Shown: in pieces, positions 1-64,000 of the stretch
Position numbering within the stretch: the stretch's first letter is position 1
Layout: every line of letters begins with the position of its first letter
Assembly: GCF_009914755.1 (NCBI RefSeq)
Contig: NC_060936.1
Direction: 5' to 3' (one strand)
DNA from: the human T2T-CHM13v2.0 reference genome, Homo sapiens
Length of the DNA: 64,000 nucleotides
The notes under the pieces: generated by a model
What the model saw: only the letters and a program-made list of their open reading frames with translations
The model's database searches: none
Told to the model about the DNA's origin: nothing
Position numbers and translations under genes: made by a program

Positions 1-285
1 GTAGGCACTTATAGCTATAAATTTCCCTCTTAGTACTGCTTTTGCTGTATCGTATGGGTTTTGGCATGTTCTGTTTCCGTTATCATTTGTTTTAAGAAAT
101 TTTTCATTTTTCTCTTTAATTTCATTGTTGATCCACTGGTCATTCAGAAGCATATTGTTTAATTTCCACGTGTTTTTATAGTCCCCAAAATTCTTCTGGT
201 TGTTGACTTCTAGTTTTATTCCATTGTGGTCAGAGAAGATGCTTTATATTATTTCCATCTTTTTCAATGTTTTAAGACTTGTTTT

Positions 286-574
286 GGCCGGGTGCGGTGG
301 CTCACACCTGTAATCTCAGCACTTTGGGAGGCCGAGGTGGGTGGATCACGAGGTCAAGAGATTGAGACCATCCTGGCCAACTTGGTGAAACACCGTCTCT
401 ACTAAAAATACAAAAATTAGCGGGGCGTGGTGGCGGGCGCCTGTAATCGCAGCTACTCAGGAGGCTGAGGCAGAAGAATTGCTGAAATCCGGGAGAAAGA
501 GGTTGCAGTGAGCCTAGATCACGTCACTGTACTCCAGCCTGGTGAAAGAGTGAGACTCTGTCTCAAAAAAAAAA
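286..574 (+). mobile_element. Alu (AluSc-like)
   Basis: Full dimer with A-tail; TSD AAGACTTGTTTT at 274-285 and 575-586. Confidence 0.95.
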
Positions 575-2143
575 AAGACTTGTTTTGTTTCCTAACATAT
601 AGTCTATCTTTGAGAATAATCCATGTGCTGAGGACAAGGATGTGTATTCTGTAGCAGTTGGATGAAATGTTCTGTAAATATCTATTAGTTCCTTTCATTG
701 TATAGTGCAGGTTAAGTCTGATATTTCTTTGCTGATTTTCTGCCTGGAAATCTGTCCAGTGCTGAAAGTGGGGTGTTGAAGTCTCCAGTTATTATTGTAT
801 TGGGATCTATCCCTCTCTTTAGCTCTAATAGTATTTGCTTTATATATCTGGGTGCTCCAGTGTTGGGTACACATATGTTTACAATTGATACATCCTCTTG
901 CTGAATTGACCCCTTTGCCATCATATAATGACCCTCTTTGTCTCTTTTTACAGTTTTTGTCTTGACATCTATTTTGTCTGATATAGTATAAGTACTCTTG
1001 CTCTTCTTTGGTTTCCATTGGCGTGGCATATCTTTTTCCATCCTTTATTTTCAATCTATTTGTGTCTTTATATGTAAAGTGTGTTTCCTGTAAGCATCAG
1101 ATTATTGGGTCCACTTAGCCACTCTGTCTTTTGATTGGAGAGTTTAGTCAATTTATATTCAATGTTATTATTGGTAAGTAAGGACTAACCCTGCCATTTT
1201 GTCATTTATTTTCTAGATGTTTTGTGATCTGCTCTTCCTTCTTTCCTTTCTTCTTGTCTTCCTATTAGTGAAGGTGTTTTTCTCTGCTGGTATGATTTAA
1301 TTTCCTGCTTTTTATTTTTTGTGTATCTGTTCTATGTTCTTTGATTTGAGGTTACCAAGAGGCTTGCAATACTATCTTCTAACCCATTATTTTAGGAGGG
1401 TAGCCATGTTACATGGATTGCGTAAACAAATACATAAACAAACACACAAAAAGAAAACTAACAAGAACTCTACAATTTAACTTCCTCTCCTCAGTTTTTA
1501 ACGTGTTGTTGTTTCTTTTTATGGCTTATTATACTGTCTGTGTCTTGAACAGTTGTTGTAATTACTATTTTCAATTGGTTCATCATTTATCCTTTCTACT
1601 TAAGGGTACTTTATACACTCCTCTGACTGTGTTTTTCAAATAGCCAGTCTTCCAGCTCACTAATTCTTTTTTCTGCTTGATCAATTGTGCTATTAAGAGA
1701 CTCTGCTGCTTTCTTCAGTATGACAATTGCATTTTTCAACTCTAGAATTTCTATTTGATTCTTTTAAATAATTTTAATCCATTTGTTAAAATTATCTGAT
1801 AGGATTCTGAATTTCTTGTCTATGTTATTGTGAATTTCCTTGAGCTTCTTCAACAAAGCTATTTTGAATTTTCCATCTGAAAGGTCACATATCTGTTTCT
1901 GTAGGATTGGTGCCTCGTGCCTTATTCAGTTTGGTGAATTCATGTTTTCTTGGATGGTCTTAAAGCTTGTAGGTGTTCATTGGTGTCTGGACATTGAAGA
2001 GTTAGATATTAATTGTAGTCATTACAGTCTGGGCTTGTTTGTGCCCATCCTTCTTGGGGAGGCTTTCTAGGTATTCAAATGGACCTGGGACCCAAACCCA
2101 ATAATTCTGTGGTTCTTGCAGGCTCATAGAGGTACTACCTTGG

Positions 2144-2948
2144 TGTTTGTATAGGAAAAACTCTCCTTTAATCATGTTTTGTCCTTTACTCTCACACTAC
2201 AACAATCATCAACACAAAAGAAGACATCTGTGACCAAATGTGTGGCGTTTTTTCCCATACATCAAGCAATAGGCACCAGCTATGTGCTCTCTAATTCAGT
2301 TTCAATACTATCTACCCAAAGATAGTGTCAGATCCCACAGGTTGAGGGCTCAGTCCCCAAGACTGCCCCCTCATACACACATGCACCAGTCGCAAGTCCG
2401 GGCCTCCAGAACTTCTGACTGACCAACTTCATGTCAGGGTTCCCATGACCCCTTCTTTGCATTCAATTAATTTGCTATGAGCAAATTAGATTCAGGTTCA
2501 CATAACTTGGGAAAACACTTATGTACATTTATTGGTTTATATAAAGAACATTGCAAAGGATACAGATGAAGAGACACATAGGGTGAGTTATGACGAAGGG
2601 GCACAGAGCTTCCATATCCTCCCTGGGCGTACCACCCTTCAGAGTCCTCCATGTGTTCAGCTATCTGGAAGCTCACTGAACCCTGTCCTCTTGGGTTTGT
2701 ATGGAAGCTTCATGATATCAGTGTTCCTTTCCCAAAGGTATAGGGGTGGGACCCTCTCATGGGAGGATCGTAAGAACCACAATCAGAAAGGTGGGGGAAT
2801 TTTAGAGTGGAAGGAGGGCAGGAGAAGGTCAGAAACCTGACCCTGAGGCCTAACACACCCAACATTATAACAAAAGACTGTAACGAGGGCCATGGGAGTT
2901 ATGAGCCAGGAACCATGGATGAAAATCAATATATATCATAACACCACA
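2144..2948. mobile_element. Solo LTR (MER21-like) inserted in the L1
   Basis: TG...CA ends; L1 sequence resumes directly after 2948; motif AGATCCCACAGGTTGAGGGCTCAGTCCC resembles the recalled MER21 consensus. Confidence 0.65.
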
Positions 2949-3986
2949 GTGGTCTTGGGTAAGAACCAGAAGAATTCTCTGAATTACCAGGCAGAGACTC
3001 TTGTTCTTTTCCCTTACTTTCTTCCAAACAAATGAAGTCTGTATCTCTGTGCTGGGTGTCCCGGAACTGGAGGTGGTGGGACACTAGCACCCCTGTGGCC
3101 ACCTCCACTGGGATTGTACTGGTTCAGACCCGAAGCCAGCACAGGACTGGATCATGCCCAAAGCTTGCTGTAATCACTACCTGGCTACCACCTAAGTTCA
3201 CTCAAGGTCCTAGGGCTTTACAATCAGCAAGTGGCAAAGCCAACTAGGTTTGTGTCCCTCCTTTCAGGGCAGTGAGTTTCCATAGGCCCTGGGTGGGTCC
3301 AGAGATTCTGTCTGGGAGCCAAGGATTGAAGTAAAAGAAATTAGAAATTGACCTTGTGTTGTATGCTACTGTGGCCAAATCGGCACTCAAGCCACCAGAC
3401 AAAATCTTTCCCACTCTTCCTGCCTCTTTCCACATGCAGAGGATCCTCTCTCCGTGGCCACCACCACTGGCCCATGGGGGCTTCTGCCAGGCCACCACTG
3501 ATGTTCACTTAAAGCCCAAAGCCTCTTTAGTCAGCTTGTGGTAAATGCTGCCAGGCCTGGGACTCACCCTTCAGAGCACTGGGCTCTCCTCTGGCCAAGG
3601 GCAGGTCCAGAAATGCTGACAAGAGCCTAGGCCTGGATTCAGGGATGCCATGAGCCTGCTTGTTGCTCTACCCCACAGTGGCCAAACTGGTATCTAAGGT
3701 GCAGACAGAGTCCCCTTTTCTTTCCACCCCCCGATTTTCTCAAACAGAAGGAGTCTTTCACCATAGCCACCCCCGTTGGGAATGTGTTGGGTCATTACTG
3801 AAGCTAGCACATCTCAGAGCCCAAAACCCTCAGCATATTACCTGGGTATTGCTGTTGGTTACTCAGGGCCCAGGGGCTCTTTATTTAGCAAGTGATCAAT
3901 CCTGCCAGGTCTCTGCTGTGACGGGGCAGCACTGAGTCCAATGTAAAGTCCCTTAGTCACTGCACTCTACATCTCCCAAGCATACA

Positions 3987-4318
3987 TGTATTTTTAGTGG
4001 AGACAGGGTTTCGCCATATTGGCCAGGCTCATCTCGAACTCCTGACCTCAGGTGATCTGCCTGCCTTGGCCTCCCAAAGTGCTAGGATTACAGGCGTGAG
4101 CCACCGCACCCTGCCATAAATGATGTAGGTTTCTATTCAGCCATCTTGCTCTGCCTCATCTGTTAGTATATGTAATTGGGATCAAAAGCATTTGTTTTTG
4201 TTTTTAACCTTTTTAAAATTTAATATTCTCATCTTAGCGCAAGATCAATACCTGGCAAATATAAAAGAGTAAGGCTATTGTTCACCAAATCAATTATCTG
4301 GTAATAAGATATTGGAGC
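3987..4318 (+). repeat. ~330-bp dispersed direct copy of 5152-5480 (Alu left arm + L1 5' end + unique flank)
   Basis: Alignment by eye gives roughly 90% identity; both copies end ...ATATTGGAGC. Confidence 0.95.
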
Positions 4319-4971
4319 TCCTAAGTGGCTGCTGCCAGGGGATGGGGAAGAGATGGTGCAATAACTCCCTTAGCCACCTGCCTGGTGTCTCAGTAGGTCA
4401 TGTGCCTCCCCAGTCCACTGGCTCTGAGACCAGCTCAGTACTAGGACTTGCAGACCATGTGGCCTAGACTGCCTCTCAAGTTCTCTTAGGACCCCAGAGC
4501 ACTTCAGCCTGTGATGGCAAAGCTTGCTAGAACTCAAGCTCCAACCATGGAGGGAGCATCTGGACTGACCCTAGCCTGTGGGACCTGTTTGAGTGAGCGA
4601 TTTCTGTCTGGCTACAGCCAGTCCAAATGTTCCGTCTATACGCAGATGTCAGCTCAGTATAGCCTGGTTCTGCTTTCCGCTATGACAGGGCAGCACTGAG
4701 TGCAATGCAAAGGCTCAAAGTCTCTGTGTTCTCCCTCTACCAAACCCAGAGATCCTCCATGCTGCATGGCTGCTGCAGGGGATAGGGGAGTGGTGGCATC
4801 AGCAATTCAAGACTGTCTTTCCTGTCCTCTTTAATGTCTCTTTTAGCAATATGAAGTTAAAACTAGACACTGTGATTGCTCACCTGATTTTTTATTCTTG
4901 TGATGGTGCTTTTGATGTGTAGTTAGCTGCTAAAATTTGGTGTTCTTGCAGAGGGTATAAATGGTGTAGGC

Positions 4972-5278
<307 letters not shown>

Positions 5279-8200
5279 ATAAATGGTGTAGGTTTCTATT
5301 CAACCATCTTGCTCTGCCTCATGTGTCAGTATATGTAATTGGGATCAAAGCATTTGTTTTTGTTTTTAACCTTTTTAAAATTTAATGTTCTCATCTTAGT
5401 GCAAGATCAATACCTGGCAAATATGAAAGACTAAGGCTATTATTCACCAAATCAATTCTCTGGTAATAAAATATTGGAGCAAATATTAACTTTAAGACTT
5501 GATATACTATACTTAAAAGTTACTAATTCTCATAATATACAGTGTGGAAAGATGAAGGGATTTTGAAAAAAGCAAACAAATTTTTGCTAATATTTACTGA
5601 TTTTTTAAAACAAACACAAGTAAATACTAAATTTTTAAAAGACTTTTTTATAATTTTAAGGAATTTCTTTTTCAAGACTACATATAATGTTATGTCCATT
5701 GTTCTTCCTTTCAGAAATTCTTTTACATTTTCCATTTATTGAATAAGGCTGGTTCCTTTTTTATGATTTTAGAGACAAAAGGATGAAGGTTTTTTTTTTC
5801 TTTAAATTATGTTTTGATTATTCTCTGTGTTAAAAAAAAATCATTTTTCTAAGATTATTCCCTACCCTACTCTCTTCTGGAGCAAATCACCCACCCGTTT
5901 TTTTTTCATTTTTTTTGTTTTGTTTTGTTTTTTGTTTTGTGGGATAGTGTTGGGTTTCTCCTTCCTTTCAGTTTTCTGTTATTCTAGTTGCTGTCACACA
6001 ATTTTGTAAGTAGAAGCACTTTTCTTTGAAAACAAATATCTGCTTCTTTGTTTGCTTAGCTTGGAGGTCAGTAAGAAAGACTCCACTGCTTAGTCAGCAG
6101 CCCAATTCCAGGGTTAGATTACAGAGGATGGCAGAACATAACAGGCAACAGTTAACTCTTTATGACCATGTTTAAGAAAAGAGCATGAACTGGGAGAGCC
6201 TAGCTAAAACCCTGCAAGGTGAAACAGTTTTTCTGCAGAAACAAAACAAAGGTGCTTCCGGCTCTGGGATACCATTTGCATGGTAGAAGAAAAAAATACT
6301 ATGTTTGACAAAGAGAGATAGTATCAGCCTCTTAAACAACCACTATGTTCCTTTGAATTGGATATCACAATAATTTACATAATGTCAGAACACTGTGTAG
6401 AGGAAATACTGGAATGGGTAGTCTATTGGTGATGAAAAACAAAACATAATTTTGAATTGTTGCAGAACACTTGGTTATCTTAATTACAAAGAACAGTGAT
6501 TGCAACACACTGGTTTGTTTTGTTAAAATTTTCTGACAATGACCAGATTAAGCTAAACTTGATAATGACCAGATTAAACTTGTTTTGATCAAGTAGACAG
6601 TGTGCCGACTTTTCTTTTTAAGAAGTTCTTAGGTTACTTGGAAAAATACAGAAACTTAACATCCAGTACAGTTGAAAACAAGCAAATTCTATCTTTGCTT
6701 TGGAGAATGCTAGAAATAAAAAGCTGTGCAATGGGCCAAGTTTGCCCTTCACGCCACCTCTCTAATTGTACCCACTTCCAGCCCCAGAGGCCATCCCTAA
6801 GTGCCATTCTGGAGATGATCCTTTTCTGGATTCTTGTCCTCTGGTTTTTCCCTGATTATTCTTACTTTGTCTCAAAGTTTTCTTTTTCTTTCTCCAAACT
6901 TAATTATTAGCCGTGTGTCTTGTACCTTGACACTGCATTGGATCATTAAATCTTCATTATGCTGGTCAGAAGAAAAAGTCATGAGTGACTTTCTCAGGCC
7001 TGAAAAATGTGCGTGCAGTAGGTTAAACATATCTTATAGATCATGGTCAAAATTGCAATCTTATAGTGGGCCTTTAAAACTGATGAGGGGCAGAGGAGTT
7101 CTAATTTCCCCGTTTCTTGTTACAAAAATTATTGAAAACTTGTAACTAAAGCAAGAGAATGGCTCTGTGTTCCTTTTGTGTCTTCCTGGAGCATTGTCTC
7201 ACAGGCTAACCCAAAATTTGCTTAGTTTTCTAGGGGAATATGTCATTGTTAATTATTTTAATTAGAGCTCACTCTGTGATATTGCTTGATACCTTTAAAT
7301 TTCTGTCTATTGGAGATGCAAATGATTTCTGTCTGATAGAAAAAAGAAAAACACAGAGGTTATGGTTTTATTGCCCTATAGGACTTCAGCCAGCTTAGTT
7401 TCTAATCTCTCAATCTTCCAACATCCAATCCTCTCTAACTTCAGTCCTTATAAATATCTAGTTTCTCAAATGCTTCCTTCTGGTTCTTTCATCGAGTTAA
7501 ACAAATTTTGACACATGCCTATCCTGTGCTTATGTGAGAGTCATGTTTTTTTCTTTTGAAAGTTATACCCTGCTGTCCTGAATGAAGACTTAGGGAGGCA
7601 TATGTTTTCTGGTCACTTCCTACAGAAAGTAACCAGAAAGAAAATAAAGAGCACCCTAGTCACTTTTGGTACACACAGTTTCAATTTAGTAACTAGAATG
7701 TCCAATATCATTTAATTTTCAAAATTCTGGATTCTCCTCTTCCAGCGGAGGCCTGCCTCAGGATGGAAGTCTGCACTGGGAACAGGGAGTGTGGTTCTGC
7801 TCAACTGCCCTTACGCTCACCAGATGAGTTGTGATTTTGGATCCCATCAGCATCAAAGCGGAATGGGGTATATGGAGAGAGGTAAGGTGTTTGGCCAGGG
7901 CTTGCTTGCCTCCGTGGCTTCATATTCTCTATACAGGGCTGACAGTTAATGCTGACAGCATCTCTGCTAGGCCCTTCTCTCATGTAGCTTCCTTGATCTG
8001 CACAGATAAAAATTTGTTGAATTTCTTCATCAGTCCCTGGGCAACCAGGTGGTTCCTCTCAGCTTTTTCCTAAAATGATCTCAGCTCACTCTAGATGGTC
8101 CTACTGGGCAACAGCCAAGATGACAACCTAAGCCACTGGTCCTTGGAAATGCCTAATCTTTGCCCCACAAAACTCTTGGAATGTGGGGTGATCCTACAGG

Positions 8201-8650
8201 AAGAGCCTCTCAGTACCCCCTCAGTAAGTGATTAGCCCTTTCTTTCACTGTCTAGATTTCCTAGCTGGGAATCAGACCTCTATTCAGTACCGCTTTAAGC
8301 TTTCTCACATGTGAGTCAGACAAGGGTACTCTGTGTCTTCAAATTTAGGGAGCACAGTTATTTGAGTGGTCATGTCTAAAAGCTTGTGGATAGAAGTTTG
8401 CACCTGTCATCCAAGGTGGAAGGGTCAGTCAGACCTTTCCAAAGTAATCTGTTTATTAATTCAACTCATGTCCACACTCTAAACCCTTTGGATGATTTCA
8501 TTTAGTTAAGGAGATCAAGGGTTGTGGAACATTTCTCCATTCTATTTCTTTGTAAATCTACATATGGTTGCAAGGATGTAGGGAGTCATCTCTCTCTTGC
8601 TTTGGTACTATGACTATTGCCTCACTCAAAACTGAGTTAAAAATAATCTC

Positions 8651-8784
8651 GGCTGGGTGCAGTGGCTCATGCCTGTAATCCCAGCACTTTGACAGGTCGA
8701 GGCGGGAGCTGAGATCGTGCCACTGCACTCTCCAGTCTGGTGCCAGAGTGAGACACCCTCTCAAAAAAAAAAAAAAAAAAAAAA
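8651..8784 (+). mobile_element. Internally deleted Alu (first ~55 nt fused to last ~60 nt, plus A-tail)
   Basis: GGCTGGGTGCAGTGG...GAGGCGG joined to GAGCTGAGATCGTGCCACTG...poly(A); flanked by AATCTC repeats. Confidence 0.9.
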
Positions 8785-8793
8785 TCTCATTCT

Positions 8794-9092
8794 GGCCAGG
8801 TGCAGTGGCTCACGCTTGTAATCCTAGCACTTCGGGAGGCCAAGGCGGGTGGATCATTTGAGGTCAGGAGTTCAAGACCAGCCTGGCCAAAATGGCAAAA
8901 CCCCTGTCTCTACTAAAAATACAAAAATTAGCTGGGTGTGGTGGCGGGTGCCTATCATCTCAGCTACTCGGGAAGGCTGAGGCAGGAGAATCACTTGACC
9001 CCGGGAGGCGGAGGTTGCTGTGAGCTGAGATCATGCCACTGCACTCCAGCCTGGGCAACAAGAACAAAACTCTGACTCAAAATAAATAAGAT
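8794..9092 (+). mobile_element. AluS (Sq/Sx-like)
   Basis: Full dimer; 3' TSD AAAATAATCTCATTCT at 9093-9108. Confidence 0.95.
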
Positions 9093-9490
9093 AAAATAAT
9101 CTCATTCTAATTTCCTGTTACAATTATATTTAAATTCACTGGAAACAAGCAAGTGTCATGATGGGTGTTTTAGATTTTGTAGGTGGGAAGCCTTTACTGC
9201 ATCAGGAGACTCACTGGGATAGAAGCAATCCCCACAGGGATTGTCTACTCAGTCCATGAGTAAAGCTGGCTCCGGAATGAAAGCAGAGCTTTATGAATAT
9301 GGCCATTATTCAGCAAAAGGCATACATCTTTCCTTCATATGCATATGATGGGTATATGTGTACTTTAAAATCCCATTTCAATGAACTTGTAGTGGTATAT
9401 GCAACTGTGTCTCCATCTCCTCAACTTTCATCTGATATTTGATATTTGTTGATTGAACTTTATGCTAGGTGCTGGGGTACACAGTGGTGA

Positions 9491-9790
<300 letters not shown>

Positions 9791-9894
9791 CAAACATATA
9801 TTTTCTTGTGACTTATGACTCTCACACACAGGGCTAATCTTGCAAATGATTATATTTTTTAATACTCTTTCTATCACATTTCTAGGATATACTG

Positions 9895-10090
9895 GAAATC
9901 ACTTTCTTTGGAATTAGACCCGGGTTTGAAGACCAATTCTGTCATCTGTGATTATCTTTATGACTTGGGAAATTTACTTAATCTCTCTGAGACTCAGTTT
10001 ACTCATCTGCAAATAAGACTAACACTGACCAGCTTAGGTTGTTTTATTAAGTGAGATGATGCCTTTAAAGTGCTGACATGAAGTAGGTAT
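9895..10090 (+). mobile_element. MIR
   Basis: MIR core TGACTTGGGAAATTTACTTAATCTCTCTGAGACTCAGTTTACTCATCTG; boundaries approximate. Confidence 0.75.
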
Positions 10091-10388
10091 TTTCCAAGTG
10101 AACTCCCCAGGAGTTTTTCTTCATTCTGCTTTTGAGGCACCTCGCCCAGTTTGGGCATAGTGCTGAGGTTCATTATGAAAGAAACTTTGCCTCCTGTGTT
10201 CTTAAAACTAAAAGTCATTCCTCGTATTTACCATTTGGAGCATGAGATTGTTCACTTTTATTTTAATCAACGGGATTATAACTATGCTTTTTTATTCAGA
10301 TTCTGAATAACCACTTAAATAACTGCCACTTTATAGACACAAACCAGACTGCTGCACATTTTCTTATCCATTGTTTTAACTACACCTC

Positions 10389-10695
10389 TTTTTTTTTTTT
10401 TTATTTTGGAGACACAGTCTCATTCTGTCGGCCAGGCTGGAGTGCAGTGGCACAATCTCAGCTCACTGCAACATCCATTCCATCTCCCGGGCTCAAGCAA
10501 TTCTCCTGCCTCAGCCTCCCGAGTAGCTGGGATTACAAGCGTGTGCCACCACGTCGGGCTAACTTTTGTATTTTTAGTAGAGACAGGGTTTCACCATGTT
10601 GGCCAGGCTCATCTCAAACTCCTGACCTCAGGTAATCTCCCCACCTTGACCTCCCAAAGTGCTGGGATTATAGGCGTGAGCCACTGTGCCCAGCC
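10389..10695 (-). mobile_element. AluS
   Basis: Antisense dimer; TSD CTAYACCTCTTTTTT. Confidence 0.95.
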
Positions 10696-11059
10696 CTATA
10701 CCTCTTTTTTTGATTATTACTTCAGAATTCTTATAAAGACTCACGGATATTTAGAGATCAGTAACTTGCTTCTTAAAATGGAGCAAATAATATATTTAGC
10801 CATTAATCACAAAGTTAGCTTAAGATTTGCTCAGCAAGCACCACGGGTGTGTCACCTTGTAACCAATCATTGACTAAGTGGTATTTCTGTAGGAGAGATA
10901 GAAAGTACTATGACATTAATGAGGCATCATTTTATAGGTAGGAAATTTGATTGCATTAGTGCTTTTTGGTTTCAACTCCAGAGTGTCAACAGACTCACAG
11001 ATTGTTAATTCCCATTGCACCCCTAGATTAACATCAGATTGATCTAGTTTTTCAGTCTG

Positions 11060-11433
11060 TGTATTAGTCCATTCTCACACTGCTATAAAGAACTGCTTGA
11101 GACTGCGTAATTTACAAAGGAAAGAGGCTTAACTGACTCACAGTTCCACAGGGCTGGGGAGATCTCAGGAAGCTTACAATCATGGTGGAAGGGGAAGCAA
11201 ACACGTCCTTCTTTGCATGGCAGCAGGAAGGAGAAGTGCCAAGCAAAGGGGGAAAAGCCCCTTATAAAACCATCAGATCTCAAGAGGACTCACTCACTAT
11301 CACAAGAATGGCATGGAGGTAACCGCCCATATGATTCCATTACATCCCATCAAGTCCCTCCCACAACATGTGGGGATTATGGGAACTAAAATTCAAGATG
11401 AGATTTGAGCGGGGACACAGCCAAGCCATATCA
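11060..11433 (-). mobile_element. THE1 (MaLR) solo LTR, THE1C/D-like
   Basis: TGTATTAGTCC...GCCATATCA; perfect 5-bp TSD GTCTG at 11055-11059 and 11434-11438. Confidence 0.9.
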
Positions 11434-11706
11434 GTCTGCCTGTCCTTTCTTGTTCTCCACCCAACTCACCAAGACTCATTCAGCACTTCACATGGGAAAC
11501 AGCCTTGGGTACTCAATCACAAGACTTACAAGAGTTCAATGCCCTTGGAGACCACTCAGTTTGTACTACCAGTCATTTAAACTACAGTTATAACTGTCCT
11601 CACTGGTCCTTGGCAGAAACCAGGTTCCTCATAAAAAGACAAAAGGACAAAGGTATTAGGGATCATCTCAGATCAACTTGATGGTTGATTTTTCAAACTG
11701 ATGTTT

Positions 11707-11998
11707 GTATTTTTTTTTTTTTTTTGAGATGGGGGTCTCACTCTGTTGCCCAGGCTAGAGTACAGTGACAAGATCTCGGGTCACTGCAGCCTCAACCTCC
11801 TGGGCTCAAGTAATCCTCCCACCTCGGCTTCCCAAGTAGTTGGGACTACAGGCACACATCACCATATCTAGCTAATTTTTATTTTTATTTTTTGTAGAGA
11901 CAGGATCTTGCCATGTTGCCCAGCCTGGGCTGAGGTGATCTGCCCATCTTGGCCTCCCAAAGTGCTGGGATTATAGGTGTGAACCACTGCACCTGGCC
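11707..11998 (-). mobile_element. AluJ
   Basis: J-type diagnostics (CTGCAGCCTCAACCTCCTGGGCTCAAG); TSD CAAACTGATGTTT. Confidence 0.9.
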
Positions 11999-13137
11999 CA
12001 AACTGATGTTTAAAAAAATCAGTGAAACTTTTTTCTTAAATACATAAGCATCATTGTAAATGATTATTTAACCAATAAATGGTGGCTAGCTTGGTTAAAG
12101 GAAGGATGGGGGATCTAGAGATCTACCCACTCAGCCCCTCCTTATCTGAGCTTTTTCTGAAGACTCAAAATGCTATGCTTGTCACAGTCTGAAAAGCACT
12201 CATCTAAGTTAAGCCCTTCATTTTGCAGATGAGGAAACTGCAGCCCAGAGGGATGGAAAAACTTACTCAAGATGACCTACAGAGCAGGAGGTTTTATTCA
12301 GGACCTATTCTGAAATTTTTGATTTGTTGTTGTTCATACAATCCTGCTACTTTGGATGGCAGCTAAATAGGACTGGGGGAGGCCTTGAGGTGCCCACGCA
12401 AGATTTAAGGAAGCACTCCCTTTCAGGTCTGGACAAGTGCCAACTCTATACTTGCAAGGACTAGGGAGGGAGTGCTTCCTTGAATTTTGCAACTAATCCC
12501 AGTCCTGCCTCTATTCATATCTAAAATACTATCATCTCCAAACATGCTGATCTTCTACTTCATGTTGCCTCTTGCCCTCTTATCTTTGTCTTTCCATTAG
12601 ATTGTTAACTTTGGAGGTCAAGGGCAATGTCTTTCATCCTTATTTTCCTAGGGTTTGGTATAGCATATGGAAAATAACGGGTCTTCAGTAAGTATCTACT
12701 GAAAGAACTGATGGGTGAGTGGGTCTAAATTCTGTTTTTGATGAAGGCTTTCCTGATCCCTCAAATTCACTCTGATGTCTCCATCCTCTGAAATCCTAAC
12801 ATATTATCCGTATTCTCTGAATAACTCAATTCATTTAATTATATATGTTGACATAACTTTTATGTTTATGTAACTCTTGTGCAGCAACTTAATTTTCCAA
12901 TTTTCTCTTTCTTTATGCACAATTAGATTTTAGTTAGTTAAGAGCAAATGCCAATTTGTGTTCTTTGAATTTTCTCAGCAGCTAGCAGAAGATTTTGCAC
13001 ACTGAAGGTACATAGCAAATGTTTCTTCAATATATGATGAAGAACAAACAAGTAAGTAGATGAATGGCATTTTCTCAGCTGAAAATAGAATCTACGGTAA
13101 CTGTTTTCAAGTCCTAGCTTGCCTCCTAACTACCTGA

Positions 13138-13475
<338 letters not shown>

Positions 13476-13956
13476 TCAGTTTCCTTATATGTAAAATGAA
13501 GAGGTGGTTTGAGTGATTCTGAAGATACTTCCAGCTCTGGCATCCTGTGACTCTATGAATTTAGAAATCTGTCATGCAAGAGGAGTTCAGGTGTAAATTT
13601 TGTTACTATAAATCACTTGCTCATCTAACAGGAATTGTTTACATGTAGCTGATGGTCTAATTTTTAAATGTTCAGAGTCCTAAAATTATGAACAGATTAT
13701 ATGTCAAAAATTAATTTGTAATATACAAGGTATATTATGGTTGAACTAGTTTTTGTGGTCTTAGGCTGGAAATTAAACACCTAGTATATAGAAGCAATAA
13801 TATTTCAAGTATACATATTCATTTATAGCATTATTTCTATGGGAAAATGCACCCAGAATTCTAACTAGGATCTTCAAGAACAACTCTCCCCAGGTCAGTG
13901 CATGGAGCAGAAAGAGAAGGGAAAGGGATAGAATGTCTTCATGACTTTAATCCTAG

Positions 13957-14780
<824 letters not shown>

Positions 14781-15149
14781 GATAATAGTGAGTATTTTAT
14801 TATTTCAGGAAGGTAAAACAGATCTTTTAAAATGGCTCGTTGTATCATTATGTTCTCATTTAGTTATTTTCAGTATTTACTTTTTCTTTGTAAAATAAAC
14901 GTGAAAGTGGCTTGTTAAATTTTTTTTAGAGAAATCTGAGTAATCTTCCCAGAGGCTCCTGAAGAAGATTTAACTTTTTTCTCATCTGATTTTCATATAA
15001 TGTATTCAATTCTACAAGTTCTATTGCTAAAATGCCACACTGTGTGAGTGATGTCCATGTTTGGTGACTAAATTAACTATGTGACAAAACTGATATTTTC
15101 TTAAGGAAAAGTCTAATTTCATGAGGAAGTATTTGGTAGTTCATGGTGG

Positions 15150-15651
15150 TGTTAGATATGAGTTCTAAATTTCTTTACAAAGAATCAATATGTCAGTATG
15201 TTCAATTCTTTGCCTTCTACTTTTAAACTTCACTTCCTCATAAAGCAACCTTTTTCGATCACCTGCTCCACCCTGACTCATTTCAATCACCTGCTCCACC
15301 CTGACTCATTCCCATTACCGGCTACCTGGTCTGCCCTGACTCATTCCTTACCCTGCATAACCATTTTTTCCTGCCAAGCCATTCACCCTGTCACTTTCTT
15401 TCAATTAGCCAATGAGAATTAGTTTAGATGCTGCGGTATAACCCTAGCCAATAGGGGAACAACACAGCAGCAGGGGCCGCCTGCGTCAGGGATAAGAACC
15501 CCTTCCCCTCCCTTGTCCAAGTGTGCGCTCACCATTGCTCCATCTGTAAGGGTGCACCCTTCTATAGAGGTACCTTGCCTTGCTGAGAATTAAAAAGAAA
15601 ATTTTATATTCAAGTGCTATTTTTTTTGCCGCACGGAAACTATTTATAACA
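15150..15651 (+). mobile_element. ERV1 solo LTR, LTR10 family (LTR10A/F-like, HERV-I)
   Basis: TGTTAGATATGAG...TATAACA; 4-bp TSD GTGG at 15146-15149 and 15652-15655; internal CACCTGCTCCACCCTGACTCA repeats. Confidence 0.85.
15274..15452 (+). promoter_or_regulatory. Three AP-1 sites and two CCAAT boxes in the LTR U3 region
   Basis: TGACTCA at 15274-15280, 15302-15308 and 15337-15343; CCAAT at 15409 and 15448. Motifs only; activity not shown. Confidence 0.65.
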
Positions 15652-16289
15652 GTGGGCTGCATGCCATCCTGAGAATTCATCTCTCAGAATTGTGGCCTAT
15701 GCATTTCAGTTCATGCCAACTAACCAACTTTGAATATAACATTGTACTTTCCCTTCTAACTCTCTATTTATTTAGGTCTTTGTTGACTTAAAAGATTATC
15801 ATTAGTGCAGCAAAGAGTGAAAGGCTCTGTGTTAGACCTGACAACTGTATTACTTTACTTGGGTGTCACTGACTGGTCTCTTAGGCCGTAGTTCATTCCA
15901 CCTAGTTCCTGTTGATCATGGTTGGCAAGGTAAACTTTCTTGAAAACAATTTCTTCCACATTGGTCTTTAGTTTTATCCATTGTCTTTCAATCAAATATG
16001 AACATTTTAGCTCATATTTCAAGTTCTCTCCACCCCATCATCAGGCTTCTCCATGCCTGTTCAGCATAATTCACCTCATCTTGCTGCCCTTTGGCCTCTC
16101 TCTGTAAGCAGTTAGTCTGACCCAGGAGATCTTTTCAAACCTCTTTCATCTTCATTTGTACTGGAGCTTTGTGAAAGACAGGTGAGGTGATGGGCCATGT
16201 CCTCTGGTGCCTGACTTCCTTCCACCTTTTCTCAACAATCTGTATAGCACGTGTACTTATTGTAGCAACAACAGTCATAGTAATGATAT

Positions 16290-16530
16290 CTTTTATTACT
16301 GAGTTCCTACCATGTAAGGCACTAAATTGTTTCATATGTATCATCTCTGCTAAAACAATAGCATGATTTAGGTAAATATGGGTATTATTATCTCCATTTT
16401 ACAAACAAAATATTGAGATCCGAAGGATTAAGAAATGTACCCAAAGTCATACAGTTAGTCGATGTCAGAGCCAGGATTTAACCAGTTGGTATGCCTCTAG
16501 AGTTTTTTATCTTAACCATTATACTTTTCT
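16290..16530 (-). mobile_element. MIR
   Basis: TATTATTATCTCCATTTTACAAACAAAATATTGAG...CCCAAAGTCATACAG; boundaries approximate. Confidence 0.75.
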
Positions 16531-17109
16531 GGCTCCTGCAAATGACCATGTGCTGTGAGGAGTACAAAGATGTAAAAGATCCAGTGCCTGTACCACAAAG
16601 TTGACTGTTTAGTTTGGTAGATTAGAGATGCACACAAATAACTTTTTTATAGGTCAGTGTGTGACAGGAACTGGAAAAATGGGCCTAAGTTGCAATGTGG
16701 ATCTAGAGTTGGGAGAAGGCTGCCCAGAAGCTCTGAGACTTTAGTCTTGGAAAGATAGGTACCATTTTCATGGGTATCTAAACTATTCAAACTTAACATG
16801 TTATTTTATTCTGGCTTGCATGTTTATTTCGTTTTCTTTTGTTTTTGGCTTTCTTCTCAATTAGAGAAGTTCTTTTAAAGCAAGGTTCATGTCTTATGCC
16901 TCTGTATTTTCCATATATTACTAGCACAGTGTTATGTACGTAGTAAATTATAAATAGTTTGTGATTAACCACTTAAAGATAAAATTTATTTATGAAAACA
17001 ATTACATCAGCCTTTTCCAAAGTACACCTTACTAAGCAGTATTCTCTTAATTGTTCTTATGGAAGCTATATTTTCCCTTTCATTATATTCATCAACTTTC
17101 AAGTAGGAG

Positions 17110-17250
17110 TTTAATGTGTGTTTTTTCTACTAGACTGTTAAGACCCATGAGGACAAGGACTGTGTGTGTCCTGTATACCACTGAATCCTGGGTGCTTGCA
17201 ATGTGTGCATATAGTAGTTGTTCAATAAATGTTCATTGAATAAATGAAAT
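17110..17250 (+). mobile_element. L2 3' end
   Basis: CTAGACTGTTAAG...TCAATAAATGTTCATTGAATAAATGAA. Confidence 0.7.
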
Positions 17251-18220
17251 AGGTCTCTCAAGGAACCCGTTTAAAAAAGCCTTCCTTGACCTAGGGAGTT
17301 TATGAAATGCTGCATGGATATTATGCCATCCTCTTGAATATTCACAGTTGTATGTCGGCAGATGAAATCTCCAAAAACCTTGCAGCAAAGAAATCTGTTT
17401 AAAGTGGGTTATACAGTTTATTAAATTAAACTGAACTGATGAACTACCCTCCTCCTTTATTTCCCTTAGGAGAATTTGTTAATATTCTGTGAAATCACTG
17501 ATGAGCAGACACTCTCAGGAAAGCCATTTTTGGGGGAATCTGATTGTAGCATTTGTCACACAATATTGTTACAACTATAGATCCCAAGAAATGTGCCCTC
17601 TTCTCAATCCTTTTCCAGCCAAAGGGACTGACCATTCCAAAAGATAGAAACCAGGACCACACCTTCCTAAGGTAACCTTGTCATCTACACAAAGAGGACT
17701 GCTCTATGCTCTTATTCATATTCTTTGTCAGTGTGTGACAAAGGCTTTTGTTCGCAATAGCCTGCCTGGTCGAGGAGAATTATTTTTATTGGGTTGTTTC
17801 CAGTATTTGTCTATAAGCTTCACATTTATTTACAAAGACTGTGAGAGAACTAACTTCACAGGGCTCAAAGAGGAATAATAAGGGTAAAAGATTAAAGGCT
17901 GTGTCTTTTAAGAAAGGTTAAATAAGTTGAAGTAATTTAAAGGAAAAATACAAATAATAAGGAAGGACAGACTTAATGAAATAAAATTCAGCATGCTACC
18001 TGAAGTCGGTCTGTGTGCAGGCTGCCTGGCTTTTTGTCGCTGAATGCCCAGATGCTGGTCCTGTTTAATGCCTATCTTCAGGTCCAGCGTTATCTCTGAT
18101 TTTATAACATATGCCAGCAGTCATTCCTAGTATCAATATCAAAGCTATACTCCCTATTTTTTTGAGACTAACATTAAGTGCTTGCTATATATTAATTTGC
18201 CAAGTGTATTTTATGCATCA

Positions 18221-19674
<1,454 letters not shown>

Positions 19675-19682
19675 GACTCTAA

Positions 19683-20161
<479 letters not shown>

Positions 20162-23111
20162 AACGCTGGGTTTCTTAGTCATACTGCTGTTTGGCCCAGG
20201 AAGACATTGAGCTATTACTGTGAAATCCGACCTGAGGTCTCCAAGAAGCTGATTCCAGATGTGTTTTTAGGTTATTCAGTACCTACCTTGAACACCAGTT
20301 TCCATTGACATGTTTCCATTTCTTAACCTTAGTTCATTAGTGATGATATTTCTCTCCCTCAACCTTTTCATTTCTCAGAGTCTCCTACTTTTGAAGGCTG
20401 TTTTCCATCTGTTTAAATCTCTGGCCACCTAGACATCCACGATGTGCTTATTTTTCCCCAGGCCTTGGACTCAGTTTGGACTTGACCAAAACTTTCCTTT
20501 TCTCTTTGGCAAGCTTTCACATTCCAGAGCTATTTTCTAATATTTGTCCTCCAAGACCTGCTTTAGATTAATTGACCCCTGAACACTTTGAAAAGTTAAA
20601 ATCATATGCTTTTCCATGAGGAGCAAGGGAGTGGGTGACATGGAGAGCTGCACTGGCAGTGACAGTTCTGAGTTCTCTATCCTTCACCTAGCTCATGCTG
20701 AGAGAGAGGGGTGTGGCAATAGCAAGCTTGGAGGCCTGTAGGCAGGACAGATGATCCTATTGGTTAGAGACACCTGGCCTTAAGCAAATGTTGTTTATAC
20801 TTTACCCTCTTCATCCTGAACCAATTTAGTGTCCTCTTAGATCACCTTTTGCAGCACCAAGCAAACTTATAATGAGCTAACAGTATTATCTTAACAACCA
20901 GCACCAACATTCTTCCTACAGAGGAAAATGTCAATACTGGGGAGATGTTTCAATATGGGTTTAGGGCAAAAAGTGGGTTCCCCAATGGCTGGGGTGTCAG
21001 CTGGCATCCAGGTCTCAGGGGATTGGGAAGCTGCCAAGCACAATGCAGAGAAAATGACACTCTTGGTTCAATAGGGGGTGGGGAGCAGAAGGGAACAGCA
21101 GAGATGGACAGAGATGAACACAAGGGAGGTAAGATAAAGCTGTCAAGTTGGGGGAAGGCTATTCAGGGAACTGTGTGACCCTCTCCACACTTCATCACCC
21201 AATTTATAGGAAAATCTGCTTATCCCCAAAAGGCGTGGTATGAATGAGGGTTGTTGTGGAGCTAAAGGAGAGGCTCAGTTCTAAGTTGGGTTCTTCCTAG
21301 CGTAGGACAGAGGCATTGTGCAGAGACAAGGCCCAAGAGACATAAGAGGCAGGAGAGAGCTTTGGGTGCTATTGGACATAAAATAAAAAGGGATTCATGG
21401 CAATTTTACCCAGATTTCATAGTCAGGGAGTTCTCAGCTATAGTACTGTGAATGGCTTTAACCTTTTCCCATCTATATTCTTACATTAATTCCAGTCTTC
21501 TCCTGGAGAAGACTCTGGTTCCACAATACCTACATATTGAAATCTTGCTAAACTCAAATCCCATTCCTATGGAAATTCTGAACATTCAGTATAAAGTGAA
21601 CTTTCACATGGCAGGTGCATTAAGTTTTCCATATGTACCCTGTTGTTTTAGTTATATTTCAAGCTTCTAGAAAACAGACACTTAATGAATTTTTGAAGTA
21701 AATAACTTATTAGTCTTCCCTAGGAGACATTGTTATTTACAAAAATGTACAATTGAAATCAAATTTTATAACGGGAAAAATTGAATCTGTAGAAATAACA
21801 CACATATGTATATGTATAGCTTTGCCACCAGTATCTAAATACCTCTCTATCCCATTTCTTTAAGGTTCTGATCAAATATCAGGCCTGACCTCCCTCTTCT
21901 CCATTCACCCCATACCATCTATCATTCTTTTTTTTTCCAATAGTTATCGGCACCTGGATGTATAATTCATGGAACTATTCATGTATTTGTTGACTGTGTC
22001 TCCTGCCACTAGGACATATATTACATGAAGGCAGAGACTGTGTTCTCTTCCCTGGTGTATCTTCAGTGCCTAGAACAATGCCTGTCTGGACTATAGTTTG
22101 GCCCTCAGTAATATTACATGAATAAATCCACAGCCATGGTTAGAACTGTATCTTTCTTTCTGCTTTGACATTCAGAGTTAATAAACATATGTTAGACATT
22201 TATATTTGCATAACCAGGTAAATCACTCAGAACTCAGTATGTAGCTTCATTACCTATGATTAGAAATAAACAGCCAAGAAGAGAAAAGCAGAAAATAACT
22301 ATTTCTTGTAAAGTGAAGTGTGATGTCTAGATTGAAACTTCACAAAGCAGATGTGTGCAATCATTTCTTTCCTGATGAATTTCGGGGACACATTTGCCCT
22401 CTACATAACTTTGTCTATAACTCAAAACTGTATAGCAGGTTTAAAAAAATCTGATTCCAGATATATTAAAGAAATTGATTAAGTGTGTCAATTTCCTGTA
22501 AATACACCAAACCTTAATATACATAGAAATTTGGGTTTGGAGGAGACTTTGAAATTTCTCTTTCAAGATGGTTATTTTATTTTATAAATGAAGCAACCAA
22601 AGAATAGAAAAATCAAGTGACCTACTGGAGCACACTGTATGTGAATTTAGAAGTAAAACTCAGCCTACAACTCAGGGCTGTGCCTGCCCCACTGCACTGC
22701 ACAACTTCTCTATATTGCTGGAAACACGACAGTTCTGCCCAGTTTTCAAGCAGCTTTTCAAGTTACAGGTCCTGACTTCAGAGTTTATCTCACATTTCGT
22801 TTGTATCTATTTTTACTTTCTTTCCATCTTTTATTCCAGCTTATCACTATTTCTGGCGACTTCTAGACCGAGGGATAGCTTTAATGTACTAAAAATAAGA
22901 ATCTCTTCCCTCCTGTTTTCCATTACTGTTTTTTCCTTTCCTGTATATGAATGTTCACTATCTTTTTTCTCCTCCTCCCGTGATGACTTCCTATACTCTA
23001 AAGTATATTTGACTCAACCTCCTTAACGATCACTCGTAATTAGTTTATGTGTTTCCATATATTTGTGTTCATGACAAGTTTTTATCTGATCATCAAAATT
23101 TAAGCCCCTTG

Positions 23112-23557
23112 AAACGAAAATTAAAATCAAAATGAGATACAACTATATATCTATCAGAATTAAAAAGAGTGACCATACCAAGTGTTGAGGAGGATATAGA
23201 AGAACTGGAGCTCTCATATGCTGCTCCTGGGAATGCAAAATGGTACAACCAGTTTGGAAAAACAGTTTGGTGCCTTCTTTAAAGGTTAAATAACACCTAT
23301 CTTATGATCCAGCTATTCTACTCCTAGGTATTCACTCAAGATAAATGAAAGCATATGTCCATATAAAGAGTAGTACAGGATAGAGGAATTATAAAGGGAC
23401 AGGAGGAAAAACTTTGGGTGGTAAATCATATGTTCATTTTCTTGATGTTAGAGATGGTTTCACAGGTGTATATATGTGTCAAAACTTATCAAATTTTGCT
23501 TTTTAAATACGTTCAAGTTACAGTATGACAATTATAACTCAAAAAGGTGGTTAAAAG
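23112..23557 (+). mobile_element. Old L1M 3' fragment with preserved TSD
   Basis: L1 ORF2 C-terminal and 3'UTR motifs; TTTAAGCCCCTTG at 23099-23111 and 23561-23573. Confidence 0.8.
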
Positions 23558-24069
23558 AATTTTAAGCCCCTTGGATGCTGAAACTGTAACTTTTCTTTAA
23601 TAGCTCTCAGAAATGCCTGGCAAAATGCCACACAACCTCTGAGAACTAAGTATATATTTATTGATAAATTGTTTGACTCAATAATAGTTTAGCGATTTCC
23701 CTAGGACCATGAATTTTAGGTATTATCCTGACATTGAGAATAGTTCAATTAAGATCAACTAACAGTTACTAAGCTTCTCCTTTGAAGCAATAAAATATGA
23801 GACGTGTTTTTGATGCATTTATAATCAGGCTGATATTAACATAATCAGGCTGATTTTAACACAGAAACTTTCTATTCAAAGCCAAAACAAAATCCATTGA
23901 ATTCTATAAAAATTAAGCAATTTAGTAAAAAATGTAGTCAGCCTAATTTTGCATCACGCAAATTAAACATTTGACTGATTTTTGTTTTCCAGTAATTGTA
24001 ATATTGTATGGCATTCATAAGGAATTATAACCTCTGTTTCTCTTCACTAATAACAAAATATCTTCCATT

Positions 24070-24407
<338 letters not shown>

Positions 24408-24419
24408 TAGATAATACAA

Positions 24420-24620
24420 CATGCACCAGGCATTTTATAAAATTACCTTATTTAATCGTATAACAATATGAGAGATAATTAGTTAATGAAGCATCCCTCT
24501 TAAACAGATGAAAAACTAAGGCTCAGAGAAATTAATCATTTGGCCAAGATCATACAACCAGTAAACAGAGGAGGTGAGATTTGAATCCGAATCACTCTGA
24601 CATCAAAGCACAGTTTTCTA
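24420..24620 (-). mobile_element. MIR
   Basis: ACAGATGAAAAACTAAGGCTCAGAGA...GGCCAAGATCATACA; boundaries approximate. Confidence 0.75.
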
Positions 24621-25358
24621 TTTTTGTATCCCTGAATAATTTGCATTATCTTTGCAGGAGTGTCATGGACTTGATCATACTGCTAACTTATTAAACCAAA
24701 ATGTAAATTCTTTTTTTTGGATAGATTAGCAACAAAAAAAATTAAAAACACTGCTTCATTCATTCACAGTAAAGCCAGAAGATACTAGAACTCTATATAG
24801 ATTTTTATACACACACATAGATATATAAAACACACATATACCTGCAATTAGAATTCTTTAACATTTAAATCATACCTATTTCCTTCACAGCATTTTATAT
24901 TTTAGTTCTTCTTATCTCTCTTTAATGTACTTTTTATGCCCAGGTTACAAAATAAAGTATGTTATATTGGTGAAGCTTTGCCTGGTTCTTATCTTAGGTT
25001 CCAGTAGGTTTGGATGTTCTCGGTGTGACCTGGAAATTTCCCCAGAGGCCAATTTGTGGTATCTGGCCTAATTCTATAGAAAGTTCCTCTCATGTAGTGT
25101 TTCTCAGATATTTGCATTCCTTGACTTCTGCCCACTCTTTTTTTCTACTTTAAATGTTCTCCCACTGTGACTAATTTTCAGTTTTATAACCACATGAAAA
25201 ACAAACAAACAAAAAAGATCAGTTACTTAAGGCGCCAACAGGACAAATCATTGCCCAGAGCTTGCAATGACGGTTTCCCTTGTTATTGCAACAGATGTTA
25301 AAGATTGGAAGAAAGGGTAGGACAAAAATGAGGTGGGAGCCTTACAGCCTTACTCATA

Positions 25359-25666
25359 TTTTTTTTTTTCTTTTTGGTAGATGGGGTCTCACTCTGTCAC
25401 CTCGACGGGAGGGCAATGGCATGATCACAGCTAACTGCAGCCTCAACCTCCTGGGCTCAAGTGATCCTCCTGCCTCAGCCCCCTGAGAAGCTGGGACTAC
25501 AGGCGAGGGCCACCATGCCCAGCTGCTTTTATTTAAAAAATTTTTTTGTGGAGACTGCATCTCACAGTGTTGCCCAGGGTATTCTCAAACTCCTGGGCTC
25601 AAGCGATTCTCCCGCCTAAGCCTTCCAAAGTGTTGGAATTACAGGCATGAGCCACTGTGCCTGGCC
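25359..25666 (-). mobile_element. AluJ
   Basis: J diagnostics CTCCTGGGCTCAAG in both arms. Confidence 0.9.
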
Positions 25667-25925
25667 TAAGATAATTTTTATTTAAAATACTTTACTTTGA
25701 TCTTAGCGTTGCTCCATTTTGAGAACTTCCTAGCTTTAAGGACAATTGCATTGTGTAGAAAATCTGGTGAAAATGCCTTTAAATGATAGAAATATCAGCG
25801 AGAGTTAGTTTGGTTTAACCAACTTTTGATAAGACATTTAGTTCAGTGCCATTTTGGTTTAATTAATATTATTTTACTTCTTTGGCAAATTAGCATGGCT
25901 TCTTCAACAAATGTGGCTGTGAAGT

Positions 25926-26458
25926 TGTGGCAGACAGCCACGTTTACTACTTGAGACCGTCACTACGACAGTTATTACTATTACTACTTGAGACCGTCAT
26001 TATGACGGTTACTACTGTTACTGCTTGAGACCGTCATTACGAAACTGAACGAAGGGGGATGAATGTAGATATGAAAACTTAAGACAAAAGAAACTGTTTT
26101 AAAGGAAGGGGCCAGGGGAAGAAGAGAGCTTGGTGTTCCTAGTGAGCAAACGCAGCCCCTGAGCTTCCACAGCCCATTGTATTTATTGGTTAGCAAGAGC
26201 AGGAAGGAGGAGGTAATGATTGGTCAGCTGCTTAATTGATCACAGGTTCACATTATTACTAACAGGCTTCAGATGTACCTAATCAAAAGAAACACCGCAC
26301 TTGGGGCGTGACTGCCCTCAGCAGTCCTTCCGGTTGGCAGACGCAGTTTGTCAGTTTGCCAACATTCTGCATTTATGAGAAACAGTTTGCTGCTTACTCA
26401 TAGAGCCTCCAGTGGTATAATGAGCTGATCACGACCCTCATTCTTTCTGCCTGCAACA
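25926..26458 (-). mobile_element. ERVK-class solo LTR (LTR3/HML-6-like, subfamily tentative)
   Basis: TG...CA ends; perfect 6-bp TSD TGAAGT at 25920-25925 and 26459-26464, typical of class II ERVs; minus strand starts TGTTGCAGGCAGAAAGAATGAGGGTCGTGATC. Confidence 0.75.
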
Positions 26459-27923
26459 TGAAGTCATTCATTTGGGTATGCTGCATGGACCATTTAGAAA
26501 CAGCCACATCACAGGCACTCCTCTATGAAAAGAAGGGCTCTTTGGATGAAGAGTGTTCTTGTGGAGGGTGTATAGAAATATGAAATATGATCTTGTCCTA
26601 GAGAAGCATTCATACTGAGTAGGGGGCAGCCAGCACACATGAACCCATAAAATAATAATAAAGGGCTGCCTATGGTCAACTGCCGTAAAATAAATACTAT
26701 AGATTATCAGAGTGGAAAAAAAATCTACCATGGCCTGACATGAAGAGGTTGGTAGTCATTTAGCTCATACTATGTGTAAGCCATTTTGAAAGGTGCTGTT
26801 TAAGATAAGAATAAAATGACAGGGCTCCTGCTCTTTGTGGGTGTGTACCCAGAAAATTATGTAATAAGGAAAGCAAGGAATTCAAAGCAAAATCTTCAGT
26901 GAATCATAGTGAATGAGAATGCTTCTCATGGAAAGATGAGAAGGAGTTCAGGGAGGTGATATTTGAATTTAGACTTAAAAGATGGGTAGAATTTAGACAT
27001 AAGGAAGTTGGAGAAAGTGGAAGGGTATTTGTAGGTAGGAAAAACAGCCCAAGGAAAGACATAGAGGCATTAAATCATAGGATATTCAGAAAAAAATGTG
27101 TTATGTGAAGGAAACAAAAAAGCCGAAGAGAGGTGGAGGAGAATGTGGTGGGTATTAAATAACTTATGGTGGACAACAGGGAAACATTATAAGTTTGATA
27201 TGAGAAGAAATACGATCATAATTATTGAGGAAGAAGAGAAGAAAACCCAGGACAGAATGTAGAGGAGCTCCAAATTTGAATGGTGGATAGAAGAGAATGA
27301 GATAAAAAAGAAGAGAAGCAGCAGCCAGAAAAGTAGGAAGAAAATCAGGAGGCAACTGGACCTCGAAAACAAGAGGCAGAACATTCCAAGAGTAGGTGGT
27401 CAGCAGAGATGTCAGGCAAAATGAAGACTAGAAAATATGTATTGTCTTTATGATAGGGAGGTCGTTGGTGTTTTTGGCAAGTTGCATGATAAGAACTAAA
27501 TTGGAATAGATTGACTTCTGATTGGTGGATGTGGAAATTAAGACAAAACTTAGATGGTTTTTTATTTTCTTTTGTTTCTGTTTGGCTGTAATGAGACAGG
27601 ATAGAATAGAACCTGGAGAGAAACATGAGGTTAAAAGAGGTTATTATATTTAAATGGCAGAGACCTTCTTCACAGATGTATAAGGCAATTGGAAAGGTCT
27701 AGTGTGGGTGGGGATTGACTGTAAAAGAGAAGTGAGATATTTGATGGTTTAGTGAGAAGAGTTTTGGGTGCTGGGTGAGGTGGACAGGATGAAGTCCAAA
27801 GCAAGGATAAAAGGAAGAGTGGGAAGGCCTCTACTGTTACATAATAACAATAGAGGAAAGAGACATAGAACAGGTTAAGCTGTAGGTAGGTTTATATCTT
27901 GGTTGTTGGAAGAAGAGGACATT

Positions 27924-28305
27924 TATATTAATTTGCTAGGGTTACTGTGACAAATACCACCGAATGTGTGGCTTAAACAATAGAAATTTATTTTCTCACA
28001 ATTCTGGAGACTAAAAGATCAAAGATTAATGTGTTGGCAGGGTTATTTTCTCCTGAGGCCCCTCTCCCTGGCTTGCAGATGACTGTCCTCCTGTCTTCAC
28101 AAGGTCTTTTCCCCAGGTGTCTGTATCCTAATTTCTTCTTTAAAAGACACGCGTCATATTGGATTAGGGGCCACCCATCCCTTCTCATTTTATCTTAGTT
28201 ATCTCCTTAAAGGCTCTATTTCCAAATACAGTCACATTCTGAGACAATGAGGGTTAGGACTTCAACAGAAGAATTTGGGGGTGTGGACACAATTCAGCCC
28301 TAACA
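27924..28305 (-). mobile_element. MLT1 (MLT1B-like) solo LTR
   Basis: GGCTTAAACAATAGAAATTTATTTTCTCACAATTCTGGAG...GACACAATTCAGCCCTAACA. Confidence 0.8.
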
Positions 28306-28748
28306 GCATCCCTACCTGAGATTTTTATCTGTTAAGTAGAAAGAAAGGTCATTTTCTGGGAACGAGGAGGGGAGAGGAAGGGCAAAGATTTAAGAGTAGA
28401 AGCATTTTGAACATTTTATTGTAGGGGTGGTCAGGTTGACCAGAGAAATGTAATTGTATTATTCAGTGTGGATGGCCCATTGAAATTGGTGATTATGAGT
28501 TCACAGTGTGACTTTCTCCAGCAGAAATATGTGCCTAGGTGCAGGCTGGGAAGGAACTGATGGCTTTGTTTGAGTGATGCTACTAAAAGACACAGAGACA
28601 GGAGAGTAAACAGAATGGATAAAAGACAAGTAAAGAAAAAAGACGCTAATTGGTTTGAAGAAAGTTGAAGAGGCAATAGATTTGGGGATTCCAATAAGGC
28701 CAAAGAATGGTTGAATAATAGTAATTGATAATCGTAACTGATATAGGG

Positions 28749-29083
28749 TGATTATGGTTTGGCTCTGTGTCCTCACTCAAATTTCACCTTGAATTGTAAT
28801 GTGTCAAGGGCAGGACCAGGTGGAGATAATTGAATCATGGGGGCAGTTTCCCCGTACTGTTATCATGATAGTGAGTGAGTTCTCATGAGATCTGATGGTT
28901 TTATAAAGGGCTTTCCCCTTTGCTCAGCCTGCCGCCCTATGAAGAGGTACCTTCCACCATGATTCTAAGTTTCCTGAGTCCTCCCCAGCCATGTGGAAAT
29001 GTGAGTCAATTAAACCTCTTTTTTTTCATACATTACCCAGTCTCAGGTATTTCTTCACAGCAGTGTGAGAATGTACTAATACA
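28749..29083 (+). mobile_element. THE1/MST solo LTR
   Basis: TGATTATGGTTTGGCTC...CTAATACA; TSD TAGGG/GAGGG. Confidence 0.85.
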
Positions 29084-30329
29084 GAGGGAGAGGGCTCATT
29101 ACACGGGAGGAATGTTTAAATTGCATGGATCACATAGAGATAACAGCACAGGCTAAAGTCTGACTTTAAAAGTGGATGGTTTTGGAGATGTGAAGGTCAA
29201 GGAATGAAGACAGATCTTGAGTAGGAAACAACACTGAACTGTCAGTCTTCAGTGGGTGAAGGAGCTTGGATAGGCTGACAGTAGATGGCAACAAAGAGGA
29301 GAGGGAGGGTTGGTATAGCCAAGTGGCATGGACCCCAGAGAGGTAGTTTTTAATAAAAGGGAGCAGAACTAGTTGTCTGGAGTGATAATGGGGAGCAGGT
29401 AGGACACCAACCCCATCTCCCAACCTTGTGATGCATGATTTGAGGATAATAAATAGTCACCCCTTGAGAAGGCTAAAAGGAAAGTCATGAGTTTAGAGAA
29501 GAGCTTGGAGGCAAGGAAGTATAGGAAGCATCCAGAGAACAGATTGAATTTAGAGACATCTTCTGGTCTCCAGGATATAGAGAAATAGAAGTTGGCCAAG
29601 AGATAGAAGATCAGGCCCAGACAAGAATAAACAAAGCATTATGGAGATAATGTTATACGAAGAATGAATGTTTTGGAGTGCTTAAACTTGGGCACTATTC
29701 TTTTTACAAACTAGGATGAGAGAGCTGGTGAATAGCATTTAACAATTTCTCTCTAAGGGTGAGCAATAGGCCTGATGGAGAGATGGGAGATGCAGAAACT
29801 GCAGATCTCACATTGATTCTAATGCCTCTTTTCCATTAATTCTTTCAACAAATAATGTGTAAGATCTAATGATGCCAGGTCCAGTGCCAGGGACTGGGGA
29901 TGTAAAGATGAATGGTGTGGAGTTTGTCCTTGAAAAGGTCTCTGTCTAATAAGGAGATACCTAACTACAACACTGTAATAAATGACAACTTAGAAGTATT
30001 TGTAAGGTAAAATGTGGGCACAGAGACAGGAGTCCGATGAGACATGGTCTACAAGTTGTATATTCACTCATCTTCTGAAAGGTCCCCAACATCCACATAG
30101 AAGGGGCCTCCACTTTCTTTTCCAGGAAGATTCACCCAGAATGTTAACATGCTGTCCTTAGTCATCATGGCATTGACATAACTGCAGTGGCTAATCCATA
30201 GTTTCTGCTAATCAGACTAAAATATTTCAGCTTCCAACACTTTCTCTCTCTCAACCAGGAAATTTACAACTGAAAATGAATTCCATTCCTTACCATCTTG
30301 ACTTCTTCTTTTCATCTTACTGTAACCCC

Positions 30330-30935
30330 ATGTGTCTCAAACTCAAGATGCCTCAAAATCACCTGAAGGGCTCTTGTTGACCACAGTTGGCAGGGTCTTA
30401 CCACCAAAGGTTCTGATTCATAGGTCTGGATGGCACCTGAGATCTTTCCATTTCTCGCAAGTTTCTGGGTGTATTAGGCCACTCTGATGTTGTATAAAGA
30501 AATACCTGAGGCTGGGTAATTTACAAAGAAAAGAGGTTTAATTGGCTCGTGGTTCTGCAGGGTGTATAGAAAGCATGGTGCCAGCATCTGTGTCTGGTGA
30601 GGGTCTCAGGAAGCTTATAGTCATGATGGAAGGCAGAGGAGGAGCAGGTGAGTCACAGGTGACAGTGGGAGCAAGAGAGAGCAGGGAGGTGACATGCAGT
30701 TTTAAACAACCAAATCTCGGGTGAACTTGCAGCCAGAACTCACTTATCACGAAGGGGATGGTGCTAAGCCATTCATGAGCGCTCTACCCCCATGACCCAA
30801 ACACTTCACACTAAGTCCCACCCCAATACTGGGGATTACATTTCCACATGAGATTTTTAGGGGACAAATATCCAAACGGTATCACCAGATGATGCTGAGG
30901 CTCATGGACCAGAGTCCATACTTTGAGAACCACTG
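30330..30935. mobile_element. MER5A-like hAT MITE, split by an MST LTR
   Basis: AATCACCTGAAGGGCT...TTCTGATTCA on the left; TGATGCTG...ACTTTGAGAACCACTG on the right. Confidence 0.7.
30470..30884 (-). mobile_element. MST (MSTA/B) solo LTR
   Basis: TGTATTAGGCC...AAACGGTATCA MaLR structure. Confidence 0.85.
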
Positions 30936-31424
30936 CTGTCAACAGATTGGTAATGCTTTTCCACAGTAGACCTGACTTTTCAACTTCAAATGTCCTCTAA
31001 ATGTATCCGTTATTATAACTAGTTAAGGGAGAATCTGAGGAAGAAAACAATTCCTGAGCTTTTATTTTGCTTTCATTGCCCCAGTGGTTATAACCTGGTC
31101 TATTTAACCATTCCCTGTAGTCTTCTAGCAATGACCAGTTTGAGGAGAACGTGGTCTTTGAAATGAGTCTTGAAGGATAAATAGGAGTTCAGCAAAACAA
31201 CAAGAGACACGGAAGGAGCGGGAAGAAGCTTGAGTGAAGAGCTTGGTTGGGTGAGCTGGAAGGGCATGGGCTTCCGAGGACAGCTATCAGTTCTCCATGA
31301 ACCGAGAGCAGCGGGTAGGGTGAGTGGAGGAAATGCCCTGGATAGCTTTGTGCAAAGAACATAGGGCTGGATTTTAAAGAATTTTGAATGTCATATGACA
31401 GATAATTTTTTAAAATGGAAGTAA

Positions 31425-31757
<333 letters not shown>

Positions 31758-32449
31758 TAAACACTAGAAAAAGGTAAAAGTAAAAGGGCCTGAAAAAGGG
31801 CATTCCCAGCCCTCACTTTTTTGGTGAATTAAAATCAAGTGAAAAATAAACGCAGGAGTCAGATAAAGTGACTTAGAAATATCAGCTTTATTACTGCTGA
31901 AACCTATATTAGAGTAAGGGGATTTTCTTGTTGGGCAGCCAGGTGGCCTTTCTAATGCTATACTCCAGGCTTAAACTCACCCTTTAGTCATGGCTCATGC
32001 TGGACAACTCCAGCTTCCCCTGTGGGGATGAGTTAGACCCCCTTTCTACTAGCATGGGACCAGGGTGAAGCAAGCCAGGCACTAAGGTGAGAATTTAAGG
32101 AGGGCTGAATAAGGGCAGGGCTGGCCTATAGCTGTTTGATTTGCACATTAGAGGCAAGAGGAAGGCACTGAACCAAGATTTCTAATTCTTTCTCCCAACC
32201 TCACTGTGACAAAGGGAAGAGGAGTGTGGATAGGAGAAGAGTCGTAGTGTTCACATGGCAGAAGTCCTCTCCCCAGAAACATTAGGATGAGAAAATGTTT
32301 CTGATAATAACTGCTCTTAATATTTTTGTGTATTTCCTATTCATACTTTATTAGGTATGTTTTTACATACATAGTATAGACACTGCTCTATAGTGCTTCT
32401 CTTTTGTTTACTTTATGGCATCCCTTAACCCACTTTAGTACATAATGAC

Positions 32450-33115
<666 letters not shown>

Positions 33116-33239
33116 CCAACCTTTTTAATGGTTAGAGGGTAGTTTGTCATATGGTTTTATCATAATTTATTTAATTAAATCTATTGGTGGGTAATTGTTT
33201 CCATTGTTTAATCAATATCAGTAATAAGTGAAGAACAAC

Positions 33240-33460
33240 CTTTTGGTTAGGAGTGTGAATTATGGAACCCTACTGCCTTGAATCAACCCCTGACTCTGCT
33301 ACTTAGTAGCTTACCCTTTTGTGCCTTAGTTTTTTCAACTTTATGATGAAAATATTATTAGGTATCTCACAGGGCTGGTGTGAAGATTAAAAGAGTTAAT
33401 AACATGTACAAAGTTTAGAAATGCCTGGCCCAGATCAAGCATTCAACCAATGTTAGCAGC
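33240..33460 (+). mobile_element. MIR
   Basis: CTCTGCTACTTAGTAGC...CTCACAGGGCTGGTGTGAAGATTAAAAGAG; boundaries approximate. Confidence 0.7.
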
Positions 33461-36108
33461 ACACAACAACAATTGAAATGAGTAGACCAAAGAGTGAGCA
33501 AATTTTTAAGGTCCTTGTTGTATATTATGAAAAACTCATGGAGAACAGTTTTATTTAATATGCATAGTAGGACACCACTTTTCAAACATTTTCACTGAAG
33601 TTTCCAGATGATGGGAAAGACTAAACATATGCTTCCAAAGAAGATGGAGAGACAGTGATCCTTAAGCCTGCCGCAAAATTTTTTTGAAGTCTCAACTTTT
33701 ATAAAAATTAATGAGAATATGCATTCTGTTCCTTAGGAATTTGTGTCTATTTTGATTTTTAAAAATTTCAAGTGAATCACAAAGCAAATAAATTGCAAGC
33801 TGTTCTCTAAAATTTTCTATTAAAACTGACCCTCTAGAAAGATGTACCACATTTAACGATGGTTCCAAGTCCCTCTTGGCCCACTACTGTGTACCCCAGT
33901 GTGTGGCAATGGAAACTGTGGTTTTTGAACCTTGGAGCAACTTAATCAAATAGATGTTTATAAATATTAATTTGTGTATAAGATGGACTTCAGAGTACAG
34001 ACTTTACAAATGGGTTCCTCTCCTCCAGCTTTGTAGGGCTGGAAAGTCAATACATGTGCATGCATGCATATGTGTGTATTTGCTTAAATTGTCAGTTTAG
34101 TGATTCTATCTCATTTACTCCTCACTCCATATACTTGGTTCACCCATTCTTGCTTAATTTCTCATAGTTAAATCCTGAATTAAATAACTTTTAAAAAAAT
34201 ATGTGGTAATATACAAATTTGGGGTTTAGGGGATCCAATGAGCAGTTGTCATCAAGAGCCTGCTGGATTAGGTAAGCAGCCTCCTTACAGAATGGTAGTT
34301 AAGCTGTTTATTACACTTACACAACTCACAGTTGAATTCCACTAAGATTATGTCCAAAGTGAAGACATGTTTGTATACTGGAGTGTCCAAGAAAAGATGA
34401 AACATTCAGAAATTCAGGCTGATGGGAGCAAATAGAACAAAAGAGATAAAATGTCAGGGAAGAAAAGATAATATACTACAGGTAGAAGCCAGAGAGAAGA
34501 TTTTGGCAAGACTCGCTTCAAAATGGATTACCCTAGTGCTGATTTCTTCAGTATCAAGTTAGCAGAGAGGGGTAGGATCAGTGGTTCAGGGATGTTTATG
34601 GTGATAACATGATCTAGATCTTTATTGGTATACTACATCCATTTATAATTTTTATTTAAGTTTACTCTATTTGAAATGGCAAAAAGCCACATTTGAGTTA
34701 TTTCCTGCCTTTGTTTTGCTTTTTTTTTTGCCACCTACCTTCAAATTATTGGTGCGGTAAAGATTCACAAATTTATATTTACAGTTCTCTTTTAAAATTT
34801 ATGAGCAGACATTGCAGCTGTTGGCTTCTCTTTCAAGCCATCTAAACTAGGGCCTGATAAAAGGATTTCTTATATCCCTGTGAACTGATAAATTAATTCT
34901 TACCCACCAGTGAGTGCTCTAGAAGAACTAGTATATAATAGGTACTGATGAAACATTTTCTAAAATAAATAAATCAGTTCTTATTTTATATTAGAGAAAA
35001 TTCCATTGTAAGTGTTTCTACTTCCATGATGAGTCTATGTATATATGAATGCTTTTTTTGGCTGAATTTTAACCCTAAGTAATTTAAAATAATTCAAGTT
35101 TAGTCATTAATGCAATAGCCATTACAATTATATCTAGAAGTAAAAATTTACAAAATACGTGTATTTCCAGAGCTTAAGCCTGAAGTATCTCCTTTTTAGT
35201 CCCTCAGCACTTTTAGGAACTACTTCCCATTTTCTTATTTGATCTGTTTCCATTAATACCATATTCTTGGTAAATTAAGTTCACCTAGAATGATCAAAGC
35301 TTGATCACTAGTTGGTCTACTGTATAATATGCCTTTGAGTGATTATTGAATAATTACTTCCATAGAAACACAAAATAATTAAATACATCTGTGTTCTATT
35401 AAAAGTTCACAAGTTGTATGCCCTTCTTCCTGATATTAGTAAATAATATGATCAATAAGATTGTCTCTTAAACAGGAAAAAATACTTTGGACTCTAAATG
35501 ACTAATAAATTAAGTTTAAACAACTTTGGTAGCACTGGGATTTCAGGCAGAAAAAACATAAAAACTTAATAGTTATTTCATTGAGAAAATAAATAATTTT
35601 TAATTAATTTTAGCACCAATAGTAAGGATCAAAGAAAATACAGATTTCAAAATATAATGGATTACTATTGAGATTAAATAAATATTTACTTAGTACCATG
35701 TGACATACTTTCGTACAAATTGACTTATTTTAGCTATAAAACAACTCATGATGACTAAATATTGGTTTTGAGGTGAAAGTGCACCTCTACAACAGCCAGC
35801 TATTTGGTTGTTTGCAAAACTTGATTGTTTGCAACCCTTGGTTCCACTCATGATTGTAATTATGTTTTTACCTAGAACACTGAAAGATGCAATTTAAGGA
35901 ATTGCTATTTAGGACCTCATGGAAACCACAAATTCTAAAGGGTTTAGGTTTAATGAAACTAAGAGTGTCAGTACCATGGGAAGATTAAAGAGACAGTTCA
36001 GAGCTAGTCTGTGGGATGTGTATATGTTGGGCCAAATAACTGGATCTTTAAATTGACAGGACTCCACTGAAGGTATTTTAGACAGAGAATACCATAACTG
36101 TCTTATGG

Positions 36109-36372
36109 CAGTGTTTCCCAAAATGTGTTCCACTGCAAGCTAGTACATATTACTTTGTAAAATAGTTACATGATCAGTGATGTCTTGGAAATTGTGTTAA
36201 ATAGGTGGTTTTTTGTTTGTTTAATGCAGAAATTCTGTATTCTTATAATCTAGTGTTGTAACTGTCTAAGAATGGGCTATAGTATGAAACCTTTCCCAAG
36301 CTTACTTGTCTGTGAAACATGGTTTTCTTGAATTTGCTACTTGCATCCAGGAACACATTTTGGCAAACACTG
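36109..36372. mobile_element. hAT-Charlie-type MITE
   Basis: Terminal inverted repeats CAGTGTTTCCCAAAATGTGTTCC / GGAACACATTTTGGCAAACACTG (22/23 match); degenerate 8-bp TSD TCTTATGG/TATTATTG. Confidence 0.8.
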
Positions 36373-37888
36373 TATTATTGAGGTGTTATATAGGAAGGAT
36401 GAATGAGTTGACCAGAGTTGAAAGAATGGAGACTGGGAGGGGTGAGATCAATGAGATGCCTGCTCTAATAGTTCAGGACAAGAGAATGAGAGTTAGAAAG
36501 TGGGTGTTGGCAATGGGAATGGAAAGGAAGAAGACATAATTAGACTTGTCATCTAACTGTGCATGGACTGGAGAAAGTTAAACAAGCAGATAGGATTAAG
36601 AAGAAGAAGACGAGTTGGATAGAAAAAAATGAATTGGTTGGAGGAAAGTTGGGCTTGTGGCAGCAGAGAAGAGATGTTTATTTAGCTATTGGAAATAGGA
36701 GTCTGGAGATTTGGAAATCACCTGCATAGCAGTGATAATTGAAAGTAGTGGAGTATATGAGATCATTTGGGGAAAAAGGAGAGAAGATCTTTGAAAGCTC
36801 ACCCAGATCTGTAATATATGTGGAACATCTATGCATGGAGAGAAATTCTCATAAATTTGGTGCTGAGTTTCATGCCCAGTGTCTTAATCCTAAAAATGGA
36901 TTAAGCAAACTATGCTTCAACATTGAAATACTACTTAAACAGCTGATCAATCAAATCATAATTTACATAAATCAAATTATTTAAACATTTAAATGTTCAT
37001 TTAACTTTCCTAAACATTTCAATATCATCAATCTAACATATCAGCTTCTTTCACATGCTTCAAGCATTTAAAAACTGGTAAATATTAATACTACTTATTT
37101 CTATGAATATAAAACTTATTTTTTACATTCAAAAGCATTGATTCTGTGGATTTAATTCATTTCTTCGTAGTTGTATTTTTTCCCTAGGGTTATAGTAATA
37201 CTTATTTTATGTTTTCCTGGGGCTACATTCTATTGCCAGACACTAAACGAAAATAATATTGCCTCACACTAGCCATGGTTTCAGCTTACTGATTATTAGA
37301 CCAATTGATTCTTTTTTCCCTTTTTTGTTGTTGTGAAAAATTTTTTAACATAAGCAAAAGTAGAGGGAATAATATAGTAACTCCCATTACCTATCATTCA
37401 GTGTCTATAATTATCAGCAGATTGCTAATCTGATTTAATCTACACCTCTTCACCTATCCACTGGCTGGTTATTTTCTTTTTTTACAGCTTTATTGGGATA
37501 TAGTTTTCATACCACAAAACTTACCCACTGAATTTTTATATAATTCAAACTTTTTGGAAAGTGTATAGAATTGTGCAACCATTACTATAATCCAGTTTAA
37601 AAATATTTCAGCACCCCAAAAGATTCAACCAATAAACAGTATGAGACAAACAAGAACATTTGACCCATATATATGAAATAAGCATTCAGTGGAAATTGTC
37701 TCTGAGTGGACATTGAAGACAAAGGCTTTAAAGCACCCATTGTCCATATTTTCAAAGAATTAAAGGAAAATATATTTCTAGAATTGAGGGAAAGTATGAC
37801 AATGATGCAATACATTGAGAATCTCAATAAAGATAAATAATGAAAAAAAAGCCAAATCAAAAGTTTGGAGTTAAAAAATACAATAACT

Positions 37889-38232
<344 letters not shown>

Positions 38233-38669
38233 CTAGAGGGCCTCAATAGCAGATTTCAGATGGCAGGAAAAAAGAATCAGTGAACTTTTAGTTAGATCAG
38301 TAAAAATTATTCAATATGAAGAACAGAGAAAAAAGAAGAGTAAAGAGAAATAAATAGAGCCTTGGAAACCTATGAAAAAACAATTAAAGAAATAATACTT
38401 GAAAGTATTCAGCACTCTGAATATATCACTTCAGGGATTTTGAGACATACCTTTCACTGCCTTCTGGAATCCATTTTTTATGATAATAAATTAGCTTCTA
38501 ATTGTATTTCTTTCCCTTTTATGAATAGATTTGTTGCTTTTCTCTTTATTATTCTCTCTGAATAATTTGACTAGGATGTTGTCTAGGTGTGTATCTCTTT
38601 GTCTTTATCTTGTTTATATTTAGCTTCTTGGATATATAGACTAATCTTAAAAAATAAAATTTGGAAAGA

Positions 38670-43015
<4,346 letters not shown>

Positions 43016-43307
43016 TTTTTAAGAAAAACTTCCTTAGCTTTGTGCTTAGTCTGTTTTTGATTCAAGATATGAGTGATGTTTTAACAATAACTGAAAATGG
43101 AAATGATTTTCAAGTTGCTTTTTACTCTGAAAAATTTAAGTATACAGAAAAGTAGAGAGGACCACAACTAACACCCTTGCCTATTGCCTAGAAATGGCAC
43201 TTATCAAGCTTTTACCATATTATTTTAGTTTTCCTTTTTTGTTATTGTTTTTATTGTTGAGGTATTTTAAATAAATCCCTTGGTACTTCACATGATATAC
43301 TTTAGTA

Positions 43308-43634
43308 CATGTGAGTATCTCTAATCCAAAATACTTGGGACCAGAAGTGTTTCATATTTCAGATTTTTTTTTATTTTGGAATATTTGCATATCATAATGA
43401 GTTCAGGCTGGGATGGGACCCAAGCCTGAACATGAAATTCATTTATGTTTCATATATATCTTGTACACATAACCTGAAGGTAATTTTATACAATATTTTA
43501 AATAATTGTGTTCTGTTCGTATACATTGAATCATCAGAAAACAAAGGTTTCACTGTCTCATTTCAGTGCCCCAAAAGTTTTGGATTTTGGAGCATTTGGG
43601 GTTTCAGCTATTTAGATTAGTGACAGTCAATCTG
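43308..43634 (+). mobile_element. TcMar-Tigger MITE (MER46C-like)
   Basis: Flanked by TA at both ends; GAGTATCTCTAATCCAAAATACTTGGGACCAGAAGTG resembles the recalled consensus. Confidence 0.75.
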
Positions 43635-46600
43635 TATGCATCTCCAGAAAACATGGACATTTTCCTGTAACTACCATGCCATTATCAAATCTAACAATAT
43701 TAACATTTCTTTGATTTTATCCAATAACCAGTCCTTATTGAATTTTCCTCAGGTGCTTCAAAAAATGTGGTTTTCTTTTATCAGTTGATTTGTTCAAATC
43801 AGAATCTAAACAAAGCCAGTAACTGATTTTGGGAAAAAACTTATTCTATGGAAAAAGCATTTTGAGAAATACATGTTTGAAAATGTTTACACTGTTATAT
43901 GATTTTGTGCTGAAAATAATGTAAGCATTTCACACTTTTTAAATCCCATATCTCTCTCCACTCTTAACCTGCTGGAGGTGCACTTTTCCTCTAGCCAGAC
44001 TCTCTCTATTGTTCTGCCATAGATGTCTTTGACAGCCTTCTGGGAATGCCTGCTGTGGCCAGGTGCAGAGGGTTTGCCCTTCTTCCTGTCTTTAAGTGGG
44101 AAAAGCTTGCCTTCTGGGCTGAGTGCTTCCAGCTTTTCCTTATTACCACTTGTCATATTAAATATTTGTTCACATATTTTGTCTCTTATTACTTAGAAGC
44201 CATTTCCTTACAGTTATTTTTAGTTCTCACTGTCTAGTATCACATGGCACCTGAGGTTCTAAACTACCACTTGGGACAAAATGCTGCTTTTTGAAGATTG
44301 AAGAAAAAACTCAACTGCTTTATGTCTTTTGGGTGAATTATAACTCAAAATGTCCAGAACACCATTCTATTCAATAATTTGTAAGTAATTATCTCATTTG
44401 ATTTTCCCAGTCTTCTGTGTTCCCAAAGCATAGCAGTATAATGCCAGTGGGAAGACATAGAACAGAAGAAAGCTAGCAGAGGAGGAGAATATTTGATTGG
44501 GGTAATTAATGTCTCAATAAATTCAGGTTTCTGATGTGGTTTCTATCTGAAAGTGTAATTTGGAAAATATCTAACATGAGAGTACTTGACTTCTAAAATT
44601 ATACCTAATGTAGACTAAACACCATCAAACTTATTACATGGGGATTTGACTTCTTAATGTAGGTACAACCTTAGATAAACTCATTTTAATACATTTAGTG
44701 TTATACACAACCCACTTTAGAGAACCCTAGTTCCATTATAATTAATTATTTATTGAAACCCATCTGTGTACTTACCTCTGAATAGCTATAAATGAAAACC
44801 TAGTCCTTCCCTAGGGCCCTTCTGAGCTAAATTCTGTTGGTTAATGTCCTGGTATTATTGGACAACGGATTGATCCATAGCTCAGAAAAATTCTCTGAAG
44901 TTTACATTAATTATGAAAACCATGAAAAGTGATCTTTTATATTTGCTCTAAGCAAAAGTTAGAATCAATTGTTTTTTAAGTACCAAATATGGTTGTTGGT
45001 AAATCTCTTAGGTAACACTTCAGAGTATTAGTACATGGGTAAACTCAGTTGGTGTATTGATTAATGATTAGATTAAGGATTAAATCTCTCACTTGCCTTC
45101 ACAAAGGACAAACCCCACTAATATCTGTGTCGATGCTTTCAATGTTCACAACAGGCAGGGCCACCAACGAAGTTTTAAGCAGTGTTGTCACTGCTATAAA
45201 GTACATCACTCAATGCTCACATTTTGCTAACTTTGACTGAGTGTTCTCATTGCCTGCAAGCCACAGCTAATGCTCTGGGGCTTTGCTGCTGGAACTCAGG
45301 TCTGGCAGCAACTTTGGCATCACTTAGTTGCTCATGCAGGCCACAGAGACCTGTTGAATCAGAATTTGAATCTGTATTTTTAACAAGGTCCCTAGGTGGT
45401 TCATAGACACATTTAAGTCTAAGAGACATTGTACTTAGTCCATTAGAGAACTGTTGGAGCTATGAGAGCCGAGAGGTTCTTCTCTCTCTATAGATAGAAA
45501 ACAAGGTCCCAGAGGGCTCAAGAGATCTGCCCAGTTATAATTAAGCAGGTTAGTGGCAGAGATAGAGTCAGGTCAGGCCCTGTCCCACATGTTGGTGACA
45601 TCTGTTGTCTCTCAGCAGACCATCCCCAACCTGTATGTAGCAACCTCAGCATTGTCTCTCTCTTGGTGAAGTCCAGTCTGCACTGCCAGTCAAAAGCAAG
45701 TTCCTTGCACCTCTCTACCTTGCCTCCACTTACAGGGAATGTGACTCAAGATGGGTCAATTAGCTTCTCACTCTGGGTCATGCAATCTTGAGTGAAGACA
45801 CACAGGGATGCAAGGTACCTGGAGTTGGATCATCTAGTGGTAGCACTACAGAGGAAGACCCATGGGCTCTTTCCTGTTGCTGCTGCAGGAGAAGAGCTGC
45901 TTCCTGTGGTAGCAGAGTTGTCCAGCACTTCCTTCTATTCCATTCCTTAGAAATAACCACTATCAATTCTTTCTTTATAAAAAATCCATAATCCTTTCAG
46001 AATTTCCAGGCATAAACCAGTGTATGTGTCTTTATAAATTATGTAAATTTCCTCATCCCACAGACACTATTCTACATCTTGTTTGTTCCCTTAGTGTAAG
46101 TCGTAATTCCTTGTGGAGAGTTCAGAATCTTGCATTTTAGAGCTGTAATACAGTGCACACAGCGAATGTCATACAATACTACTAGTGGGGTCTAGGGCAG
46201 CACCTTATAATTAAACACATTAAATTTTTTTTGGAACTAGAAGATATGAGTATTCTATTCACACCAAGTTAGATAAATTAAGACTTTACATATTCTTGTG
46301 TCAGGTCAGTATTTGATGCCAAGTGAGTGTAGGATTGGCCATGTTTTGCCACCAATTAAGTTTCTAAAAAAAAAAAAACTAATTTCTAGAGTATTTTGGA
46401 TTTTGGAATTGTGTATAAGAAATTATGGAACATATAATTCATCTTGAAGATAGGATTTTCAAATCAGTACTTATAGATCTACCTCAATATTTTTCATTTC
46501 TGCAGACATATTCCGTTATACGGATGCAACATAATTCATTTAACCAATCTTCTATTGATGGACATTTAGAATTTTCCAATGTCTGGTCTTACATATAATG

Positions 46601-46929
46601 TTGCACTGATTATCCCTGTGTGTTTATTTTAATGTACTTGTACAAATAGAAAACAACAATTTAAATGTATGAACAGGGCCAATTTGAGGAAAAATGTTTC
46701 TCATTTGCTGGTTGCAATTGATTTCTCCCATTGTGGAAAGACATTTATGTAGAAAATTCTACATTATGTAGAAAATTCTAAATCCAATGGTGGAAAATAC
46801 CTTGGTATTGTGGAAAGATCTCAGTGCTGAGAGTCAGAACCCATGTTCTAGTTCAGTCCACACCATTTAACATGAGCAATTCCAGTTTTTTGTGCATCAT
46901 TTTCTCAGTCCATAAAATATAGAATTGTA

Positions 46930-48720
46930 ATATATCAATCAATATGATTTCCACTGAACAGGTACTGTTTTAGGTGCGTAAAAAAAAATCAGTGACCCCA
47001 AAAACACAATAATCCCTACTCACATGGAACCTACATTTTAATGAAAAAGAACAACAATAAACATGATAACTAAGTAAAAATTTAGTATGTAGGATAGTAA
47101 AAAGTGTTAAGGAAAAAAAGAAGAAACAAGGCAGGAAAAGGTAATAGGATAGGTCAAGGAGGAGAATTAAAATTTAGACATTAGAGTCAGGGACAACTTC
47201 ACTCAAAATATCTGCACAGAGCCTGGATGAAGCAGATAAACTATCCACGCAGATATGTGGGGATGAACAGTCCAGGCAGCAGAACTAGCAAGTGCCAAGA
47301 TGCTAAGGCAAGATCATTCCAGGAATGTTCAAGAAGTTCCAAAGCCCAGTGTGGCTAACAATATGGGGTGGGGAAGAAGAAGGAGGTGAGCTTAGACAGA
47401 CAGCAGGGAGCAGATGAAAGGGCTTTATAGGTTTCAGGAAGGAATTTGGCCTGTAGTCTCTGTGAGATATGAGGCCCTTGGAGGATTGCAGACACAAAAG
47501 AAATGTGATCTGGTTAATAGTTTCAAAGGGCCTCTCTGTTTTAAAACTATACTGAAAGGGGGCAAGGGCAAAGTGGGGAGACTAGGGATGGAAGCTATTG
47601 AGCCGATCCAGACAAAAGATAATGGTGGAAAGTGTTGAGCGGTGAGAAATGGCTAAATTCTGGATATAATCTGAAGATAAATTTAATAGGAGTCATTGAT
47701 GGATTTGATACAGGATGTGGGAGTAAAAGAATTTAACAATGACTCTGGAGTTTGTTGTCTAAGCAACTGGAAGAATAGAGTTGTATCAAGTGAGATGGGA
47801 AGCAGACTGCTTGGCTTTGGATGTATGGAGTTTGAGATGTCTACCAGATATTCTAGTAAAAATGTCCTATCCAAGTTGACACTTGGATAGAGATGAGTCT
47901 GGAGTTTAAGGGGGAGTGGTCTAGGTTGGAGACATAAATTTGGCAGTCATCAATGTGTAGATGGAATTTAAAAATTTAAAGCTTTGAGACTGGATGGGAT
48001 CACACAGGGAGTGCGTATAGTCAGAATGAGAGGTCTGGACTGAATCTGGAGGAATTTCAACAATTAGGGGTGAAAGAGAGAAGGAGGAGGGAGCAACATT
48101 CAGTAGGAATGGACAGAGAGGGAGGAGGAAGTCAGGAGAGCACGGTGTCCTGGAAGCCAAGTGAAGACAATGTTTCCAGGAGGAGAGTGGAAACGCTGCT
48201 GCCAGGTCAGGTTAGGAGAGAAATTTGGCATCAGAGGGTCACTGTGAACCTAAGAACAATTCAGTGGAGTGGTGGGGATGATAGAGTGACTGTAGCAGGT
48301 TCAAAAGAGATGGGAGGAGAGAAATGGAGGATGGTGAATGTTGCAACTCTCCTAGGTAGTTTTTGTGGACATGTGTAACAGAAAGAAAAGCAGTGGAACC
48401 TGATGGGGGCAGGTGGCACCAAGGCAAATCTTTGTTTTTTAAATTGGAGAATTAATGTCATGTTTATATGCTAATGAAAGTGATTCAATAGAGAGGGAAA
48501 ATGTGGATGCTACAAGAGAGGGAAGGCTTTTTGGAGCACATCAACTGAGCAGATGGAAGGGGATGGGATCTAGTGCAGAACTGGGGGTCTGGCCTCGTCT
48601 AAGCTCTTCTACAGCAATGGGAGAGACTCTAGTAGGCAGGAAATGTGGTGGGAACTTGTGGAAGTTCTGTTTTTATGCTTCAAAAATGGGAGGTTAGGAC
48701 ATTACTGAGAGTAAAGCAGA
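46930..48720 (-). mobile_element. L2 (long fragment)
   Basis: Purine-rich L2 antisense motifs (CTAGGTTGGAGACATAAATTTGGCAGTCATCA, GTGTCCTGGAAGCCAAGTGAAGA); boundaries approximate. Confidence 0.8.
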
Positions 48721-49360
48721 ACTCTGGGGAGGAAAGGAATGAGGCAGAGGGCTGCTGTTTATTATTATTAAATAATATGATTTAATAACTGTGCTACTAC
48801 TTGACAATTAAAACTATGTACATATATTAATTTGATAAAACAAACATTTTTAAAAAATAAGAGAGGAGAATGTCTGGACTACTTCTCTGGGTGAATTTTG
48901 GGAAACCCTTGAGATGAATGGAGGGACACACAACCAGCTGTGGAGTCACGGTTCTGGAATGGAATGCCCAAGGTCAGAATGAACCACTGGAGTATGAAAG
49001 ATTTTCTTTGGATTTTAAAACATGAAGAATATTAAAAGTAACAAAACAATATTATTGCATTTCACTAGGACTTCTATCAGGAGAGATCCTGCCTCTTACA
49101 ATTTCAAATATATTTCAGTGATTAAGCAACGTTAATCATTGCTATTTCTGCCTTTCAAAGTCTCAAACAAATAGTTATTCAGCTCTATGATGTTGGGAGC
49201 TCTTTGTATCCTTTGTAACTGGAAGACTGAGACTGGAGGATCTCCCTCTCTGTCTTTCCCGCCCCTCCCTCTCTCTTTGTTCCACCTCTTTCTCTGTCTT
49301 TTCCCTTCATCCTGTTGCAAGACATGGGCCTCCACAAGTCACATTCTCAGTCAGGAACTA

Positions 49361-49642
49361 TTTTTTTTTGAGATGGAGTCTTGCTTTGTTGCCCAGGCTA
49401 CAGTGCAGTGGCATGATCTGCAGCCTCTGCCTTCCAGACGCAAGCAATCCTCCCACCTCAGCCTCCCAAGTAGCTGGGACTACAAGTGTGTGCCCACCAC
49501 ATCCAGCTACTTTTTGTATTTTTTGTAGAGATGGGGTTTCACCGCATTACCTAGCCTGGTTTCGACCTCCTGTGCTTAAGTAATCTGGCCACCTCAGCCT
49601 TTCAAGGTGCGGGGATTACAGGTGTGAGCCACTGTGCCCGAC
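49361..49642 (-). mobile_element. AluJ
   Basis: Antisense Alu; TSD TCAGTSAGGAACT. Confidence 0.9.
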
Positions 49643-49937
49643 TCAGTGAGGAACTTCTTTATTTTCCTGAGAATCTCGTTTTTTCTTCCCTCTATCTAAA
49701 TTGAACTTATTTTTCAAAATTCACATCAAATTTTGCTTTCACACTGAAGTTTCTTTTGACCAATCCAGTTCTCAGTTATCTTTTCCTCTTTTTCTTTACT
49801 TCTCTTTATACTTGGAGAGATAAAAAAACCCAGGTCTATTGTTGGAAATAGTGAAAGGGCGTTAAGGTGTTATATGTTTGGAAGAATTTGTATGTGTAAG
49901 TCTCTCTATGAATTTTTAATAGAGCAGCTTAGAAGGG

Positions 49938-50090
49938 AAAAGGAAGTTTTCAATAGAAAACTTGGACTAAATATCAGGACATTTGTATTTTTAGAATACA
50001 ATACTAAAAGTTGGATTTTTATAAAAGTAGGACTTTAAAAGGAAGTTTTCAATAGAAAACTTGGACTAAATATCAGGACATTTGTATTTT
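49938..50090 (+). repeat. Perfect 54-bp direct repeat with 45-bp spacer
   Basis: 49938-49991 is identical to 50037-50090. Confidence 0.95.
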
Positions 50091-51204
50091 AGTCCTGACT
50101 CTGCCACTAGCAGTTTGGCTTTGATCAAGTTATGTAACTTCTTTGTCCCTCAATAGCCTCATCTTTAAAATTAATGTCTTGGACTACATAATCCAACTCT
50201 AGACACAATGGCTAAAATGCAAACATTCAGCTGCAATTTAAAGATAGGAAGTGTTCGTTGGGGGCAGATTTTGCCTTTGAGGGTGTGTGGGATTATGGGT
50301 TGGCACTGGACTTTATGTGCCTCAGACAATGTCCGTTGTCAGACTACTCACCATCCTGTGGAGCTGCCGTCCCATCCCCAGACCTCTTACCCTGCCACCA
50401 TAGGGGCACCGCACTAGCTCTTGCTTGTCTGGGTCTTTGTTCTGAGCTGCTTACCCTGGCCCACCCCTCTTTCATGGTTATTTCAATCTGCATCCTCTCA
50501 GCTTTTACACTGAATTGCTTTCTCTTTTTTCTTTTCTTTTTTTTTTTTAAGTTTATTGAGACTTTTATTATTGTCCAATGTATGAGCTATCTTGATAAAT
50601 GTTTCAAGTACACTTGAATATGTTTTCTACTTTTAAAAAAAATTATACTTTAAGTTCTGGGATACAAGTGCAGAACGTGCAGGTTTGTTACATAGGTGTA
50701 CACGTGCCATGGTGGTTTGCTGCACCCATCAACCCATCATCTACATTAGATATTTCTCCTAATGCTCTCCCTCCCTTTGCCCCTCACCCCTCGACAGGCC
50801 CTGGTGTGTGATGTTCCCCTCCCTGTGTCCATGTGTTCTCATTGTTCAACTCCCACTTATGAGTGAGAACATGTGGTGGTTGGTTTTCTGTTTCTGTTAG
50901 TTTGATGAGAATGATGGTTTCCAGCTTCAACCGTGTCCCTGCAAAGGACATGAACTCATCCTTTTTTATGGCTGCATAGTATTCCATGGTGTATATGTGG
51001 CACATTTTCTTTATCCAGTCTATTATTGATGGGCATTGGGGTTGGTTCCAAGTCTTTTCTATTGTGAATAGTGCTGCAATAAACATACTATCCAGAATCT
51101 ACAAAGAATTTAAGCAAATACAAGAGAAAAACAACCCCATCAAAAAGTGGGCAAAGGATATGAACAGACACTTCTCAAAAGAAGACAGTAGAGGCGACCT
51201 AAAC

Positions 51205-51540
51205 ATGGAGACAGCGGGCTCTGGTACTGGGCAGCCGGCCTCTCTGCTGGAGGCTCCCGGGTCCACGGATGACCGGCTTTTCCTGGTTAAAGGTGGAATT
51301 TTCCTTGGTACTGTTGCTGCAGCAGGAACGCTAGCTGGATTTATTACAACATTATCATTGGCTAAAAAGAAAAGCCCTGAATGGTTCAATAAGGGAAGTA
51401 TGGTCACGACTGCATTACCGGAAAGCGGGTCTTCCCTTGCCTTGCGAGCTCTGGGCTGCGGCTCACTGTATGCATGGTGTGGGGTTGGTGTGATTAGCTT
51501 CTCAGTCTGGAAAGCTTTAGGGGTTCACAGTGACATGTAA
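51205..51540 (+). pseudogene. TMEM242: Processed, 3'-truncated TMEM242 copy (codons 1-109 followed by D-M-stop)
   Basis: [13 protein letters not shown]...[19 protein letters not shown]...[14 protein letters not shown]...VWKALGVHS matches recalled TMEM242, intronless; the C-terminal ~32 aa are absent. Confidence 0.88.
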
Positions 51541-52099
51541 GAGATATCCTCATTTTAATTGAAGGCTACATCACCAACTTTCTACCCGAGAAGTCGTTTT
51601 TCTTCGGGACCCACAATCAAAGGCTTTCCTCCGGCATGAGAAAGGAGTAACATTCCCGCCTGGTGAGTTTTTAGTGCTGGAGTGACTCCCAGCCGGCCCC
51701 TACCCCGCTCAAGCTCCTGCTGACTGTCCCAGTGTGGGTCCTGGCCAAGACTGGCACCAAGGCAGTGGGATCCTTTATAAGTAGGCCTCCAGCGCCATAC
51801 ACCAGAAAGCAGGAGCCCACTTCTGGGACACTGGGAGAGGGTGCAGGCAGCCACCAGTACGCAAAGCACAGTGCCCTATCCTTCCCGGCAGGGTCACAGT
51901 TCAGAAGATGTAACCTGATTTTCATCTGTAGTTAATAGAAGCATTTTGCCTTGACATTCATACTAAAAATAGAAAACACTAGTAATTCCAGGGATCTGGG
52001 TTAGTCTCTTAAGCATGTCAACTATTGATGAGAATACTCTTTGTAAAACTAACTCCAGAAATCACTTGCTAGAGAAGCAGCCCTTCATTGCCTTAGTCT

Positions 52100-52288
52100 G
52101 AGCACCCACGGAAAGCACGTGTTGGAGGCGCTGGCAAGGGCCGCGCAGCCGCAGTAGAGGGCCAGGGGGCGGGTGGTGCGCACCCGCCATAGAGGGCTGA
52201 AGGTGCTGCCCACGGCTTTCTTGGCGTCTCGACGTTTTGGTCAGCGGCTTTTTTCCATTCTTTCCCTCCACTTCTTGAGTGAGCAGCC
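52100..52288 (+). promoter_or_regulatory. CpG/GC-rich promoter-like segment and 5'UTR upstream of the LDH ORF
   Basis: Local CpG cluster; E-box CACGTG at 52116-52121; GC box GGGGCGGG at 52166-52173. Motifs only. Confidence 0.45.
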
Positions 52289-53430
52289 ATGAGTTGGACT
52301 GTACCTGTTGTGTGGGCCAGCCAGAGAGTGAGCTCGGCAGGAGCGAATTTTCTGTGCCTGGGGATGGCCCTGTGTCCCCGTCAGGCAGCGTGCATGCCAC
52401 TCATGGGCACCTGGCTCTTCACCTCCGTGAGCAAGATGGCGACTGTGAAGAGTGAGCTTATTGAGTGCTTCACTTCCGAGGAGCCCTTTCATCACAGAAA
52501 GGTCTCCATCACAGGAACTGGATCAGTGGGCATGGCCTGCGCTACCAGCATCTTATTAAAAGGCTTGAGTGATGAACTTGCCTTTGTGGATCTTGATGAA
52601 GGCAAACTGAAAGGTGAGACAATGGATCTTCAACATGGCAGCCCTTTCATGAAAATGTCAAATATTGTTTGTAGCAAAGATTACCTTGTCACAGCAAACC
52701 CCCATCTAGTGATTATCACAGCAGGTGCACGCCGAGAAAAGGGAGAAATGCGCTTTAATTTAGTCCGGCAAAATGTGGCCATCTTCAAGTTAATGATTTC
52801 CAGTATTGTCCAGCAGAGCCCCCTCTGCAAACTAATTATTGTTTCCAATCCAGTAGATATCTTAACTTACGTAGCCTGGAAGTTGAGTGCATTTCCCAAA
52901 AACCGTGTTATTGGAAGCGGCTGTAATCTGGATACTGTTCGTTTTCAATTCTTCATTGGACAAAAGCTTGGTATCCACTCTGAAAGCTGCCGTGGATGGA
53001 TCCTCGGAGAGCATGGAGACTCAAGTGTTCCTGTGTGGAGTGGAATGAACATAGCTGGTGTCCTTTTGAAGGATCTGAACTCTGATATAGGAACTGATAA
53101 AGATCCTGAGAAATGGAAAAATGTCCACAAAGAAGTGATTGCTAGTGCCTATGAGATTATTGAAATGAAAAGTTCTACTTCGTGGGCCATTGGCCTATCT
53201 GGAGCTGATTTAACAGAAAGTATTTTGAAGAATCTTAGGAGAAAACATCCAGTTTCCACCATAATTAAGGGCCTCTACGGAATAAATGAAGAAGTCTTCC
53301 TCAGTATTCCTTCTTTGGAGAGAAGGGTATTACCAACCTTATAAAGAGAAAGCTGACCCCTGAAGAGGAGGCCCATCTGAAAAAGAGTGCAAAAACACTT
53401 TGGGAAATTCAGAAGGAGCTTGAGACTTAA
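52289..53430 (+). pseudogene. LDHAL6CP: LDHAL6B-like lactate dehydrogenase retro-pseudogene; 351-aa ORF to 53344 with a frameshift near 53311-53316
   Basis: N-terminal extension MSWTVPVV..., [34 protein letters not shown]. The true C-terminus [10 protein letters not shown]...[11 protein letters not shown] lies in another frame (53317-53430). The CP designation is from memory. Confidence 0.9.
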
Positions 53431-56049
53431 AGTTGTCTAAAACTACCATTCCGAAATTATTGAAGAGATCATAGATACAGGATTATATATCAAAATTTTC
53501 AATAAACTTGAATTCCTGAAAGATGGAAACAGGAAAGTGGGTAGAGTGACTTTCCTTTTTATTTAGTCTTCCAGCTCTTTTATTTAGCATCCAGGTGCTG
53601 GATGATACTTATTTACAATTCCTAAAGAAAGTGTTTTTGGTAATGCTGATATAGCAGTACTTACCTTGTTATATATATGTAGTTGGCATTTGGTTCCTAA
53701 AAAGTAGGATGTAGGTATTTACTGTGTTTGAGAAATTCTGATTCTTTTCACTAGATATATGCTATTTATTCTTGCTGGCTTATACCTATGTTCATTTATA
53801 TGCTGTAAAAAAGTGGTAATTTACAATGTAAAAATAAAAGTATGCATATACAAAAAAAAGAAGACATTTATGCGGCCAACAAACATGAAAAAAGCTCATT
53901 ATCACTGGTCATTACAGAAATGCAAATCAAAACCACAATGAGATACCATCTCATGCCAGTTAGAATGGCAATCACTAAAAAGTCAGGAAACAACAGATGC
54001 TGGAGAGAATGTGGAGAAATAGGAACATATTTACACTACTGGTGGGAGTGTAAATTAGTTCAACCACTGTGGAAGACAGTGCGGTGATTCCTCAAGGATC
54101 TAGAACCAGAAATATCATTTGACCCAGCAATCCCATTACTGGGTATATACCCAATGGATTATAAATCATTGTACTATAAAGACACATGCTTTCTCTTTTT
54201 TCTAACTTGCTCTTCAGACTTAATGCTCAGTATTACCTGCCTCACTATGAGTTTGTCTCCCCTAGAAGATAGTCTATGTATTCCATTTGGCTGTGGATCT
54301 GATTCTGCTTGGGGCATGTATTTCTCTTGAATACTTGAATACCATGGGACCCACCCATGTTTTCTGGGACTCAGGCATAAGGCAATCACCTCAATTTTCT
54401 ATGTCCATGTAATGACTCTTGTGCTGGTGTTATCTAACATGTTAACTAGATTGTAGTTGTAGTTCTCTGCATGTAAGGATCAATGCTTTTTTTTCTGCTG
54501 ATTCCCCAACAACCTTATATAATGTTGAGTTCCTATAAGATGCTTAGAAACTAGTTGTTAATTTGTACATTCCCACTTTTTGGATCTTTACCAAGCTTAT
54601 CTTTTGTTGGAGGATTTTGTAAAAACAAAAAGGGGAAGAGTAGACACTGCTAAAGGAAAGAACTTAAAAGTCAGGAACTGCCTTGGTTTCCCCTTTTATT
54701 TTCTTCCTCTTGCTTTTGTTATCTCCTCTTTCTAATATAGCAATATGAGTGTATGGCTACCACATATATTTGTTTAAATTTAACTTAAAATATCCATTCT
54801 AGATAATCTGCCTTTAGCCCTTTTCTATCAGGGTACTATATTTTATCATTAATTAATTCCTTATAATTAACTTCATTTATTTCTTATTAATCTCATAATG
54901 GACAAGGAGTACCAGTGCCTGGTTGAATAAAGAGGGGAATCACTTTGTTGTCAGAACAGAAACTCATTCAAACCAGCTCAGGTCAGAAACAAAAAGTGGG
55001 GAATGTATTGAATGTCTGATGGTATCTCTAATAACTGTAGAGTAATAATTATAGAGATCTGTCATTTGGTACTGGATCCAGGACCCAGAAAATTTGAATC
55101 CAAGGTTATTTGCTTTGTTTTTTTCAGAAGAGTTTATCTCTTGGCTCTGCTCCTATTGGTACATCAACTTTATTTTTCCTGGGTCTTACTGTAGATTATC
55201 TTACTGTGCTCCGGCCCGCACATGTTGGTCCCAGCCTCTGCGTTTCCAGATCTCCTAACTCAAACACTCATCAGAAATTAAGTGCAGTCTAGTTTCTGTG
55301 TTCCAATTCTAAATTCCAAGAAGAGATTCTGATTGTCCAGCTTTGCTAAGATACAGACCCCCCATCCTGTCAGCAGGGGTTAGGGTGTAGAAGAGTCATG
55401 TCCTACAAACATGGGTACAAATATGGGCATCAGCACGGGGGAGGTGCTTACCCCTGAAAGTCCCTAAGTGTTGGCGTGAACAGTTTCGCAATATATACTG
55501 GCTGATTTTACTATGGCAGGCTCACAAAGTTTATACAGAATAGACCTTTCCAATCTCCTTGATTTCTTTGTTTTGAAATGTGGCTGATGTCTGAATACAG
55601 TATCCAACAAAATAATTAAAGTGCTGTTTGGAGATTTAGCTTGAAGGGCAATCACTTTTTAACTTAATACGTTTCTTAGATCTTGATTTAACTGTCTTTT
55701 TTTGGGGTGAAAATTTGTTTGATCTTGTCTTATCATTAGAAAAGATACAGCATGGGAATTCTATGCATTCCTGTAAAGTTCAAACACATTTCCTTTTGTT
55801 GACAGGTAGTAATTTGTATGAGGCAGGCAAAGGAAGAATGGCTTCAAACAAATGATTCAAGTTCAGAAATATGCAAATAAATGGATTTTCTAATTGTTTT
55901 TTCTTTTTTTCTTTTTTTAAACTTTTACCTTAAGTCTGTTCATTAGTTGTGATTGCTTTGTAACAAGAATCTGGAGGGCATCTAAGGACATCATCACTGA
56001 TCTGGGGAAACAGGACCTGCTTTGGGGAATTGATCTTACAAGATCAAGG

Positions 56050-56531
56050 CAGCGCTGTCCAACATAAATGTAATGTGAGCCACATATGAAACTTGAAATT
56101 TTCTGGTAGCCACGTTAAAAAGTTGGTAAAATAAATCAATAAATTAATTTTAATAATTTTACTGAAACTGATATATTCAAAATATTATTTCAGCATGTGA
56201 TCAATATAAAAATTATTAATATTTCACACTCTTTTTATATTAAGTCTTTGAAATCTGGTGTGTATTGTACACTTAGAGCACAACTCAATTCAGATGTTAA
56301 TTTTTCAGTGATTAAAGCGAAATGCAGACCTACCAAAACACGACATTTGTGTTTAATAGAAAAATATTTTACACTGCTTCAGTTTTTTTATTTTAATGCG
56401 TTTACATAAAATAAATTCAATTTGTCAATCTGCAGTAACTTCATTGCAAATGATCAGTAGCATTTAGTGATTTCCTATTAAATAATCTCATAGCGGACAG
56501 TGGCTTGTGGCCATTGTATTGGATAGCACAG
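56050..56531. mobile_element. hAT-Charlie MITE (MER33/Charlie5-like)
   Basis: Ends CAGCGCTGTCCAA ... TTGGATAGCACAG; GAGCCACATATG and GGTAGCCAC motifs. Confidence 0.75.
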
Positions 56532-56914
56532 TTTTAGAGAATGGGATTCACGAGATTTGAGACCAGAGTTTATCTTTCACCAGTGAAGCTTAACCTAAGA
56601 GGGAATTTTGTTATGAATTGGCGTCCACTGTGTCGCTGCTCAAGTGGGCAGGGTCACCACTTTGCAGCCCTGAAACTTGTCTGTCTCTTGCTCCGGGGCA
56701 GACTTTCTTGCAGTCTTGTTCTGCTGGCAATAGTCTTAATGCCTTAATGCTTTAATGACATTACATGAGCTTGGCACAAGTTGCAAACTTGGAGATTATT
56801 GTGTTAAAAACTGAAAACTACTGTAGCTAAAGGACTTGCTTTATTTCGATTAACCCTGTGTTTTCTAAGCTTAGTTGACCACAAGTCTCTTTTAAAAGAA
56901 TAACATTAAGTTAC

Positions 56915-57863
56915 TGCAGGAGACCAAAAATATGTCAAAAATATGCATGAAGACTCTGTAGGAGACCAAAATATGCCACCCCAAAATATTTGTTTGGCAT
57001 GAAGCTTATTTTGAGCGGATTAATTTGAGAGACTGCAGACACAGGGGAAGCTCCGAAAACAGAGTAGAAGTTGTCCTTTCATAAGGGAAATTTATATTTG
57101 TAAAGGAAATCTCTATTAGTAAGGATGTCACTCTATCTCTACCAAGAAAAGGAAGACTGAATTGCTGGAGACTCATCAATGAAGAAGGCACTGACTTAAA
57201 TCTGCATAACTACCCTTACCCTTTGATATGGTTTGGCTGTGACCCCACCCAAATCTCATCTTGAATTGTAGCTCCCGCAATTCCCATGTGTCATGGGAGG
57301 GACCCCATGGGAGACAATTGCATCATGGGGGCAGATCTTTCCCATGCAGTTCTCACGGTAGTGAATAAGTCTCACGAGATCTGATAGTTTTATAAATGGG
57401 AGTTCCCCTGCACAAGTTCTCTTGCCCACTGCTATGTAAGAAGTCCCTTTGTTCTTCCTTCATCTTCTGCCGTGATTGTGAGGTCTCTCCAGCCATGTGG
57501 AACTGTGAGTCCCTTAAACCTCTTTCCTTTATAAATTACCTAGTCTCGGGTATGTCTTTATTAGCAGCATAAGAACAGATTAATACACCCTTGTTTACTT
57601 TGCTTTTCTGGGCATCTCTCCATAACTACCCTTTTCCCACACCGTCCTTTCTTTGTTTCAGCAGATGACGGTACTTAAGCCTGAACTCAAAACCATGCCT
57701 TTGAGATTTACTTATTTCTTTGGGTTATCTCCCAGGTATATATGAGGTATACATGTTATTAAACTTCTGTTTATTTTTCTAATTAATCTGTCTTTTGTTA
57801 CAGGGATCCATCCCAACTAACAACTATGAAGGGTAGAGATAAAATTACTTTTCCTCCCCTACA
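56915..57863 (+). mobile_element. ERV1 solo LTR (MER34-like) with duplicated 5' start, interrupted by THE1
   Basis: TG(C/T)AGGAGACCAAAATATG...TCCCCTACA; 4-bp TSD TTAC at 56911-56914 and 57864-57867. Confidence 0.75.
57224..57587 (+). mobile_element. THE1B/C solo LTR
   Basis: TGATATGGTTTGGCTGT...TAATACA; perfect TSD CCCTT at 57219-57223 and 57588-57592. Confidence 0.92.
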
Positions 57864-60692
57864 TTACATACTACTGAGGTGTTCTGAAACACACACTATC
57901 AGAAATACTGCCTGGTTGGCTAGAGAGTGCTTGATTCTGAGACCTGCTCTTTTGACCATGCTTGACTTCAACATGTCCTTGAATGTACCATTCTGTACTT
58001 ATCTGTAGAGGACATCTGTTATTTTTGCCTGAACATATCTGTTCCCTGTTTTCTGGTATCAGAATCCTCCTTTCCATGGGGAATTCATTCTACATGGGTT
58101 GGATGTGACATTTGTCACCTCTTCCTAGCTACAGAGTTGGGTCCATGGTGTGGAGATTGTTATTATGCATACTCCCTTTTTTTACCTGGGCACATAGCTA
58201 GACTATATTTTCCCAATTCCCTTGCATTTAGCATTGGCCATGTGACTAAGGTTGGACCAATGGACAGTGAGCAAAATTAATGTATACAAATTCTAGGCTG
58301 AGGCCTGAAGACAACAGAAATGCTTCGTTGGTGCTCTATTTTCTTTCCCAGAAGCTGGAGCATGAATTTGCTTTCCTCCAGGTTCAACCACACAGACACT
58401 AGGGGCTGATAGGAAAACAAAGTAGAAGAAATCTAGATTTCCGAATGACTCCATGGAGCAGAGCCCTTACTATTATGGAATATAACCTCAGGTTATAATA
58501 TGTGAGAGAAGTATGCCTCTATTTTCTTGAAGCCATTGAATTACTATTTTTAAAAGTTTCTTTGCTATGGAAGCATAGCCTTATTCTGGAAAATATAGTA
58601 CATGCACTGTTATAATCCCACTTCTGCTGGCCATGATGAATGTTCCAGGAACTGGACCTAACCCAGATCAAAGTCATTCTTTGTATGTTTATGCCAAAGC
58701 TAGCTGAATTCTTCCTTTTTGTAGTTAACTTGTGGAATGTATATTCACACTATCTTTTTCTTTTTCTTTTTTTAACCACTGGGAGATGGCTGGCTTGAGA
58801 ATGAAGCCACTTCTCTTAGAGAAACAGTTTCAGGAAATGGTGAGAAACAGGACCTCCAGATCCAGCTGTGCTTCAAATGGGACTCATCATTGGACTTGAT
58901 AATTGAATGAAATAGTTACCAGTTTTGCTTAACTTAACCTTAATTGGATTAATGTTACTTGCCATAAGTCTGGAAAAATACCCTACATGTTTCCTTCTTA
59001 TTCTAACACTGTCCTTTGCCATTAGGCCACTTGCTGGTGCCATGCTCTTTCTTGGTTGCCAGAGCAAATTAAGGCAGAGTTTGCTCATCCTGCACTGAAG
59101 ATTCAGGAGACCCAGTTGCTCTTTGGGTAAAGGAGGAGGTGAAATAAACGTAGGACATGCTATCATGAGAGCTCTGCCCATACTAGAGGAAGAGCCAGAA
59201 ACTATCTACCTCATTGGCTTAGAGAATTAAGCTTCTTTTCAGCCTTCTTCATTTCTCTTCCTCTCTGTAGATATAGGAGGAATGCTAAGATAGACAAGGG
59301 AGCTTCCTGGACCAAAGGAGAAATCACTACTTCCTAGATGAACAAGGTCCCATTTAGAGTAGAAATGACTTTATTAGTCGAGGAAGCACAATTACCATGA
59401 GTATATGGAATAAAAGACCTTACACAATTGTGGGAAGAGCTGGGGAAGCAAGGGTCCAGAAGGAGTTGGAGATCAGAATTAAAGGAATAATCAATCTTCC
59501 TGAAACCCTGGTGCAGGTGGACAAGACAGGATGTACAGAGCAGTCAAGGACATCCTGTTCCTGAAGTGGGAACACAAAGGGAAAGTTCATGGGGAAGTCT
59601 ATGGGAAGGTGTTGATTTTATGTAGCTACCTCCTCATTGGGTCTGTAGCTGGGCTTCTGGTGGTGGGCATGGGGCCTCTGGTAAGCAGTAGTGCCAGCGG
59701 TCATGAAGAAGAGTTGGACAGGGAGCAGAGGAGAATGTGAGCAGACTGGATCGTCTGATGCAGATGGGCACCTCTGCATCAGTCTGTCATGCTATGTGAC
59801 TGCAAAGACCTTTGGAAAATAATAGCTGCTACTTTATTTCTGTCTCCCAAATCCTAAGTTCTTTTAGTCAATGGTAACCTGGAAGCATATAGAGCAGGAA
59901 ATTTGGAAAATGTAGTTTGTAGCTTGATCAAATTGGCTTTAGAAAAACCCAGCACAAGGTCCATCCCTGGGTGGTGATACCAAGGCAAATCATGAGTGAT
60001 CTGTCAACATGGTGCAGTTGGCACAACTCACTCTTGGAAAGTGATTCAGGCTGCTACGTCAGGTCAGTGCTTTCTCTGTAGCATCTGACTCTTTCATTCT
60101 TTATATAGATCATGTTGAAACTGTTCCCACCACAGAGGGGTTCCTGACCCTGCCCATCACCCTGTTTCTTCCCTGCCATTGGATTGTCAAGGCTTCACAT
60201 CTGGTTGCTTCCTGTTATTCCTACCAAATTGTTCAGTGGTGATACTTGCCCAAGCCCTAACATACTCCCGTTGCTTGTAATTATTCAGTGTGAACCTAGG
60301 CAGGCTTGGAAGGCCCAAGACTCTTGCCAGGCTGGGTTCCTGGCTCAGCCCCATCCGCTTCCACAGCCACCTCTGGTTCAATTGCCTTAACTTCTGGGGA
60401 GGCCAGTCTTGGTCTTCCTTTGGTGACATCGAAACCCCAAAACTATTATTGTGATTTTTTGTAGTCAGCAGACTTCTTCTCACTTGACTAAAGGTTTTTC
60501 TGTGTTTTAATATGAACCAAATGGATTGATTTGGGGAAATATTTGGATCTGAGGAAAGCATATGGATTTAGTGCCAACAGACTTGCTTTCATAAGCATAT
60601 TGTGTTAGATAAACAAAAACAAATAAAAAACAAATGAGCAAAATGCTTGCAACAATACTGGGGGGGGGGCGGTGTCTGGCCCTAGACACACC

Positions 60693-61135
60693 TGTAGGGT
60701 AACTGCACCTGATAACAATAATTTAAGCATACCCTTAGAATTACTCTCTATGGCAGATGCACCTGAAAGTGTTTTCTAAGCTAGATAATCTGGTAGTGGC
60801 CAACCCAGAGATTCATCCCTTATCTATGATAAACATCTGAGCCCCATCCCATCCCATGGAACATGGGCCATACAGGAGATTGAAGCCCTGAGTTTTCAGT
60901 TAAATGAAGAATGCCAGGTGGAGGTCGTTGGGGGGGGTGTTAAGTGAAAATGCTATAAACTGCATGATGTTTACAGGCAGTTGCAGTTTTCCTGACCAGC
61001 CTGTTGCCACTGGACCCTCTCCCCTATATGTTAGCATCTGATAAAGCCGCATGTCTCGTTTACTAGCTCTGGGTCTCTTCTTTGGCCTCTTGAGCCTGGT
61101 GGCTTCCCTATTGAGGTTAGGGGTTTGATACAATA
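60693..61135 (+). mobile_element. Solo LTR (LTR47-like, tentative)
   Basis: Starts TGTAGGGTAACTGCACCTG; TATAAA at ~60954; near-TSD ACACC/TCACC. Confidence 0.65.
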
Positions 61136-61289
61136 TCACCCTTCAGGTTAGGATATGAATGAGAATTCAGAGGTGGGATTAGCTTTCTGACAGCAGAGGT
61201 CCAGCTGGGAAGGCAAGGAGTGACATACTGCTAGTCTGCCTAGAAGTTTGTACCTTCCCCACACACAGTTTACTCAACCTAGATAATGA

Positions 61290-61480
61290 CTGGATTTGAA
61301 TCATAATCTAGCCTTTATTTGCATTGTCATTTTGGACACCTCATTTAATCTGAATCTCAGTTTCTTCACTTATTTAAAAAATGGAATGAAGATTTCCTGC
61401 CTTACAATGTTGTTGTAAGCATTAGATATTAGAACTAAAGCTTCTAAAGTGCAGGACACAGTAGTTTGTGATGAATAAAT
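61290..61480 (+). mobile_element. MIR
   Basis: CTCATTTAATCTGAATCTCAGTTTCTTCAC...AATGTTGTTGTAAGCATTAGAT; boundaries approximate. Confidence 0.65.
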
Positions 61481-62544
61481 GGAAACTCTTACTGCACTAT
61501 TAAATTCTAGACCCTAGCCCCTAGCATGGTCATTACTGAAGCTTTGTTACTAAGTTTAAGCAAACTTCCAAAGAGCTACAGCAAGAGGAGTCTGTCAACT
61601 ACAAGTCCTGGCAGTTCTCTTGATTATACAAGCTTGTTCTTATTGAATGTTCAGGGTCTAGATAGGAAGAAATTGCCCTAGTGGAACAAACCTAGGAGAG
61701 ATTTAAAGCTCCATTTTGACATGAACTCTTGTAACCTCACCTAAGCGAATAAACCAAAATTTAAGGACTGAAGGTGGTTGAATCTGGGGCCTGGGGTCTT
61801 CTCATCAACAGATAGCAACCAAAATCATAGTGTTTCTCTCTACATTTAGAATGCCTGAACAGATTAACCCCTAATGACTTAATGACACTCCAGTACCAGC
61901 CCTGGATGGTTAGCTTTTGAATTTCTTACCAGTAATTTGCTTAAGCCAGTTTTCTGAACCTCTATTAATAGCGGCTGAACACAAATGCCACCTGCAAGAT
62001 GCGGGGATCCTATTCTTAATTCTCCTGTAGAAGCTTTCTGGAGCCGAATTCTCCCATGTGTTAGAAATGTCTTTGCAATTTAGGCAACATTTGGATCCTG
62101 GAGGCTCAGAAGGAACCAGATGCTTGTAGTTGTCTGTCCATACCTATGTGAAACTTTGAGCATCTCTACTCTGTGTGCAAATGCGAGGGTGAGCTGACAC
62201 TGCCTTTAGAATAAAAAAACCAGTGCCACCGACAAAAGCAGACTTCTTACCATGGCCTGGAGAAGCTCAGTCAGCATTTTTGGGCATTGTCTAACTCAGA
62301 ACCATGTGCCTACAGACATTTGACAATTTCTATAAAAGGGTGATGGCAGCATAGCTTTTATTAATGTCTTTTATTACCTCTTGGTCTCATTGTCATTGAA
62401 TTTTAAACTGTTAACCTTTGTGATTCATATTTAATGAATATTACTATGAACTTGGTGGTCTCACATACTTCTTTTGTGTTTTTTGTAACAATCCTGGGGG
62501 GTAGGTCATAATTATTGTAATAGCCAACACACACACATGCACAC

Positions 62545-63110
62545 ATAATATTTACTATGTGCCAGGCATAGTTCTAAGCATTTTATTAATTCATATACTC
62601 CATATAACACCCCTATGAGGTAGTTCTTAATAATATCATCATTGTCATCCACACTTTTTAGGCAAGGAAATTAAAGTATGGAGGTAAGTAGCTTGTCTAA
62701 GATCACAAGCCAGTAAGTGGTAGTACTTGAGTTCAGACCCAGGCAGTCTGGCTCCAGGGTTCATAGTCTAATTATTATACATACTGCCTGCAAGTTTTAG
62801 ATGAAAAGCCAAGACACAGAGAGTGAGTGAATCATCCAAGTTTCCACTGCTGTTAATAAGAAGAACCATTATTTCAACTCAGGTTTTTGGATTCTTAAGG
62901 CTCATATCCTTTCTCACTATTCCATATTTTTTCCATTGGCTACAGGGTATGACCTTGGACAAGTCACTTGATTTGCTTCATTTTTCACCTATAAAATGGA
63001 GGGTAATAATGCTTACTTCACTTAGTTGTTCTATGGATTAAATATAATTGGATAAAGCCATGTTTAACTCAGTCCCTGGCACATCATAAATGCTCGGTAA
63101 ATATTGACTT
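62545..63110. mobile_element. MIR cluster (minus ~62545-62790; plus ~62945-63110)
   Basis: TACTATGTGCCAGGCATAGTTCTAAGCA...TTCAGACCCAGGCAGTCTGGCTCCAG; GACCTTGGACAAGTCACTT. Confidence 0.7.
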
Positions 63111-64000
63111 ATTAACAGATAGATTCCCTAGAAAGGCTCTTTATTCTCAGTACTTGATAAGACTAGACTTACTATGAACATGTTATCCTTGGTAAGTAGA
63201 ATATACATAAAGCAAAGTTGATGGTTTTACATCATTTCTTCCCTAAACCTCAATAACTGTGTTTATATTTGATCAGCTCTAGAACCAAGTGTTGTGTCCA
63301 TGGAAATGCTTCTTGTTGGGGCAAAGAAGTTATTGTGTAGATCCTTAAAAACCCATTCTAGTTAAGTTTCTTTTTAAAAATTTTAGATATTCATGATCCG
63401 TGTCTAATTGCTGTCTTAAAATAGCATGCTTTTATTTCCATATCAAAATTTTAAGGTGAGTTAATGCGAGAACATTGTTTTCTCATTCTAAAATAAGGTC
63501 TGATGACCTGATTTGATCTGTTTTCCTATTGTTTGTTGATGCTTTTATTGACAGAATTAATGAAAATTACAAGGTTAAGTCATAAGGTTCTTTCTTTTTT
63601 CCTCTGAATAAAATTGTGATGACTTTTATTGTCAGACTTTTTAAAGATATGATGGATCATGGTGTAAATATGCCCTAGATAATAGTACTCTGGAAAGTAA
63701 AAGGTCTAGATGGTGAAAGGTAAGAGCCAAGATTATTATGTACTCAACGTGGATAAGATATTTTTGTAATGTAGTTAATTGGAAATGAATCAATAGAGTA
63801 AGAATGTTAGTGTTTTTTGGAGCATGGTGTCCATTACAATGTGTATCTGGGATTACATGCAATATCTTTTGCATATCTAGGCCCATTTCTGTTCACTCCC
63901 ACTACCATTTTCACATCCCAACTCTTACCCGTGCTAGGACATTAACATGTCAAACCTCATCATTTAGATAACATTAGGCTCCCACTCAAATATATTAATT

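What the first reader, a model, noticed from the sequence alone, without database searches (positions are those of the whole stretch)
51188..53855. Fossil of a TMEM242::LDHAL6 fusion mRNA captured in one retrotransposition event
Seen: one TSD pair (AAAAGAAGACA) and one AATAAA/poly(A) bracket an intronless TMEM242 CDS, a ~750-bp linker and a nearly complete LDHAL6B-like ORF with its 3'UTR. The TMEM242 match stops exactly after codon 109 (...GVHS, 51531). Established: L1 target-primed reverse transcription copies one RNA per TSD pair, and LDHAL6 genes derive from LDHA. Inference: the template was a spliced transcript joining the first TMEM242 exons to an alternative terminal exon that contains an intronic LDHAL6 copy. 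I recall an LDHAL6 pseudogene (LDHAL6FP) at the TMEM242 locus on 6q25, unverified. This would be a second-generation retrocopy of a two-ORF germline RNA, with a host promoter helping spread the LDHAL6 family.
Basis: partly seen in the sequence, partly recalled or inferred. Interest (0 to 1): 0.9.

Follow-up and report, generated by a model that had tools for sequence, protein, structure and literature searches.

The report
Retrocopy of a TMEM242–LDHAL6B fusion RNA
This stretch of human chromosome 12 is a dead copy of one spliced RNA that joined the first three exons of TMEM242 to a lactate-dehydrogenase-like gene lying inside TMEM242's last intron on chromosome 6, and it suggests that today's human LDHAL6B on chromosome 15 is a relocated sister copy.

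Summary
Window 51188-53855 is a single L1-type insertion inside an older L1. It has an 11-bp target-site duplication that occurs once at the matching place in 15 of 15 paralogous L1 copies.

- **TMEM242 part:** 51188-51531 is chr6 TMEM242 exons 1, 2 and 3, joined precisely. Exon 3 ends at a GTAAGT donor, which is window 51531.
- **Linker and LDH part:** 51532-53843 is one colinear chr6 block on the same strand, 54 kb into intron 3 and 5.6 kb before exon 4. It directly follows an AG.
- **Living parallel:** a pig-tailed macaque TMEM242 'isoform X2' model ends in an exon encoded in this same linker.
- **Age:** macaque and gibbon proteins carry the retrocopy's own substitutions, so the insertion predates the ape/Old World monkey split.

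One amendment concerns the chr6 copy, probably LDHAL6FP. It looks like the ancestral LDHAL6B locus, not a derived pseudogene. Chr15 LDHAL6B is bracketed by a 19-bp duplication exactly at the edges of its homology with chr6. Chr6 has no duplication and no A-run. Cattle LDHAL6B is listed beside TMEM242.

Both retrocopies carried about 530 bp of promoter. This explains a promoter similarity noted but left unresolved in 2008. The finding is a new member of a known kind and of moderate interest.

The parts
50619..51176 (+). Host L1 (3' part of ORF2), upstream half of the interrupted element
   Evidence: sequence; the ORF reads L1 ORF2-like text; the hub table gives this as a masked repeat; L1 paralogues match 51150-51187.
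51177..51187 (+). 5' target-site duplication AAAAGAAGACA
   Evidence: Exact repeat D14. It is present once in 15 of 15 L1 paralogues that matched both flanks.
51188..51292 (+). TMEM242 exon 1 (short 5'UTR, ATG at 51205)
   Evidence: Matches chr6:158565397-158565505(-) at 92.7%. Chr6 continues with the donor gtaaga. The match can be extended to 51186 because the CA is shared with the TSD.
51293..51393 (+). TMEM242 exon 2
   Evidence: Matches chr6:158564691-158564794(-) at 97.1%. It is flanked in chr6 by ...ggcAG| and |gttggt.
51394..51531 (+). TMEM242 exon 3, ending at codon 109 (...GVHS)
   Evidence: Matches chr6:158560768-158560908(-) at 95.7%. Chr6 reads ...CACAGT|gtaagt. The canonical protein P0010 continues from exon 4 at this point.
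51532..51662 (+). First 131 nt of the alternative terminal exon: chr6 intron-3 sequence that is absent from chr15
   Evidence: Chr6 reads ...ccattttaAG|GAC... at the junction. Identity to chr6 is 116 of 131. Window 51564-51650 encodes the tail of macaque TMEM242 isoform X2, P0003. The piece ends at CTG|GTGAGT, a donor-like motif.
51663..52190 (+). Upstream/promoter region of LDHAL6B, carried along in the RNA
   Evidence: Shared with chr6 and with chr15 upstream of the LDHAL6B ORF. GC is 0.59 and CpG o/e 0.65 near the 3' end. Okamura & Nakai 2008 reported LDHAL6B promoter similarity to a chr12 cDNA.
52191..52288 (+). LDHAL6B-type 5'UTR (start of the annotated LDHAL6CP)
   Evidence: Hub annotation; alignment.
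52289..53344 (+). LDHAL6B-type ORF, 351 codons open, then a frameshift
   Evidence: A 4-nt deletion after 53312 relative to chr15 and chr6 leads to the stop at 53342-53344.
53345..53851 (+). Out-of-frame remainder of the CDS and the 3'UTR, with AATAAA at 53833-53838
   Evidence: The homology with chr15 and chr6 ends at the cleavage site.
53852..53855 (+). Remnant of the poly(A) tail (4 A's, plus 4 that are ambiguous with the TSD)
53856..53866 (+). 3' target-site duplication AAAAGAAGACA
53867..54207 (+). Host L1, downstream half
   Evidence: L1 paralogues match 53856-53899; the hub table gives this as a masked repeat.

Best explanation
**Shown.** In an ancestor of apes and Old World monkeys, a TMEM242 transcript on the chr6 homologue was spliced through exons 1, 2 and 3. 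It then spliced from the exon-3 donor to an AG acceptor 54 kb into intron 3, not to exon 4. That alternative last exon ran through 131 nt of intron, about 530 nt of LDHAL6B upstream/promoter sequence and the whole intronless LDHAL6B-type gene nested there on the same strand. It ended at that gene's own AATAAA. L1 machinery reverse-transcribed this single 2.67-kb RNA, essentially full length, into an L1 element on chr12 and made an 11-bp TSD. The copy has since decayed: one frameshift in the LDH ORF, and a TMEM242 ORF that stops two codons after the junction.

**Inferred, about 0.8.** The chr6 nested gene is the ancestral mammalian LDHAL6B. The human chr15 LDHAL6B is another retrocopy of it, made at about the same time, and it begins 131 nt inside the same alternative exon. 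It kept the promoter and ORF and took over the function, while chr6 decayed.
For: - **Mapping.** The TMEM242 query had 4 of 4 genome matches: itself plus three chr6 exons. The linker had 3 of 3: chr12, chr6 (query positions 1-658, 92%) and chr15 (positions 139-657, 91%). The whole block 51532-53843 is one HSP on chr6(-).
- **Splice sites.** Canonical sites sit at all three junctions, and AG|GAC at the fourth.
- **Position of exon 4.** It lies at chr6:158498681-158498779(-), preceded by ttttAG|, so the LDH block is intronic.
- **Single insertion.** There is one 11-bp TSD, and 15 of 15 L1 paralogues show the empty site.
- **Living parallel.** The 28-aa tail of macaque isoform X2 (P0003) is 27 of 28 identical to the translation of window 51564-51647. 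It maps to chr6:158506543-158506623.
- **Age.** P0032 (macaque) and P0009 (gibbon) share L14, S100, T/I69 and the post-junction D with the window ORF. Substitutions unique to each copy are 79 (chr12), 82 (chr6) and 94 (chr15) of 2110 columns.
- **Direction chr6 to chr15.** An 18/19 direct repeat of 19 nt brackets L005:1494-3681 exactly at the homology edges. Chr6 has no such repeat and no A-run. A cattle table lists ARID1B, TMEM242, LDHAL6B and ZDHHC14 within one 0.5-Mb window on BTA9 (passage).
Against: - No RNA evidence was seen here for the exact exon 3 to 51532-type junction in any living species. The macaque model uses an acceptor 32 nt further on, and I could not see what supports that model.
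- The poly(A) remnant is only 4-8 A.
- On direction, the three copies form an unresolved star. The inner branch (chr12,chr6) has support 74/83 and length 0.003. Polarised shared changes for 12+6: 12+15: 6+15 are 2:3:2, 9:6:12 and 6:7:5 with three different outgroups. So the tree does not show which locus is the source.
- Chr15 carries an unexplained excess of unique changes at 51660-52059: 33, against 8 (chr12) and 14 (chr6).
- The cattle listing shows neighbourhood only, not nesting.
- The mouse location is recalled only. Two literature searches found nothing on it.
Confidence: 0.88

Rival explanations
1. Same fusion-RNA retrocopy, but with the history the reader assumed. Chr15 LDHAL6B is the old functional gene. 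The chr6 intronic copy is a first-generation pseudogene copied from chr15. Chr12 is then a copy of that pseudogene.
For: The chr15 ORF is intact (381 codons) while chr6 is broken. The tree does not resolve direction. NCBI names chr15 as the gene and the others as pseudogenes (hub table).
Against: The chr15 block is flanked by an 18/19 TSD of 19 nt exactly where homology with chr6 starts and stops. A chr15 transcript would have had to start within a base or two of that old insertion edge. Chr6 shows no A-run or TSD. Cattle LDHAL6B is listed at the TMEM242 locus.
Confidence: 0.1
2. Chimera made by L1 reverse-transcriptase template switching. Reverse transcription started on a 5'-extended LDHAL6B RNA and then jumped to a separate TMEM242 mRNA.
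For: One TSD pair with two gene parts in the same orientation is also what template-switch chimeras look like (recalled from the chimeric-retrogene literature, not read here).
Against: The junction is exactly the exon-3 donor on one side and, on the other, a chr6 AG acceptor in the same gene, on the same strand, 54 kb downstream. The 131 nt after the junction are TMEM242 intron sequence that is absent from chr15.
Confidence: 0.02
3. Two independent insertions, with an LDHAL6 retrocopy and a TMEM242 retrocopy landing next to or inside one another.
For: NCBI annotates two separate pseudogenes, LOC100506911 and LDHAL6CP (hub table).
Against: There is no internal A-run or second TSD. The L1 host is interrupted once, with one 11-bp duplication. 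The space between the two annotated pseudogenes is colinear chr6 sequence.
Confidence: 0.01

Closest known systems
PIPSL-type retrocopies of chimeric (read-through or intergenically spliced) transcripts
   Same: One L1-mediated insertion records an RNA that joined exons of two genes lying in tandem or nested on one strand.
   Different: Here the second gene is an intronless gene nested in the first gene's intron and is carried with its own promoter. The two ORFs are not fused in frame, because the TMEM242 frame stops 2 codons after the junction, and the copy is dead. I saw PIPSL only in search listings and abstract lines. Its mechanism is recalled.
Promoter retrotransposition (Okamura & Nakai 2008, PMC2386082)
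   Same: A retrocopy includes the parent's promoter because the template RNA began upstream of it. The paper notes that the LDHAL6B promoter resembles that of a chr12 cDNA (DKFZp686H1233, AL833331) and leaves the mechanism open (passages).
   Different: [quoted passage not shown] The present data place the common source in TMEM242 intron 3 on chr6. They also supply the splicing evidence the authors said would decide for retrotransposition. That AL833331 maps to this window is inferred from the linker having only three genomic copies.
Template-switch chimeric retrogenes (U6-L1 and mRNA-mRNA chimeras)
   Same: Two-part retrocopy within one TSD pair.
   Different: The junction lies at splice sites, and the parts are linked at one source locus. 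This defining feature was tested and not met. The family description is recalled.
Relocated or 'orphan' retrogenes that replace their parent
   Same: If the inference holds, the functional LDHAL6B moved from 6q25.3 to 15q22 by retroposition and the original decayed.
   Different: The parent was itself an intronless retrogene, and the move carried its promoter. The concept is recalled and was not read here.
Ordinary processed pseudogenes as annotated (LOC100506911, LDHAL6CP)
   Same: Same sequence and same coordinates.
   Different: The annotation treats them as two items and leaves the 650-nt bridge unannotated (hub table).

Membership tests
L1-mediated processed retrocopy | Exons joined precisely, introns absent | tested here: met
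   Three TMEM242 exon junctions sit at chr6 GT/AG sites.
L1-mediated processed retrocopy | Target-site duplication flanking the whole insert | tested here: met
   An 11-bp exact repeat, which occurs once in 15 of 15 L1 paralogues that matched both flanks.
L1-mediated processed retrocopy | Poly(A) tail directly after a poly(A) signal and cleavage site | tested here: inconclusive
   AATAAA lies 13 nt before the end, but only 4 A's (8 counting the TSD) remain.
Retrocopy of a spliced two-gene (host plus nested gene) transcript | Both parts colinear, on the same strand, at one source locus | tested here: met
   On chr6(-) the order is exon 1 at 158565505, exon 3 at 158560768, the block at 158506658-158504408, and exon 4 at 158498779.
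Retrocopy of a spliced two-gene (host plus nested gene) transcript | Junction at a donor and an acceptor | tested here: met
   CACAGT|gtaagt and ttttaAG|GAC.
Retrocopy of a spliced two-gene (host plus nested gene) transcript | The fusion RNA observed directly | not testable with these tools
   There are no RNA-seq data here. The only related item is a macaque protein model with an alternative last exon in the same 100 bp.
Template-switch chimeric retrogene | Parts come from unlinked RNAs and the junction is unrelated to splice sites | tested here: not met
Functional LDHAL6B (L-lactate dehydrogenase A-like 6B) | Intact ORF of about 381 codons with both LDH domains | tested here: not met
   351 codons, then a frameshift. 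Ldh_1_C is matched only to profile position 132 of 174. Chr15 has the intact 381-codon ORF.
TMEM242 (DUF1358) | Full 141-aa protein including the exon-4 tail | tested here: not met
   Codons 1-109 are followed by 2 codons and a stop. Exon 4 is absent.

The most novel reading that the evidence does not exclude
Host-gene transcription is what moved LDHAL6B. On this reading the chr15 gene, like the chr12 fossil, was copied from a TMEM242-promoter-driven RNA that ran through the nested gene. The RNA therefore contained the nested gene's own promoter as ordinary transcribed sequence. This would have let a testis LDH gene leave its host intron and land on another chromosome ready to be expressed, after which the original decayed. 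The chr12 fossil would then be the only surviving full-length record of that RNA species. The chr15 copy starts at window-equivalent 51662/3, a consensus donor motif, which might even reflect a splicing-derived 5' end.
Probability: 0.3. Interest if true: 0.65.

Novelty: new member of a known kind. Interest (0 to 1): 0.45.

Why it matters
- **A dated snapshot of an old RNA.** The fossil is a physical record of a transcript isoform, a host gene spliced into a nested retrogene, that existed before the ape/Old World monkey split. A related isoform is still modelled in macaque.
- **One event, not two.** The two separately annotated pseudogenes and the unannotated bridge between them belong to a single insertion.
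- **An answer to a published puzzle.** It explains why the LDHAL6B promoter has a look-alike on chr12. Both derive from a third locus, on chr6, by retroposition of RNAs that began upstream of the promoter.
- **A possible orthology correction.** Human LDHAL6B at 15q22 may not sit at the same locus as the cattle gene (and, by recall, the mouse gene). This matters for orthology tables, synteny-based annotation and knock-out comparisons.
- **A clean example of promoter carry-over.** It shows how nesting inside a host gene can give a retrogene's next copy its promoter for free.

Tried and rejected
- **Template switching and double insertion:** rejected on the junctions, the colinearity and the single TSD.
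- **Chr12 as an intermediate for chr15:** there is no excess of 12+15 shared derived sites, and chr15 differs most from chr12 and chr6 in the far-upstream part.
- **Ordering the two retropositions:** the tree and the polarised site counts did not resolve it.
- **Finding TMEM242 exon 4:** a Pfam DUF1358 search of the genome missed it. Searching with the 141-aa homologue P0010 found it.
- **A paralogous 'empty site' for the chr15 insertion:** both 300-bp flanks are unique in the genome.
- **Literature on the mouse Ldhal6b location or any TMEM242-LDHAL6 link:**
  - (Ldhal6b + Tmem242) found 1 paper, the cattle GWAS.
  - One search listed 22 of 24 papers, and only the cattle paper holds Ldhal6b.
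  - (Ldhal6b + Ts65Dn) found 0.
  - One search found 3, all unrelated gene lists.
  - (LDHAL6A + LDHAL6B + phylogen) found 0.
  - Within this library the fusion and the relocation are not in print. Subscription papers and retrocopy databases were not searchable.


Full report
**What is in the window**

Window 51188-53855 interrupts an L1 ORF2 3' fragment. The L1 text stops at ...CTTCTCAAAAGAAGACA and resumes after the insert with AAAAGAAGACATTTATGC.... The 11-mer AAAAGAAGACA is exact at 51177-51187 and 53856-53866 (family D14).

An exact 11-mer pair is not remarkable by itself, since one search lists another (D15). The genome search settles it. In one search the two flanks (window 51150-51187 and 53856-53899) matched 15 other L1 copies on both sides. 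In all 15 the two matches overlap by exactly 11 bp, so the word occurs once at the unoccupied site. A sixteenth copy matched only the 3' flank. The insert ends 13 nt after an AATAAA (53833-53838). Only four A's lie outside the duplication.

**Mapping to the source locus**

The window's own assembly could be searched.

- The TMEM242-like part gave 4 of 4 matches: itself and three chr6 segments on the minus strand.
- BLAST on the fetched loci gave these matches to chr6:

| Window | chr6 (minus strand) | Identity |
|---|---|---|
| 51186-51294 | 158565397-158565505 | 92.7% |
| 51291-51394 | 158564691-158564794 | 97.1% |
| 51392-51532 | 158560768-158560908 | 95.7% |

- Reading chr6 at these edges shows AAAG|gtaaga, ggcAG|GTGG...AATAAG|gttggt, and ttcAG|GGAAG...CACAGT|gtaagt.
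- The true exon limits in the window are therefore 51188-51292, 51293-51393 and 51394-51531.
- From 51532 to 53843 the window is one colinear block on chr6:158504408-158506658, also on the minus strand. Identity is 89.0% over 2317 columns, 71 of them gaps.
- In chr6 this block is directly preceded by ...cttgccattttaAG|.

A canonical 141-aa TMEM242 homologue (P0010) placed exon 4 at chr6:158498681-158498779(-). It is preceded by ttcttcttttAG|. The block therefore lies inside intron 3, 54.1 kb after exon 3 and 5.6 kb before exon 4.

**What the linker is**

The 659-nt linker has only three copies in the genome. These are chr12, chr6 (query positions 1-658, 92%) and chr15 (positions 139-657, 91%).

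- The first 131 nt (51532-51662) exist only on chr6 and chr12, with 116 of 131 identical.
- The rest is the region upstream of the LDHAL6B ORF on chr15.
- The RNA therefore contained intron sequence, then roughly 530 nt of LDHAL6B upstream/promoter DNA, then the gene itself. Near its end that upstream stretch has GC 0.59 and CpG o/e 0.65.

**A living parallel and the age**

Among 426 TMEM242 homologues (120 listed, 14 read) is Macaca nemestrina 'TMEM242 isoform X2' (P0003, 137 aa). It follows exons 1-3 with a 28-residue tail.

- That tail is 27 of 28 identical to the translation of window 51564-51647.
- It maps to chr6:158506543-158506623.
- An alternative last exon in this same 100 bp is therefore still modelled in a living monkey. 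It uses an acceptor 32 nt further on. I could not see what evidence supports the model.

Two other database proteins look like the orthologous retrocopy ORFs: P0032 (the same macaque, 111 aa) and P0009 (gibbon, 120 aa). They share with the window ORF residues that no true TMEM242 in alignment A1 has: L14, S100, T or I at 69, and a D right after ...GVHS. The insertion is therefore older than the ape/Old World monkey split.

Over 2110 ungapped three-way columns, 79 changes are unique to chr12, 82 to chr6 and 94 to chr15. That is about 4% per branch. With a recalled neutral rate near 1e-9 per site per year, this suggests roughly 30-40 million years.

**State of the ORFs**

- **chr15:** intact at 381 codons.
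- **chr12:** open for 351 codons, then a 4-nt deletion after 53312 shifts the frame. Ldh_1_N and Ldh_1_C are both recognised.
- **chr6:** 12-, 18- and 30-nt deletions and a 4-nt frameshift.
- **Fusion RNA:** the TMEM242 frame stops two codons after the junction, so this was a two-ORF RNA and not a fusion protein.

**Which LDHAL6 locus is the source**

- The chr15 block is bracketed by a 19-nt direct repeat, 18 of 19 identical (L005:1475-1493 and 3682-3700). It is the top repeat family.
- Homology with chr6 begins right after the first copy. It ends at the cleavage site right before the second.
- Chr6 has no A-run after the cleavage site and no flanking repeat at those edges.
- A cattle GWAS table lists ARID1B, TMEM242, LDHAL6B and ZDHHC14 together in a 0.5-Mb window on BTA9 (passage). 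These are the neighbours of the human chr6 copy, not of 15q22.
- LDHAL6FP is reported as an eQTL gene for a SNP inside ARID1B on chr6 (passage). This fits that name for the chr6 copy.
- I recall, without a call to support it, that mouse Ldhal6b also lies beside Tmem242.

Together these make chr6 the probable ancestral LDHAL6B locus, and chr15 a retrocopy that took over.

The sequence tree neither helps nor hurts. The trio is a 100/100 clade. Its inner branch (chr12,chr6) has support 74/83 and length 0.003. End branches are 0.045, 0.042 and 0.024.

- The tree used 10 rows and 869 columns.
- Left out were L013 and L014, which are LDHA-like copies.
- Also left out were one LDHAL6A exon that was not fetched and the chr11:18.50-18.54 Mb hits.

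Shared derived sites for 12+6: 12+15: 6+15 are 2:3:2, 9:6:12 and 6:7:5 under three outgroups. That alignment was anchored to the window, so insertions relative to the window were dropped. The nearly equal chr6 and chr12 branches in the coding region fit loss of constraint on chr6 at about the time of the duplication.

**Relation to print**

Okamura & Nakai 2008 (PMC2386082; passages read) reported that the LDHAL6B promoter resembles that of a chr12 cDNA (AL833331). They could not decide between retrotransposition and segmental duplication, saying that evidence of splicing would decide it. They concluded that LDHAL6B had gained another gene's promoter. The spliced TMEM242 exons in this window are that evidence, and the common source is a third locus.

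Searches for any link between TMEM242/C6orf35 and LDHAL6 found only unrelated gene lists and the cattle table. Retrocopy catalogues and their supplements could not be consulted.

**Unexplained**

- Chr15 has 33 unique changes in 51660-52059, against 8 (chr12) and 14 (chr6). The 3'UTR shows no such excess (18, 15 and 15).
- The chr15 copy begins at the equivalent of window 51662/3. There chr12 reads CTG|GTGAGT and chr6 reads GTGAAT, so the 131-nt piece looks like a cassette exon. This may be coincidence, or it may be a clue to the template's 5' end.

**Verdict**

This is a new, well-documented member of a known kind: a retrocopy of a chimeric transcript, with promoter carry-over. It carries a plausible and testable corollary about the relocation of human LDHAL6B.

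Noticed in passing
L005:1475-3700 (chr15:57008375-57010600): Human LDHAL6B on chr15 is itself bracketed by a 19-nt direct repeat (18/19 identical). The repeat sits exactly at the edges of its homology with the chr6 copy. The insert carries about 620 nt upstream of the ORF.
   Followed up: yes
window 51660-51670; L005:1494: The 5' end of the chr15 retrocopy coincides, to within a base, with a consensus 5' splice-site motif (CTG|GTGAGT in chr12, GTGAAT in chr6). That motif would make 51532-51662 a 131-nt cassette exon.
   Followed up: no
window 51660-52059 and its chr15 counterpart: Chr15 carries 33 unique substitutions here, against 8 (chr12) and 14 (chr6). The 3'UTR shows no such asymmetry. 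The cause is unknown.
   Followed up: partly
window 50986-51540: A 184-codon ORF starts in the host L1 ORF2 remnant and runs in frame through the TMEM242 5'UTR and exons 1-3. A predicted protein that matches this ORF from its fourth codon on is in the protein database (P0001, 181 aa, 12 member sequences).
   Followed up: no
proteins P0013, P0014, P0025, P0040, P0049, P0091: TMEM242 models from otter, rhinoceros, alpaca, mouse and bats all diverge from the canonical protein right after ...GVHS. The exon-3 donor therefore seems to feed many alternative last exons across mammals.
   Followed up: no
L007 (chr11:83750451-83752100) and L008/L018 (chr4:74776678-74780194): Two much older LDHAL6B-type retrocopies (75-79% identity) begin at window-equivalent 52248 and 52317. 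They carry no upstream or TMEM242 part. In the tree they branch near the LDHAL6A/LDHAL6B base.
   Followed up: partly
window 52143-52162 and 52178-52197: A 20-nt imperfect direct repeat (85% identical, 35 nt apart) straddles the annotated start of LDHAL6CP, in the GC-rich promoter-like stretch.
   Followed up: no
L006 (chr6:158504408-158506658): In human chr6 the AG acceptor, the downstream AATAAA and the same-strand nesting are all still intact. A TMEM242-LDHAL6FP fusion RNA could therefore still be made. An eQTL for LDHAL6FP in stomach is mentioned in PMC12554230 (passage).
   Followed up: no
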